A stretch of 63,642 nucleotides of DNA, counting the filler, from Octopus bimaculoides (Eukaryota), in the NCBI RefSeq assembly GCF_001194135.2. It is 6 parts of 4 records of this genome, joined end to end, with 100 filler letters (N's around TTAATTAATTAA, not from the genome) between each part and the next. Parts side by side here need not be neighbours in the genome. Positions count along the whole stretch, not along the records: positions 23,652 to 35,768 come from NC_068982.1; 5 more parts are not named here. One strand, 5' to 3'. Below, in pieces: positions 1-63,642 of the stretch. Below the pieces are notes generated by a model. The model saw only the letters and a list, made by a program, of their open reading frames with translations, was not told the origin of the DNA and did not search any database. Position numbers and translations under genes: made by a program. Positions within the stretch are counted from its first letter, which is position 1; each line of letters opens with the position of its first letter.

Positions 1-6
1 ATAATA

Positions 7-40
<34 letters not shown>

Positions 41-611
41 CACATATATTAAACAGAACACCTACATAAAAACAGTCAATTGGAAATATATTTGAAAAAA
101 AATCAATGTTTAAGTATTTTATTGTTCACAGCGGTGCGGTTGTTGATCCAGTTGTAGTAAGCAACTGATCCTACCCTTAAACCCTTAATCCAGCCGGAGT
201 TCTCAGGTGAGATAATTATCATTAAAGTGTCTTATTATTCTTACCCTCCTATTGAATTTCATTTTATCTTTGTCTTTCTCCTATGTTTTTTTTTATGATA
301 ACAGCAAGACACAATATGATAATATTATTCGGAACGCAAAATTAACACCAGACTTTCCTCCTCTTTCCAACTGTTTCGGCTAAATATCTTAATTCGCTTA
401 CTAACAACTAAATGATCCATGCTTGAAACGAAAACAATTGTTACCTTCCTTCCTCTCAACTGGATTCAGGTATATATATATATATAAACTTGCATAGAAA
501 AATAGATACAAGTATCAACAATAATACTGGCATTTATTATTATTATTATCAGCATATTTTATAGTGAGAAATACATCAAGAGTTTTGCTAATTAAAAACT
601 TAGGCCCATCG

Positions 612-865
612 TGGAACAACCTATACCTTTCATCATTTCGGGATCGATAAAGTAAGTACCGGTCATGTACTCGGGCCAATATAATCGCCTTACTCTCCCC
701 TTTAAAATTGATGGCTTTGTGCCAAAATAGTAACAACAATGATATCAATAATAATAACAATTATTATTATTAATATTATTATTATTATCATTACAAAGGC
801 GGCGAGTTAGCGGAATCGTTAGCACGCCGGGCAAAAGCTTGATGACATCTCGTCCGTCTTTATCC
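612..865 (+). mobile_element. Two tandem fragments of tRNA-derived SINE family A (3' half, AAT tail, then head)
   Basis: Core cctttcatcatttcgggatcgataaagtaagtacc and head ggcggcgagttagcggaatcgttagcacgccgggc match the fuller copies at 17727 and 54879. Confidence 0.75.
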
Positions 866-3022
866 AAATATGGACATATTTCATAGTTTACCTCTGTTTA
901 TTTAGAAATCAGAAAAAATGTAGTGTTGTAGTATTAAGTGCCTCATCATGTAATACTTCTCAAGATGATAAAACTAAAAAAAAAGTATGGATCTTTTTGA
1001 TATTAAACTATTATGTCAACGTCGCAGCTCTCGGAAAATTTAATCACAAACAGGAGATATCGAAATAAAAAATGCGAAAGAAAAAGAAACAGTGAAAGAT
1101 AGAGGGGAAAATTGGTACCTCTTAAGCCTGAGAAACTTTTAAGGATCAGTTTCTTATTTCTGGTTTCATCGCTCAAAATAATAGCGTGATAATTGTTCTT
1201 CAGGATAGGTTACTTGTCATACCTATAAAATTGCTTAATATTTTCATATCTATTATTTACAAGATTGAAGTGAAAGAAAATACTATTCGGCTTTAGAACA
1301 TAATAGAACGAAGTATTTTTGTAAGAACTTTCATATCATTTTATCATTTGTGTACTACAGGTCGCGAAACAGGGTGTATCGGAGAATATTCTTGAACATT
1401 CCATCATAAAACAAATATGAGTGTGTGAATGTATGTATGTATGGATGGATGGATGGATGGAGATATATAGAGAGATAATTCAGCTAAAGTCCTTTCTCGC
1501 TTGCGTAATCATCTCTGGAAAGGCATAAAGTGTCATATTTTCATATTTTTCCATAATGAATTTGAAACCGTGTCACCAGTAAAGTGAAGTGAATACAGCA
1601 ACCAAAAGATATATGTATGTATGTGTATATACTTATAGGTGCGTTTGTGCGGGTATGTGTGTAGTAGAAAGAAAACATTGCGTACATTGAACTAATGTTA
1701 TATAAGGTCGTATGCAATAATATAAGCAGATAGAACGATAAATAATTCAATAAATAGCTAGATAAATGATCACTTATATATATATATATAGAATAACAGA
1801 CAGATAGCTCGATGGTCAGCATAATGTTACTGAAGTTGAACTCCAGGTGAAGGTTTTTTTTTTTTTTGAAAATTGTTTTTAATAACCTATTGAGGTTTTA
1901 CTGCTGAGTGTTTGGTATTGGGTTTTCTTTGTTGAACCCCCAACCTTTTCCCCCTTTCCCCCCTATTTTTTTTCCCTATCATTACTTTTCTATTTTCTTT
2001 TTCTCCTCCTCTTCTTCCTCGTCTTTTTCTTTCTTTCCATTTATTCTTGTTCTCACAGTCATCGCCATTTTGAAGTTTTACCATTTTCTTTTCGCTGAAT
2101 CTTGAAACTTTGCATTAATATGACATTTGAGACAAAAAAAAAAAATAATTAAAACTAAAAGGCAAAATAAATCAAAAAAAAAAAAGCAAGAAAGATGGTA
2201 AAATTCTCTAATAAGATAACAACATATATTATTCCCTGTCGACACTGCTCGGTAAACTGCACGTTTTTTTGCAACTAAACATTTCTTTAAAAAAAGAAAA
2301 AAAAAAGGGAAAACATGAAAATTCTATGAAATCTGTCAAAAGCTGTCAACCAGAAAATAAAAAAATGGCTTACAAATATTTTCATTGTTCACGTAAGTGC
2401 CGTATTCTTCAAATATAATTCGCTTGGTTTTGTATTTATTTTATATTTAGTTATGATTTGATTAACTTGTTATTGTTGTTGCTGCTGTTGCTACTGCTAC
2501 TACTAGCATTGATGCTGTTACTGCTGCTGCCGCCGCTGCCGATGTTATCGATGCTGTTATTGTTGTTGTTGTTTTGAAACACATTTTTTATTAACGCTTC
2601 GTTTTGCTCCAACAAGCTTTTAAGCTATTCTTTTGCTATTGCCATTTTTGTTTTTGCCATTACTAAATGCACCACACACTGACTGAAAGCAAACTTCAAA
2701 CCCTCGCGATCATCATCAACATCATTATTATTACTATTATTATTATTATTATTACTACCCAACATGACAAAAAGTACAATTTAACGTCAGAATAATGGTG
2801 GGAAAAAAATATCACAAATCAAAAGCATCCGTCAACTTATTTATTATGCTGCTAAAAATTAGGCTCTTTTCCCCCGTGTAAGACATTTAATTAATTTTAA
2901 GTTTTTGTAAAGTAAAGTTCACCAGAATTAGTCATTTAGAAAATTATTGTCCTTGTCATTAATGGTTTTAATTAGCTGAAATTTCTTCGTTTGGGACACC
3001 AATTATATTAGTATCCACTTTA

Positions 3023-3096
<74 letters not shown>

Positions 3097-3217
3097 ATAT
3101 AAGATATATACACACATATATACTTGATAATTATACATACAAGCAGACACATGTGTTTATTTTCTTCCCCTATTCACACTGTATTTCTACTAATATTAGT
3201 AGCCACAGTAACATTAA

Positions 3218-3254
<37 letters not shown>

Positions 3255-3399
3255 TATTGTTTTATATTGTTCTCCTCTTCGTAATATTTTGTGCGTTTTG
3301 TTATTTTTCAACATGTTAATATTGTTCAACTTGTTGATTGGTTCTTTGCCGTCTGTTTCAATGTTGTCGTTATTATTATTATTTCGTTTTCTTTGATTT

Positions 3400-3447
<48 letters not shown>

Positions 3448-4400
3448 NNNNNNNNNNNNNNNNNNNNNNNNNNNNNNNNNNNNNNNNNNNNNNNNNNNNN
3501 NNNNNNNNNNNNNNNNNNNNNNNNNNNNNNNNNNNNNNNNNNNNNNNNNNNNNNNNNNNNNNNNNNNNNNNNNNNNNNNNNNNNNNNNNNNNNNNNNNNN
3601 NNNNNNNNNNNNNNNNNNNNNNNNNNNNNNNNNNNNNNNNNNNNNNNNNNNNNNNNNNNNNNNNNNNNNNNNNNNNNNNNNNNNNNNNNNNNNNNNNNNN
3701 NNNNNNNNNNNNNNNNNNNNNNNNNNNNNNNNNNNNNNNNNNNNNNNNNNNNNNNNNNNNNNNNNNNNNNNNNNNNNNNNNNNNNNNNNNNNNNNNNNNN
3801 NNNNNNNNNNNNNNNNNNNNNNNNNNNNNNNNNNNNNNNNNNNNATTAATGGGACTTCTGTCTTGTAGCAACTCAAACATGCTTAAAGTCAGACATCGAC
3901 AATATTATCTTCAGTGGTTTTCTAGTTTTATCTTTGCTAGTTTTATTACATTTCGAATGAGAGTGCTTAAGGAATTATGCAAATTCTCAGGGTATCTTAA
4001 AACGCACCAAATTCATTCTGACAGAAGTTGTCGTCGGCTTTATCTTGTATCCGAAAATCTAGTTTCTTCTTTGCCGAACGCACCCTTTATGGTGGTGGCG
4101 TTGATGACTCTGCAGACCAAATTCTTGCATAGAAGAGTCATGACATTGACTCCATGGTAATGTTGGTGGAGGACGAGGCTGATTTTGCCGAGCCTTTATC
4201 CCCTGACAGAAGTAAAGCAGCTTTATCTAGGATACCAACTATTGTTTGAGTTATAAATATAACAGGATTCAAATTCGCTGCAGGAAATTTATGAAAACCG
4301 CCATTCTTTCAGTGTTCTCTACTACTGCAGCAGTGAGATGCGTCAGTTAACCGCGGCATTAATTTATATAGCCGGGATGTGAGTGGGGAAAAATGACACG

Positions 4401-4481
4401 TTTAATTCAGAACTTTTGAAAACAAGACATTTGTACTAGAGCCAGAGGCGGTTTCAGGCGGGTTGGTATCAAAAGGGTTAA
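4401..4481 (-). mobile_element. Terminus of a piggyBac-like MITE
   Basis: Minus strand begins TTAA-CCCTTTTGATACCAACCC, the TTAA-CCCT end typical of piggyBac. The partner end was not found. Confidence 0.35.
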
Positions 4482-5636
4482 AAGGGATGCACTGAGCCCT
4501 TAAGGTTTTAAAGTGTTTTGGTAATGGGCGGAGTAGACATTAGGATTAGAATGGCTCAGTGATCAGTAATGAAGCTATTAATATGGTTACTTATTAACTG
4601 TTACCCAAAGATGTGTAGACTTAAAAAGAAAGGCTTTATGAACTTTTCAAGAGAAATCATAGATCATATTTCACTAAATACTAGAAGGTATGATAAAGGG
4701 ATACAGATTCGAACGTCCTGCTTTTCTCTGAAGCAGAGTAAGCATAAGTAATACAAGCCTCCCCAGATGTATTAAAGGCATGAGTGAAGTGATGTATGAA
4801 CTTCATGCTTCTCACAGGGGCTTTCAAGTCATCTGTAACATATAGTGAATTTTCCGCTTCTTCTTAGGTCAGTAAAGACCTTAAGTGACTTGTGGTGAGA
4901 TTCATTAGAAGCGCAATTGAAGTGAATTAATTTCAACCAGGAAATGAAACTGTACTGTGGTGCTAACAAGATCAGTTATTAACTTCCTTGCTCTATGCCA
5001 CATACTTCAGTTAAGTTTAGTTTTCTAGAGTTTTCAAAATCTCGTAAATTACGACCATGTTGGGAAACTGAAATTATTCTTTTATTTGATAGATTATTTC
5101 TTTATAATTTAGATAATTATTTTTGAATTATTTTCATTCCTTATTTTCTTTTATTTTTCGTTTTCTTTTGTATATCTATTTGTATTTCTTTTTCTTTTTA
5201 TGTTTGTATTTATGTTTAGTACATTCAATGTGATAAAATAGCATATTCAATTATGAAAAAATAAATACAGACACATACACATATCCAACCACACGGGCAC
5301 GTACATACTCTATCACACACATACAATCACTTCTTGTAGATTTCCACCTATTTATGACGTTAGCATATGGTCACACAGAGTTATACAGTGGATTACAATA
5401 GATTCACATTATAACTATATAACTATGTAGAGTTTCGGATAGAAATCTTTCTATCTTTTCTACATTCTGAGTCCAAAACACACCAAGGTAGAACATGTGC
5501 CATTACCAGTCTACGTTCCAGTCATATATTGGCACATATTCTGCTGGATATAGCTTCTGACGTTGCAAATGGTCAGTTTCAATCTGGTACACGAAAACCA
5601 ATGTATATGTTTGTGTCTGTATATATATATATATAT

Positions 5637-5921
5637 GGTGGTTGTCTACTCCTTAAACAGAGTTTGACCACCTCCTGCACCTACACCTTAGCCCTTTCAT
5701 GGCGTCTGATGTGGCTTTTTAAACCAGACAGTGTTTTGAAAAAACACCCACACAGATTGCACCTCTGATTTGCACTACCAATACCTGCAAGTAAGTTCTG
5801 CTCATTGTGGATCCTAACATGTCTTTTAAGACCCCCATTGGATTTGCAAACCCTCTGGCACACACCACATTCAAACGTGTGCACAGACATATAATCAGAA
5901 TAGCTGGGTGAGGTTTGTTTT
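5637..5921 (-). mobile_element. 3' end of RTE-type LINE encoding two C2H2 fingers, short 3' UTR and (TA)n tail
   Basis: Reads FECGVCQRVCKSNGGLKRHVRIH...RCNLCGCFFKTLSGLKSHIRRHERAKV* (stop 5683-5681). DNA 5785-5915 aligns with 21345-21460 at the C-terminus of the RTE element. About 45 nt of UTR, then (TA)n; upstream is a gap. Confidence 0.75.
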
Positions 5922-7261
5922 NNNNNNNNNNNNNNNNNNNNNNNNNNNNNNNNNNNNNNNNNNNNNNNNNNNNNNNNNNNNNNNNNNNNNNNNNNNNNNN
6001 NNNNNNNNNNNNNNNNNNNNNNNNNNNNNNNNNNNNNNNNNNNNNNNNNNNNNNNNNNNNNNNNNNNNNNNNNNNNNNNNNNNNNNNNNNNNNNNNNNNN
6101 NNNNNNNNNNNNNNNNNNNNNNNNNNNNNNNNNNNNNNNNNNNNNNNNNNNNNNNNNNNNNNNNNNNNNNNNNNNNNNNNNNNNNNNNNNNNNNNNNNNN
6201 NNNNNNNNNNNNNNNNNNNNNNNNNNNNNNNNNNNNNNNNNNNNNNNNNNNNNNNNNNNNNNNNNNNNNNNNNNNNNNNNNNNNNNNNNNNNNNNNNNNN
6301 NNNNNNNNNNNNNNNNNNNNNNNNNNNNNNNNNNNNNNNNNNNNNNNNNNNNNNNNNNNNNNNNNNNNNNNNNNNNNNNNNNNNNNNNNNNNNNNNNNNN
6401 NNNNNNNNNNNNNNNNNNNNNNNNNNNNNNNNNNNNNNNNNNNNNNNNNNNNNNNNNNNNNNNNNNNNNNNNNNNNNNNNNNNNNNNNNNNNNNNNNNNN
6501 NNNNNNNNNNNNNNNNNNNNNNNNNNNNNNNNNNNNNNNNNNNNNNNNNNNNNNNNNNNNATATATATATATATATATACATATGCCCGCACATAATTAG
6601 GAGAACAAACATTCTGAGACAAATGATGTAAGAGAATCTAACATTATATATACATACGCACACATACACAGATACAATCACAGAGACACAAACGTGCTGA
6701 GTTATGCATTTAATTACGGTCACATACGCACTCACGAACTCACAAATATAAGCCACATACATAAACATATGCACACGCTCGTTCATAAAGTAGCGTAGAT
6801 GCACTGCACTTAATGACCCCTGGATCGTGCATGACCGCACATCTTAGTAGCACCATACCGTGATTTGACCAGCAAGACAATAAATAAGAACTAAGCGTTG
6901 GGTTGTGGGTGTGAATCGTAGGTCCAAGTAGCTGAATGGTTACCGAATTTCACTTCGCAACCACGAAGCTGCGGGTTCAATTTCACAAATAACATTTTAA
7001 GCAAATGCTGTTTCTATAATACTGAGTCGACCATACCTGGTGATTAAAATTGGATGGTCGGAAACTGTGCAGAAACATTTCGGGTGGATTGCCTGTAATT
7101 CAAAAAGGTACAACTTTGTTACTGTACCACATTGATTTTTATCTAGAATATGCTTTGCTACTTATACGTTTATTTAGGAGCAGGTAACTCGATTGAACTA
7201 CTGGTTCCTCATCGTCAAACAAATGAGGTCAACCATATATATATATATATATACACATACA

Positions 7262-7308
<47 letters not shown>

Positions 7309-8027
7309 CATGTAAAAATTTTTAAATATATTGCAGATATATTTATATATGGCAAATATTATCTGTTACACAACTCATGAATATGATAAGCAGTTAAATA
7401 TATTCTAAAGTCATGTAGCTGGTCAAATCTGTGTATAGTTTCACACTCAAAAATAGAGCACTTTTATTATTATTATTTATTATTATTATTTATTATTATT
7501 ATTCTCTAACTTTCGCACATTGCTTTCCTTTGCGTACAGTCTTTAGCAGGATCTTAAGTAGGTACACTCAGTTCTGACTCATTATAGACGGCAACAATGA
7601 CGATGACGACAATGACGTTGATGATGAAGACGATGGTTAATACCGACAACCATTGGACATAACGATGAATAACACACCGATAAGAGTCCTTGAAAATGGT
7701 TACCACGCTCTCACTCTCCTGGCCTGGGTGGCAGTGGTGGTCCTGATAAGAATTGAAACCGTTGTCTTTCAGCTTCTGATCACGAGAGTGTCAAACAAAA
7801 CGCTTTGCAGTATTTATTTCCGCCCTTTACATTTTGAGTTTAAATCCCGCCGTGAATAAGTACTGTGGTCGCTTCCATCGATCAGTTTTCTCTTCTCAAA
7901 GTTTAGCCCTTGTTCGTATGTTACAAATAACTTTAAGGGTAGTTGTTTGGCAGAATCATTATAGAATCGAAAAATTAAAATTGCGGTATTTGTTCCGGCT
8001 CACGTTTTAAGAACCGAGATCAAATAT

Positions 8028-8345
8028 AACCCTTCATCCTTTCAGGGTCGATAAAGTACCAGTCATATACTAGACACAATGAAACCGACTCAGCCCTGCC
8101 TTCAACACTTCTGTCCTTCTGCCAAAATTTGAAACAAAGCGGCGAGCTGGCATAATCGTTTGTACGTCGGACAAAATGCTCAGCGGCTTTTCTTCTGACT
8201 CTAAACGTTCCGAGTTCAAAATCCACAGAGATCGACTTTGCATTTCATCCTTTTGGATTCGATAAAATAAGTACCAGCCAAGCAATGGGGTCGATACAAC
8301 AGAGTTGCATCTCCTCAGAAAATGCTGACCTTACGCCAAAGTTAT
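8028..8345 (+). mobile_element. SINE family A: one partial and one near-full copy
   Basis: Head gcggcgagctggcataatcg, B-box-like gttcaaaatcc, core tttcatccttttggattcgataaaataagtaccag. Confidence 0.75.
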
Positions 8346-10706
8346 AAATAATTATTTGTAGNNNNNNNNNNNNNNNNNNNNNNNNNNNNNNNNNNNNNNN
8401 NNNNNNNNNNNNNNNNNNNNNNNNNNNNNNNNNNNNNNNNNNNNNNNNNNNNNNNNNNNNNNNNNNNNNNNNNNNNNNNNNNNNNNNNNNNNNNNNNNNN
8501 NNNNNNNNNNNNNNNNNNNNNNNNNNNNNNNNNNNNNNNNNNNNNNNNNNNNNNNNNNNNNNNNNNNNNNNNNNNNNNNNNNNNNNNNNNNNNNNNNNNN
8601 NNNNNNNNNNNNNNNNNNNNNNNNNNNNNNNNNNNNNNNNNNNNNNNNNNNNNNNNNNNNNACGTGACGTCGGTGATCTTATCTTGCGCACCTTATCGGC
8701 AATACAAGAGTTATTTAGTTTCAAAGAATTACTGCAACATGGTATTCTTATATACAGACTCACAGACTCGACAGGTTTAGCCTCACTAAACATAAATAGC
8801 GAGACATTGTGACAAACGGTCTAATACCATAATAAAGAACCCTGTCTTTTCTTTGCCTTCTCGTCTCCTTTCTTTCCGTTGCGCACATTTCTGGCATGAA
8901 TTTATCACACGATTCATGTAATGTAATGTAACAATAATAATGATGTTGAGCTTTTTGACAGTAAATGTGCTCTGTGATATGTTGGTCTATATGTTGCAAT
9001 ATTGTCACATTATGTATGAGTATCACCGCGCTCAAACAATGGTAGAGAAAAATCAAAGAAAGACAGGTAAGGGTGTTTTCTCGAAAAGTAAGTGTAAAAA
9101 CGCCACGCAGGGTTGTCGAAATGTTTTTTAAAAACGCAGTATGCAAAGAAGTTGATGTTTAATTTCACGACTTTCATAAGATTACAAGCAAATCTCTTGA
9201 TGAGACAAACTATTTTAATGTATTTTTTTAATAAATCTTGAGACAACATGGCCCACTTTAAAGATAGGACGGTAACCCCCAGAAACAGCGATCGAATATT
9301 TGGTCTGACTGGAGCAAAGGGTCTCACTCAAGCAACTCCTTGCTCAATTTTCATCTCTTGTCCAAATACTTTCTATTTTATATTGTATTTTCCCCATGCA
9401 TTTCGACATAAGAAAGCAGAAAGAATTATTGTATTACGTCATCTCTCAAAAAAATTTCCTTTATTCCCAAATTAACTTCCTTTACTACCAAATGAAAAAA
9501 ATTCATGTGGCCGAAAGAAATTCCTTTAAGTTTTAATGTTGTTGTTACTGTTATTATTAGCAGTGTTATCGCTACGCAGTGATTGACAGAATCGTTTGTA
9601 GCGAATCGCTTATGAGAAAGGGAAAACTACAGATACACACATAATTCAGAGACTGAGAAATATTATAAGTGATAACATAAGAATGTTATCATTTATAATA
9701 TTTTGTCATATATATTTTATCAATATAAGCTTTTGTCATATATTTAAATATTTATGTGTATGTAAATCGGTGACCTCAACTTAACTGATTAGCCCAGCAC
9801 AGCACCTACAACGAGAAACAAATTCTGTCCTCTGTGTATAGTTGTTGGCTGTTAAATGAGAAGGAAAACCTGGTGATGAAAACCGGTGAAACAGATGCCG
9901 TCATGGGGATCTGTCAGAATAACAGGATCTGAAAGGAAAGCGCATGAGCTTTATGCTTTCTGAGAGATAGTTCACTTCTTGTACAACTTCGACTCCTGTC
10001 GTGGTTGTAGTAAAGAATGCTCAGTCCATAACATCAATGTTTCGAAACGGCGTCGCGAAACCGCTATCGATAACCAATTTGCATCCAAAAGCAGACAACA
10101 TTTATAGGAGCATATTTTATTCTTAAATAATATAATAGATTAGCTGTGAAAATTTTCCAAAAGGAATATAGCTGATGTATTTCACCATTGTTATATTAGT
10201 AACATGGATGAGGTGGTGCTGTTGCAGATTTTGCAATCAATAATAGTTACGTGACTTCTTAGTTCACATTTAAACTGCAAATCAAATATAAGGGTGCCAC
10301 TTAGTATCATTGGAATCAGAAACGAATATAGTTTTCCCTTTGCCATAACAGATTCACTACACGTTAAGAAGCTCCAGACCAAATGCCCTAAAAGATTTAT
10401 TTACAGCCCCTATATGTTTTGAGCTAGAATACAATGAAGGTCACCTTTCTCTTTCTTCTCTTTAAGAGTGTGTCTATAAAGTACCAGTAATATACTGTGA
10501 CAATTCAAGACTATATCTCCAAGAAATCGGTGACCTTGTATCATTAGAAATTAGTTTGCCTCTCATCCTCCTGGGGAGGGGGCGTTAAAACAAGTCCCAG
10601 ACATGAACTGATGTCTACGCAACCGACTGTACTCTCCTGCAGATCCTATGAACTTCTGTCTATGTTGGATATAGTTATCATTATTATTGTTATTATCGTA
10701 TTTCAG

Positions 10707-10956
10707 GGCACAGCAGAAAAAAGTTCCTGCCCATGAACGTGACTGGACGCAATCCGAATTATTACGCATGATTCAGGCGAATGAAAATGCCAACGAACCG
10801 AAATCTCCAGCCCAGGCTCCCGTGCAGAGCACTCCACGACCTCGTGCAAGCCCACCGAAAAAAGCGGCCCAGCCACCACCACCACCGTCACCTAAACCTG
10901 TCAGCGTTTCGCCTGTACCTCCTGCCTATGTAGACACGGGTGTTTCCGACTTCTAA
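10707..10956 (+). CDS. Terminal coding exon, Pro-rich, PDLIM/Zasp-like (low-moderate family confidence)
   Basis: Acceptor tttcag| (phase 2), then AQQKKVPAHERDWTQSELLRMIQANENANEPKSPAQAPVQSTPRPRASPPKKAAQPPPPPSPKPVSVSPVPPAYVDTGVSDF*. Sharp GC rise over flanks. SELLRMIQ..NEP resembles the recalled SEVYKMLQ..NEP segment of PDLIM1-type proteins. Upstream exons not identified. Confidence 0.7.
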
Positions 10957-12176
10957 AAGCTAAATTTTATCTGAAACATTAGAACGAAGTGCCTTATATT
11001 TTCTCTTCATTTTTTTTTTGCAAAAACCCACCCTCTTCTATGCCTTCTTGCTCTTGTTGTTGGCCTACTATGTATGATAGGACAAGCACCACACATATTC
11101 ATATACATATAAAAGTAATATAATATATAAATTATATATTTATACATGCAATATGCTATATTCATTTATATATATATATATGAAAAATTAACATTTATAA
11201 ATAATAAGCTAAGATAAATTCGCTCTAAAAGATATAGAATATGATACACTGATATAAATTATAAGCACCATGAACCATATAATATACGTGATATGATAAG
11301 GATATAAATATTATATGGTTATGATATTAATGGAATACGGTATGGTATTGATATAAAAGTCGATGTGTAGATGCATGGTATAATATTACTTCGCCATATT
11401 GCACAATAAATCTAGTTATAGATAATACCATCTATTATATAGTAATAAAATAAAACAGGAATAGATGATAACTAACTAATATGCCGTTTATTGTTTGTAA
11501 AGAATAGATTTATATAGGGGAGCTGACTATTAATTCAGCGGAGGAGGGCACTTGAAAAGATATTTAGCAAATTAACACCATTAATGTAGACGTTGACGTG
11601 GTGATGTACGCAAAACGACGAGCTAACAAGAAAGAATGAACATAAAAGACCAAGCCTATTATTATTATTATTAGTATCATTATTATTTTTATCAGAAATA
11701 ATCGCAAATAATAATAGCTGTAATAACAACAGCAATAATACTAGTGACAAGAGTGATAATTTTAAAAATTGATATATGGTCAAATCAATAATACTTTCTT
11801 CGTCACTAGAACATCTGCGCAAAGGTTAGAACTAATAATTTTACAAATGATAAAAATAATATTAACAATAAGGGCAACAACGACATCAAGAATGCAAGGT
11901 TTTTTTTTTCTCTCTTTCAATGTTTGCTAACATAGGTGGTGCGTGATCGACAGCTCTAACCACTTCCGGTATGGTTACATCAACGGCAGGTGTTAAGGTA
12001 GTTTCAGAAGCAAAAATTAAAAAAACAAAACAAATTGAATAATTGTTTAATGGGAATTATTTCATATTTATCGAGATTATGGCTCTTAACATTTTCTAAC
12101 TTGAAATAAGAGTTATTTGCCCGATTGTCTTCCATATTGAAATTAATTTTTCGATATATACACACGCATATACGCA

Positions 12177-12212
<36 letters not shown>

Positions 12213-14507
12213 TTGACGACGAAAAATAGTCATGTGGATATGTTCCAAGATAGTTTGCTTGTATTTTGTTATCGTTGTAATGGCAAAAGGCACAGCAAAT
12301 ATTAACTGAGAGGAACTNNNNNNNNNNATATATCCAGTAGATTATGAAAATAAAAACGACAAAAGAAAGCCTGATAAATTATCGTTTGTGGGGTAACAAA
12401 GTATATTAATAATTGAGAAATAATGTGATTTTCGATAAAAAAATAAATAACAAAAAACATTATTATTGGTTTCACTGAAATGGCAAATAAATAAATGATC
12501 GAAATAAAAATAAACAAAACTGAAAGGGAAGAAAATCTCTGAACAAAACCCACAAGATAAATAAAATATAAACAACAGAAGTTTAGTTCCCCAAAACCTA
12601 TTTGAATGAACGGTTGATTAAATTATATATAAAACCGTAAGTCTCAATAAAATATTTATCTTCTTTTATTACGTAAGATTCAAAGGAAAAAAGCAAACAA
12701 AAACAATAATTTGGTTGTGTTTCTCTTAAATATCTTATATACACATATGGAATCATATGTCGTTTATTTGTTGGGTTGATTGATTGATTGTTTTGTTGTT
12801 GTTGATTTTTTTCTAAAAATAATTTAAATTAAAAAGAACCCCTACAAAAAAAATTGTTGATTTAATTAAAAAATTATTAGAAATTGTATTATATATTTTA
12901 ATTATTACAAAAATGATTCAATTATATTGTATACAAAATGATATGCAATGACTAAATATGGCCAAACTGGTTTCTTTTTCTTTCTAAGTTATTATTCTAA
13001 TCATATTTACAATGGAAAACGTGGTGCAGAAAAGTCTATGTAGAGACATATTTATATCCCGATGAAAATAAAACTGGCAGATCGTGGGGGAAAAAAAATG
13101 CACGCAAAAAATAAACGAAAAAGGAAGGAAACATGGTGGTTATGTGGAGAGGAATAATTCACTGTTTCAGTGTAAAGCAGACGAAGATATTTTCCGGTCC
13201 AAAACATGAACGCACACTAAAAACAATGAAGGAAAAATGAATAAAATGAAGAAATGATATGATATTATATGCTTTTATTTTGATTTGACAATAATCTACA
13301 ATGATGCCCCAGTAAAATATCAACAACAACAACAGTAACAATATAAAGCAATAATACTAATGAGGTACAATCGGTTGTTTCTCTTCAAATATCCGCCATG
13401 TTTGTTGTGAAAAGAAAAAGAACGACCACAAAACAGATTTATAAACATTACTCAACTGTGCATGCACCTACGTCATTTTTATCCAATGGCCGATAAAATT
13501 AGATATGATTAAAAGAACTGATGACAAAACAAGAGAAGCAGTGAATACGAATAACAAAAAAGCCGCACAAATTAAATAAAAAGAAACAATTGCTTTAAAG
13601 AAGAAAATCAAAAACCATCGAGAAAATATCGAGGTTTATTTTTTAGCTAATATTGTGTGATATATCCAAAGGATTCTTTATTCCTCTCTTTAATACTTCC
13701 AAGTCTTCCAAGACCTAGCTTATTTATTGATCTATTGATGGATTTAATCAGAACAGTATTGGCCTTAAAGTACGAGTATATACTCTGTAGGACTGTTAAT
13801 GAAATAATGATATTTCTTTACTAGTTATCTTTTCAAGGCATCTTATGTTTAATTGTGCAAGTAGCAATCATTAAAATACAATTAATTGGTAAAAAAAATA
13901 TATATCAACTAAACAAATAAAATATAGATTGCTAACTGATGCATGTCGCGTGATAAAGACTTGTTGAATGAACTATCGCTGCTACCACCCGCCATATATT
14001 TTTTTCCTATCCTTTTCTTTGTTAACATTGTTTAGGTAAAAACACGTAAAGAAAATCAAAAAGAACAATCGATACAGGCCTTCATTTGTTGCTTGATAAT
14101 GTGTTATTCTTCCCATCTAAACAAATGAAACCCAACCAAGGAAATGAAGGGAGAAAGAATTTTTTTCTTTTCCTCCAGAGAAGAAAGGGAAATGTGTTTG
14201 TCATATCGGCTGAAGCAACAATTGAAGACTTACTTTCTTTGATAATTTATTATTTTCTTCATTTTTTTTTAGATGATACAGTCTGGTTTATTACTTTTAT
14301 AGACGAGACAAATAAAGCCCCCTTTTTTGACAACATAATATGTTTGGTGTTGTTTCTTGTTTTGTGTTGATATTGTGTGCCATTGTAAGCGAAACAAACA
14401 GTACTCAATGCATATTATAGAGCCTATACGTCATAGAAGTCAGCTGATGGCTCACACGGTTTACTATACGGTGTTTCCCACCATGTGTGCTATACTAGGA
14501 TACATAA

Positions 14508-14555
<48 letters not shown>

Positions 14556-15954
14556 AGCATAAATAACGTTGTATTAGCAAACAGAGAAATATTATCTGAA
14601 TAGGCTTAGCAAACAGTTGATCTGTTGGAAAGATCAGCCAAGTCGTAAAAATTTCTATACGTTTATTTACACAATTATTTTGTAATAAACATCGGAGACT
14701 GTCATAACTGTGAACTAAAAAGATCACTCGTTCGTTACACGCACACACGTGTGTGNNNNNNNNNNNNNNNNNNNNNNNNNNNNNNNNNNNNNNNNNNNNN
14801 NNNNNNNNNNNNNNNNNNNNNNNNNNNNNNNNNNNNNNNNNNNNNNNNNNNNNNNNNNNNNNNNNNNNNNNNNNNNNNNNNNNNNNNNNNNNNNNNNNNN
14901 NNNNNNNNNNNNNNNNNNNNNNNNNNNNNNNNNNNNNNNNNNNNNNNNNNNNNNNNNNNNNNNNNNNNNNNNNNNNNNNNNNNNNNNNNNNNNNNNNNNN
15001 NNNNNNNNNNNNNNNNNNNNNNNNNNNNNNNNNNNNNNNNNNNNNNNNNNNNNNNNNNNNNNNNNNNNNNNNNNNNNNNNNNNNNNNNNNNNNNNNNNNN
15101 NNNNNNNNNNNNNNNNNNNNNNNNNNNNNNNNNNNNNNNNNNNNNNNNNNNNNNNNNNNNNNNNNNNNNNNNNNNNNNNNNNNNNNNNNNNNNNNNNNNN
15201 NNNNNNNNNNNNNNNNNNNNNNNNNNNNNNNNNNNNNNNNNNNNNNNNNNNNNNNNNNNNNNNNNNNNNNNNNNNNNNNNNNNNNNNNNNNNNNNNNNNN
15301 NNNNNNNNNNNNNNNNNNNNNNNNNNNNNNNNNNNNNNNNNNNNNNNNNNNNNNNNNNNNNNNNNNNNNNNNNNNNNNNNNNNNNNNNNNNNNNNNNNNN
15401 NNNNNNNNNNNNNNNNNNNNNNNNNNNNNNNNNNNNNNNNNNNNNNNNNNNNNNNNNNNNNNNNNNNNNNNNNNNNNNNNNNNNNNNNNNNNNNNNNNNN
15501 NNNNNNNNNNNNNNNNNNNNNNNNNNNNNNNNNNNNNNNNNNNNNNNNNNNNNNNNNNNNNNNNNNNNNNNNNNNNNNNNNNNNNNNNNNNNNNNNNNNN
15601 NNNNNNNNNNNNNNNNNNNNNNNNNNNNNNNNNNNNNNNNNNNNNNNNNNNNNNNNNNNNNNNNNNNNNNNNNNACACACACACACACACACACACATTT
15701 ATGAAAATTCTTGAATCAAACATGAAGAAAACCAGACAACTAAGGACGATTCTATACTGAAGAGCAAGTAGTTTATTTTACAGATTTAATGTTTTATCAA
15801 GAAACACTCGCTTTCACTAAATCATAGAAGCTTCTCTGAAACTCTATACATACATACATACATACATATGTACGTATGTTTGTATGCATGCATGCATCCA
15901 TGTATGCGTGTATGTATGGAAGTATGTATGGAAGTGTGTATGTACGCAAGTATG

Positions 15955-16970
15955 TACGAGGGGATACCCAAAAGTAGTCGAAAACGTTCTCTGTGGAACA
16001 AGCTCGTCGTAGTTCAGGCTTCTACTGCTGGCAGTCACTTGATACAACCGTCAGACTGCAGTCTGCCGATCGGTGTCGTCGGTTGCGGTCGTACTTCCAT
16101 GTGGTGCGTCTCTGTTTTTCAATGCATCTCCCTTGTTCGTCAATTTTTGTGTTGGCTGAAACGAAAGAACAGCGTGGTTCCGTGAAATTCTGCTTTCTGC
16201 TGAGGAAAACGGTTGTCATGTTCCAAACAGCTTACAAGGACGCTGCCATGAGCTAAGCACAAGTTTACGAGTGGTTTCCACGCTTTAGGAATGGTCACTT
16301 GTCGTTTGAAGACCAACCTCGTTGAGGACGACCGTCGACCTCCCGTACAAATGCAAATTCATGAACTGATCTTCGCGGACCGTCACCGAACAACTGACGA
16401 ACTTATTGATATGACTGGTGTATCCTGAAGCTTCTGCCAATGAATTTTGAGTGAAAAATAGCGAACGAAAAGAATTGGAGCAAAATCTGTGCCTCGTTTG
16501 CTAACGGAAGCGCAGAAGACCAACCGTGTTGAAGACAACCGTCGACCTCCCGTACGAATGAAAACACGAAAATTCATGAACTGATCTTCGCGGACCGTCA
16601 CTGAACAACTGACGAACTTATTGATATGACTGGTGTATCCTGAAGCTTCTGCCAATGAATTTTGAGCGCAGAAGCAGTCACGACTGACTGCGCATCGTGA
16701 ACTGAAAGAACAGTTGGATGTTGACCTGGATCATTTTTGAAGGTCATCATGGATGACGAAAGGAGGTGTTAGGGAATTTCCAGATGTGGAAGAGGTGAAG
16801 AAAAAAACGACGGAGGCTGTAAAAGGCATCACTTCACAAGAGTTCCAGCGCTACATCGAATAGTGGAAAACGCGCCTGGACTGATGCATTGCTTCAAATG
16901 GAGAATACTTTGAAAGCGATAAGTGTAAACACACAAAACTAAGTGAACAAGATAATATTGCAAAATTACA
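15955..16970 (+). mobile_element. Degenerate, internally deleted mariner (Tc1/mariner) element
   Basis: Starts TA-CGAGGG. Encodes EQRGSVKFCFLL..QVYEWF..GRPSTS..VPRLLTEAQK (HTH, WVPR-like motif), then jumps after VIMDDE to FPDVEEVKKKTT..WKTRLD.CIASNGEYFESD. Stops present; right end cut by a SINE. Confidence 0.9.
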
Positions 16971-17128
16971 TCGACCCCTGTATTTAACTGGTACTTATTT
17001 TATCAACTCCTAAATGGATAAAAGGCAAAGTGGACCTTGGCGGAATTTGAGCTCAGAACGTAAAGACGAACGAAATATCGCTATGCATCTTGCCCGGCTT
17101 GCTAACGATTCTGTCAGCTCACTACCTT
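16971..17128 (-). mobile_element. SINE family A
   Basis: Reverse complement of family A head, B-box and core (actggtacttattttatc...ggcaaagtggacc...gaatttgagctcagaacg). Confidence 0.8.
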
Positions 17129-17412
17129 TTTGGAGGTAATAATATTAAATATATAATGAACCTAGGAGCACATCGCGAAACAAAATATATAATAAAATGC
17201 AGTATTAATATATCTGTTAGTATATGTGTATGGGAGAAGTATGTTTGTTTCTACGTGCTCAATTGTGCGCGTGTAAACGGACGTATGTATATGTGTAAGT
17301 ATATAAGCAAACATAGATAACTGACCGTACAATACAATACAAAATACTAAAGTTTTCCCTCGATTTCAACTTTATATTGAACACTAGTAACTTCTATCCC
17401 TCATCCAAACTA

Positions 17413-17554
17413 GAGAGAGAGAGAGAGAGAGAGAGCGAGAGCGAGAGAGAGAGAGAGAGAGCGAGAGCGAGAGAGACAGAGAGAGAGACAGAGAGAGACA
17501 GAGAGAGAGACAGAGAGAGAGAGAGAGGGAGAGAGAGAGAAAGAGACAGAGAGA
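17413..17554. repeat. Compound (GA)n/(GACAGA)n microsatellite
   Basis: Direct reading; source of the false ERERER ORF. Confidence 0.95.
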
Positions 17555-17726
17555 TGTAGGGAGAATTATTCTCTAAGATGGGAGGTACTTATAGAGGAGA
17601 AGTAAATGTGAATGCTAAAAAATTAACATCCTTATTATTATTATTATTACATTTAGGGGTCTCTTAGCCGGAATGTGAGAGGCGCAGTGTTCGATTCCCT
17701 GTGGAGTCTTGCTAACCGCTTTTAAT

Positions 17727-18095
17727 GAGGCGGCGAGCTGGCAGAATGGTTAGCGCGCCGGACGAAATGCTTATTGGTATTTCTCCCGTCACTGCGTTCT
17801 GAGTTCAAATTCTGCCGAGGTCGACTTTGCCTTTCATCCTTTCGGGGTTGATAAAGTAAGTACCAGTGAAGCACTGGCGACGATGTGATCGACTAGTTCC
17901 CTCCCCCAAATTTCAGGGCTTGTGCCCAATGTAGAAAGGATTATTATTATTACAATTTACAGAGGGCGAATTGGCAGAATTATTAGCGCGCCGGGCAAAA
18001 CGCTTAGCGGCATTGCATCCGTCCTTACGTTCCGAGTTCAAATTCCGCTGTGGTTGACTTTGCCTTTCATCCTTTCGAGGTCGATGTAGTCAACT
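17727..18095 (+). mobile_element. Two tandem SINE family A copies
   Basis: ggcggcgagctggcagaatggttagc...gagttcaaattc...gaggtcgactttgcctttcatcctttcgggg occurs twice, separated by (ATT)n. Confidence 0.85.
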
Positions 18096-18618
18096 TCCTC
18101 AACTCTCAAATTTACTGGCCTTCTTCTTCTTCGTCGTCATTTATATATACATATTCATTGGTCGTACATGTTACGCATAATGTCTGTTTGTCTGTTGAAT
18201 TTTATCAAACTGTTTGTTTATCTGTATTTCCAGTTTAACATTTTCTTCAGACAAAAGAAATAGTGTCTATTTCTCCTTAATCTATCCTATCATCTGGCTA
18301 TTTTATTAATTTCTGTCCGTCAGTGTGTTTATTACACTTTTAAATATAGCATAGGTTATCTTCTGGTAATTTTTCGCCGCTTTAAGAGGAATCACAAACA
18401 GGGTGAAGAGGAAATTAACCCAAGGCGAGTGAGTCCCACTTGGTACATGAAAACGCCGTACTGTCGTCGAAACCACTGCCTGGAACATGCGCAAGCAAAA
18501 AGAACTATTTGATGAAGGAGGAAGGCTAATGCATACATAATCAACAGAGCAATGCAGGCGTACGTTGATATATATATATATATATATATAATCTTTTATA
18601 TTTTATTTGTTAGAATCA

Positions 18619-18955
18619 TTAAATTGCAACGACGCTGGAGCGCCGCCTTGAAGAATTCTTTTAGCCGAATGAATCGACCCCAGCATTCATTTTTGTTAAA
18701 CCAGGTACTTATTCTTTCGGTCTCTTTTGCCGAACCGCTAAGCTACGGGAGCATACACACACACACACACACACACACACATACCAACTCTGGTTGTCAA
18801 TCGGTGTTGAGAGACAAACACACGCAAAGATACACACACACACACACGCACACCGCCAACACTTTATTCTGCAAAAATAGGGGTAGTATTATCCTGTTCA
18901 GGCTATATTATTAGTATTATCCTGCGTTTGAGAATTTAAAAATCANNNNNNNNNN

Positions 18956-18989
<34 letters not shown>

Positions 18990-19085
18990 TATATATATAT
19001 ATATCGGCCTCCTTTCAGATTCCATTAATCAAATCCATTCAAGGCTTTGGTTGGCCCGAGGCTATAGCAGAAAACACTTGCCTAA
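18619..19085 (-). mobile_element. tRNA-derived SINE family B (CORE-like central block), gapped
   Basis: Reverse complement of family B (ctggagcgccgcc, cttttgccgaaccgctaag, ggcccgaggctatagcagaaaacacttgcc). A + strand 3' half follows at 19086-19222. Confidence 0.75.
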
Positions 19086-21334
19086 GTGTTGGTGTGTTTA
19101 GGTCACCGTAATATTGCGGTTCGAAAAAAGAGATGACGGAATAAGTCCTGGGGTAGATTAGACCGACTAAAATTCCTCAGGTGGTGCTCCAGCATGGCTG
19201 CAACAAATAGAAGATAAATAATGTGTGTGTGTGTTTGTAATCTGCTGAACAAGCGATCCCTTCTGGGGAGGCTATAGAAATAGCCGAAACTAAACGCTCA
19301 GTCTAAGAAGGTCTCGAGTCGGTATTTTGGCGATTCCGGCCCATGTGAGCATATATGTATACATTTATGTGCCTTTCCTACAGCATTAGAGCATATTAGC
19401 TCTTATTTCTAGCAATGTACATGTCTTGACTCCCTTAGTCGCGTTTAGTGACGATTATATTTTACCTGTGTGTGTGTGTAGGCGTGTGTGGATGCACAGG
19501 AGTATAAATAGTATACGGGAAAATAATATAATTTTAAAAACAGAATGTAGAATATATTCCAAAAATACATTTTACCATAAACTCTAAATGACGAGTGTAT
19601 AAATTGTATTTCTCCACAAGAAATCAATAACTTATCTTTTCTCACAAGTGAATAACTCACACCATACAGACATTTCAAGATTTTTATCTTTTAGAATTTA
19701 TGAAACACCTTGACATTTTCCTAATCAATGCTTCCAACATATTTGATGTGAACGTCGTTGTTAAGATAGAAAAAGTAATTTTTTTTTCTTTCCGGGAGCA
19801 AGACGAGATTACTGCATATGTTTGAATTTCTCACCTGAATGTATAGCATTTGATTAAACGACTTCTCGCCATGTTATCAGTGTAACGATCTCGTTTTTAT
19901 TATTATTAATNNNNNNNNNNNNNNNNNNNNNNNNNNNNNNNNNNNNNNNNNNNNNNNNNNNNNNNNNNNNNNNNNNNNNNNNNNNNNNNNNNNNNNNNNN
20001 NNNNNNNNNNNNNNNNNNNNNNNNNNNNNNNNNNNNNNNNNNNNNNNNNNNNNNNNNNNNNNNNNNNNNNNNNNNNNNNNNNNNNNNNNNNNNNNNNNNN
20101 NNNNNNNNNNNNNNNNNNNNNNNNNNNNNNNNNNNNNNNNNNNNNNNNNNNNNNNNNNNNNNNNNNNNNNNNNNNNNNNNNNNNNNNNNNNNNNNNNNNN
20201 NNNNNNNNNNNNNNNNNNNNNNNNNNNNNNNNNNNNNNNNNNNNNNNNNNNNNNNNNNNNNNNNNNNNNNNNNNNNNNNNNNNNNNNNNNNNNNNNNNNN
20301 NNNNNNNNNNNNNNNNNNNNNNNNNNNNNNNNNNNNNNNNNNNNNNNNNNNNNNNNNNNNNNNNNNNNNNNNNNNNNNNNNNNNNNNNNNNNNNNNNNNN
20401 NNNNNNNNNNNNNNNNNNNNNNNNNNNNNNNNNNNNNNNNNNNNNNNNNNNNNNNNNNNNNNNNNNNNNNNNNNNNNNNNNNNNNNNNNNNNNNNNNNNN
20501 NNNNNNNNNNNNNNNNNNNNNNNNNNNNNNNNNNNNNNNNNNNNNNNNNNNNNNNNNNNNNNNNNNNNNNNNNNNNNNNNNNNNNNNNNNNNNNNNNNNN
20601 NNNNNNNNNNNNNNNNNNNNNNNNNNNNNNNNNNNNNNNNNNNNNNNNNNNNNNNNNNNNNNNNNNNNNNNNNNNNNNNNNNNNNNNNNNNNNNNNNNNN
20701 NNNNNNNNNNNNNNNNNNNNNNNNNNNATATATATATATATATATATATATATACGGGTATCTCTTTATGGCCACCATTAAAACTTTTACCTGTGATGTA
20801 CTTAGAGTTAGGATGAATAAGTGAGAGAAACGTGACTCAATACACACAGAAGAATTTAATAAGTCGGCTTAAGTTGATTAAAAAAGTCGTCTTTGATCCA
20901 GCGACATGAATTCGATTGATTGATTGATTGATTGATTCACACACACACACACATATGTAAGAAGCTACGATGATATGAGAAACAATATCACACGTAATCT
21001 GTAAAATTACTGTTGTAATATTCCTGTCAAGATTTCAATAAAATCAACCGTGTCAGACCAGATATGGGACAGAGAAAAAAAAAGTAGTTTCCTGTCGCTG
21101 AAATTAGTTGCTCACAAGGCGCTAATTTGTCAAAAATTGGTGTATACTAACTCTTAACTAAGACCACAACTAAATAGCCTCTTGTTACAAATGGATCCTG
21201 CTCTGTCAAAATTTAATTTCCGAGAATAGGTTGGAGCAATATATTAGGCTGAATAAAAAGTAAGCAACATTTTGAAACGTGAAATTCATCACAATATATT
21301 TCAACAATGCGGAAATTTTATTCATCAAAGTAAG

Positions 21335-23380
21335 TACCACCAAGAGCTGCAGATAAGTTCTGTACTTTGTGGATCTTAATATGTCTTTTGAGGCCTCCGT
21401 TGGATTTGCAAACCTTCTGGCATATACTCTATTCAAAGGACATATAGGCAGAATAGTTGCTGGAAATTCGTTTTCCATGCGTTTGCAGATGAGATTTGAA
21501 GCCAGCAAAAGCCAGGCGTGGTCTGTCACAGACTGTGCACACAAAAGGTCATTGTCATTCAACTTCTCAATCGCTACATTCTTCCTTAGATCTCTTTTGA
21601 GTCTTGCATGCGTTACCCTGACCTCTTCAAATTCTTTCACTCCACTCCACACCTTTGTTCGCCATCTAACTCGATCCGAAGCAAGGGTTTCTATATCTTT
21701 TGGAACCATTCCGAATGACTTCATAGTAGTCCTTATGCCGTCCTTAAACCTTTTCTTAGGTTTACACCGATAGCGTTTCCCCTCTGCAAGCTCACCATTA
21801 AATAGCTGTTTCGGCATGCGTTCATCTGCCATTCGAACAATATGGTCACGCCATCTCAATTGGTTTGTCAAAATCATAGCTTTAATTGAGGTGATGCCTG
21901 CAGATGCAAGGACATCTGTGTTTGGAGTAAAACATCTCCATTTAATTTTTAAAATGCAAAGAAGGCATTTTTGGTGGAATTGTTCTAACAATTTAAAATG
22001 GCTTTCATAACAAGTCCAAGATTCACAAGAATACAACAGGGATGGCAAGACAAATAAGTCAGCTTTGTATTCTTATTTATATGTCGCTGGCCCCAAACGC
22101 GTGACTTCGCTCTCTGCCCCTCTCATGGTTCGAACGCTAGAAACATCTTTTATATCATGTTTTCTTATCAGAGTATAATCTTTGAGATGCCAGTGCTTAG
22201 GTCCTTGGTGTATCCAGGTGGTTCTATATTTTTCTGCTGAAACAGAGTGTTGGTGACAACCAGATTATTCTCAGTACAAAACGTCAAAAGAGCTACTCTA
22301 TTTTTATTGCATTTTCCAATCCCATGTCGACCTAAAACAGGCCATGAAACATAATCCTTTCCAACTCTTGCATTGAAATCTCCCAATATGACCAGCTTAT
22401 CAGAAATTGGTACTTTCCTCAATAATTGTGCTAGATCATCATAAAACTGTGCTACAGTTTCATCAGAATGGAACACTGTTGGTGCATAAATACTGACAAC
22501 GGTAAGAAACCTACCCTTTGTCAGTTTAATACGGCATGACATGATCCTTTCAGATATATCACTTAGAAGCTCTGCAATGGAGGATACTAATGTATTCTTG
22601 GGAGCAAACCCAATACCAGATTCTCTACGCTGACCCTTAGGTAGGCCTCTCCAAAAGATAGTGTATCCTTAAGTAGGTTCATTTACTTGACCCTCACCAG
22701 AGAGACGAGTTTTAGAGAGCGCAATTATATCAAGGGAATATTTCTTGAGCTCACATGCAATAAGTGCAGCACGCCTTTCTGGCTTCTTGTTGAAATTATC
22801 ATCAAGAAGTGTGCGCACATTCCAACGACCAAAATTCAAAGGATGTTTATTTTAACTTTTTCTTGAAGATTGTTTGACCACAGTGGCAGGATGACGACCA
22901 GGTCCAGCCTGTGATACACTGGAACACCTGCCGAGTCAGACCTGTTCTCCTGAAGTTCCCAAGTCTTTTTTGCCATTTACTGAATCTGTTTGAAACATTT
23001 TAGAGTAAGTTACAAGTGCATTTTTAGGATTCTGCCAACCAACCAACCAATTCAATGATTTTACTAAGATTTGGAGTACAGAAAGTACCTGTGCAGATGA
23101 ATAATTTTCAGTGGGTGTAGCTTGCACTGCACTACCCCCACCAATTGACTCAAGAAGACTTTCACCGGTGTGACATGAAAATTGACAAAACTAGGAACTT
23201 CCAAGGCCTCAGGTTTTATTTCGGAGATTTCCTTCTCCTAAGTAGATTACCAACCAAGGTTAAAGAGCTTCTACCTGCCCATGAGGTACGCTATCCCATT
23301 CCAGACACCAAACCGACACTCAAACACTCTATAAAGTGATCAGATATCACTCCGGTGACCGACGCGGAGTAGCTCATTCA
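21335..23380 (-). mobile_element. RTE-clade LINE with 5' UTR, AP-endonuclease and C-terminus; RT core deleted
   Basis: FGRWNVRTL..IYAPT..VILGDFNARVG..LVVTNTLF (APE motifs) joined near 22050-22100 directly to LPSLLYSCESW..QLRWRDHIVRMADERMPKQLFNGEL..KKRFKD (post-RT RTE signature), then C2H2 fingers after a frameshift. No YADD/FADD region. Confidence 0.9.
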
Positions 23381-23595
23381 TAAAAAAGTGAGAAAGCACG
23401 ATATGTGATTTGCAAATATAAATAAGAAGTAAATATAAATATGAAAAAGGAAAAGATATGCAATAAATATAAATATGTATATAAAAGTAAAAATATACCT
23501 ATACAGGCATATAAGATGGAATATATATATATATATATTTACAGACATTTTNNNNNNNNNNNNNNNNNNNNNNNNNNNNNNNNNNNNNNNNNNNN

Positions 23596-23607
23596 TTAAT
23601 TAATTAA
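23596..23607. other. Assembly spacer TTAATTAATTAA between N44 runs (also 35813, 39970, 53389, 59615)
   Basis: Identical 12-mer with stops in all six frames, flanked by 44 N each side (100 bp total), five times. Confidence 0.95.
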
Positions 23608-23829
23608 NNNNNNNNNNNNNNNNNNNNNNNNNNNNNNNNNNNNNNNNNNNNATATAGTGTGTAGTCCTTAAAAGTTAGAAAATCGAAGTATTTCCAACGC
23701 AGCCCTCAAACCGAGTGCAGAGCTATCTGTGCAATCAAATTAAATAAAACCAAATTACGTTAAACATCCATATGGAATTTTTGTATAGCATGACGTTAAA
23801 AACAGAATGGTGCCAAAGCAGTTGAAACT

Positions 23830-24450
23830 GGTCATTAAAGAAAGTTATAAATACTCGGGAATAGGCGGAGATGGTATACTTCATGCTACTATGAAGGAAA
23901 GAATAAGAAAGGAATACTATATGAGAATAAGACTTCTACAGAAAATTGAACTCAACTAAAAAAATCGTATCGATGCCATTAACACCTTGGCACTTCCAGT
24001 AGACCAATACAGTTTTAGCATCATTAACTGGAGTCCTGTGGAGCTACAACGCCTGGATAGGAAGACAAGAAAATTATTGACATCTAAGAACATGCACCAC
24101 CCAAAGGCAGACGTTGGCCGTTTTTACCTACCTAGAACTCGTGGGCAGAGAGTATGATGCAATTAGAACTGTGCTATAAAACTTCCACTATAGGAATGAG
24201 CAGGTGCTTATCTAGTACAGAGGACTGGGTGTTGCGACATGTGTGGAACATGAAAGTAGCAAAAAGTAGCATTCTATTGTCAAGTAGGCTTATAAATTGG
24301 CAAGGGAACTTGTCATTAACCTTGAATTAGATGAAGAACCTCAGACTACTGCTACAAAGCAAGCAAAATGAATCAAGCAAACTGCAAAGAAGACTGAACA
24401 GAAACAAATAGAGGAGCAGTAGAGTCAGAAACCCCTGCATGGTGTTTTTT
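23830..24450 (+). mobile_element. R4/Dong-like (RLE-type) LINE, post-RT segment
   Basis: SYKYSGI..MKERIRKEYYMRIRLL..NRIDAINTLALPV..INWSPVELQRLDRKTRKLLT..MHHPKADVGRFYLPR..KPLHG, with stops and frameshifts. Confidence 0.8.
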
Positions 24451-25150
24451 GAGGTAGATCTACGTTCTTCTCTTTTTCCATATCTCTGTTGTTCACTATT
24501 CTTTACTCAGCTTCCTCGTTGGGATATACTGCTCGTACACAGGATTCTGTGCTTCTGTTCCCTATTTCATTTACATTGTTGCATTTTTCATTTGGTCTAC
24601 TTTGAGATATTTATGTCCTAATTTGATTCATTTCAGCGTCACTCGTTTGTTCTTAATGATATCGCTACGAACATTACTTAATTTATTTGCATCTATATGT
24701 CTACGTACTTCATTGCCTACTGAATTTCTCCATGTAGTGTATGTTTTAGCATGAGGTTATTGTTTAGGTTTAGTCGGGCTTTACAAAAAGTTTTCAAAAC
24801 ATCACTATACTCCTCTCTAGTCTATTTTGTGCATTTTGCTTTAGGTGGTGCTTTTGGTGGCGTCACTACAGGTCTAGAGACAAGATTATCCTTGTTCTGG
24901 TTATCAAGTAGATCATCTTTAATTTGTTCCAAGAGCAGACTTTTCGACTTCAGTGTGGTACCTCATTGGATAACGCGGCCTTTGCTGTCCCGGGCGGTGA
25001 CAGATTCGGTATGAGCTTTGGCTTGTCATTAAAGCATTGACGGTGACATTACAAGACAAGTCTGTTTGTTCAGATTTTACTTTTTGACAGAACACCACTT
25101 CCGAGTTCTTCGAATGGATATGATTTTCATATCGAAATCGCATGAGGTTT
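24451..25150 (-). mobile_element. R4/Dong-like LINE, N-terminal segment and probable 5' UTR
   Basis: K*TREEYSDVLKTFCKA..TYTTWRN..HIDANKLSNVRSDIIKNKR..DAEMNQI, the kind of N-terminal block I associate with this clade. 5' limit uncertain. Confidence 0.6.
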
Positions 25151-25300
25151 ATAAACCGAAATTCACCTCTTTTTTCTAGAAGATATGTTTCTGGGCATAA
25201 CTGTTCAGTGATGTTTTAAACTCAGTGACGGATTTGCTCCTTTTTGTGTTCGTTCGTGGAAAGTCCCTTTGTTTTTGTTTTCTTTTGTTTTGCGTCACTC

Positions 25301-25324
25301 ATGATATGTGCTTTCTATATGTAC
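25301..25324 (+). CDS. Candidate first coding exon of the CD225 gene (MICAFYMY, or MY from ATG 25319)
   Basis: ATG..TAC|GTGAGT strong donor in phase 0, matching the phase-0 acceptor at 25654 (329-nt intron). No homology support. Confidence 0.3.
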
Positions 25325-25653
25325 GTGAGTACGTGTGTGTCGTGCAGGCATTATTTATGTTGCTTATATCTTTTAAAATGTGTATATGTATGCATAAACA
25401 GTTACAAGTATACGCAATTGATCGATTTACGTACTTACTATGTGTTTGGTGTGTTTTGTCGGGGTTTCTGATGCTGGTACCGATATTCTGCACATATCAC
25501 ATTGTGATAACGTGCATAAAAGAAACTCCACTTTATATAACAAAAATATTTCCAATTATTGTTGTCTTCATCATCATTATCATGTCCTCCATCATCATAA
25601 TCATCACCATCCCTAGATGATTATGTTATTTCTTTGTTTTCTTCCCTTTTCAG

Positions 25654-25761
25654 ATACAAAACCAGCAACCACATGTTGAAGATAAGATAACTTCAGCAAC
25701 TCTTGTCACCCTTTTCTGCTTTCTTCCAACAGGCATGGCTGTTATTGCTTATGCAGATAAA
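25654..25761 (+). CDS. CD225/dispanin (IFITM/PRRT-like) membrane protein, exon with first hydrophobic segment
   Basis: cttccctttttcag-type acceptor; 108 nt encoding IQNQQPHVEDKITSATLVTLFCFLPTGMAVIAYADK; donor |gtatgt. LVTLFCFLPTG..IAY..K fits the CD225 consensus. Confidence 0.85.
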
Positions 25762-25820
25762 GTATGTAAAATATGGACATTTCTTGCAAGAAATTCTATT
25801 CATATGCATACATTTTATCC

Positions 25821-26330
25821 AGTGTGGCAGTGCGTTGTGAAATTTGATTCCCAAACTCATAATTCTGGGTTCAGTTCCACTGCAGCTGGGGTAAGTGTCT
25901 TCCACAATAGCCTCGTGGTAATCAAAGCCTTGTGAGTGGATTAAACAGATGGAAACTGAAAGAAGCGGAAGGAGTTGGGGTACAATAAATTTCATTAATA
26001 TTTTTATATGGTGGAAGTGGTGGTAATAGGAAGGATTAAACAGATGGAAACTGAAAGAAGCCCGACCAATATATTTACACACACACATATGAGTGAGCGT
26101 GTTTGAGTTAGAGACCCCTTTGGTCAATGTCTCTGTTTGTCAACCACCACCGTTGACAACTGGTGTTGGTGAGTTCGCGTACCCGTTACTCATCAGTTCA
26201 ACAAAAATAGAATAAGTAGCAGCTTTGAAAAATTAGACAAGTACTAGAGCTGAGTCATTCGACTAAAATCCTTAAAGGGGATGTCCCGGCAAAACTGCAG
26301 TTTGGTGACTAAAACAAATAAAAGTTAAAA
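25821..26330 (+). mobile_element. Degenerate SINE family B in the CD225 intron, with a 66-bp insert
   Basis: gggttcagttccactgc..gtaagtgtcttcc..aaagccttgtgagtggat..ggaaactgaaagaagc, with the family B 3' part downstream. Confidence 0.75.
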
Positions 26331-26940
26331 GAGAAAACAAAAATATTCATAATTTAGTAAAAAGCATAATGTAAAAATGCCATAGTTTAGTACAAAGCAT
26401 AATATAAAATGTCAGTATTTTATTTGATAAAAAGCCATGCTTTCATAAGTTTCTTACTTTATTGATATTATACTAGTGGGACTCAGAGAAATTCCCCAGT
26501 GTAAGTCAGTATAGTTGAAAATATTATGTTGTTTCCATGCTCTATTACGATGACATTATCCCATGCTCTCCATCAGTTTTTAAAAAGAGTGTGTTGTGAT
26601 TTGGAGAATTTAGCTGGTGTTTCTAACAAGTTAAATTATCTGCTAGTGGTTGTGTTGTAGATTCGATGAAGTTCCCTCATGGACACGATAAACATGTTAT
26701 TGATAGATATTGTAGAGGAAACGCAAAACATAAGGCCTTAAACAAGATCACATGAATATCATGATTGTACTAACTGTGAGCATGAACACTGGCAGGTAAT
26801 TTCCTTAGAATCACCCAGACAACTCTCTTTCCATGATTTAAAAAGATACAGTGAAATTTCACCATATAACTGACACCAGTTGTAAATATATGACAATGTT
26901 TTGCTGTTGTTGAGTTTTATTAACATACTTTATCTTCCAG

Positions 26941-27123
26941 GCAAAAATAATGGCCGGAAATGGAAATGTAGAAGGTGCAAAAGAAGCGAACGCTAACGCA
27001 GCACGATTTATCAATATATCAATTTGTGTTTGTATTTTTGGGATTATTATTTTCATCATTTTTTTCAAGTACAAGAAATTTTACAACTACAAGGGGATAT
27101 CATCATCTCTTTTAGTAAATTGA
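26941..27123 (+). CDS. CD225/dispanin, terminal exon with transmembrane helix
   Basis: Acceptor tactttatcttccag|; phase 0; AKIMAGNGNVEGAKEANANAARFINISICVCIFGIIIFIIFFKYKKFYNYKGISSSLLVN*. In frame with the previous exon. Confidence 0.85.
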   Translation, partial: AKIMAGNGNVEGAKEANANAARFINISICVCIFGIIIFIIFFKYKKFYNYKGISSSLLVN

Positions 27124-27591
27124 GAAGGTTCATATCAAATGAAGAGTGTTTTCTTTTTTTATACTCTCCTTTAATTATAATCATATAAAATATTCTTAGC
27201 AAAAAAAAATGTTTAAATGTATTGAGAACTCCAATCAACAAATGATATATTTCATAAAAAATGATATCATTTTAAATATTCTTTTCTACTCTAGGAACAA
27301 GGCCCGAAATTTGTGGGGAGGGTGACATNNNNNNNNNNNNNNNNNNNNNNNNNNNNNNNNNNNNNNNNNNNNNNNNNNNNNNNNNNNNNNNNNNNNNNNN
27401 NNNNNNNNNNNNNNNNNNNNNNNNNNNNNNNNNNNNNNNNNNNNNNNNNNNNNNNNNNNNNNNNNNNNNNNNNNNNNNNNNNNNNNNNNNNNNNNNNNNN
27501 NNNNNNNNNNNNNNNNNNNNNNNNNNNNNNNNNNNNNNNNNNNNNNNNNNNNNNNNNNNNNNNNNNNNNNNNNNNNNNNNNNNNNNNNNNN

Positions 27592-27900
27592 TTGTGAGTG
27601 TTTATTGAGCGAAAACACCTAAAGCTCCACGAGGCTCCGCAGAGGATGGTGGCGAACCCTGCTGTACTCTTTCACCACAACTTTCTCTCACTCTTTCTTC
27701 CTGTTTCTGTTGTACCTGTATTTCAAAGGGCCAGCCTTGTCACACTGTGTCACGCTGAATATCTCCGAGAACTACGTTAATGGTACACGTGTCTGTGAAG
27801 TGCTCAGCCACTTGAATGTTAATTTCACGGGCAGGCTGTTCCGTTGATCAGATCAACTGGAACCCTCGACGTCGTAAGCGACGGAGTGCCAGCAACAACA
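27592..27900 (+). mobile_element. SINE family C (shares core with 41601-41900)
   Basis: gtacctgtatttcaaagggccagccttgtcacact..gtgctcagccacttg..caactggaac, ending in (CAA)n. Confidence 0.75.
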
Positions 27901-29258
27901 ACAACTCTGATCAGGGAACTCCTCAACCCCAGCCCGATGGTAAGAACCAATAAAGGGATAAAACTATGAGAGAATAGAGATATTCCTGAACCACTTGTAC
28001 TATTCCTTCTGTCCAATTCAATCACCCAAGAAAGCATTAGGTGATGTTGTTGCATTTTGCTTTTACTTGAATGTTTTTTACCATTATCTCAGGAACTATC
28101 AAAGTTTAAAACCATTTTATAAACATAAAATGCTTCCTTGTTTTCAAAATGTTGCCTTAAAGCCAGTTATTTATTTGAGCATTAAATATTAATGTGATTC
28201 AGTTCAACATAGAGTAGACATTTGGTACACAAAAAAATAAACAGTTACACAAATGCATTCACAAATGTCGCTATTCATGTCGACACAATATTTTAGATAA
28301 TGGTAGTTATAAACGCTTAGTAGTGAAAACTGCATTCAAATGTTGACCACAAATGTAGAGGAATATTGCTCATTCTTTTCATTCATAAATATATTGGTTA
28401 ATATTTGGTTTAATATTTCTTCTAACCGTAGAGTTCACAACAAACATACAAATGAATTTATTTCCAATGTGTGTAGTGAACTTTAGCATTTGTTATTCGA
28501 CTTCAAAGCAATATCTGAAAGCAATATTTCGAACGCTACAAACCTTCCTTCCAGGGACTGCTGTTAAAAGTTAGTGCGCTTGCATAGCAGAGTTCAAGGT
28601 CAATCTATGCTAAGCGGCTTTACTCTGCATGCTTTAGCTTCGTTACTATGGCAACAGTCCGGTTACTTATTGATCAGACCTCCTATAATTTCACTGTTAT
28701 TACTACAATCCTTACCACCTCATTTACTTCTTCTCATTGCTATTATTGCTGGACACCATTATTATTTGTTGGTATTGTTATTGTCAGTAGTGTTAGCTTC
28801 GTTGCAATATGTTAGGTTATCTTCTAATCCTCGGTTGGCTCGGTGGAACTTTAGCTGTCATCCCCAACGTTGTTCCTTTTCTGTGATGGCCACAACTTGT
28901 CTTACACCTGTCGCGACATGCTTGACGCGTTGCTGACGTCATCATTGCAATTTTCGGGGCTTAGCAAATTTACGGTCGTTGGTTTAGTTGCTGATGTTGC
29001 TGAGACGCTATATAGAAGTTTGGGGGTATTGGGTCTAATAATACAAGCTGTTTGATTGGAGTGGTAGTTGACAATTTGGCCTAAAATGAGTATAATTTCC
29101 AGAAGCAGTTTCTTCTATCCAAGTACCTTAACTGAACCTTATATGTACATAGCAAAACAATAAAAGAATTGTATCAGTTGAATATTCAGTTGTTGTCTAT
29201 GTGTAAGCCATCTATGAACTAGTTCTTGCCCATGCTCATGTCTGGCAAGAAACTTGAT

Positions 29259-29459
29259 ACTTGAGACGTCATAGGTATAAATTTACTGATAAAACCGCAG
29301 TTCACACCAGTAGATAGATATATTGCCGCGAATACGGCAAGAAGTATCACTAAGTTCCTTGGATCTTGCTACTTCATTTTTCTCTCGCTAACACACTTCA
29401 CGCAACACCTACTCATCACAAAAATGGAAGTCTGTAAGTATATAGCATTGACTTTTCGT
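29259..29459 (+). promoter_or_regulatory. Copy 1 of a ~200-bp duplicated segment with TATAAAT and ATG-GAA-GTC-T|GTAAGT
   Basis: TATAAAT at 29276, ATG at 29424, donor at 29434; collinear with 32125-32318. The promoter/first-exon role is inference. Confidence 0.4.
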
Positions 29460-29898
29460 AATTCTTCATTATATACACACTACAGTATTTTTGACGGTTC
29501 AATAACTCTATTTGCGATTCACTAGCTGACGTGTTACTAGATTTTCAAATGTCCCTTCTATCAGTACAAGGATGTTAATTAAAAAGATTTTGAAATATTT
29601 TTGAATTCAGGAAGATATCTAATTATTCCATTATTACATTCCAATGTGCAGTTTCAGTTTCTATGTTAGTTAAAATACATATTAAAATTAAGAATTATGG
29701 AAATATCATTGGCAGAGTTATTGTATAACAAAGCAAAGTAGATTTCTTTCTTTGGTGTTATTTATTCTTCATTACACGTGTTTCCATTACTAATAGTTAT
29801 TACGAAGATTTCCCATTAGCAAATGAAGCGATATCTTCGATTCGACCAAAGACCTCTGGTTGGATCTGGTAGACGGAAACCTAAAGAAACCCATCGTA

Positions 29899-30393
29899 TA
29901 TGAAGGTCGGCTGAATGGTTTATAAGCCGATCATTATACTCTCACAAGTGTAATCAAAGGAATTTTCTTTTTCAAAATAGTCACCCTTTGGGTCTACACA
30001 GTTCTTCAAACAATGTTGCAGTGCTTGGATCTCATTGATGAAGAACCTTTCATCTTGTTGGTCAAAGAACTAATCAACAAAACCTATTTTGTTATCATTA
30101 CTGCGATGCTGCTTCCAAGCCAAATGTTCTTTTATGTTGGAGGAATAGATGATAGTCCGATGGCACCAAATCAAGAGAATAATGAGGAAGATCAACTTGT
30201 TCAAATCCACAATCATGCACATCAGCCATTAAAATCAAGAACTTGTATGCTGGCGTATTGTCCTGATGGAACAAATCCCCTTCCGTCAGTTTTGCGGGCC
30301 GTTTAGCCTTGATAGCCTTTCGTAACTACCTCAGCAAGCTTGCATAGTACTCTACATTAATGGTCGTGGTCCTTTTGAAGATAGTCAATAAAC
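29899..30393 (-). mobile_element. Mariner relic, C-terminal half with one TIR
   Basis: IDYLQK..YYASLLR*LRKAIKAKRP..FHQDNTPAY..PHYSLDLVPSDYHLF..CVDPKGDYFEK; TIR-like TATGAAGGTCGGCTGAA at 29899. Confidence 0.85.
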
Positions 30394-31143
30394 GCAATCG
30401 CAAACGACATGTTGAGCGCTGTATATCATAGCGATCTCGAGAGCTGCAAATACTTTTCTTGATTAGTCAATACTGGAGATGAAAAATGGATACTTTGCCA
30501 TAATTTTAAGCGGAAATGTCTATGACTCAGTTGTGGTGAAGAGCCAGCACAGCAGACTAGATATGACCAGCATTCAAGGAAGATTCTTTTGAGTATATGG
30601 TGGGATATGCGTAGAATAATTTATCACGCGCTACTAAACGATAATGTAGGATTACGAGCTACCAGATGATAATCAAACAATAGCAGCCGATATAAACTGC
30701 CAAAAGCTAACGCGGTTGAAAACAGTTATCATACCAAAATGCCTACCTTAAACAAATCGAGAAGGAATCGTCCTCCATCATGATAATGCTAGCCCTCACA
30801 CTGCACAACGGACAAAAGATCTAGAAAAATATGCCTGTGAAATTATGCATCTCCCACCATATTCTCCAGACATCGTACCTACAGATTACCATCTCTTTAG
30901 AAGATTACAAAATCATTTGAATATATTAAGGGAAGAGAAGTCGAGAAAGAGTTAGTTTTCTTTTTCATTTCTAAACCTAAGGAATTTCATGAAGGCGGCA
31001 TAAAAAAAGCTCATTGAGAGATGGAAAGAGATCATAGTGGGGAATGATGACTATATTAACGATTCAAAAAATTATATATTGTTTTATTAATTGTTTTACT
31101 GAGCCCTTGTGAAACGGACGAAACTTCTGTCACAAAATTATAT
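30394..31143 (+). mobile_element. Second mariner relic, catalytic domain to right end
   Basis: TGDEKW..LSIWWDM..VLHHDNASPHT..PPYSPDIVPTDYHLFRRLQNHL..LIERWKEII. 33 residues between the 2nd and 3rd D (34 is canonical). Confidence 0.9.
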
Positions 31144-31762
31144 ATNNNNNNNNNNNNNNNNNNNNNNNNNNNNNNNNNNNNNNNNNNNNNNNNNNNNNNN
31201 NNNNNNNNNNNNNNNNNNNNNNNNNNNNNNNNNNNNNNNNNNNNNNNNNNNNNNNNNNNNNNNNNNNNNNNNNNNNNNNNNNNNNNNNNNNNNNNNNNNN
31301 NNNNNNNNNNNNNNNNNNNNNNNNNNNNNNNNNNNNNNNNNNNNNNNNNNNNNNNNNNNNNNNNNNNNNNNNNNNNNNNNNNNNNNNNNNNNNNNNNNNN
31401 NNNNNNNNNNNNNNNNNNNNNNNNNNNNNNNNNNNNNNNNNNNNNNNNNNNNNNNNNNNNNNNNNNNNNNNNNNNNNNNNNNNNNNNNNNNNNNNNNNNN
31501 NNNNNNNNNNNNNNNNNNNNNNNNNNNNNNNNNNNNNNNNNNNNNNNNNNNNNNNNNNNNNNNNNNNNNNNNNNNNNNNNNNNNNNNNNNNNNNNNNNNN
31601 NNNNNNNNNNNNNNNNNNNNNNNNNNNNNNNNNNNNNNNNNNNNNNNNNNNNNNNNNNNNNNNNNNNNNNNNNNNNNNNNNNNNNNNNNNNNNNNNNNNN
31701 NNNNNNNNNNNNNNNNNNNNNNNNNNNNNNNNNNNNNNNNNNNNNNNNNNNNNNNNNNNNNN

Positions 31763-31797
<35 letters not shown>

Positions 31798-32124
31798 TTT
31801 TAAGTCTGTTTAAATGAAACGTTTTTGAGTGCGCTAATAAAAACTTACTACATGTTTGACCTACTAAGAATCAACAGCATCGATTTCTCTAATCAATATA
31901 GGTCATGTACAATGTAATGCGCTCATTTCTTCCTTGTCTGATAAGTCCATAATAAAACAGAAAGCATATGGGCCTAAAGTAATTTCCAGAAAAAGAAAAT
32001 TAAATAAAATATCATAACTCCTAAACGTATAGCTGTCGACTATGCGTCAGTCATACATAAACTGGTTTATACAAAAGTGAGATTTTTTGTCAAGATTAAA
32101 TTACTCTCTGACGTCTGTGAAAAA

Positions 32125-32318
32125 ACTTGAGACGTTATTGATATAAATTTACAGCAAAATATGCAGTTCACATCAATAGATATATTGCCACGTTTAAAGT
32201 AAGTAGCCTCACTAATTTCGCTGGATCTTACCATTTCATTTTTCGCTGGATAACTCTTCACATTGCAGCTACTCATCACAAATTGAAAGTCTGTAAATAT
32301 ATATCATTGACTTCTCGT
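32125..32318 (+). promoter_or_regulatory. Copy 2 of the duplicated TATA-containing segment
   Basis: TATAAAT at 32142; the position matching copy 1's ATG reads TTG-AAA-GTC-T|gtaaat; lies about 115 nt upstream of the signal-peptide ATG. Confidence 0.4.
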
Positions 32319-32431
32319 CCCTTAGATTCCAGACGTGGCTGGCCATTGATATCACGTATCTTCTTTCCTGAACTCTGAAAGAGGACCTGTGGTTGCAGAG
32401 ACGTTGCTTCAAAGATTTCCCGGAACATCCA

Positions 32432-32526
32432 ATGTATTTCCGAGGACGTGTGTTGTCGGTGCTGTACCTGCTGGTATTGTTAGTGTTATTGTTGCTGCTG
32501 CTGCCGACATTGTCGAAATCGAGTCG
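32432..32526 (+). CDS. Candidate first coding exon encoding a signal peptide or N-terminal TM segment
   Basis: MYFRGRVLSVLYLLVLLVLLLLLLPTLSKSS(R)|GTGAGT: basic n-region, Leu-rich h-region, polar c-region, consensus donor (phase 2). First ATG after an in-frame stop. Confidence 0.5.
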
Positions 32527-32575
32527 GTGAGTGTATTAGACAATAAAACATTAAGACAATATGACTCTCCCCAAA

Positions 32576-32700
32576 GGCGACGAGCTGAAGAATCCTTAGC
32601 CCGACGGGCGAAATGCTCAGCAGTATTTCGTCTGTCTTTACGTTCTAAGTTCAAATTCCGCCGAGGTCGACTTTGCTTTTCAACCTTTCAACCTTTCAAT
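32576..32700 (+). mobile_element. SINE family A, 3' truncated
   Basis: Head, gttcaaattccgccgaggtcgactttgc core. Confidence 0.8.
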
Positions 32701-33357
32701 TCACATAAAGAATCTTGGAAACCAGATACAAAAGAGTAAAACTTTTAAATATCAAGGTCAAATGAGAGCGGATCAGGGAAAGTGGCACATGATATAAGAT
32801 TAACAAAACTCAGTTAAATCAAAAAAATCAACATACGTAGAAAATTCTTTGTAGCTTCTTTACGGTCTGATGGAGTGGCTCTCTTCCCGATATATTTACA
32901 CACCGTGACATTCATGTGAAGAAATTACTGAAATTAGTTATTACTAGGACATTTTTTAGCCTTATTTTCATGCGTTCTTAACTTTATTTTTTAATTTTAT
33001 TGACAAATTTCGACCTCATTTTAACCTCATTATTAATCTGTGAATATTTGGGTGTTCATTCTAGTTTTGATTACTTTATGATATACTAGTATTATCAAAA
33101 CAGGTTTTTAAAAAATAACTATTGTAGAAATTTATTATAGTACAATATGATATAATGCTTTATGTTTGTAGGCAAAAGACTCGTCTTTTGCACGGAATTT
33201 TTCCAGCATTAAAAAACTGCGTTCTACAGCAGCTCATGTCGCTTTGCATTGTATCAGATCTGCATATTCTGCGGGTGAAACTTTAGGGTTCGTTAGTTGA
33301 ATTATCGAATTGATTCGGGTTTTTTCAAAATTTAAAATCAATTATTTGACACATGGT

Positions 33358-33983
33358 GTAACATAAAAAACGACCCTTCATCAGTTGTCGGCTGTCTATC
33401 TACTCCTCATTTCGAGCATTGAACGACAATATGAGTCTTCGAAGACAGTCGCTCTCATAAGCACAAAAATTAAATTTGGGATTTATGGAGGGTCAAAGTT
33501 GAGAACAAAACAAGACAGTGGATACATACAAGGAAACCGAACGAAAAACCACCTCTTTTTCCTTTACTATCTCTCGTTGCCCACACATGACCATCGTCCA
33601 TCTTTCTTTTCCTCACTTGATCATCTTTCTTTACTTTCCGGGCTTTGATCATCTTTCTTTACTTTCCGGGCTGAACTAAGGACTGGTCTATCCTGTCTCT
33701 CTCTTCTATCTTTACTTTTGTCAAAGAAAATTTTTTCCAGCGTTCGCTATTTTACACTCATTCTGCTCTAACGACCCTCCATGTTTGTTTTCGTTCGGTT
33801 TCCTCGTATGACTCCACTGTCCTGTTTTTGTTCCCAGCTTTGACCCCTTCAAAAATCCCAATTTTTTTTTTTTTTGGTACTTATAGGAGCAACTGTCTTC
33901 AAAGACTCATATTGTCGTTCAATGCTCGAAATGAGAAGTAGGTAGACAGCCGACAACTGATGAAGTGTCGTTCTTTATGTTAC
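33358..33983. repeat. Long inverted repeat (arms ~33358-33550 and ~33787-33983) with an internal ~27-bp tandem duplication
   Basis: cttcatcagttgtcggctgtctatctact..catttcgagcattgaacgacaatatgagtctt is mirrored on the right arm; tgatcatctttctttactttccgggct occurs twice in the spacer. Confidence 0.85.
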
Positions 33984-34075
33984 TTGTCCTATTTTCCATT
34001 TTTTTCTTTCATTGTTTTTGTATTTCATGTTGTTTACTTTTGGTGACGTCCTGTAGCCATGTGTGCATATGTATA

Positions 34076-34127
<52 letters not shown>

Positions 34128-34129
<2 letters not shown>

Positions 34130-34265
34130 CGGGCTCCTTTTCGTCACGAGGTTTCTGTTGGCCCGAAGCTATAATAGAAGACACTTGCCCAAGGTGCCAT
34201 GCAGTGGGACTGAACCCGGAACTATGTGGTTAGGAAGCAGGCTTCTTAGCATACGGCCACACCTT
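34128..34265 (-). mobile_element. SINE family B head
   Basis: agaagacacttgcccaaggtgccatgcagtgggactgaacccggaac (reverse complement of head plus CORE-like block). Confidence 0.85.
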
Positions 34266-35197
34266 AAGAGACATGTTGTTTGTGGAAACGCAAGTAGTGT
34301 TGCATTAAATGCTTATAAATTCTATCTAGAGATTATTGTTATTATTATATGTATCCTACATTTTATCAGTCCAGCTCAAATCAACCCCGAAAAACTGGTT
34401 CCGGCATAACAGAATAGGAGCTTTATTTGCTTATTCAAAACGTTTCCCATGAACAAATTTAAAATATTCTCGCGCATGTGTGTGTGTGTGTGTTGATAAT
34501 TTCCCACGGAATAACCTGTTGTTCAAGTCTTGCACCTGAATAGAGTACACATAAGTCAAAAACTTTCTTCTAATAAAAAAAAAAAGCATATTTCTAGTGA
34601 TTTTACAGTGGCAAAGTTATATAAATCGCAGTAAAAAATTCATAAAACAAAATAAACTATTTTACCTTGAGTCAAAAGTTGTTCTGCTTATTTTCCGGGA
34701 TTTCATTACTTAACTCTCCTATTGCTGACGTATTTCAAGCAAGCAGCCGGAATTTACGGACATGGAAGTCTTAAGTATGTAATTTATTATTACTTTATAA
34801 TTTCGCAATTTATGTTCTCTGTATATTTTCAATGGTTCCGAAGATACATTCAGACGATTCCCGAGGAAAGGTGTCTCAAAATTAAAACTAATACAGAAGC
34901 CCAACAGAATAGTTGTTTTTTTTCTTCTACATCAAGTTACCTAACTATTAATAACTTAGGCTTAGCCATTAGTAGCCCAGGCAGTATTTTAAGTCATGTT
35001 TTACGACATCGTAGCCCATTTAAGCAGGGAGTTGATTTTTTGCTGTGATATATCGCAGCATCGATGGTTCGTCTGGTATTTCTTGCAGGAATTTTTCCAA
35101 TTACTGTTTGACTGCTATGAGGTCTTTTACTTCTTCGGTTTCATTATTTACATTATTTACATTTGATGGATATTTGTCCGTCATCTTGTTTGTTGTT

Positions 35198-35243
35198 AAC
35201 ACAACGTTTCGGCTGATATACCCTCCTGCCTTCATCAGGTGTC
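35198..35243 (-). ncRNA. Minimal type I hammerhead ribozyme in a Penelope-like terminal repeat
   Basis: Minus strand GACAC-CUGAUGA-A-GGCAG(gagggtatat)CAGCC-GAAAC-GUU-GUGUU: both core boxes, stem I GACAC/GUGUU, stem II with one mismatch, loopless palindromic stem III, GUU cleavage triplet. Confidence 0.7.
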
Positions 35244-35289
35244 TTGGAGAAATTTCGAACTTGGGTTCTCATTCCTAAGATATTTTCGC

Positions 35290-35545
35290 TGCAAATCGTC
35301 CTGCCTTTTTCAATGTTATCGCGAAAGAAATTAAAGTAGAAAAAGACAGCACAACTTTCAAGCGGTACCTGGACAAATTCCTCCAGAAAATACTGTATAC
35401 ACTTGGATACGTCTCAGCCAACAGCAACTCTCTGCTTGAGTGGTCCATGGTGTCCCGAAATAATTAATTAAAATACTTTTCCAGGTGGTGCTATTGAGTT
35501 AGTCATGGCCTGGGCCCATAACGGCCGAAACCAATCTAAGATAAG
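35290..35545 (+). mobile_element. CR1/L2-like LINE 3' tail
   Basis: PA(L)FNVIAKEIKVEKDSTTFKRYLDKFLQKI..GYVSANSNSLLEW*, then a short UTR with a GGCC..GGCC stem. Confidence 0.65.
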
Positions 35546-49157: not shown

Positions 49158-51019
49158 TCTTATTTCTCTAGGAACAGACATAAACTTCCTGTTGACAANN
49201 NNNNNNNNNNNNNNNNNNNNNNNNNNNNNNNNNNNNNNNNNNNNNNNNNNNNNNNNNNNNNNNNNNNNNNNNNNNNNNNNNNNNNNNNNNNNNNNNNNNN
49301 NNNNNNNNNNNNNNNNNNNNNNNNNNNNNNNNNNNNNNNNNNNNNNNNNNNNNNNNNNNNNNNNNNNNNNNNNNNNNNNNNNNNNNNNNNNNNNNNNNNN
49401 NNNNNNNNNNNNNNNNNNNNNNNNNNNNNNNNNNNNNNNNNNNNNNNNNNNNNNNNNNNNNNNNNNNNNNNNNNNNNNNNNNNNNNNNNNNNNNNNNNNN
49501 NNNNNNNNNNNNNNNNNNNNNNNNNNNNNNNNNNNNNNNNNNNNNNNNNNNNNNNNNNNNNNNNNNNNNNNNNNNNNNNNNNNNNNNNNNNNNNNNNNNN
49601 NNNNNNNNNNNNNNNNNNNNNGGTAGAAATCTAAATTAAAATATGCTTTCAGTTTAGCATTCTGCCTTATTATTTCTCCACGTGCGGATAACACAACCCC
49701 ACTATTTACTGACATATATATATATATATATATATAAATTAGGAGTGGGCTCCTAGAACCATGATACTCTTGGATAACTTCCCTTTGTGCCCATTCCTTT
49801 GACTGCATGATTGACATGGGTGTATTGGCTCAAATGGTTGCAACAAAATGAACTGTGCTAAGGACATCCATAGGCCAAGTGTTGGTATTAATCTAGACAA
49901 CAGATCGAGAATAACATCTAATGTTTAGGTCAATATGATGCTGAAGGTCTGAAGCCCTTATTAGATGTGTTCTACCCAAAGTACTACAACCATTTGACAT
50001 TGCACCATTACCAAAGTACATAAGTATTTGTTTCAACCATCTGTTTGATTATATTTTCCACTTCAACACCAGATTTGAGCAGTCAACCATAAAGAAAGCA
50101 TTCACTTGTAAAAACCTGTTTCTCTAACAATATCCTCTACAATGAGAATATTTTATACTTCAGTTATCAAATCATCAATGGTGATGGGGGTTATTTCCAG
50201 TTTCTACCCCTTGCAGTGGAAGAAAGCCAATGCTTCCTCTGGATATGATGCTCATCTGTCACCGGTAATACTATTTTCTGATGCAGGAATTGAACTGAGA
50301 CTAACAAACCAATAGCTCTCTACTGTTGCTGTTTGTTGTGTTAAATTATGTCACCCATTGTACCTACTTACAATTATTCATATTCCTGTGGAATTCTCAA
50401 TGCTGTTGCATGATCTACTATACCTGATAGCATAACTATAGATCATGGTCTGTCTAAAAGACGTGGGCTGTCCAGTGTATCTTTTCAGACTGTGGTCTGT
50501 CTATTTATTGGAGGATTACATGCTCTGTTTTATTAAATTGCCATCAAACCAGTATAGTGTATGTAGTGGACATCATCCAGCTGTGGTCTGTCTAAATATT
50601 GACTAAATTTGGTCTATCAAGTGAACATCTCCTAACTGTTAGTCTAATTTTCAGACAGCAACTATCTGTCATCTACTCATTGAACATTCACATATTGTTG
50701 TCAATGTATTGGCTTCATAAAGACTATTCTCTTTTTTATTGGACATCAACTTTGATCTATCTATTGGCTGTGTTCTATCTTTGGACATCGATTGTCTGTG
50801 GCCTGTATACTAAACATCAGTGAACGTGGTCAAAATATTGGATATCTGTTCACTGGCCTATTTGATTGACACTAGTAACTGCCTATTTAACCAATGTCTA
50901 GTTATAGGTTACTTTTGAGGTCATTTAGTATACAATTACTAGGCATCTCTAACTTACTGAAATCTATAGACTTGTATGTATACCAACAATATGCACTCAT
51001 TATATTTCCCTAATGAAAG

Positions 51020-51660
51020 TTCTTCTGATCATAACAGAGGAGTTGAGATTGGCTGTCTAAAAGAACCTCTGTATGCTGGTGGCTTAGGTCACATTGCTGA
51101 ATGTGGCAAAAAGTTAGAGAAGAAATTCTAAAAGAGGAAACAAAATCTACTCAAGGGATCTTATAAACTTAGCAAAGACACATACTTTTAGTTAACAGAA
51201 AATATGATATAACTTTACTGCTGTCAAGGAAGTGAATTTCTACACTCTTCAGAAAAGGAGTGTGTATGAATTCTGATTTGTATACCTAATATAATTCTTG
51301 GCTGCACAAGAGATGAAATAGGATCACAGGCAGGTGTTGAAAAAGAAGGAATCTGGGAGTAGCAGATGTGCAGGAGTAGACAGCAAGAATATTTATGGTA
51401 TGAATTATTTGAAATAGTTATGGGGGGGCTCTGTCAGAAAAATTGATAGATTCTATTATGCAAGTAACCCCTCTGTAAATGAAGGGTAGATTGTATTGGT
51501 GCTTGTACATGATGCATAATATTAACACTATTGCATAATAGTTAAACAAGGGCACTAATAGATCGGTATAGCAGTGCTAAGTGAGCCAAGTGGGAAGAAA
51601 AAGTAGACCAAGAAACATTTGTGAAGAAATGGTGAAAACTGATATTAGGAGTTTGAACTG
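51020..51660 (+). mobile_element. Heavily decayed RTE-type LINE fragment (RT C-terminal part)
   Basis: ITEELRLAV*KNL(L)YAGGL (degenerate LLYADDL)..KLEKKF*KRKQNL, with many stops and frameshifts. Confidence 0.45.
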
Positions 51661-53307
51661 ATTCATATTTGTTCATAGAAACTGACAGATAGATAGATGT
51701 ATTTCTACATCCATTTTCCAATGCTAGTAGGGGTTAGACATGTATATCGTGATATACATACACCAATACCCATTGATTAAAACACGATTATAGTTATAGT
51801 TCACTAGGCAATATAATTTACACTAATAGATAAACCTTAATGTCCTCTACCATGATATTCTTCTAATCTTTGTACCGTTTCAAACCTCTGTTTTTTATAT
51901 TTTTTATTTTTTGCATTATTATTGTAGGTGCTATTATTTCTTATCACTATTATACTATATTACTAAGGTTGAAGTGTTCCCAATACTCTGTATTTTGAAT
52001 TTTAAAGTCCAACCCTACCTTTTTTCTCCCTCTTCTATATACTTTATAACCTTTTTCTTGTTGACATTTTCTAATTATTTATTCTTTTGGGTTTTATATG
52101 TTCTAATTAACTTTTCCACTTCCATCACCCTTTTATCCTCTAGATAAGTGTATGTACCAATATAATGGATAAGTTCCTATACTTAAGTTGTAATTCGCCT
52201 AAACTGACCACTCACCACAAGAATATCATATTTCAAGTTTACTCTAGCCTGACGCTATTTATTTATGACCCACCACTGGTCTAGGCAGATGCAGCTCGTA
52301 TATATCTATCTTTTACGACCTTTAAAATCTCTGTATCTATATTTATTTATCTTCTTTTTTTACCTTTAGATTTTTCTTCACCACCCTTCTCCAACCTATC
52401 TAAATAGCTTAGATGTATCTTACTTTACTATCCAGATTTTCTCTTATTGTTTCTTAGATTACCCTCCCCACCGATTTGACTCCTTTTATTTTTGTATGAA
52501 TATTTGTGTATTTTTCTTCTTAGTAATTATCACCAAACCAACATGGTGATAATTGTTAATTTCCAGTACCGCTACCTTAGTCTCCTTTAGAGAGACTTAG
52601 AAATATTAATATCTCTATTTCTTCTTAGTATTTTATATTCCTTATTTTATTTTATATTATTATTTTATTTTTTATTTTATTTTATATTGTTTCAACCACC
52701 AACTTCTTCCCTCTTTTGATGCTCTCCTTCTAGCTAATATAAGCTAGTATTGTTTATTTAACATTCACTCNNNNNNNNNNNNNNNNNNNNNNNNNNNNNN
52801 NNNNNNNNNNNNNNNNNNNNNNNNNNNNNNNNNNNNNNNNNNNNNNNNNNNNNNNNNNNNNNNNNNNNNNNNNNNNNNNNNNNNNNNNNNNNNNNNNNNN
52901 NNNNNNNNNNNNNNNNNNNNNNNNNNNNNNNNNNNNNNNNNNNTATATATATAGTAATATTAATAATAATTCGTGGATGCAATTTGTAAATATTTTAATG
53001 CATTGCTATGCATGTTTCCACCAATTACATGTTTCTTACGATCATAGTCTGTATTCCTGAGTTTATTACTGTACAGACTATAATATCCATGGACATCAGG
53101 TGGATCATATTCATGTGTTCATTTCCTCAGGTGATATGACATTGATGTTGGAAGCAATGAATGTACAACTGAAGGTTGTCTATCAATTTTGACGAATGAA
53201 AAGGTTGATTGGAGTATGTGGGCAGTTATGTGTGTATTTGGTAGGGAGGAGTAAAATAGGAGCTTTTATATGCCTATTCAAAATTGTTTCCTGTAAATGA
53301 ACATAAA

Positions 53308-53344
<37 letters not shown>

Positions 53345-54878
53345 NNNNNNNNNNNNNNNNNNNNNNNNNNNNNNNNNNNNNNNNNNNNTTAATTAATTAA
53401 NNNNNNNNNNNNNNNNNNNNNNNNNNNNNNNNNNNNNNNNNNNNCCTCTTAAAGAGTACAAAAATGTTCGAATCCCACCCCCGTTAGGGGGAGGGGCACA
53501 AAAATAGTCTAGAAAGACTATTCAGAGTTCACAAAATAAAATAAAATGTTTCAACAAAATGCCGCAATGGCCAGCAACTACAATAATTTTTGTAATTATT
53601 CCCCGGTAGAACCGGGAAATAAAATAGTTCAACAATTTTTCTACAATAATTTCTTCGTTCAACAGCAAAAAATCCAATAACAACAACAAAACGCTTACCA
53701 GGAGCCAGTAAAAACTACCTCTTCACTGTAGTGAGGGAAGCAAGCTTCTTACCACACAGCCACGCATACGCCTATATATATATATGTATGTGTGTGTGTG
53801 TGTTTGTGTGTGCGTGTGTGTGCATGTATATATACACATATATATTTTACTGGTATCTGGTAATATCACTGTTCGTTCTTATCTGCTTGTTGCTTTGATA
53901 TTACTTCTGTCTTGACTTCAATATTATATGATCAGTCATCTCTTTATATAACTGCTTTTGAATTCAGTTTTGTTCTCTATATTTCAATGTTTTTTTTCCT
54001 TGATGGTTGATGTGTTTTCCCGCCCATTATTCTGTGTTTTACTTTTATGCATCGTGTTCAAAGTTTGAAACGTATTCGTTATTACAATATAATGTGTATG
54101 TATCAGGTGTCAGAAAGTCTATTACGTATATATTTATATCATGTTTGTATTTGAATTTAAATATTTAATGTATCTTTAACGATTTATTTCGACAATGGCA
54201 CATTTTTATTTTTGTGTACAACTTTCTAATCACATCGTTGCTAACGTTTGCTTATCTACTCGTATAAATAATTAATTAGTTAGTTAGATGTATTATTTAG
54301 TTGTAAAACTTTGATAAGTCATAACTGAATTATATTAGGCTGATCACAGTAATTATACAACATCAAAGTTCTTATAATCTCGCAGAATTCAGATCTCTGG
54401 TTTATAATTTTTGCTATTTCTTTCCATTAGTAAGCAGTAACGAAATTCTATATCTAAGCGTTTCAGCAGAGCCTTGCATTTAGTCATGTGTGAAAATCAT
54501 CAATGTAGTTTATTTTCAATTTTTACTCACATTTGTGATAGTAAAAGAAGGCCCTTGCTTTCTCATGGTCGCATATAAAACTATTTGTTACTCTGAAGTA
54601 TACTGTGTATAGGTTATACTGATCTTTATTTTACAAGTAAGAATGGAGTATGGGTATTTTTGGTCCCTAGTTGACCTCATCGGTGAAATACATTCTAACT
54701 AAGCTTGTTCAGTTATGCTAGTAAGGGACGGAAATAAAAGGATATACAAGCAAATTGTCATTACAATCCCTTAAAAAACGAAATGGAGAAAGTGTCAAGA
54801 GATAAGGATCTCAAATTGAAATATACAAGATAAGGGACATGAAAGTTGAAACAGGACCAATAATACTTGAAGCACCGA

Positions 54879-55295
54879 AGGCGGCGAGCTGATAGAAACG
54901 TTAGCATGCCGGGCAAATTACTTAGCGGTATTTCATCTGTCTTTTATGTTCTGAGTTCAAATTCCGCCGAGGTCGATTTTGCATTTCACTTTTCGGGGTC
55001 GATAAATTAAGTACCACTTATGTACTGGGGTCGATCTAATCGACTGGCCCCTTTCCTCCCCAAAATTTCGGGCCTTGTGTCTAGTGTAGAAAAGAATCGT
55101 TAGTACGCTGGCTAAATGCTTAGCAGTATCTCGTCTGTCTTTACGTTCTGAGTTCAAATTCCGCCGAGGTCGACTTTGCCTTTCATCCTTTCGAGAGTCG
55201 ATAAATTAAGTACCAGTTACGCACTGAGGTCGATCTAATCGACTGGCCACCCTCCTCCTCAAAAATTTCAGACCTTGTGCCTAGAGTAGAAAAGG
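54879..55295 (+). mobile_element. Two tandem SINE family A copies
   Basis: gttctgagttcaaattccgccgaggtcga..ttaagtacca..gtcgatctaatcgactggcc..ccttgtg occurs twice. Confidence 0.9.
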
Positions 55296-56030
55296 ATATT
55301 ACTACATAAAAATGTGAACCACGAACTTGTACAAGTGGCAATTTAGTTAGACGTTATTACACAGTCCTTGTGGCATATATCGTATACGATCGTCGCACAA
55401 CGTCAAAACATATAACATCGACCTCATAGCATATAGGAAATGCAAACATTACCCAATACAAAAATAACACGAATCATATTACTTATGCATCATACAACAA
55501 ACGAAAGATGAAAATAATACTAGAGACAAAAAAAAAAAAAAAACGAAAATTCCAAACAATGTAGTATGGGAACGTATTTTTTCCCTCCATTATCAAAATA
55601 TCATATAATACTTCACACAACGCCGCAGTATGAAGGTGCACCTGGTGATTCAGCAGAAACTTAGGAAGTTGTTGAAAACCTAACAATGATGGCTTCTTAA
55701 GTTACATCCATACCTCATATTGGCTTCAAATTTTGGCACAAGGCCAGCAATTTCGTGGTGGGAAGTAAGTCGATTACACTGAGTTCAACAGGTACTTATT
55801 TTATCGACGCCACTATATGTATGTATGCATGTATGTATGCATGTATGTATTTATTTATTTAATAATTTAAATTCTTCTTCTGAAGAAGATGGTTTCTAAC
55901 AAAGATACACTGGTCCATCTTTGGAATGAAGATAACGAAAAAAANNNNNNNNNNTATCGATGTATGTATGTACGTATGTATGTATGTGTGTGTGTATGTA
56001 TTATGTATGCATGTATGTATGTATGTATGT

Positions 56031-56164
56031 CATTATTCAGTTTTCTTGCCAATAGAGATTTATTGCCAATGAAGATTTCTTGCCAATAGAGAAAGTGTTG
56101 GTTTCTAACCTTGATCCGAGGCTCCTTCATTGGAATTTCGACATCAACAACACGGTACCTTTTT
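56031..56164 (-). mobile_element. ~110-bp element E embedded in (ATGT)n, copy 1
   Basis: gatttcttgccaatagagaaag..ggtttctaacc..gatcc.aggctccttcattggaattt..acatcaacaac; internal triplication of ttgccaat. Confidence 0.75.
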
Positions 56165-56755
56165 ATATGTATGTATGTATATATGTAAGTACAGATTTGT
56201 ATGTTTTATGTATGTATTCTAATGCATATAGTTGCATATCTAGACATGTATGTATGTATATGTGCATGTGTGTTTCCGTGCACGCACATACATGTGTATG
56301 TATGCACATGCGCATGACACCACATGATCCACTTACCTAATATATACACAACTTTATGAATGTTCACACAAACTTAAAAAATATACACACACTTATAAGC
56401 ACACACAATCACAACACTGTAAAATGTTTGATGCGAAAATACGAAATAAATATGAGCAACTCCGCAACCAGTGCACATACATGCAGATACGAACTATCAA
56501 GTGTTGACACTTAAAATGTAAAATGCAGATGTGTATTTATCTGTACGGGTGTAGAAAATTCAAATCGAGTCTAATTTAATCGAAATTTGATGCAACGGTG
56601 ATAATAATTCAAAAGTTGCCCCCTCCTAGCGTATATTCGTTTCTTTAACCTAAATATTGTGTTATTCTACTGTGATCTGTAATTTTATCGTGTTTTCGTC
56701 CCAGATAGAGAAGAACGTCAATATTCCATGTAACAAGGTTGACAGTTATTGAGTG

Positions 56756-57036
56756 CAGGAGTGGCTGTGTGGTAAGAAGCTTGATTCCTAACCACATGGT
56801 TCCGGGTTCTGTCCCACTGCGCGGCACTTTGGGCAAGTGTCTTCTGCTATGTATGTATTTGTGTGTCGGTGTTTGTCCCCCCACTATCGTTTGACAACTG
56901 ATGTTGGTGTGCTTACGTTCCCGAAGGGACCGATAGAATACGTACTAGGCTAACAAAAAGTAAGTCCTGGGGTCGATTTGTTCGACTAAAGGTGGTGCTC
57001 CAGCATGGCCACAGTCAAATGACTGAAACAAGTAAA

Positions 57037-57040
<4 letters not shown>
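56756..57040 (+). mobile_element. SINE family B with internal deletion
   Basis: ggagtggctgtgtggtaagaagcttg..ccgggttctgtcccactgcgcggcactttgggcaagtgtcttct..ggtggtgctccagcatggcc. Confidence 0.9.
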
Positions 57041-57082
<42 letters not shown>

Positions 57083-57707
57083 AAGACATATATATATATA
57101 TATGTATAAGACGCCACATTTAGTTGGCNNNNNNNNNNNNNNNNNNNNNNNNNNNNNNNNNNNNNNNNNNNNNNNNNNNNNNNNNNNNNNNNNNNNNNNN
57201 NNNNNNNNNNNNNNNNNNNNNNNNNNNNNNNNNNNNNNNNNNNNNNNNNNNNNNNNNNNNNNNNNNNNNNNNNNNNNNNNNNNNNNNNNNNNNNNNNNNN
57301 NNNNNNNNNNNNNNNNNNNNNNNNNNNNNNNNNNNNNNNNNNNNNNNNNNNNNNNNNNNNNNNNNNNNNNNNNNNNNNNNNNNNNNNNNNNNNNNNNNNN
57401 NNNNNNNNNNNNNNNNNNNNNNNNNNNNNNNNNNNNNNNNNNNNNNNNNNNNNNNNNNNNNNNNNNNNNNNNNNNNNNNNNNNNNNNNNNNNNNNNNNNN
57501 NNNNNNNNNNNNNNNNNNNNNNNNNNNNNNNNNNNNNNNNNNNNNNNNNNNNNNNNNNNNNNNNNNNNNNNNNNNNNNNNNNNNNNNNNNNNNNNNNNNN
57601 NNNNNNNNNNNNNNNNNNNNNNNNNNNNNNNNNNNNNNNNNNNNNNNNNNNNNNNNNNNNNNNNNNNNNNNNNNNNNNNNNNNNNNATATATATATATAT
57701 ATATATA

Positions 57708-57790
57708 TATTGGGTTGTCAGGAAAGTTCGTGCCGATTTTTAAAGGAACTTGCCATTACGTTTTTAATAAACCAAATATGAACCATTTTG
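57708..57790 (+). mobile_element. Mariner-like TIR fragment
   Basis: TA-TTGGGTTGTCAGGAAAGTTCGTGCCGATTT following (TA)n. Confidence 0.45.
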
Positions 57791-57810
57791 TTGCACAATG
57801 CATATATATG

Positions 57811-57844
<34 letters not shown>

Positions 57845-58373
57845 TGTATGTATGTATGTATGTATGTATGTATATAATGTATATACACTCGCACTTTTTG
57901 TTCAAGTGATGCTGTCAATGAAAGGAAAATTATAAATTTCTTCAAAAGATTTTTTCTTATAGAAAGGTGTGAAAAATATTGTTATCATCGTTAACCAGAC
58001 AGAAACAAATTTAATATCTTCAACAAAAGAAGCAGCGGTAACAGTATCAGCAGCAGTAGAACAACATGAAAAGTATAAACAGCAAGTACAAGCCACTTCA
58101 AGATGAGTTTGAAGGAATGTGAACAGCTAAGAGAGTAACTGCTATCCCAGACGTTGAGCCCGCTTTGCACACGTCAGCGAATTTACTATTTGGTTTTCTA
58201 ATATAAGAACGATAGTTCGTAAGTGGGCTATGAAGAAGTTTTGTGTCAGTTACTGAGGAGGCGTAGCAATGTAGAAACACGTGTTTACAACCGATGTCTC
58301 CACTTATAACCAAGCGTAGTGTATTTTTGTTATTGCTGTTGCAATAATTTGTTGTTTCTGTTATTTCTGCTAC

Positions 58374-58406
58374 ATGGCGGTCGTTCATATTGTTGGTCAG
58401 CTTCGT
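58374..58406 (+). CDS. Candidate first coding exon MAVVHIVGQLR in a CpG-rich island
   Basis: ACATGGCG start context, 33 nt, consensus donor GTAAGT at 58407 (phase 0); read-through hits a stop after 8 more codons. Confidence 0.5.
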
Positions 58407-58648
58407 GTAAGTCTTGTTGGAGAATACCTATGAGCGGAAGCGTTCTATCCGTGACCATCCAACTTTTATAGTAGTAGTATGTTGTCGATAAGGACACTTT
58501 TCGCGGCGGACGTCTTTCTATGTTTGAGTGTACAGTTGTATTTCAATCGCGTTTTGTTTGTGGACGATTTTCGACTCTTCTCAAGGAATGAAAACTAGAT
58601 TGATTATTAATATAAAAGTATTTATTCCTTGATGTAGTAAAAGACACT

Positions 58649-58681
<33 letters not shown>

Positions 58682-59184
58682 ACACACACACACAATGGAG
58701 TTCAAAATAAAGTATGGTGTACTTATAAAAAGAAGAAAGATTATGTCATAGAGCGAGGTAATGTTACTTGGCGGGGAAAGTAATTAAGGCCATTGAGAAG
58801 AATGGCATACAAGTCTATAGGAATATTGCCATAAGTCTACAAGATCAAGGAGATTGAAATGAAGGAATTATTTGGAAGAAGATATTAGAGAAGATTTAAA
58901 TTAGTGTTAAAGACTAAATTAAATTGAAGAAACATGATATTAGCAATAAACACTTGGGTGGTATAAGTAATGAGGTATGAGATACGAGACATGAGACATG
59001 GGTACTAAAATGCGATATGAATGAAGACCAGAAGCTAGAAAGATGGATACGGAAACATACACACACACACACATACATACACACATTTACGCACATACAT
59101 AATATACACACATGTATATGTATAAATAAGTCATACATAGATACATGTTATGTTATATATCATGTATATATATATGCAAGCGTA

Positions 59185-59560
59185 GGTGTGGTTGTGATAA
59201 GAAGTTTGCTTCCCGACCACATGGTTCCGGGTTCAGTCCTGTTTCGTGGCACCTTGGGCAGGTGTCTTCTACTATAGCCTCGTGCCGACCAACGCCATGT
59301 GAGTGGTTTTGGCAGACGGAAACTGAAAGAAGCATGTCGTATATACATCTATGCGTGTGTCTCTGTGCTTGTGTTTATCCCCGCCACACCGCTTGACAAT
59401 CTCCGTAACGCAGCAGTTCGTCAAAAGAGAACCGATAGAATCTGTAGCAGGTTTTTAAAAAAAGTTCTGGGGTTGATACATTCACCTATGATAAAAATTC
59501 TTCAAGGCGGTCTCCCAGCATAGTCACAATCCCAATGATTGAAATAAGTAAAGAATGAAG
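59185..59560 (+). mobile_element. SINE family B, degenerate full length
   Basis: ccacatggttccgggttcagtcc..ggcaccttgggcaggtgtcttctactatagcctc..gacggaaactgaaagaagc. Confidence 0.85.
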
Positions 59561-59916
59561 GATATATATANNNNNNNNNNNNNNNNNNNNNNNNNNNNNN
59601 NNNNNNNNNNNNNNTTAATTAATTAANNNNNNNNNNNNNNNNNNNNNNNNNNNNNNNNNNNNNNNNNNNNAATGGAGACCGTACATCACGAAGTTCGTGA
59701 TGATTTGAGGGGCAGCAATTACTGTCGAACATTAATGTCTTCTCCACCCCTATTACAATAGATACGGATGGATTACATTAGGGTCAACTTATACGACAAG
59801 GGTTTGATACTAGACTAACGGCGGAACAAATTGCCTGGATTCCGATATGTCAGATATATTGACGGACAGACAAACACACACACACACACACACACACTCA
59901 CACAGACAGACATATG

Positions 59917-60205
59917 TGGCGCATGGCTAAGTAGTTAAGGTGTTACGCTAATGATCGTGGTTGCAGTTTCAGTTCCTGGATGGGAAGGTGTGTTGCATTC
60001 TGAGCAAAACACTTCATCTGGCGTTGCTCTGCGATTCTTCGACCCCTTACATGTGGTACACTGCACACCTTTCCTGGCGATGTCGATTGGATGGACGGAG
60101 AGAGCTAATGTACAACGCTATGAACAAATGACTTTGTACAATTGTGCTGGGTGGTCAGCAATAAATTGCAGTAGTCTTTGTTGGGCTGCAGGAAATTAGC
60201 ATCAT
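59917..60205 (+). mobile_element. tRNA-derived SINE, distinct family D
   Basis: tggcgcatggctaagtagttaagg (A-box-like), gtttcagttcc, CORE-like ctgagcaaaacacttcatct. Confidence 0.55.
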
Positions 60206-60235
60206 GTATGTATGTATGTATCTATATATGTATGT

Positions 60236-60598
60236 CATTGTTTAGTTTTATTTCAAGATTTCTTGTCAATAGAGAAAGAACCGGTTTCTAACATAGATCC
60301 AAGGCTCCTTCATTGGAATTTCAACATCAACAACAGGGCATTTTTGTTTGTTTGTACATATGTATGTATGTATATATGTTTGTATGTATGTATGCTTTAT
60401 GTATGTATGTATGTATGTATGTATCTGTATATATGTATGTATGTTTGTATGTATGTATGTTTGTATGTATGTATGCATGTATGTATGCTGTTATACAGTT
60501 TAATTACAAGATTTCTTGCCAATAGAGAAAGTGCTGGTTTCTAACCTAGATCCAAGGCTCCTTCATTGGAATTTCAACATCAACAACAAGGTATTTTT
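60236..60598 (-). mobile_element. Element E copies 2 (60236-60345) and 3 (60488-60598), separated and flanked by (ATGT)n
   Basis: Near-identical ccaaggctccttcattggaatttcaacatcaacaac in both copies. Confidence 0.8.
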
Positions 60599-60717
60599 GT
60601 ATGAATGTATGTATGTATTCATGTATGTATGCGTGTGTGTGTATGTATGTTTATGTTGAAGCGCATCATGGCTTCTTAGCGTGTTGGTATTCATGATCGA
60701 AAGATTATGGGTGGGGT

Positions 60718-60766
60718 GATAGATAGATAGATAGACAGACAGACACACAGACACACAGACAGACAC

Positions 60767-60816
<50 letters not shown>
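60718..60816. repeat. (AGAT)n/(AGAC)n microsatellite
   Basis: Direct reading. Confidence 0.95.
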
Positions 60817-61218
60817 CCTAGGATGGAGGTGCAGGAAGAAAGTGACCTTCAAGCAATCCGTAGAAAATATTAAAAATCCCTAATCTGGGATAAGTGGGTG
60901 CAGTGACTGTGCAGTTTCTGATATTTGTCGGTGAGCGGTCACGGACTGGAAAATAATTGTTTTATAATACGAATCTTAGTTCATCTACGAACAAGTTTTT
61001 CTTTGCGTTCAATTAACTCAATTTGCCTGAAGCCATTATGGAATCGAACTGATTCCGTAGTCGCGTGGAATATCAAATGATACAATAATTGCACTTTCAC
61101 TCACTGTTTTGGTAACGAAATATACCTAGATTCTCTCGAATAAAGCTTTGCGTATGTTTTAATCGGGACTTCAATAATATAGCGAAGAAATTAATTAGTC
61201 CATGCTGGACTGCTATAT

Positions 61219-61618
61219 TCAGTTTTCATTTCAAATCTCGGCAGACATATTTGGTTTTAAAGTTTTTACAAACATCACTTTTTACAAACATCACTTTTTA
61301 CTTTATTTTGGTGTATTTGGAGTCGGCTGTAGAATTTGCGAGTTTTGCGCCTGTGCTGTCATGGGCATTGCAAGCTTTCGCAACAACCAGGACCACGGTG
61401 CCCTGCTTGCAGCCGGCCGATAGCTTGTTCTCCCTGCTCTGCTAACAATCGGGTCATACCTGATGCGTCCAAATTACGAATTCCAGGAACGATGTTCAAG
61501 TTGATTTTTACACTAATAACCTCCACGAGATGCACGCGCATTTCGGTTTTCATGACAATTGTTTGCGACTGCCAACCATGGCATTCAACTCAGCTGTGTT
61601 TTGGTTTCTCGTTTGAGG
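61219..61618 (+). other. Candidate first (largely 5' UTR) exon in a GC/CpG-rich island
   Basis: Inr-like TCAGTT at 61219, strong donor GAGG|GTAAGT at 61619, several short ATG ORFs, no recognisable protein. Confidence 0.35.
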
Positions 61619-62143
61619 GTAAGTTGAAAGGTTACCTGCAATTTCAGTCTCAGCCATAAATCAGCATGTCTTGGAATATTTACACTTACTTCCCCGAAAT
61701 TAATTTCCAGAATTTATCATATAAAAATGACATTTGAAAAAATCGCGTTTCTTTTGCGGTTCAGTGTAGTTTAGCGCATCTTTATAATTTTTTGTCCTCT
61801 ATATTGAGTTGGTCTATTAAATATATCCCACGTTTTTATTGTTTTGCTTTTTGTTAACTGCTAATATTTTGTGCAATGTAGTACCTGGTTCATTTGATTA
61901 ATAATCGCTGTGAACAATGTAACCTATAATAAAGAACACTTTTATGCAAAGTCAAACGTTGCAAATTGTAAAGTTTTTTTAAGATACTTAAAAAGCAAAA
62001 CACTCGTTTTCCATGAATAACTGGAAGAGTGCAAACCGGTGGGTGTTAAACGTGTAAAAAATATTAGTATATCTAAAGGGGGTATAACAATTATTATTTG
62101 TTGTTTAATATAACTAAAAGGAATAGAATTGGTTCAACTACAG

Positions 62144-62221
<78 letters not shown>

Positions 62222-62341
62222 NNNNNNNNNNNNNNNNNNNNNNNNNNNNNNNNNNNNNNNNNNNNNNNNNNNNNNNNNNNNNNNNNNNNNNNNNNNNNNN
62301 NNNNNNNNNNNNNNNNNNNNNNNNNNNNNNNNNNNNNNNNN

Positions 62342-62407
<66 letters not shown>

Positions 62408-63642: not shown

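What the first reader, a model, noticed from the sequence alone, without database searches (positions are those of the whole stretch)
25301..27123. Compact cephalopod IFITM/dispanin (CD225) gene invisible to the ORF track
Seen: two phase-0 exons join to ..LVTLFCFLPTGMAVIAYADK|AKIMAGNGNVEGAKEANANAARFINISICVCIFGIIIFIIFFKYKK.., a protein of about 100 aa. Known (recalled): CD225 proteins include antiviral IFITMs and fusion regulators PRRT2/TUSC5; vertebrate IFITMs have a phase-0 intron at the equivalent AYS.K|xR position; a loop GxxxG motif (IFITM3 GDVTG) drives oligomerisation. Here GNVEG occupies that position, and the palmitoylation CC is reduced to CF. Inference: an IFITM-sized protein without the long PRRT N-terminus, in an animal lacking interferon; a candidate innate antiviral or membrane-fusion regulator that may be unannotated.
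Basis: partly seen in the sequence, partly recalled or inferred. Interest (0 to 1): 0.75.

Follow-up and report, generated by a model that had tools for sequence, protein, structure and literature searches.

The report
Partial octopus CD225/dispanin gene in array
The two exons are real and encode a complete CD225 (dispanin) membrane domain, but they look like the 3' end of one more copy in a fast-evolving octopus gene cluster whose members all carry a proline-rich front end, not a compact IFITM-like gene.

Summary
Joined, they give 96 aa that match Pfam CD225 over the whole profile (E 6e-11, above the curated cut-off).

The nearest relatives are 47-58% identical Octopus paralogues, which NCBI names PRRT1-like or, wrongly, annexin A7-like. 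At least four O. bimaculoides paralogues lie within 0.4 Mb of one chromosome record.

In the four loci where I mapped coding exons, the layout is the same:
- a 10-nt first coding exon (ATGGAAnnnn);
- a Pro/Gln/Tyr-rich exon, with PPxY in most copies;
- the TM1 exon;
- the loop+TM2 exon.

The N-terminal exon lies 2.7-20.5 kb upstream of the TM1 exon. The piece holds only 2.0 kb upstream and has no such exon, so "compact, IFITM-sized" is unsupported and probably wrong.

A second family gene begins 2.3 kb downstream (ATG at 29424), so this is a head-to-tail array.

The GxxxG motif (GNVEG) and the loop intron are confirmed. The IFITM3 Arg85 equivalent is Lys, and only one Cys of the CC pair remains.

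dN/dS against paralogues is 0.7-1.1, which fits either rapid evolution or decay. The product is absent from the protein collections searched. This is a new member of a known family, of modest interest.

The parts
25654..25761 (+). Penultimate coding exon of gene A: juxtamembrane Asp plus the first hydrophobic helix (IQNQQPHVEDKITSATLVTLFCFLPTGMAVIAYADK). It is 36 codons, phase 0 at both ends.
   Evidence: Splice sites and translation. Homologous to the third coding exon of the four Octopus paralogues whose exons I mapped, with the same phases read in L001.
25762..26940 (+). Intron of 1179 nt (GTATGT...CAG) at the conserved dispanin loop position. It contains a SINE-like element (about 25844-25966) and a 29-nt direct repeat (25938-25966 and 26033-26061).
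   Evidence: The first 56 nt are 77-86% identical to the paralogues' introns. The conserved splice site is described in PMC3282796.
26941..27123 (+). Last coding exon of gene A: cytoplasmic-loop helix with GNVEG and A-x6-A, the second hydrophobic helix, the Lys-rich tail KYKKFYNYKGISSSLLVN, and stop TGA at 27121-27123.
27124..28523 (+). 3' flank, probably 3' UTR, of gene A. It is interrupted by an assembly gap (27329-27591) and an interspersed repeat (27592-27901). Block 27906-28523 is homologous to the sequence just after the stop codon of paralogues. AATAAA at 28236.
29265..29282 (+). Promoter-like block of the next family gene (gene B): CRE-like GACGTCA at 29265-29271 and TATAAAT at 29276-29282. 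It aligns with blocks upstream of the ATG of the paralogue genes; the TATAA core is shared with three O. bimaculoides loci.
   Evidence: Function as a promoter is inferred, not tested.
29424..29433 (+). First coding mini-exon of gene B (ATGGAAGTCT, Met-Glu-Val plus 1 nt, phase 1), followed by GTAAGT. The rest of gene B lies beyond the piece.
   Evidence: Aligns with ATGGAAnnnn|GTAAGT at the CDS start of L001-L004. The motif occurs once in the piece; 0 were expected by chance.
32142..32298 (+). Decayed duplicate of the gene-B promoter and first-exon block: TATAAAT at 32142-32148, TTGAAAGTCT at 32283-32292 (initiator ATG lost), then GTAAAT.
   Evidence: (repeats D1, D4).

Best explanation
Positions 25654-27123 hold the last two coding exons of one member ('gene A') of an octopod tandem array of CD225/dispanin genes. 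These are the TM1 exon and the loop+TM2 exon, which together encode the whole CD225 domain.

By analogy with every paralogue examined, the gene should also have two upstream exons, both outside the piece:
- a 10-nt first coding exon (Met-Glu-);
- an exon for a Pro/Gln/Tyr-rich cytoplasmic N-terminus, which carries PPxY motifs in most paralogues.

The product would then be a protein of roughly 115-230 aa, the range of the full-length paralogues. This is inferred.

Inferred mode of action, from the family:
- The first hydrophobic segment, kinked at Pro25, dips into or crosses the membrane and carries one Cys (C22) that could be palmitoylated.
- A short basic loop forms a helix carrying the GxxxG motif, which mediates oligomerisation in IFITM3 and PRRT2.
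- The second helix anchors the protein.
- Such proteins alter vesicle trafficking and membrane fusion, or bind partner membrane proteins.

The array evolves fast, with dN/dS about 1.

Shown here: the exons, the domain, the homology, the array context and the rates. Inferred: the missing 5' exons, expression, topology and function.
For: Exons and domain:
- Exons, phases and translation.
- Pfam CD225 at E 6.2e-11, above the cut-off, covering the full profile.

Relatives:
- Exhaustive HMMER search: the best hits are Octopus proteins at 47-58% identity. These are XP_014790937.1, A0A0L8FRR2, XP_014789606.1 and XP_052821886.1 (O. bimaculoides), XP_029655251.1 and XP_036367721.1 (O. sinensis), and CAI9718712.1 (O. 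vulgaris).
- More relatives.

Gene structure:
- Identical coding-exon layout in four loci mapped, with exon 2 to exon 3 distances of 2.7, 5.2, 6.0 and 20.5 kb.
- Intron ends and the 3' flank are homologous between the window and the paralogues, and collinear with L004 across exon 3, the intron, exon 4 and the 3' flank at 72-84%.
- No Pro/Gln-rich exon and no exon-1 motif upstream in the piece.

Array context:
- A second family gene starts at 29424, with a homologous CRE/TATA-like block.
- The same 'stop, then a few kb, then next gene' arrangement appears in L005.

Structure and motifs:
- AlphaFold2 gives helices 12-22, 24-41 and 46-86.
- GxxxG aligns with IFITM3 G91-G95.
- The roles of GxxxG and of the family come from PMC7665892 and PMC11730294.
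Against: - No transcript evidence is available.
- The 5' exons cannot be seen because the piece ends 2.0 kb upstream.
- The exact product is absent from about 15 billion predicted proteins and from the gene-position index. It may be unexpressed, or from a genome whose annotation is not in the collection.
- dN/dS is 0.67-1.07, with bootstrap intervals spanning 0.4-1.9, and exon divergence is about equal to flanking non-coding divergence. Both are what a decaying copy would show.
- An unconstrained copy would stay open 5-54% of the time, depending on the divergence assumed.
- The AlphaFold model has only moderate confidence (pLDDT 69), and Foldseek found nothing.
- The Lys-rich C-terminal tail is atypical for the family.
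Confidence: 0.7

Rival explanations
1. Young pseudogene or orphaned 3' fragment. A tandem duplication copied the last two exons, or the whole gene and the 5' part has since decayed. The open frame persists only because too little time has passed.
For: - dN/dS is about 1 against every paralogue.
- Exons are no better conserved than neighbouring introns and 3' flank.
- Simulation: 5-54% of unconstrained copies remain open, depending on the divergence assumed.
- The product is in no protein collection.
- A decayed duplicate of a promoter and first-exon block lies in the same piece at 32142-32298, so partial or decaying duplicates do occur here.
- TE-like repeats fill much of the surroundings.
Against: - Both exons are open, with all four splice dinucleotides and both polypyrimidine tracts intact.
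- All 15 positions invariant among the Octopus paralogues are kept.
- 14 of the 16 positions that are at least 90% conserved across 60 diverse homologues are kept; the two changes, Ile to Met and Ala to Val, are conservative.
- The annotated paralogues show dN/dS of 0.4-0.9 among themselves, so a high ratio is a family trait rather than a mark of this copy.
Confidence: 0.2
2. One reading: a self-contained, compact gene of about 100 aa, starting at ATG 25301 or elsewhere within the 2 kb upstream, and encoding an IFITM-like protein with no Pro-rich N-terminus.
For: - The intron between the two CD225 exons is unusually short here, 1.18 kb against 3.3-8.9 kb in paralogues, so this copy is more compact in that part.
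- ATG 25301 followed 24 nt later by GTGAGT would be in phase.
- Mammalian DSPD2 is reported to have lost its N-terminal exon (PMC3282796), so a short form has precedent.
- The 2015 O. bimaculoides model A0A0L8FRR2 is a 96-aa two-exon model.
Against: - No paralogue has an exon at the equivalent place, and homology to the closest locus starts only at 25568.
- The four paralogue loci mapped share the four-coding-exon layout, and all full-length paralogues start Met-Glu.
- The 8-codon exon is one of many possible ATG...GT combinations in AT-rich DNA, and its ATG is in a poor context.
- A0A0L8FRR2 starts at an internal Met of the TM1 exon, so it is most likely a truncated model.
- Without the N-terminus, the protein would lack the PPxY motifs present in most relatives.
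Confidence: 0.07
3. Chance open frames in repeat-rich DNA that only resemble a CD225 domain.
For: None beyond the AT-rich, repeat-rich setting.
Against: - Pfam E 6e-11 over the whole profile.
- Exon-by-exon tblastn to paralogues at E 1e-9 and 1e-6 within a 12-kb target.
- Identical splice positions and phases.
Confidence: 0.01

Closest known systems
Octopus sinensis XP_029655251.1 ('annexin A7-like', 212 aa; locus L004, CM016860.1 at 21.35 Mb) and its O. vulgaris counterpart CAI9718712.1
   Same: It is the closest locus at the DNA level. It is collinear with the window across the TM1 exon (81%), the intron including a shared SINE-like insertion (73-79%), the last exon (73%) and the 3' flank (78%). 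Splice positions and the CD225 domain are the same.
   Different: Protein identity is only about 43-50% over the domain. It has GNIAD instead of GNVEG, so no GxxxG, and no Lys-rich tail. Its 120-aa Pro/Gln/Tyr-rich N-terminal exon lies 20.5 kb upstream, and the equivalent region is not available for the window. The NCBI name reflects only the low-complexity N-terminus.
Octopus bimaculoides CD225 paralogues on CM046602.1 at 16.47-16.88 Mb: XP_014790937.1 (PRRT1B-like), XP_052821886.1, XP_014789606.1, XP_014790939.1/LOC106884205, plus A0A0L8FRR2 (not placed on a contig here)
   Same: They are 46-58% identical in the CD225 domain. The three loci mapped exon by exon have the same layout, and phases match where read (L001). 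Intron ends and 3' flanks are homologous, and the arrangement is tandem.
   Different: None is the window's gene, and none of the five loci fetched contains the piece. The loop motif varies (GDIAC, GQIEE, GGRED, GNTAG). The window has Lys where the paralogues have Asn at the IFITM3 Arg85-equivalent position.
Vertebrate PRRT1/SynDIG4 (dispanin DSPD1), an AMPA-receptor auxiliary factor
   Same: It is the only solved structure matched (9zks chain M, E 1.2e-3, chain residues 221-288 covering the CD225 domain). It has a Pro-rich N-terminus encoded by an extra upstream exon, as in the Octopus paralogues (PMC3282796).
   Different: Identity is about 31% over the domain. PRRT1 has Cys-Cys and Gly-Asp where the window has Phe-Cys and Gly-Asn. 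Orthology is not established, because invertebrate dispanins do not place stably in vertebrate subfamilies (PMC3282796). There is no evidence for a glutamate-receptor role here.
Human IFITM3 (dispanin DSPA)
   Same: It shares the CD225 domain, the loop intron position, the GxxxG at the same place (GDVTG against GNVEG), and an Asp before helix 1. PPxY motifs occur in the N-termini of most Octopus paralogues, as PPNY does in IFITM3 (PMC7665892).
   Different: Identity is 33% with gaps (IFITM3 sequence recalled from memory). [quoted passage not shown] Only one of the Cys71/Cys72 pair is present. IFITMs are two-exon genes of a clade described as vertebrate, and they are interferon-inducible. The Octopus relatives have four coding exons and a longer N-terminus.

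Membership tests
CD225/dispanin superfamily (Pfam PF04505) | Profile-HMM score above Pfam's gathering threshold | tested here: met
   42.7 bits against 27.1, E 6.2e-11, profile positions 3-68 of 68.
CD225/dispanin superfamily (Pfam PF04505) | Two hydrophobic helices separated by a short basic loop | tested here: met
   Hydrophobic runs at residues 14-34 and 58-78 of the 96-aa product. AlphaFold2 gives helices 12-22/24-41 and 46-86, at moderate confidence (pLDDT 69).
CD225/dispanin superfamily (Pfam PF04505) | Conserved intron in the loop that places the two helices on separate exons (PMC3282796) | tested here: met
   Phase-0 intron at ...YADK|AKIM.... The position is the same in four Octopus paralogue loci.
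CD225/dispanin superfamily (Pfam PF04505) | Conserved residues listed in PMC3282796: Asp before helix 1, Cys-Cys in helix 1, Gly-Asp and A-x6-A in the loop, Gly in helix 2 | tested here: inconclusive
   Asp10, A49-x6-A56 and Gly67-equivalent are present. Cys-Cys is Phe-Cys (one Cys kept, C22, which is invariant in the 60-sequence alignment). Gly-Asp is Gly-Asn.
IFITM subfamily (dispanin DSPA) | Membership of the IFITM clade, described as arising within vertebrates; best matches should be IFITMs | tested here: not met
   The best matches are Octopus PRRT1-like proteins, other invertebrate CD225 proteins and bacterial CD225 proteins. No source-named vertebrate IFITM was among the named hits in the top 120. 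PMC3282796 places the origin of DSPA near the teleost radiation. No phylogeny was run.
IFITM subfamily (dispanin DSPA) | Two-exon gene with a short N-terminus | not testable with these tools
   The piece ends 2.0 kb upstream of the TM1 exon. The four paralogue loci mapped have four coding exons and a longer N-terminus, which argues against this feature.
IFITM subfamily (dispanin DSPA) | GxxxG oligomerisation motif in the loop (PMC7665892) | tested here: met
   GNVEG aligns with IFITM3 G91-D-V-T-G95. The motif is not conserved in most Octopus paralogues.
IFITM subfamily (dispanin DSPA) | [quoted passage not shown] | tested here: not met
   The aligned residue is Lys38. The paralogues have Asn. 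The paper notes that a subset of CD225 proteins lack this arginine.
IFITM subfamily (dispanin DSPA) | Induction by interferon or infection, and antiviral activity | not testable with these tools
   No expression or functional data are available.
PRRT1-like (dispanin DSPD) as named by NCBI for the paralogues | Pro-rich N-terminal region encoded by an additional upstream exon | not testable with these tools
   It is absent from the 2.0 kb available upstream. It is present in the four paralogue loci mapped, 2.7-20.5 kb upstream.
PRRT1-like (dispanin DSPD) as named by NCBI for the paralogues | Closer to PRRT1 than to other vertebrate subfamilies | tested here: inconclusive
   PRRT1 is the only PDB hit (E 1.2e-3, about 31% identity). 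Identity to IFITM3 is similar (33%). No phylogeny was run.

The most novel reading that the evidence does not exclude
The octopod CD225 array, including this copy, is a lineage-specific, rapidly diversifying family. Overall dN/dS is about 1, the cytoplasmic-loop segment scores 3-4 in two comparisons, and the GxxxG motif is gained and lost between copies. On this reading the family plays an IFITM-like role as a barrier to virus entry or a regulator of membrane fusion, in an animal without interferon. This copy has the IFITM3-type GxxxG and an unusual Lys-rich tail. It could be a specialised member, or even an N-terminally short one.
Probability: 0.1. Interest if true: 0.6.

Novelty: new member of a known kind. 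Interest (0 to 1): 0.3.

Why it matters
CD225 proteins are small membrane proteins with large effects: IFITM3 in virus entry, PRRT2 in neurotransmitter release, PRRT1/SynDIG4 on AMPA receptors. Their invertebrate relatives are essentially unstudied.

This finding adds one apparently unannotated copy to a family already known to be multi-copy in molluscs; ten such proteins were counted in Aplysia (PMC9334734). The more useful result is the context. Octopus carries a tandem array of these genes, with a shared exon layout, homologous blocks upstream of the start codon, and protein sequences that change about as fast as neighbouring non-coding DNA. That pattern deserves a proper family-wide selection and expression analysis.

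On its own, this locus is an ordinary, incomplete gene fragment.

Tried and rejected
- Word-indexed protein search with the 96-aa product: no hit. It also missed paralogues that share an 11-mer with the query, so it is not exhaustive. The exhaustive search was used instead.
- Exact look-up of the 57-aa ORF 26950-27123 in the gene-position index: none.
- Look-ups of isoform-X2 proteins failed, because only the longest product of a gene is indexed. This was solved for one gene through its cluster members.
- Placing the piece in a known assembly: it lies in none of the five loci fetched (L001-L005, about 220 kb of the O. bimaculoides and O. sinensis clusters). Only repeats and paralogous blocks match. 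The species is therefore undetermined. It is probably an Octopus: one repeat has 88-94% identical copies in all four O. bimaculoides loci.
- Search for further CD225 exons or an N-terminal Pro/Gln-rich exon anywhere in the piece: none.
- Rfam scan of the piece: nothing.
- Pfam on ten flanking ORFs: nothing significant.
- Foldseek against the PDB with the AlphaFold model: no matches. This is uninformative for a small helical hairpin at pLDDT 69.
- The bacterial promoter/terminator scan is irrelevant to a eukaryotic locus.
- Literature searches for an octopus CD225/IFITM expansion or for mollusc IFITM induction found nothing specific.
- ORF-survival simulation: an open frame alone does not exclude a pseudogene.
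Full report
**1. The observation**

Exon 25654-25761 follows a polypyrimidine tract and CAG, and is followed by GTATGT. Exon 26941-27123 follows TATCTTCCAG and ends in TGA at 27121-27123. Both boundaries are phase 0.

The join gives IQNQQPHVEDKITSATLVTLFCFLPTGMAVIAYADK|AKIMAGNGNVEGAKEANANAARFINISICVCIFGIIIFIIFFKYKKFYNYKGISSSLLVN, 96 aa. This matches Pfam CD225 (PF04505) at E 6.2e-11 and 42.7 bits, above the 27.1-bit cut-off, across profile positions 3-68 of 68. A tblastn of the product against the whole piece finds only these two exons. The exons are real and are not chance.

What is not in the sequence is a start:
- The exon's frame has a stop at 25618-25620 and no in-frame ATG before the exon.
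- The first in-frame Met (25735) lies inside the first helix.

**2. Relatives**

The word-indexed protein search found nothing. The exhaustive HMMER search of 1.84 billion representatives found 173 proteins at E up to 1e-3.

The best hits are all Octopus proteins, 47-58% identical over the domain:
- O. bimaculoides: XP_014790937.1 ('proline rich transmembrane protein 1B-like', 159 aa), A0A0L8FRR2 ('Interferon-induced transmembrane protein', 96 aa), XP_014789606.1 and XP_052821886.1.
- O. sinensis and O. vulgaris: 'annexin A7-like' proteins of 204-212 aa.

A profile search added XP_029658084.1 and LOC106884205. No protein in either collection carries the window's exons, so this product is not annotated in those sources.

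All full-length relatives start Met-Glu. Most of them have a Pro/Gln/Tyr/Gly-rich N-terminus with PPxY motifs (PPGYY, PPEY, PPTY) ahead of the C-terminal CD225 domain; XP_014789606.1 has a shorter N-terminus with a Pro run and no PPxY. Other mollusc homologues (Mactra, Bulinus, Elysia) have similar N-termini.

**3. Gene structure of the relatives**

I fetched five loci and mapped the coding exons in four of them. These four share four coding exons:
- Exon 1 is ATGGAAnnnn|GTAAGT (10 nt, phase 1).
- Exon 2 encodes the N-terminal region and ends in phase 0 with ...V-I-(I/L).
- Exon 3 (33-40 codons) encodes the first helix and ends ...|GTAAGT.
- Exon 4 encodes the loop and the second helix.

(Phases were read directly in L001; the other loci were mapped by tblastn.)

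The window's two exons correspond to exons 3 and 4, with the same phases. The intron ends are also recognisably homologous. The first 56 nt of the intron are 77-86% identical, and the acceptor regions are alignable.

The distance from exon 2 to exon 3 is 2.7, 5.2, 6.0 and 20.5 kb. Exon 1 lies a further 3-18 kb upstream.

The piece holds only 2.0 kb upstream of 25654. That stretch contains no Pro/Gln-rich reading frame, no match to any paralogue N-terminus, and no copy of the exon-1 motif. So the piece cannot show the 5' part of the gene. The family precedent says it should exist further upstream.

**4. Context: a tandem array**

Four O. bimaculoides paralogues, plus a 132-aa CD225 gene called in L003, lie between 16.47 and 16.88 Mb of CM046602.1.

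In the window:
- The block 27906-28523, after an assembly gap and an inserted repeat, is 72-78% identical to the sequence just past the stop codon of paralogues.
- Further on, 29161-29517 aligns with the region around the start codon of the paralogue genes. It holds a CRE-like GACGTCA (29265-29271), TATAAAT (29276-29282) and ATGGAAGTCT|GTAAGT (29424-29439).

A second family gene, gene B, therefore begins 2.3 kb after gene A's stop and runs off the piece. A decayed copy of the same block, with ATG changed to TTG and GTAAGT changed to GTAAAT, lies 2.86 kb further on. Locus L005 shows the same head-to-tail pattern.

The window lies in none of the five loci, so I could not place it or name the species. 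One interspersed repeat (27592-27901) has 88-94% identical copies in all four O. bimaculoides loci. The closest locus in non-coding DNA is the O. sinensis 'annexin A7-like' gene. It is collinear with the window, and its intron aligns with the window across the SINE-like element.

**5. Rate of evolution**

Nei-Gojobori estimates between the window and four paralogues give dS of 0.44-0.72 and dN/dS of 0.67-1.07. Bootstrap intervals run from about 0.4 to 1.9. The annotated paralogues give 0.42-0.94 among themselves.

Against the O. sinensis locus, identities are:

| Region | Identity |
|---|---|
| Exon 3 | 81% |
| Exon 4 | 73% |
| Introns | 64-84% |
| 3' flank | 77-78% |

Coding sequence has therefore diverged about as fast as non-coding sequence.

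The loop segment gives ratios of 3-4 in two comparisons, but on roughly 15 synonymous sites, so this is only suggestive.

A simulation shows that an unconstrained copy would remain open in 5-54% of cases, depending on the divergence assumed. The open frame alone therefore does not prove function.

In favour of function:
- All splice signals are intact.
- All 15 positions invariant among the Octopus paralogues are kept.
- 14 of the 16 positions that are at least 90% conserved in a 60-sequence alignment are kept, and the two changes are conservative.

**6. Features of the protein**

AlphaFold2 with 60 homologues gives a helix broken at Pro25 (12-22 and 24-41), a short turn at GNGN, and a long helix at 46-86. 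Mean pLDDT is 69. Foldseek against the PDB returned nothing. By sequence, the only solved relative is PRRT1 (9zks, E 1.2e-3).

Aligned with IFITM3 (sequence recalled from memory):
- GNVEG matches G91-G95, the oligomerisation motif of IFITM3 and PRRT2 (PMC7665892).

Against the motifs listed for dispanins (PMC3282796):
- Present: the Asp before helix 1, A-x6-A, and the Gly in helix 2.
- Changed: Cys-Cys is Phe-Cys, and Gly-Asp is Gly-Asn.

GxxxG is not conserved among the Octopus copies (GDIAC, GNIAD, GGRED, GQIEE). The 18-residue tail with four lysines is unusual for the family.

**7. What it most likely is**

This is the 3' two exons of one more member of an octopod tandem array of CD225/dispanin genes, with its 5' exons outside the piece (confidence about 0.7).

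By family analogy, the product is a small hairpin or two-pass membrane protein that oligomerises through its loop and affects vesicle trafficking, membrane fusion or partner membrane proteins. That part is inference.

Rivals:
- A young pseudogene or orphaned 3' fragment (about 0.2).
- Chance (about 0.01).

**8. Comparison and novelty**

It is a member of the CD225/dispanin superfamily: the HMM, the topology and the intron position were all tested and met.

It should not be called an IFITM. That subfamily is described as arising within vertebrates, and invertebrate dispanins resemble DSPC/DSPD (PMC3282796). The best hits here are not IFITMs, and the relatives have four coding exons and longer N-termini.

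'PRRT1-like' is NCBI's label for the paralogues, but identity to PRRT1 (about 31%) is no higher than to IFITM3 (33%). Subfamily placement remains open.

Molluscs are already known to hold several such genes; ten were counted in Aplysia (PMC9334734). I found no paper on the octopus array.

Verdict: a new member of a known kind, and of modest interest. The array's fast evolution is the one aspect worth following up.

Noticed in passing
window 29265-29439 (+): Start of a second CD225 family gene. It has a CRE-like GACGTCA, TATAAAT, and the 10-nt first coding exon ATGGAAGTCT followed by GTAAGT. The block aligns with the start regions of four Octopus paralogue genes, and the rest of the gene lies beyond the piece.
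   Followed up: yes
window 32142-32298 (+): Decayed duplicate of that promoter and first-exon block, 2.86 kb downstream. ATG has become TTG and the donor GTAAGT has become GTAAAT. It is either a dead copy or a non-coding alternative first exon.
   Followed up: partly
window 25762-25817 and the equivalent intron starts in L001-L003: The first ~56 nt of the intron after the TM1 exon are 77-86% identical among paralogues whose coding exons are only about 65-80% identical. This may be a splicing element or an alternative exon extension.
   Followed up: partly
window 27906-28523: A block conserved at 72-78% just past the stop codon in the paralogue loci of two species, including an AATAAA at 28236. 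It is probably a shared 3' UTR, or simply part of the duplicated unit.
   Followed up: partly
window 27592-27901: Interspersed repeat next to an assembly gap. It has seven copies at 88-94% identity in the four O. bimaculoides loci fetched and none in the 48-kb O. sinensis locus. This is a weak hint about the source species.
   Followed up: partly
window 25844-25966, 32573-32689, 34144-34264: SINE-like units of about 120 nt, with many copies at 77-91% identity in every Octopus locus fetched. One sits in the CD225 intron, and the O. sinensis intron aligns with the window across it.
   Followed up: partly
window 33358-33983: Long inverted repeat with 117-nt arms (90% complementary, 392 nt apart) and a nested 41-nt pair. 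It looks like a palindromic or foldback mobile element.
   Followed up: no
window 27064-27120 (C-terminal tail of the product): The tail KYKKFYNYKGISSSLLVN is long and carries four lysines directly after the second helix, unlike the paralogues. This is odd if the C-terminus faces the lumen or outside, as it does in IFITM3.
   Followed up: no
L005 1791-1880 (O. bimaculoides CM046602.1, about 16.78 Mb): Last exon of yet another CD225 paralogue, upstream of LOC106884205 (ANTMAQNGNLEGATKANRTAKELILISLFI). It has a GxxxG like the window's, and no called gene is listed for this stretch in the look-up.
   Followed up: no
protein names of the paralogues: Several Octopus CD225 proteins are named 'annexin A7-like' or 'actin-binding protein WASF2' in public records. 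This is evidently because of their Pro/Gln/Tyr-rich N-termini; their only Pfam domain is CD225.
   Followed up: partly
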